NCBI GenBank assembly: GCA_950072105.1
Contig: CATMOE010000074.1
Location: 1-14,724, forward strand
Length of the DNA stretch: 14,724 nt
Direction of reading: 5' to 3'
Source: an uncultured Dehalococcoidia bacterium
Lineage (GTDB): Bacteria > Chloroflexota > Dehalococcoidia > Lucifugimonadales > UBA3495
The position numbers and the translations under genes are program-made. Positions within the stretch are counted from its first letter, which is position 1. Every line of letters starts with the position of its first letter. This document shows positions 1-14,724 of this stretch, piece by piece. The notes under the pieces were generated by a model. It did not search any database, was not told the origin of the DNA, and saw only the letters and a program-made list of their open reading frames with translations.

Positions 1-77
1 CCGGGAGTCCCAGAACACGGCCATCTCCCCCTGATCTCTCCTTAATAAAAGTGTCCCACTTTTGCTGGTTGCCAACA
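1..77 (-). mobile_element. Probable insertion-sequence terminus (IS3/IS481-like) inserted in queC; element continues beyond the window
   Basis: Minus strand from 77 reads TGTTGGCAACCAGCAAAAGTGGGACACTTTT, a TG(T)...GGACAC end of the kind seen in IS3/IS481 inverted repeats. It starts where QueC-like sequence stops (…FFKDLAWY|). A possible RBS (GGGGAG) and ATG at 24 follow. The second end and transposase are not visible. Confidence 0.5.
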
Positions 78-289
78 TACCAAGCCAAATCCTTAAAGAA
101 CTCGACATCAACAACTCGATGCTTAAGTCCAAGATGTCTCGCGACCTCCCCAGCCGCGTCAATCTCCTTCAGATGGGTTTGGCCATAGTTCAAAGTGATC
201 CCTGTTAGTTCATACCCTCGGTTTTTCGCGAAGGCCGCAACTGTCGTTGAATCTAATCCTCCGGACAAAAGAACGACACCTAAATTCAT
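78..289 (-). pseudogene. queC: 7-cyano-7-deazaguanine synthase QueC, N-terminal ~70 codons, probably IS-interrupted (not in the ORF track because the frame runs off the window edge)
   Basis: Manual translation from ATG at 289: MNLGVVLLSGGLDSTTVAAFAKNRGYELTGITLNYGQTHLKEIDAAGEVARHLGLKHRVVDVEFFKDLAWY. It has the PP-loop SGGLDS and the YGQxHxxE QueC motif. RBS AGAGAGGA lies at the end of queD, whose stop is 3 nt from this ATG. Confidence 0.85.
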
Positions 290-292
290 CGT

Positions 293-661
293 TTATCCTC
301 TCTTTGCCGAATATTCCGAGTACTGGTTGGGAGATTCCCAGATTCGCACCTTGGAGATCAGAGACCCGTATTGTCCCTGCAGTTCTGCGAACAGGCGCTT
401 AGCCATCACTTCTGCGGTGGGGTTTTCGTTGTGGAACTCGAAGACCTTGGAACGTTGCAGTGACTTGAGCGCCGTGGAGAGTTCCTGGTCGCGATCATTG
501 ACCAAAAAGCCATGGTCCCAATGGAGGTCTACCCACTTGCCCACTGAAGCCTTTAACTCGGTGAAATCCAGGACGAATCCCATCTCATCAAGCGAGTCTG
601 AACTGATCATGACTTCTGCTTTGTAGGTGTGCCCGTGCGGGGCGCCGCAGTTTCCGGGGTA
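293..661 (-). pseudogene. queD: 6-carboxy-5,6,7,8-tetrahydropterin synthase QueD, lacking its first ~15 codons
   Basis: The frame extends upstream of the called ATG (610) as YPGNCGAPHGHTYKAEVMISS, giving the CxxxHGH motif. It also has GFVLDF, WDHGFL, NPTAE and RIWES. An in-frame TAA lies 5 codons upstream of YPG, with no start codon and without the first Zn-ligand His (AAHxL) segment. Confidence 0.85.
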
Positions 662-1837
662 AAGCCAGGTGTATTATTTGCGGTTGCTGTGCGATCGACA
701 CGGTTGGAAGGAATACTCGATCGCGAAACACTTGGAGCCGAGACTTTGGAAATCTCGATGCCACATTTGTCAGACGCCGACATCGACTCCCTGATCAATG
801 TTTTGGATATGGAGAATCGTCTGGGTGTTCTAAAGGGCTTGTCTCATGCAGATCGCGTGTCAGCTTTCCAAAAAGAAGCCGGTAGACAATTACTCGTGGC
901 GATGATTCAGGCTACGTCCGGCAGGCTATTTCGAGAAAAGGTCCTCGAAGAATTCCAGGAGTTATCGCCTTTACAAAGGCAAATTTACGCGACGTTGTGC
1001 CTTGTCTCGTCCCAAAGATGGACCATGGACCGCCAAGAAATCATTTTGGCTTGTGGCTCTTTAGGGAACGAGATGTTGGATGCAGTGGAGTCGCTTGCTC
1101 GAAGAAACGTGATCACCCGTCGTGATATACATTCCAACTACGGAGCGAGGCACCGCGTTATCGCCGACGAGATTGTACACGCAATGGAATTTCGCCAATA
1201 TATGGCCACGGTACTCGAAGGAGTGTGTTTCGCGTTTGCCAGTGGGGTCAATTCTGGTCTACCTCGGAGCAACAGACAATGGAGAAGACTTATTCGGTTT
1301 TTAAACCATCAGTTTATTTTGCAAGTCGCTACTCCAGATGTGGGAAGACATGTATACGAGAACGTGGAGAAGATATTGCATTGGGACTATCACTACTGGC
1401 TGCAGAGGGCGAGCCTCGAAGTCGAACAAGGTGATTTGAATCTCGCTACCAACTTTCTCGATCAGGCAAGGTCGATCTCTCCCGGAGAACGATTAATCGA
1501 AACAGAGTACGCCTATTTACTGATCAAAAGAGCATCTAAATCACCAGAACATGGAAATGCAGAGGAGTGGTTTGCCGAAGGGCGGAAGTATCTGGAAGAG
1601 CTCATCGCTCAAACCGGGAGTCGGGACTCATATCCCTACCACGTACTTGGTAGCCAAGGGCTCGCATGGGCCCGGCAAGCTAAGATTCCGGTCCTTGAAA
1701 AACGGGAACTTCTCAAAGAGTTGATGGAAATCGTGAAGTCTGGGGTTAGTTTCCATCCTAGATCAGAAGATCTGCCGACGTTGGCGAAAGACCTGGAAAA
1801 AGAATGGCTGTTGACCGCCGTTGTGCAACCGGAGTAA
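662..1837 (+). pseudogene. C-terminal part of a STAND-like NTPase / winged-helix / TPR protein (Avs-like); N-terminal effector and Walker A/B missing
   Basis: The ORF begins with a hydrophobic strand VLFAVAVRS, followed by a helical segment (LSDADIDSLI…GRQLLVAMIQATSG), a wHTH-like region ending RHRVIADEIV, and TPR-like helices (HYWLQRASLEVEQGDLNLATNFLDQARSISP). No GxxxxGKS/T is present. The called start at 629 is simply antisense queD sequence. Family assignment is from pattern recognition, not a search. Confidence 0.6.
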
Positions 1838-2169
1838 ACGGATTTGACGAAAAGTTTATCACCATTGAACACACATCGGCATGTATGTTCACTCGCGACC
1901 AAAATGTTCCGGCGGCGCCGTTTCGGATTTCGATCCTGCTTAAGGCAAATTCACATCGCGAAATCAACTGACCAAGCATCACAGTTGATCAGGAACCCAA
2001 TGAGTCAACCGGCCATACCGATTAGCCGTCAGATTCTTCCTCCAACCTCAGATGCCGCGAAGCATACCTTAGCGGAAACACCTGTCATCGGTATGAACAC
2101 GCCTATCATAGAGGTAGTTCCAGCGCCCGCGGCGGCCGGGATGACTTGGGGACCTAACCGCTAAACAGG

Positions 2170-3396
2170 CTATCCCAACGGTCCCTGAAAAGTCTGGTCA
2201 GCGAAAGTGTCGGACAAAGGCTCGATCGCCTCGGGCCATTGGTCCATCGGCAGGCTGGGCCGGCGCTCATGGGCTGGGCGCGGCTTACCATCCCAGCCGA
2301 TCTGCTCCATGTAACAGTAGATCTGGATGCAGGTGCCCTCTGGGTCTATCGCATAAGCAGCGTAGTCGATGCCTGGATGTAATTCGTTGGGTATCTCGAC
2401 GAACTTGACGCCTTTTTCTTTTAGGAACGCCACCCCGTTCTTGAGTTGTTCGTAGCTTCCGACCTCCACTCCGAAGGAAAGACAGGTGGTGTGGCCGCCA
2501 AGCCCAAGTTGCCGCCGCATCTCTTTGGGGAAGAGGCCCAAACTGTGATGCTCGGAGCCTACGCGTAGGAAAACGACCTTCTGGTCCCGGTAGTTTATTT
2601 CCTCGGTGACCCTGAAGCCCAACACATCCGTGTAATACTGGGCGGAAGCCTCCAGGTCGTTCACAAAAATATTTACGGGGCCAACCTTGGTGATCTTGAA
2701 TGGGCGGGGCAACATTACCCCTTCAACTTCGAAATCAGCGGGCAAAGTCTCCTCGTAACGGTAACCTGAGTTAACGTCGATGCCCGTCCGGATCGCTTCC
2801 TCCAACTCTGTCTGTTCGGACATCTGCGGCAGTTCAGGCTGCTCTTGAAACCCCCGGTAATACATCTCCCTTGGTTTGCTCAGGGCGTTCCATCCAACCT
2901 GCTCGATCCCGTAATACAACTCGTTGATATGGCCGTCCGGGTCGTAAACGTAGACGTGCCAGTTGCTGCCCGGCATGTCTCTGCCGGCCCGCAACAGCGG
3001 GACCTCTTGCTCCCTGAAATAGTCCGTGCCATTCACTACTTCGGCCAAAGACCCGGTCTGCCAAGTGATTTGGTTGATCGTGACATCGCCGTCGCCGCGC
3101 GGAGGCATCAGTGTGTCCATCACCTGGGAGTTGAACAGGACGAAGGAATGGTGATCGCCGCCGTGGTGAAAGAAATAACCGTTGGTGTCGGACATGCCCG
3201 ACAATTGGCCGGATAGCCCGGGAAGGGTGCTGAAATCCAGTATGTCGGATACCTTGAACCCGAGCAGGTCCCGATAGAAGGTGACGCATTCTTCCAGGTT
3301 CGTCACGTTGAAGCCGAAGTGTCCAAGCCGCCGAATCTTGAAGGGCTGTGGCATCCAGACTCCGCCGACGTTGTACCTTTCTTTTTGTACCGTCAT
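2170..3396 (-). CDS. Two-domain VOC (glyoxalase / extradiol ring-cleavage dioxygenase-like) protein
   Basis: VOC motifs RLGHFGFNV…FYRDLLGFKVSD, HHSF and YVYDPDGHINEL. A second copy has GPVNIFV…YYTDVLGFRVTE, HHSL and IDPEGTCIQI. RBS AAAGGCGG precedes the ATG. Confidence 0.85.
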   Translation of the reverse strand: MTVQKERYNVGGVWMPQPFKIRRLGHFGFNVTNLEECVTFYRDLLGFKVSDILDFSTLPGLSGQLSGMSDTNGYFFHHGGDHHSFVLFNSQVMDTLMPPRGDGDVTINQITWQTGSLAEVVNGTDYFREQEVPLLRAGRDMPGSNWHVYVYDPDGHINELYYGIEQVGWNALSKPREMYYRGFQEQPELPQMSEQTELEEAIRTGIDVNSGYRYEETLPADFEVEGVMLPRPFKITKVGPVNIFVNDLEASAQYYTDVLGFRVTEEINYRDQKVVFLRVGSEHHSLGLFPKEMRRQLGLGGHTTCLSFGVEVGSYEQLKNGVAFLKEKGVKFVEIPNELHPGIDYAAYAIDPEGTCIQIYCYMEQIGWDGKPRPAHERRPSLPMDQWPEAIEPLSDTFADQTFQGPLG

Positions 3397-3595
3397 GTCC
3401 GCCTTTCTGTCTTGAAGTATGGGACCGGGTTATGTTTAGGACACCACATGTAATCGTTCTGGGTCAAACACCGCAACCGGGACGTTTTCGCGGTTTTGTC
3501 CCAAAGCAGTTGGTCATGCCGCCGCTCTATTTACCGGCACGTTACCGGCACGCGGGCCATCCCACGTATGGACCGAAGTGCGCGGCCGTGATCGG

Positions 3596-4570
3596 CTAAT
3601 AGAGATGGCAGGCGACCTGGTGACCGGAATCGAGCTCCTTGATGACCGGCTCCTGCTCAGCACAGTGCGGCATCGCCACTGGACACCGAGGATGAAACCG
3701 GCATCCAGAAGGCGGATTGAGGGCGCTGGGAACCTCGCCGGCGAGGACCATATCATCATCCTCTGTGACATCGTCCGGATGGGACGGCAGAGAGGCGGCG
3801 AACAGCGCCCTAGTATAGGGATGTTTCGGGTTATTGCAAAGTTCGAGGCTGTCGGCTGTCTCTACGATCTTGCCCAGGTACATCACCGAGATGCGGTCAC
3901 TGATGTGCGCGACCGCCGCCAGATCGTGCCCGATGAATATGTAGCTGACCCCAAGGTCCCGTTGAAGGGATTCGAGCAAGGTGAGGATATGGGCCCGGAT
4001 AGAGACATCCAGGGCTGAGACCGGCTCGTCCAGAACAATCAACTCAGCTTCAGTCGCCAGGGCCCTGGCGATGGCGATACGTTGGCGCTGTCCTCCGCTG
4101 AATTCGTGGGGAAACAGACGGCCGTCGTCCGGCTGGAGGCCCACGAGTTCCATGACCTCCCCAACCCGTTTTTTGACCGCCTCCTTGGACAGCTTGGTGT
4201 GAACTTCCAGAGGCTCAGCCACGATGCTCTCCACCCGCATCCGCGGACTGAGGGAACTGTAAGGGTCCTGGAATACCGCTTGCACGGATTTCCGGTATTG
4301 CATCAGGTCGGCCTTGCCCATGTCCGCCACATTCTTGCCCTTGAAATGAATCGACCCTTCCGTGGGTCTCTCCTGTGCGAGAACCAACTTTGCCGTGGTG
4401 GTCTTGCCGCAGCCCGACTCTCCCACCACACCCAAGGTCTCTCCACGTCCAACCTGAAAATCGATGCCGTCGACAGCCTTAACCCACCCTCGAACGCTGC
4501 TTAAAATAATGCCCGAACTGATGGGAAAATATTTCTTTAACCCCTGGACTTCCAGCAGAGGGTCAGGCAT
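3596..4570 (-). CDS. Oligopeptide/dipeptide ABC transporter ATP-binding subunit (OppF/DppF-like)
   Basis: Walker A GESGCGKT, signature FSGGQRQR, Walker B IVLDEP, HPYT, and C-terminal oligo_HPY Cys motif GCRFHPRCP…C…ACH. Overlaps the upstream ATPase gene by 8 nt. Confidence 0.95.
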   Translation of the reverse strand: MPDPLLEVQGLKKYFPISSGIILSSVRGWVKAVDGIDFQVGRGETLGVVGESGCGKTTTAKLVLAQERPTEGSIHFKGKNVADMGKADLMQYRKSVQAVFQDPYSSLSPRMRVESIVAEPLEVHTKLSKEAVKKRVGEVMELVGLQPDDGRLFPHEFSGGQRQRIAIARALATEAELIVLDEPVSALDVSIRAHILTLLESLQRDLGVSYIFIGHDLAAVAHISDRISVMYLGKIVETADSLELCNNPKHPYTRALFAASLPSHPDDVTEDDDMVLAGEVPSALNPPSGCRFHPRCPVAMPHCAEQEPVIKELDSGHQVACHLY

Positions 4571-5555
4571 TTTGCGTTTCCATCAAAGGCAACCAGCATT
4601 GGGCGACCCTGCCATTTTTCAGAACGACCTCCTCCGGTGTTTCAAGGGCGCATTTTTCAACCGCATAGGGGCATCTGGGCTGGAAGGAACAGCCGATGCG
4701 TTCCTCGGCCAAGTCTGGCGGCTGCCCAGGAATGACATACAGAGACTCTTTATCGCCGATCTTTGGGATGGAGTTCAGAAGCGCTTCAGTGTAGGGGTGT
4801 TTGGGATTCGTGTAAATCTCTCTTACCGATCCCTGCTCAACGATCTTCCCGGCATACATGACCGCAACTTTGTCGCACATTTTAGCTACGATACCCAAAT
4901 TGTGTGTCACAAAGATCAACGCAACACCGGCTTCCCGCTGAATCTCCTTCAACAGATTGAGGTACTGCAGTTGAATGGTCACGTCAAGGTTCGTGGTGGG
5001 CTCATCCGCGACAATCAGTTTGGGCCCACCGGCCATAGCCATGGCGCCCACGATCCTTTGGCGCATGCCCCCACTCATCTGGTGGGGATATTCCCGCATG
5101 CGCACCTCCGGCGATGGTATCCGCACTGAGGCGAGCAACTGCCGCACCCGTTCCCTGAGACGAGACCGGCGAAGCTGTTGGTGATAATACGCGGGCTCGG
5201 CAACTTGATCGAAAATACTGAACAATGGGTTCAAAGAGGCCATCGGGTCCTGGAGGATCATCGCCATATCCCTGCCGCGGATCTGGCGCATCTCTTGAGG
5301 GCTCAGGCCCATCAGGTCCTGCCCATCAAACTCGATCGACCCGCCGACCACCTCACCCCCGGCCGGCAATAGGCGGAACAAAGCATGGCAAGCCGTGGTC
5401 TTGCCGCAACCCGACTCGCCGACTATGCCAAGGGTTTCTCCAGCATCAAGGGTAAAACTGATGCCGTCTACAGCTTTTACCAAGCGCCTGCCCCGGAACC
5501 CCGTGAATTGGGCCTGGAGGTTGGTTACCTTAAGGAGAGGGGAGGTATCGCTCAA
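4563..5555 (-). CDS. Oligopeptide/dipeptide ABC transporter ATP-binding subunit (OppD/DppD-like)
   Basis: GESGCGKT, YPHQMSGGMRQR, IVADEPTT, HPYTEALL, GCSFQPRCP. TTG start. Confidence 0.95.
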   Translation of the reverse strand: MSDTSPLLKVTNLQAQFTGFRGRRLVKAVDGISFTLDAGETLGIVGESGCGKTTACHALFRLLPAGGEVVGGSIEFDGQDLMGLSPQEMRQIRGRDMAMILQDPMASLNPLFSIFDQVAEPAYYHQQLRRSRLRERVRQLLASVRIPSPEVRMREYPHQMSGGMRQRIVGAMAMAGGPKLIVADEPTTNLDVTIQLQYLNLLKEIQREAGVALIFVTHNLGIVAKMCDKVAVMYAGKIVEQGSVREIYTNPKHPYTEALLNSIPKIGDKESLYVIPGQPPDLAEERIGCSFQPRCPYAVEKCALETPEEVVLKNGRVAQCWLPLMETQNA

Positions 5556-5564
5556 GCTCTTATC

Positions 5565-6491
5565 CTAGAGATTTCTCAATTGTGGGTCTAATCTCACGCG
5601 CATCCAATCGCCCAAGAGGTTGGCCGCCAACACTAAGAGCATGATGGCGATACCCGGGAATACGGAGATCCACCATTTACCTCCGATCAGAGGCCCTTTC
5701 CCATCGGCCATCATGAGTCCCCACGCAGGTGTCGGCGGCGGCACCCCCACTCCGAGGAAGCTCAGAGACGCTTCGATGATGATAGCGATGCCAATGGTGA
5801 GGCTGAACAGCACCATCACAGTATTGACCACGTTGGGCAGGATATGCTTGGTCATGACGCGGAATTTGCTGGCGCCGGTCACCTCGGCCAGTTTAACGAA
5901 GTCCCGTTCCCGTAGGCTCAGGACCTCGGCCCGGACCTGCCGGGCATACCTGCTCCAAAAAACCAGGGTCAAGATAAGTACGATGTTCCAAAGGCTGGCG
6001 CCTCTGATCGAGGCTAAAAATATGGCGAAAATCAGGGTCGGCAACGCCAGCCAGGCGTCGGTGATCCGCATTATTATCTGGTCCCACCACTTGCCCATGT
6101 AACCGGCAAGCAACCCCAGGGTCACCCCTATCACGCCGGCCGCCAGAGTGCCGACCAGCCCCACGATCAACGAAACGCGGGAGCCGTATATCACCCGGCT
6201 CAAGATGTCCCGGCTTTGGAAGTCAGTGCCCAGAGGCATTCTCCAGGTGCCGCCCTCCATCCATGCCGGCGGCAACGTGCCCGCCACGGGGTATCCCGTT
6301 TCCAGATCTTTCACCGACACCTCCGGATCATGAAGAGGAAGAAGATCTGCGAAAACCGCTAAGAAAACAACCGAAGCAAGAATCAGCGTGGGCAACATCG
6401 GAGCCTCTTTGATGAAAGCCCATGCATTTAGGAGAATCCTCAATATCTCGGATTCCCGAAGTTTGGAGGCGCCCGTTACGATTTCAGTCAT
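5565..6491 (-). CDS. Peptide/nickel ABC transporter permease (OppC/DppC-like)
   Basis: PLGTDFQSRDILSRVIYGSRVSL, EAA-like loop (RDFVKLAEVTGAS…KHILPN), EASLSFLGVG, C-terminal LLGDWMRVRLDPQ. Confidence 0.95.
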   Translation of the reverse strand: MTEIVTGASKLRESEILRILLNAWAFIKEAPMLPTLILASVVFLAVFADLLPLHDPEVSVKDLETGYPVAGTLPPAWMEGGTWRMPLGTDFQSRDILSRVIYGSRVSLIVGLVGTLAAGVIGVTLGLLAGYMGKWWDQIIMRITDAWLALPTLIFAIFLASIRGASLWNIVLILTLVFWSRYARQVRAEVLSLRERDFVKLAEVTGASKFRVMTKHILPNVVNTVMVLFSLTIGIAIIIEASLSFLGVGVPPPTPAWGLMMADGKGPLIGGKWWISVFPGIAIMLLVLAANLLGDWMRVRLDPQLRNL

Positions 6492-6496
6492 CGGTA

Positions 6497-7432
6497 TTAG
6501 CTAGCCAACCTGATCCTTGGGTCTACGCAGGCGTACAGGATGTCGAGTAGCAAGTTGACGCCTACAATCATGGTGCCGGCCATCAGCAATGAACCTTGGA
6601 CCACCGGGAAGTCGCGGCCCAAGAGCCCGTCCAGAATCAGGCTTCCGACGCCCGGCCACTGGAATATAACTTCGATGATCACCGCGACATTGATCATCAA
6701 CACCAATTGAAGTCCAGCCAGTGTGATGATGGGAATCATCGCGTTCTTTAGGGCGTGTTTGGCGATCACTACCCATTCGGGGACACCCTTGAGCCTAGCT
6801 AACTTGACGTAGTCGCTGCCCAGCACTTCGAGCATGCTCGATCTCGTCAGGCGCAGGATGGAACCGGCGAAGTACCATCCCAATGCGAATGACGGCATGA
6901 TCAGGTATTGGATGTCCCAGAAGTGGTCTCCTTTACCGATCACCGGCAGCCAATCCAGCTTTACACCGAAGATCAGGATCAACACCAGGGCGACGAAGAA
7001 TCCGGGAATGGACAAGCCCAATAGCGCCACGATCTTGCCGATGTTATCCCAGACAGAGTTGATCTTGACTGCCGAAAGGATGCCCAATGGGATCCCAATC
7101 ACCATTGAAATGAAGAATCCGGCCGCCGCCAACTGGAGCGAGTTGGGCAATCGTTGGAAGTAGATGTCCGTGACGGACGTGCCAAATTGGAACGACCGGC
7201 CAAAGTCACCCCTAAACACATTGAAAACGAACTTGCGGTACTGAGTGGGCCACGGCTCGTTCAATCCCCAGCGTTCCCGCTGCGCTTCGAGGTCCGCCTC
7301 TGGAGCTCCCGGATACTCGCTGAGCAACTCGGCCGGGTCCCCTGTCAACCGGACCATTGAGAAGATGATTACGGTCAATATCCAAAGAGTGAGTATGCTG
7401 TACAGAACCCGGGTAATTATGAATCTTCTCAA
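6497..7432 (-). CDS. Peptide/nickel ABC transporter permease (OppB/DppB-like)
   Basis: GDPA, GDFGRSF, RSSMLEVLGSDYVKLARLKG, HALKNA, FQWPGVG, RDFPVVQG, DILYACVDPRI. TTG start. Confidence 0.95.
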   Translation of the reverse strand: MRRFIITRVLYSILTLWILTVIIFSMVRLTGDPAELLSEYPGAPEADLEAQRERWGLNEPWPTQYRKFVFNVFRGDFGRSFQFGTSVTDIYFQRLPNSLQLAAAGFFISMVIGIPLGILSAVKINSVWDNIGKIVALLGLSIPGFFVALVLILIFGVKLDWLPVIGKGDHFWDIQYLIMPSFALGWYFAGSILRLTRSSMLEVLGSDYVKLARLKGVPEWVVIAKHALKNAMIPIITLAGLQLVLMINVAVIIEVIFQWPGVGSLILDGLLGRDFPVVQGSLLMAGTMIVGVNLLLDILYACVDPRIRLAS

Positions 7433-7466
7433 TTTCGCTATCCGGTACGGGACATGGGATTTTGGA

Positions 7467-7489
7467 AGGGGCCTTCGTTGAAGGCCCCT
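7467..7489. terminator. Intercistronic hairpin downstream of the solute-binding protein gene (mRNA stabiliser or partial terminator)
   Basis: AGGGGCCTTC-GTT-GAAGGCCCCT, a perfect 10-bp stem between the SBP and first permease genes, with no strong U tract. Confidence 0.6.
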
Positions 7490-7511
7490 CGATTCCGCTG
7501 CTTGTTAGCGC

Positions 7512-9290
7512 CTACTGTCCTGGCTTTAGCCTGAGGTCTTCATTGGGACCTAAAAGGACGTTCATGGCCACGGAGGTATAGTCCGAGGGATTCCCGGCCA
7601 CGCGAGAGCCTTGACCTAAGGCGAAGGCGTTAATGTAGATGGGCACAAACATGAATTCATCCAGAAGGATATTTTGCGCCTGCTTCATCAAGTCTTCCCT
7701 TTCGCCCAGGTCGATGCTCAAGAGATACTGGTCCCATAAAGCGTCGATCCGGTCATCGCACACCAGAGAACTGGCGCCACCGCACCTCGCCCAGATGTTG
7801 ATGTAAGTGGCCGCGTTGCCCGGGGTCACGGAGATGGCCATGACGATCTGCCGTCCCGGGAACCCTTTGTGGCTTCTATTGAGATCGTCTTCAAAGCCTT
7901 CTCTAAGTTTCTCTTGGTACACCGGGCGTTCCATCACTTGCATCTTACTTTCGATGCCGATCTCCCTGATTTGTTCCATGACCCGCAAGCTCATGGACTC
8001 CACTGCCGGGAAGGGAGTGAACCAGTCGATCGTGAACCCGTCCTCGTATCCAGCCTCGGCCATGAGTTCCTTGGCTCTCGCGACGTCGACTTTATCAGGA
8101 GGCCTCTGGACGACTCCGGGCCAGGAGGGAGGGATGAAGTTCCCGGTTGGAATCGCCAACCCCAGGGTTTCGCGGTCGGCTAGGAACTGACGGTCTATGG
8201 CCAGGCTGACCGCCTCGCGCACCCTCACATCGTTGAAGGGGCTGTCCGGGTCGTTCTGGTCGGGGAACATCAGCCAGAACGGGCCCGAGTTGTTGGGGTC
8301 CACCTGCAAGTTCGGGTCGTTGATCACCGACTCCAATACATCTCCCGTTACGAAGTAGATAAAATCGACCTCTCCGCTTTTAAGCGCCGCCGCGCGGACC
8401 GCCACATCGCGGATGCCTCGGGAGATAAGAGTCTTGACATAGGGGACCTTACGCCAGTAATCGGTGTTGGCCTCGAACGTCACCGAGATGCCTGCCTCTT
8501 GTTCCACGAACTTAAAGGGGCCGGCCCCGATCGGTGCGTTGCTGAACGCTTCGTCCCGCTCTTCGTCGGTGCTACCCAAGGACAGGTAGTAGGCCTTGGG
8601 AATAATCACTCCGGCCGCGCTGGCCGGGGTGCCGTAATTCAGTAAGAAGTCCAGGAATGGCTTCTTAAAATTGAACTGGACAGTCCGGTCGTCGATCAAT
8701 TCGACGCTCTCGGTGAATTCCTGGAACAGGGTCGCATTGGCGCCGTGGTAATTCTCGTAGGAAAATTGTACATCTTCCGACGTGATGAGCTCGCCGTTGT
8801 GGAATCTAACGCCTTCACGCAGCCTGACAGTGGCAGTCATGAAGTCGTCGCTCATCTCGTAAAATTCCGCCAGAGCGTAAGTGAATACATTGTTCTGCAT
8901 GGGCTTGAACATATTGTCGTGGACTTTCCACGCCAACTCGTATGACATCAGTCCCGCAGTCATGATCTGAGGGTTCATCCAGCGGGGAGAAATGCCAACG
9001 TGCACTCCGATGGTCATTTCACCTTCGGGAACGCGAGAGCGGTCAGGGTCAATGTCCGCCGGTGCGATAAGTGGAGTGCTGGCGGACTCTCCCCCCGAAG
9101 GCGCCGCCGTGGTCGCCGTGGTCGCCGTGGCCACTGGAGCTGCCTTCGGGACGGCAGTTGCCGGCGCCGGAACAGCGGTTGCAACGGGTGTGGCGGTCGC
9201 CGAGGATCCGCAGGCTACCGCCAAGATTAAGGCGATGACAACGGTAATCAGAATCGCGGATTTCTTTCGCGCCATGAACGATAAGTTCAT
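7512..9290 (-). CDS. ABC transporter substrate-binding lipoprotein, family 5 (OppA/DppA-like)
   Basis: Start is likely ATG 9290 (GGAGG 10 nt upstream), not TTG 9308. Lipobox LAVAC, Ala/Thr/Pro linker, and SBP_bac_5 motifs LREGVRFHNGELITSEDVQFS, PIGAGPFKF and DVRVREAVSLAIDR. Confidence 0.93.
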   Translation of the reverse strand: MNLSFMARKKSAILITVVIALILAVACGSSATATPVATAVPAPATAVPKAAPVATATTATTAAPSGGESASTPLIAPADIDPDRSRVPEGEMTIGVHVGISPRWMNPQIMTAGLMSYELAWKVHDNMFKPMQNNVFTYALAEFYEMSDDFMTATVRLREGVRFHNGELITSEDVQFSYENYHGANATLFQEFTESVELIDDRTVQFNFKKPFLDFLLNYGTPASAAGVIIPKAYYLSLGSTDEERDEAFSNAPIGAGPFKFVEQEAGISVTFEANTDYWRKVPYVKTLISRGIRDVAVRAAALKSGEVDFIYFVTGDVLESVINDPNLQVDPNNSGPFWLMFPDQNDPDSPFNDVRVREAVSLAIDRQFLADRETLGLAIPTGNFIPPSWPGVVQRPPDKVDVARAKELMAEAGYEDGFTIDWFTPFPAVESMSLRVMEQIREIGIESKMQVMERPVYQEKLREGFEDDLNRSHKGFPGRQIVMAISVTPGNAATYINIWARCGGASSLVCDDRIDALWDQYLLSIDLGEREDLMKQAQNILLDEFMFVPIYINAFALGQGSRVAGNPSDYTSVAMNVLLGPNEDLRLKPGQ

Positions 9291-9470
9291 CGTGGATAAA
9301 CCTCCCAACGGTTAAGCCTAGTCTGCGGATATGGGCGATTGCCCATCGTGCGGCCGATCTCTGAAAGGGGCGCCAAGACGAAACATCCGGATGTATCTGG
9401 AAAAAACCGGCGATAAGGAACCGCCAGTTCGTATTTGCAATGCGCGGGAAGCTAGGGGAAGCTAGCTGGA

Positions 9471-9500
9471 ATGCTACTACTGCTATAAATCATATGTCAA
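9471..9500 (-). promoter_or_regulatory. Sigma70-type promoter for the ABC/VOC operon
   Basis: Minus strand TTGACA (9500-9495), 18-nt spacer, TAGCAT (9476-9471), pointing at the SBP gene. Confidence 0.6.
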
Positions 9501-9739
9501 GAGTTTTGGTGAATACATCCAATCATATGAAGAAGTCGTAATATCTCATCGGTTTACGGTTGGCTTTCGGGCGGCTGTATGACGATTTATATTTATATTT
9601 GGGGTGCAGTTTAGCCGCGTTTCGTGAGACAAGGGCCGCTTATTGGACTTTCGAATGTATCTTCAGCTTGAAGGGAGCCTTGTCACCGTTCACAGCCTTG
9701 TGATAGTCTGCTAAAAATTCGCTTCGGCAGGCGGACAAC

Positions 9740-10213
9740 ATGAACGCTTCGGTGAGCACTGTCCTCGAGAGGCGGCTGGTTGCCGTGATTCTGTTCCTGT
9801 TCGGGCTTGCCCTCATGGCAGCTTGCGGCGGCTCAGGCGAAAGCCCGGCCCCCACGGCCGCCGGCGAAACATCCCGGGGGCCGTCAGAATCACAGGGCCA
9901 AACTTCCACCGTGGAGGGAGTCAAAGTCATTGACGTGCTGACTGCGTTCGTCGAGCCCAGGTTCACGCCGGATCCGATCGTTTTGAAAGTTGGCGAGCCG
10001 GTGCAGTTCCGGGTTATCAGCGCCGACACAAGACATACCTTCACGGTGGACGAGTTGAACGTCGATCTGCAGATAGCTCAGAAATTATTGGGGGGAACCG
10101 CCATCTCCGAAGTGATCACTCCCCAGACAGCCGGTACTTTCCGGCTTTACTGCCGCATCCATATGAGCGTTTCCTACGGACTCATGAGTGGAGTGATTCA
10201 AGTGGTGGACTAG
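9740..10213 (+). CDS. Cupredoxin-domain lipoprotein (putative type-1 copper site)
   Basis: Signal peptide with lipobox LMAAC. FTPDPIVLKVGEPV, HTFTV and GTFRLYCRIH…LMSGVIQV supply His, Cys, His and Met ligands in cupredoxin order. Confidence 0.85.
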   Translation: MNASVSTVLERRLVAVILFLFGLALMAACGGSGESPAPTAAGETSRGPSESQGQTSTVEGVKVIDVLTAFVEPRFTPDPIVLKVGEPVQFRVISADTRHTFTVDELNVDLQIAQKLLGGTAISEVITPQTAGTFRLYCRIHMSVSYGLMSGVIQVVD

Positions 10214-10304
10214 GCTCCATGAAGGATCTTTACGTCCTTCTTGAATTCCCTGGTTTGGGCAGAGACCACGATTCCTGAACCGCACCGGCCGAAAGGAGGC
10301 ATAC

Positions 10305-10832
10305 ATGACCACAAGTTCATCGCACCCAGAACCCAACTACGACCCGTTCCCGCCCGGTGGAAGTCACCGAAGCATGGTTATCGAGATGGATGTCGAAGAC
10401 ATGGGAAGCATGCTGCGGCGGGGCTTCACCACAAGCCACGGGGACTTCACGATCTATTGTGACGAACCGGCGGCGATCGGCGGCAATGGAACCGCGCCGG
10501 CTCCGTTGCACTACTTCGCGGCCTCCATACTCTTTTGAGAGATGACGCAGATTGAGAGGTACTCTCAACTTATGAAGGTCAACATCGGCAAGGTCAGCGC
10601 CCACATCGCGGTGCATTTCGATCTAACCGGATCTGTGCTTGGGGGAACCATCCAAGCCGGGGCACCCAAGGTGGTCACCAGCTACGTCGTGGAATCCACG
10701 GACGACCGCGCAAAGGTGGCGGCGGTGCTGAAGAACGCCCGGAACGGTTGTTGGGTGAGGGCGGCGGTGGCGAACCCCACGCCCTTCGAAGATACACTTA
10801 CTCTCAACGGAGAGACATTTAATTTCGACTAA
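10305..10832 (+). CDS. OsmC/Ohr-like protein, probable selenoprotein (TGA at 10536-10538 read as Sec, codon 78)
   Basis: ORFs 10305-10538 and 10542-10832 are in the same frame. The joined protein reads DEPAAIGGNGTAPAPLHYFAASILF-U-EMTQ…ARNGCWV, so TGA occupies the first catalytic Cys position of OsmC and the second Cys is retained. A strong RBS (AAGGAGG) precedes only 10305. Confidence 0.85.
10549..10570 (+). promoter_or_regulatory. Candidate bacterial SECIS hairpin
   Basis: TTGAGAG (10552-10558), loop GTA, CTCTCAA (10562-10568), extendable by 2 bp past a bulged A. The G-starting apical loop is about 20 nt 3' of the UGA. Confidence 0.7.
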
Positions 10833-10905
10833 CGTCGACTCAGCGGGCCGCCTTGCGTACCGCCCGGCTGAAAATGCAGCGGCCAGGGAATCAGGCCAGA
10901 TCGAC

Positions 10906-10941
10906 CAGAAGACCGCCGGAACCGGTTCCGGCGGTCTTCTG
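10906..10941. terminator. Perfect 36-bp palindrome between convergent genes (probable bidirectional terminator or stabiliser)
   Basis: CAGAAGACCGCCGGAACC|GGTTCCGGCGGTCTTCTG, between the osmC-like and LUD genes. Confidence 0.65.
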
Positions 10942-10996
10942 ACGTATACATCTCACGGCGCTGAACGGCCCGAAATCTCCCGGGCTCCGATGACGG

Positions 10997-11614
10997 TCAC
11001 CATCCCAGTTCTTCCTGAATCAATATCAGGTTTACGCGTTCCGGCGCCGTTTCGTACTCCATTATCATCAGCTTTCCGATGGGCGACGCCGATACTCCCC
11101 GTTCCTCCAACCATTGGTCATGGCGGTCAACCGTGTACCCCCTGACCCTTTCGATCGCATCCGCCAGATCAGCGCAGATTTTCTGAGTTCCCGCCACTAG
11201 GATAACGTTTTTGGCCCCGAAAGCGTAGGCGCTGATCTGACTGCCTGAGGCACTGGCGATCACGATCTCCCCCGTTTCCGCTATGGCCTGCACGCTGCCG
11301 ATGAAATATTCGGCGATCGACGAATCCCTCCGAATGTTTTGCTGGGCGGCCGGGTCGGATGCTTGTTCCAGCGCGTCGTGCAGGTTGGTGTAGCGAGGGT
11401 TGCCGCGCACATAGTTGGAATAGCCGATGTGGTCCAAGGTTTCCGACGTGCTGTTGAAAATTTGGGACCCCTCGGGAATCATCTCGATAAGCCGATGTTT
11501 GGCGGCTTCTCCGCTCGTGACTACTTCGGCATGGACGTTCCGCCGTGCCAGAGCGGAAATCGTGCGCTGGATGGAGGCACTGTCTGCTAGGTAGGTCGGT
11601 CTCTCGGCGGTCAA
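10997..11614 (-). CDS. LUD-domain protein (lactate utilisation LutC/YkgG-like)
   Basis: Likely start TTG 11614 after GAAGGAG. Motifs IPEGSQIFNSTSETL, GSVQAIAETGEIVIASASGSQ, VILVAGTQKI, and the C-terminal LILIQEELGW. Confidence 0.8.
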   Translation of the reverse strand: MTAERPTYLADSASIQRTISALARRNVHAEVVTSGEAAKHRLIEMIPEGSQIFNSTSETLDHIGYSNYVRGNPRYTNLHDALEQASDPAAQQNIRRDSSIAEYFIGSVQAIAETGEIVIASASGSQISAYAFGAKNVILVAGTQKICADLADAIERVRGYTVDRHDQWLEERGVSASPIGKLMIMEYETAPERVNLILIQEELGW

Positions 11615-11719
11615 TGCAGCTACTCCTTCATCTGTTCGCAATGCTTGAGACCCAACTGGGGGCACACAGGTTCTGCGACGGCCCCCAGCGGTTTCTCCTC
11701 TCCGGCGCTCCCCGGAGCG

Positions 11720-12628
11720 CTACTGGAGGGGCGCCGCCGCAATCACCCTTGCGGCCATTTCCGTATCGATGCCGCGGGGCCATTCGCGCTTGGAGGGATC
11801 ACTGATATAAATGATTAGCGGTGGGCCCAATCCCTCTATCTCCATGCGTAACTCGTCGCCGTCTTGGACCGCCCCTATCTGCTGGTGGTTGACCCCAGTG
11901 GCAATCACGTCCCCGGGCTCCAGGGTGGTTACCTTTGAGAACTCGGAGATCAGCTCTGGTATCTTGTGGGCCATGTCGCTGGTGGGGAAATCGTGACGCG
12001 GCTCATTGTTGTTCCACAGCCGTACCTTCAGGTTCTGCGGGTCGTCGATCTCATCGGCGGTAACAAGGGCGGGGCCCATGGGAGCGAAGGTGTCCCAGCA
12101 TTTGCCCAGGAAAAAGCTGTTGCCAACCGCGCCCTGAAGACCCCGGGCCGACATGTCTAGAAAGTTGGTGTAGCCAAATACATGGGACATCGCGTCGTCT
12201 TGGGATATTTTTGAGGCGGTCTTGCCTATCACGAGCGCCAATTCCGGCTCATGATGAAATATCGTCGCGGGTGCCGGCGGAAGTTCGCAGGTGTCGCCGC
12301 TCCCGATGATCGCCGTTGGAGACTTTAGGAAAGCGTCCAACACCGCCGGCTCGCGCTGGCCGAACTCCAAGTAATTGACCGCCGCACAAATCAGTTTCCG
12401 TGGCCTTGGCACGGGCGCGCGCAGTCTCACGCTGTCCGCCGGCTCCGCTTCTTTACCTTCGATTGCGAACTCGATCTTGGGCTTCAGTTCCGTCCAGCCT
12501 GTTATGACCTCCTCCATCAAGTCCTGGGGACGCCGCAAGTGCAACCCTTCCAACGCCGACATGGCGTCCACTACCTGCTGGTCACGAAGCACACCTAAGC
12601 GGTAGTCGTTGTAAAGAACCAATTTCAT
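11720..12628 (-). CDS. Fumarylacetoacetate hydrolase family protein
   Basis: Likely start ATG 12628 (GGAGG 8 nt upstream). KLICAAVNY, FLKSPTA, HEPELALVIGK, DMSARGLQ, GKCWDTFAPMGP, LEPGDVIATG. Confidence 0.93.
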   Translation of the reverse strand: MKLVLYNDYRLGVLRDQQVVDAMSALEGLHLRRPQDLMEEVITGWTELKPKIEFAIEGKEAEPADSVRLRAPVPRPRKLICAAVNYLEFGQREPAVLDAFLKSPTAIIGSGDTCELPPAPATIFHHEPELALVIGKTASKISQDDAMSHVFGYTNFLDMSARGLQGAVGNSFFLGKCWDTFAPMGPALVTADEIDDPQNLKVRLWNNNEPRHDFPTSDMAHKIPELISEFSKVTTLEPGDVIATGVNHQQIGAVQDGDELRMEIEGLGPPLIIYISDPSKREWPRGIDTEMAARVIAAAPLQ

Positions 12629-12839
12629 GTCCATTCCCTCCTGGCGGCACCTTTGTAGACCGTCCACAGACCAACAAAATAATCACACTAAGTGAATCGT
12701 TGGATTTGGCCGGTCAGATGGCGAGTCTTATCATGCTGCTGGCGGCATTTTCGCACGCATTTCTAAAAAGGCAACAACTGGTTGATGACGGCGGTGATGC
12801 CTGTGGCTGGCTGCGACCTGACTGCCGGTCCCGTTTTAG

Positions 12840-13180
12840 CCATTCGAGATGGCGATAAATCAATCGAGAGCTTGGTATCGAGCAGGTACAGTTTCCAAAG
12901 TATCTCCGGCATTAATTCCGCGTTCAAGGAATTGCTTGATATAGATTTCCAAACAGTGATACGACGCCGGAAAAAAGTCGGCAAACGCCTTCCGGTTCTT
13001 GAGCGCCAGTTAAATCTCTTGATTGACTTCCGGCACGGTATTGTCCACAGATTCAACTTAGATTTAGAACTTCGAAAAGAGCACATCGAGGAAATCTTTG
13101 ATCTCACGACTGCAGTGATTGACCAGTTCGTCGACCACTTGGAGAAGCTTCGAGGTGTTCCCATTCGTGTTCCCAGCTAA
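12840..13180 (+). pseudogene. C-terminal fragment of a HEPN-domain protein (RiboL-PSP-HEPN-like)
   Basis: RHGIVH matches the HEPN Rx4H motif, preceded by YSFQSISGINSAFKELLDIDF and followed by an amphipathic helix. The first ~20 called codons (12782-12840) are GC-rich with no RBS and look unrelated. The left boundary is approximate. Confidence 0.55.
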
Positions 13181-13448
13181 AACGGATCTTTATAGGGATT
13201 CGCGGGAGTCAGGAAAACTCTCACTAATCGGGACCTGTTCAAACAAATAGGTTAAATCGTCATAGGAAATCTGGCAGGTCAGAGGAAAGCCACGGGGAAA
13301 TCATTTAGTCCTTGGAGGAGCGGACGGTAACGACAGGTACTACCACATAGAATGCGATCTCACACAAATCCCACATTGGTTTGACCGAGATCGCGATCCG
13401 ATTATCCGCGAGTAGGAATTGGCATGTGAGGTGGGAGGCGGCAACAAT

Positions 13449-14285
13449 ATGGATGACGACGAATCAAATATTGAAAGTTTTAAGACCGAGATATTTTTGG
13501 ACAAGTTGGGCCGCACTGTTCGATACGCCAAACTTCGCTGTCTCTCGCCAACCGAAATTTTCGACCGCATAGCGGGTCTAGACCTAGATCCTGAAGTGAC
13601 CGACTATGTTTACAGGATCTCAGAACTAAGGTTGACCGGTTCAAATTTGGAACACCTCCTCGGTGCGATGAAAAATCTTGCGAATAGAAGCGAAAGTTCT
13701 TCATCCAAGGTGAGAGCCAAAATCGACCGAATTTTATTAAGGCTGGTCCGTCTGCTACCAACGGACATCGGCAACAACTTCGCTGAGCCATTCGTTGATC
13801 ACCGGCTAAAGTCCCGAAGAAGATGGGCGTATTCTTCTCTACGCCAGAAGCCGATTTCTAAAATTATCGCCGTCAAGCTTGCGAACGTCTTCAAGCAGCA
13901 CGGGGATCAGGACGCCCTAAAGCTAATCGCGAGAAACCCTAAACGAGTTACCGACGTCGGTGGGGAATTCTTACTGGCGAATATTAACGAGGAATATTGG
14001 CGGGCTCGAGTAGTCGAGGCCTTGCTTGACTATGACCGGCCAACCGCGCTGTTAATAGCGAAGCGTTATCCGTTTGAATTTGCTCATGCGGTTGGGCGCA
14101 GCGGTGACGATTCTCTTGTCAGCTACCTCACCGACCTGTTTCCAGCGAATCAAGACGACATGGAATTTATTTCGATCTACGCATTCGCCCTGGGCAAACT
14201 TGGTGCAATTGCAGAACTCGAGGCACTCGAATGTTTTATCGCGGTGCGTTATCCCAATTCACAGCGTAGCCAATCCACGGCGTAA
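13449..14285 (+). CDS. Hypothetical alpha-helical (HEAT/ARM-like) protein
   Basis: Long open frame, likely start ATG 13449 after GGAGG. Helical-repeat-like segments WRARVVEALL, FAHAVGRSGDDSLVSYL and AFALGKLGAIAELEAL. No catalytic motif recognised. Confidence 0.7.
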   Translation: MDDDESNIESFKTEIFLDKLGRTVRYAKLRCLSPTEIFDRIAGLDLDPEVTDYVYRISELRLTGSNLEHLLGAMKNLANRSESSSSKVRAKIDRILLRLVRLLPTDIGNNFAEPFVDHRLKSRRRWAYSSLRQKPISKIIAVKLANVFKQHGDQDALKLIARNPKRVTDVGGEFLLANINEEYWRARVVEALLDYDRPTALLIAKRYPFEFAHAVGRSGDDSLVSYLTDLFPANQDDMEFISIYAFALGKLGAIAELEALECFIAVRYPNSQRSQSTA

Positions 14286-14382
14286 CCTCATAAAACCTCG
14301 TCCGATCTGTTCTAATCCGACGCCTGGCAACATAGAACCACGGATAGGCGAAAATGCTTCGGAAGCAGGTCATTTGAAAATC

Positions 14383-14403
14383 GGGGCCATTCGGGGGCCA
14401 TTC
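14383..14403 (+). repeat. Direct repeat GGGGCCATTC x2, resembling tyrosine-integrase arm-type sites
   Basis: Copies at 14383-14392 and 14394-14403 (11-bp period), about 55 bp from the tRNA-Lys 3' fragment. Confidence 0.5.
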
Positions 14404-14413
14404 CAATAAATAG

Positions 14414-14445
14414 AAAAGCCCGGATTGTTCAAATCCGGGCTTTTT
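14414..14445. terminator. Bidirectional rho-independent terminator
   Basis: AAAAGCCCGGATT-GTTCA-AATCCGGGCTTTTT, with A/T tracts on both sides. It lies downstream of both the + strand gene and the - strand tRNAs. Confidence 0.85.
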
Positions 14446-14458
14446 CGTGCCTAAAATT

Positions 14459-14510
14459 TGGTGACCCGCCTCGGGGTCGAACCGAGAACCTACTGATTAA
14501 GAGTCAGTTG
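14459..14510 (-). pseudogene. 3' portion of tRNA-Lys(CTT), att-site-like remnant
   Basis: Minus strand CAACTGACTCTTAATCAGTAGGTTCTCGGTTCGACCCCGAGGCGGGTCACCA contains the anticodon arm (CTT), T arm, 3' acceptor strand and CCA. No D arm or 5' acceptor strand lies upstream. Confidence 0.85.
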
Positions 14511-14590
14511 GTGAATCTCGTATTCTTCAGTTGGCTCAGCTTTATATTGCCTGCAAAACGCTACCAATACAACGGAAACCGGAAATAATT

Positions 14591-14665
14591 TGGTCGGGGT
14601 GAGAGGATTTGAACCTCCGACCTCTGCGTCCCGAACGCAGCGCGCTGCCCCTGCGCTACACCCCG
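14591..14665 (-). tRNA. tRNA-Pro(CGG)
   Basis: CGGGGTGTAGCGCAGGGGCAGCGCGCTGCGTTCGGGACGCAGAGGTCGGAGGTTCAAATCCTCTCACCCCGACCA forms a complete cloverleaf with anticodon loop TTCGGGA and encoded CCA. Confidence 0.96.
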
Positions 14666-14724
14666 ACTCTCCCTGCTGCGTTCCCGCTTCCCAGCCGGAA
14701 TCGGGCCTTGGGCAGGGCTGAGGG

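Follow-up and report, generated by a model that had tools for sequence, protein, structure and literature searches.

An OsmC-related selenoprotein gene predicted from an in-frame UGA and a covarying hairpin in an uncultured marine Dehalococcoidia bacterium

The locus

The window, that is, the whole stretch of 14,724 nucleotides analysed here, carries on its forward strand a frame (10305-10832) of 77 residues, a TGA, 97 residues and a closing TAA, and the TGA at codon 78 is the only internal one. Under ordinary stop rules the frame falls into a same-frame pair of ORFs, 10305-10538 (77 aa) and 10542-10832 (96 aa), with TGA-GAG as the sole spacer. The preliminary description reported this pair together with one ribosome-binding site, and the sequence agrees, the motif AAAGGAGG lying 5 nt before the ATG at 10305. 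The features of the locus are as follows.

9740..10213, forward strand: upstream cupredoxin-like gene, by profile match; not beside relatives of the selenoprotein gene in other species
10292..10299, forward strand: Shine-Dalgarno site, read from the sequence, followed 5 nt later by the ATG
10305..10832, forward strand: predicted CDS of a 175-aa OsmC-related selenoprotein (NF041052; Pfam PF02566), TGA read as U, from profile matches and the fold model
10536..10538, forward strand: in-frame TGA at codon 78, where homologue alignments predict Sec in place of the first (peroxidatic) Cys; motif U-E-M-T (UxxT)
10552..10568, forward strand: predicted upper stem-loop of a bacterial SECIS, 7 bp with a GUA loop, start 20 nt past the UGA, from geometry and covariation
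10749..10751, forward strand: Cys149, aligned with the resolving Cys of Ohr in homologue and profile alignments
10906..10941, no strand: long perfect inverted repeat between the gene and a convergent LUD-domain gene, a likely terminator judging from the sequence

U78 and C149 are 71 residues apart. The inverted repeat at 10906-10941 is not listed by the terminator scan, and comparison of the neighbourhoods of the family loci finds no conserved operon. The convergent LUD gene is common to five species, all of the nearest clade, and the cupredoxin gene is found in no other species. Contigs of four RNA libraries, from four studies, span the gene with codon 78 unchanged. Three of them run from 9732-9793 to 10935-10952 and the fourth from 9633 to 11407, a hint of co-transcription with the cupredoxin-like gene from contigs that show neither strand nor level and end at a palindrome able to break assemblies. 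At the contig ends (293-1837, 12782-14285 and 14591-14665 of the window) there are PTPS/QueD-like, TPR-bearing, HEPN (RiboL-PSP-like, below cut-off) and unannotated genes, with a tRNA-Pro at the far end, and these possibly represent island or defence DNA.

Residue at position 78 in homologues

The best 150 representatives of the homologues comprise 72 single-domain proteins spanning the site, 37 tandem-domain proteins and 41 that do not span it. Among these 72 single-domain proteins, position 78 is Cys in 66, Ser in 4 and Gly in 2, and position 149 is Cys in 68. The expectation of Cys or TGA at codon 78 is thus borne out, by the 66 Cys and by TGA in all 25 loci of the family described below, and Trp, which had been named with other non-Cys residues as telling against selenocysteine, occurs in 0 of the 72. 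Many of the 41 non-spanning representatives stop at residue 77 or begin at 80-89. U78 and C149 align with both Cys of the structure 3CJE.

In the 37 tandem-domain representatives of the best 150, the C-terminal domain has Cys at the site and the N-terminal domain mostly Ser. In these tandem OsmC-like proteins, of 320-424 aa (P0025, P0066, P0077-P0079 and others), both Cys positions of the first domain are mostly Ser, and the proteins are likely equivalent to a dimer fused into a single chain, one site being live. Telling against the selenocysteine reading, a polymorphic cluster of closely related marine proteins (P0002, P0004, P0020, P0244-P0254) has Gly at the Sec site, the count being 12 of 14 members, with P0004 and P0020 in addition. 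Several of its members alter conserved residues, and since 5 of the 12 Gly members end right after the second Cys, the cluster is probably a decaying copy, as judged from protein sequences. It is absent from the three genomes of the genus that were searched.

Recurrence of the in-frame TGA

The family sample of 60 genomes contains a protein match in 23, with 25 genes in total, every one of which has the TGA at column 78. One of these loci (L048, on G012:C2) keeps the TGA and has in addition a frameshift just past the hairpin, being either a pseudogene or an assembly error. In the phylum sample of 301 genomes, 15 exceed the NF041052 cut-off and give 17 matches, of which 16 have one TGA and the remaining one, in genome G101, has TGC. 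In all, the TGA stands at the site in 40 phylum-wide loci with both halves conserved. In a public Dehalococcoidia bacterium record the gene differs at 2 of its 528 bases and keeps the TGA, and a word-indexed search for the locus returns two loci only. Of the contigs in public assemblies, 245 carry the 77-aa half and 277 a C-terminal piece of 86 aa. Public records list the halves as separate proteins, as anticipated in the preliminary description, and fragments of 77 aa and of 86-104 aa stand there for the gene and its relatives. Sequencing error at codon 78, with TGC or TGT expected in the reads, is excluded, as the TGA recurs in public assemblies and in the four RNA-library contigs.

That the TGA is a true stop, whether through a nonsense mutation, a sequencing error or two half-proteins with a restart at the ATG at 10542, is very improbable. 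This reading draws on the separate database proteins of 77 and 86-96 aa and on the ATG two codons past the TGA. It is opposed by the identical TGA in the 40 phylum loci with both halves conserved, by the number of contigs with the 77-aa half, and by the unaltered codon in the RNA-library contigs. Met80 is missing in 12 of 38 aligned clade members, so the restart is not conserved. A break would moreover cost the catalytic residue and, because U78 lies in the middle of the helix 67-89, would divide this helix between the halves.

A code in which UGA is read as Trp or Gly, to which Gly at the site in some database relatives might point, has next to no probability and is effectively refuted by the presence of RF2 in the genome and by TGA closing 404 of the 1,466 open frames of at least 350 codons, which make UGA an ordinary stop elsewhere in the genome; tRNA-Sec is also the sole TCA-anticodon tRNA in the ARAGORN list, and the homologues have Cys, in no case of the 72 Trp, at the site.

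The hairpin downstream of the UGA

A perfect 7-bp stem pairs 10552-10558 with 10562-10568 and closes a GTA loop starting 20 nt past the UGA, which agrees with the preliminary description of a 7-bp stem with a G-starting loop at about that distance. The bSECIS consensus in the consulted part of PMC13188914 (Fig. 2) has a loop of 3-9 nt, a stem of 4-16 bp, a G in the first two loop positions, a distance of 16-37 nt from the UGA and an energy of at most -7.5 kcal/mol. The hairpin of the window has this geometry (loop of 3 nt, GUA; stem of 7 bp; spacing of 20 nt), and its energy is borderline, -6.2 to -7.5 kcal/mol depending on the bounds and -8.7 in a longer window. Its stability against shuffled sequences is not significant in four folds (z of 0.43, -0.44, -0.24 and -0.90) and is therefore left out of the evidence. 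Across the genome, 797 of 113,224 TGA triplets (0.7%) have a perfect stem of at least 7 bp with a G-loop 16-37 nt downstream, and 108 (0.1%) have one under a stricter hairpin rule.

The comparative evidence is strong. In the 23 distinct family rows, 96.9% of the stem cells are paired and two pairs are changed on both sides, and a synonymous Arg codon switch (AGG/CGG) in the stem tracks a Ser/Ala change three codons on. The hairpin is thus a clean example of synonymous codons that follow an amino-acid change and preserve the structure. Conservation among TGA-bearing homologues, proposed earlier as a check, was followed in 31 rows picked from the 40 TGA loci (16 of the family, 15 wider). Compensatory changes occur at 6 of the 7 stem pairs, in 40 such cells, with a covariation score of 0.564 that 0 of 500 shuffles reach; the counts are inflated by relatedness, and the pair types are diverse (column 20/30: AU 14, CG 7, GC 4, UA 4). 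Controls slid along the same 31 rows have at most 48% of cells paired, against 90% at the hairpin. The loop position is G[G/U] in 40 of 40 TGA loci and in 0 of 14 Cys loci, of which 13 are distant and below the cut-off, so that the G101 gene is the sole close control. The hairpin is therefore best read as a predicted bacterial SECIS, for which the comparative evidence is strong and the single-sequence stability weak. At 10535-10541 of the window, a run of seven bases that takes in the UGA repeats the sequence of the SECIS 5' arm exactly and could likewise pair with the 3' arm.

Selenocysteine machinery

The source genome (G000; 4.08 Mb, 92% complete, 6% contamination) has selA, selB and selD above cut-offs and a tRNA-Sec (selC), so the machinery that the preliminary description asked for is complete. 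Its selD has its own TGA followed by a hairpin. In the family, selA is present in 22 of the 23 genomes with a protein match, the exception being G041 (88% complete), in which neither selA nor selB is detected. Since selA is also present in 56 of all 60 family genomes, and selB in 9 of the 9 genomes whose matches are distant Cys-type OsmC-like genes, co-occurrence with the machinery is necessary and not discriminating. In G101 (92% complete), whose gene has TGC, selB is not found. Thirteen other genomes have a TGA gene above the cut-off, and selB is detected in 12 of them; the exception is G109 (79% complete), which like G041 counts against recoding. Nor is selB found in G275, whose below-cut-off TGA gene looks frameshifted.

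The source genome is rich in selenoprotein candidates. A rough scan gives 27 TGA-plus-hairpin frames in which the TGA aligns to the Cys of a paralogue, several of them spurious; from their motifs, these frames are presumably DsbA-, rhodanese-, AhpD-, thioredoxin- and thiolase-like.

In the terms of established selenocysteine biology, SelB with Sec-tRNA would bind the G-loop hairpin and deliver Sec at the UGA of codon 78. Comparison of sequences makes it nearly certain that 10305-10832 is a single unbroken gene, in which the internal TGA specifies selenocysteine in place of the first active-site Cys.

Family assignment and fold

The read-through protein matches the NCBIfam model NF041052, 'OsmC-related (seleno)protein', with 153.5 bits (cut-off 95), and PF02566 with 43.5 bits; neither the Ohr model TIGR03561 nor the OsmC model TIGR03562 matches it. 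A fold model from a 107-row alignment has a mean pLDDT of 92.7 and the OsmC/Ohr fold. A single-sequence model (pLDDT 31.6) was discarded. The best Foldseek matches of the model are 2OPL, 3CJE, 2ONF, 2PN2 and 1VLA, all ahead of true Ohr structures.

Profile alignment by hhalign with seven Ohr proteins from the phylum (probability 96%) places the peroxidatic Cys at U78, the resolving Cys at C149, the Glu at Leu68 and the Arg at Met36; alignment with 12 OsmC proteins is weak (probability 13%). Ohr (TIGR03561; Arg19, Glu51, Cys61 and Cys125 in Xylella Ohr) and OsmC (TIGR03562) thus share the fold and the two Cys positions with the protein of the window and differ from it at the Arg and Glu positions. 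The catalytic Glu of Ohr (NPE motif, ten residues before the peroxidatic Cys) is absent: all 38 clade rows have Leu or Met at position 68, and none of the 72 single-domain homologues among the best 150 representatives has Glu there. The catalytic Arg, which lies in the beta1-beta2 loop of Ohr and in the beta3-alpha1 loop of OsmC, is absent too, with Met36 at the Ohr position and no Arg in residues 40-84. A Lys or Arg at position 38 is conserved in 35 of 38 clade rows and might substitute for the catalytic Arg. The protein has a conserved set of its own, made of D53-E54, T81-Q82, R85, S110 and a semi-conserved C52.

With catalytic Arg and Glu missing, the protein is Ohr-like and not a true Ohr or OsmC, following the definition in the consulted part of PMC5384416. 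The two conserved Cys positions and the lack of Arg and Glu are shared with the Ohr-like/YhfA types, whose members Jannaschia Jann_2040 (3CJE), Geobacter GSU2788 (2OPL) and Thermoplasma Ta0195 (2ONF) are the best matches in sequence and fold; the same part of PMC5384416 gives this two-Cys hallmark and names Jannaschia among its example genera of Ohr-like proteins. These types have Cys where the protein of the window has Sec, and their identity to it is 16-20% in structural alignments. The earlier proposal of a 175-aa Sec/Cys redox protein is upheld and narrowed, and the predicted product can safely be called a Sec/Cys redox protein of the Ohr-like group.

The class had been said not to be new, which is correct, as it is represented by the OsmC-like family of the Sargasso Sea reported in 2005 and by NF041052. 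The consulted part of Zhang, Fomenko and Gladyshev 2005 (PMC1088965) describes three OsmC-like selenoproteins with UXXT from the Sargasso Sea, placed in COG1765/PF02566. By eye, one of them (AACY01145085) resembles the protein of the window in DEP..GG..P.PL.Y, in a U at the same site followed by xxTQ..RY, in GSV and in GC, and its hairpin closes a GTA loop 20 nt past the TGA, as in the gene of the window. The clade of the window gene has U-E-M-T where the Sargasso type has U-L-L-T, and unlike the OsmC_like_Se proteins of Zhang 2005 and NF041052, the window gene appears without read-through in the public records consulted. The family is also tabulated in the parts consulted of PMC2398784, PMC9312934 and PMC13188914, and those of PMC12013277 and of two bioRxiv preprints have nothing further on it. 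A literature search, thin on subscription papers, found no experimental study of the OsmC-like Sec family, no paper citing NF041052 and nothing relevant on selenoproteins of SAR202.

On a quick midpoint-rooted tree the gene belongs to an all-Sec clade of 26 sequences of the window's own class (SH-aLRT 99). The Sec and non-Sec labels need nine changes on this tree, of which starred branches force four, and it therefore supports no claim about the direction of change. The family having been predicted in 2005 and modelled in NCBIfam, the gene is real and not new as a kind: by sequence comparison it is a genuine intact selenoprotein gene and a further member of the OsmC-like family predicted since then.

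Other OsmC-fold genes of the source genome

Pfam OsmC matches in the source genome number five, four of them above the cut-off, and each has one TGA. Two are of the window type, two (on contigs C3 and C124) have the TGA at the second Cys, and one (on C8) has it at the first. The second gene of the window type (L026, G000:C44:23462-24004, reverse strand) is about 55% identical to the window gene, scores 140.4 bits against NF041052, and has the same TGA and a compensated hairpin; it lies directly downstream of a luciferase-like monooxygenase gene. The genes on C3, C124 and C8 are below the NF041052 cut-off or unmatched by it.

Those on C3 and C124 (L084, G000:C3:29312-29767, forward strand; L086, G000:C124:2575-3069, reverse strand) encode 145-aa OsmC-fold proteins in which Cys occupies the first site and the TGA the second (resolving) one, with a conserved hairpin after it. 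At this second site, 23 phylum loci of the type have TGA in 16 and Cys in 7, two weak matches being dropped. The gene on C8 (L087, G000:C8:7852-8886, forward strand) encodes 333 aa with an OsmC-like N-terminal part; the TGA takes the place of the first Cys, a hairpin is present, and the second Cys lies in a CPV motif. It has no NCBIfam match, TGA-bearing frames like it, of about 340-420 codons, are found in many family genomes, and the type is possibly an uncatalogued selenoprotein subfamily. Elsewhere in the genome, G000:C23:17631-22111 is an array of 29 tRNA genes, all on the same strand and packed into 4.5 kb, which resembles the tRNA arrays of mobile elements.

Predicted function

The chemistry of Ohr and OsmC, in which peroxide reduction involves a resolving Cys and re-reduction by lipoyl- or AhpD-type partners, is given in the parts consulted of PMC8945050 and PMC5962072. 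On this analogy, the 175-residue OsmC/Ohr-fold protein, with its UGA decoded as Sec, would rather more probably than any other way work as a Sec78/Cys149 peroxide reductase. The Sec78 selenolate would attack the hydroperoxide, Cys149 would resolve the intermediate with formation of a selenenylsulfide, and regeneration of the enzyme, a homodimer, would fall to a lipoylated protein or to an AhpD-like reductase. A selenolate is ionised unaided and may therefore offset the missing Arg and Glu of Ohr, which the Cys homologues lack too. Family-model searches find no canonical Ohr or OsmC in the source genome (92% complete), which has four matches to PF00364 (lipoyl/biotinyl domain). An AhpD/CMD-like CxxU selenoprotein gene lies upstream on the opposite strand, divergent from the gene of the paralogous OsmC-Se clade, at seven loci of three related genera only (L035, L036, L039, L040, L043, L045, L046), and its product is a candidate reductant partner. 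The missing Arg and Glu tell against a peroxidase. According to the consulted part of PMC5384416, the Ohr-like TvOsmC, which lacks Arg and Glu, was inactive as a peroxidase in its authors' hands and another group detected activity; that of PMC8945050 calls the function of the YhfA type uninvestigated.

The main rival to a peroxide reductase is a non-peroxide redox role of the same selenoprotein, a weaker candidate that nevertheless deserves weight. Here Sec78 and Cys149 would reduce, or transfer S or Se on, a disulfide, sulfoxide or persulfide, possibly in the service of flavin-monooxygenase catabolism. The absence of the Ohr Arg and Glu and the different conserved set (D53-E54, T81-Q82, R85, S110, C52) suit such a role, as do the aromatic-catabolism-type genes of the window (FAA hydrolase, glyoxalase/extradiol dioxygenase, ABC transporter). 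Of the 25 family loci, 10 have a luciferase-like monooxygenase gene no more than 1.5 kb away, compared with 7% of random gene-sized sites of the source genome. This adjacency is demoted by kinship and by copy number, since the ten loci represent some 4-5 arrangements shared by kin, the monooxygenases are not orthologous (28-38% identity), and the genome has 120 luciferase-like monooxygenase matches, none of them within 1.5 kb of the gene of the window. Flavin monooxygenases leak H2O2, and such leakage would suit a peroxidase equally.

A role of the selenoprotein in the binding or detoxification of a soft metal (Hg, Cd or Cu), using Sec78, Cys149 and Cys52 and with no substrate turnover, is improbable. 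The three chalcogen residues and the cupredoxin-like gene upstream would fit, but that gene is not beside the relatives in other species, metal-resistance families are absent from the 117 neighbour ORFs scanned, and the consulted part of PMC5384416 treats the pair of Cys as the fold's redox hallmark.

Significance

Because public records hold the halves as fragments, the intact redox selenoprotein that a marine Chloroflexota lineage encodes has been overlooked, and reading the gene through corrects a systematic annotation error for it and its relatives. The analysis adds comparative support for the OsmC-like Sec family, which is known from prediction, and touches the question of what Arg/Glu-less Ohr-like proteins do.

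More speculatively, in marine Dehalococcoidia with about 120 flavin monooxygenases, a set of OsmC-fold selenoenzymes may replace canonical Ohr and OsmC. In this tentative picture the Arg/Glu-less Sec-first type, standing beside the Sec-second and the longer Sec-first types and fed by the AhpD-like selenoprotein, would clear peroxides leaked by the monooxygenases. If this is true, one genome would amount to a natural experiment on the question of which cysteine acts as nucleophile in the Ohr-like branch.
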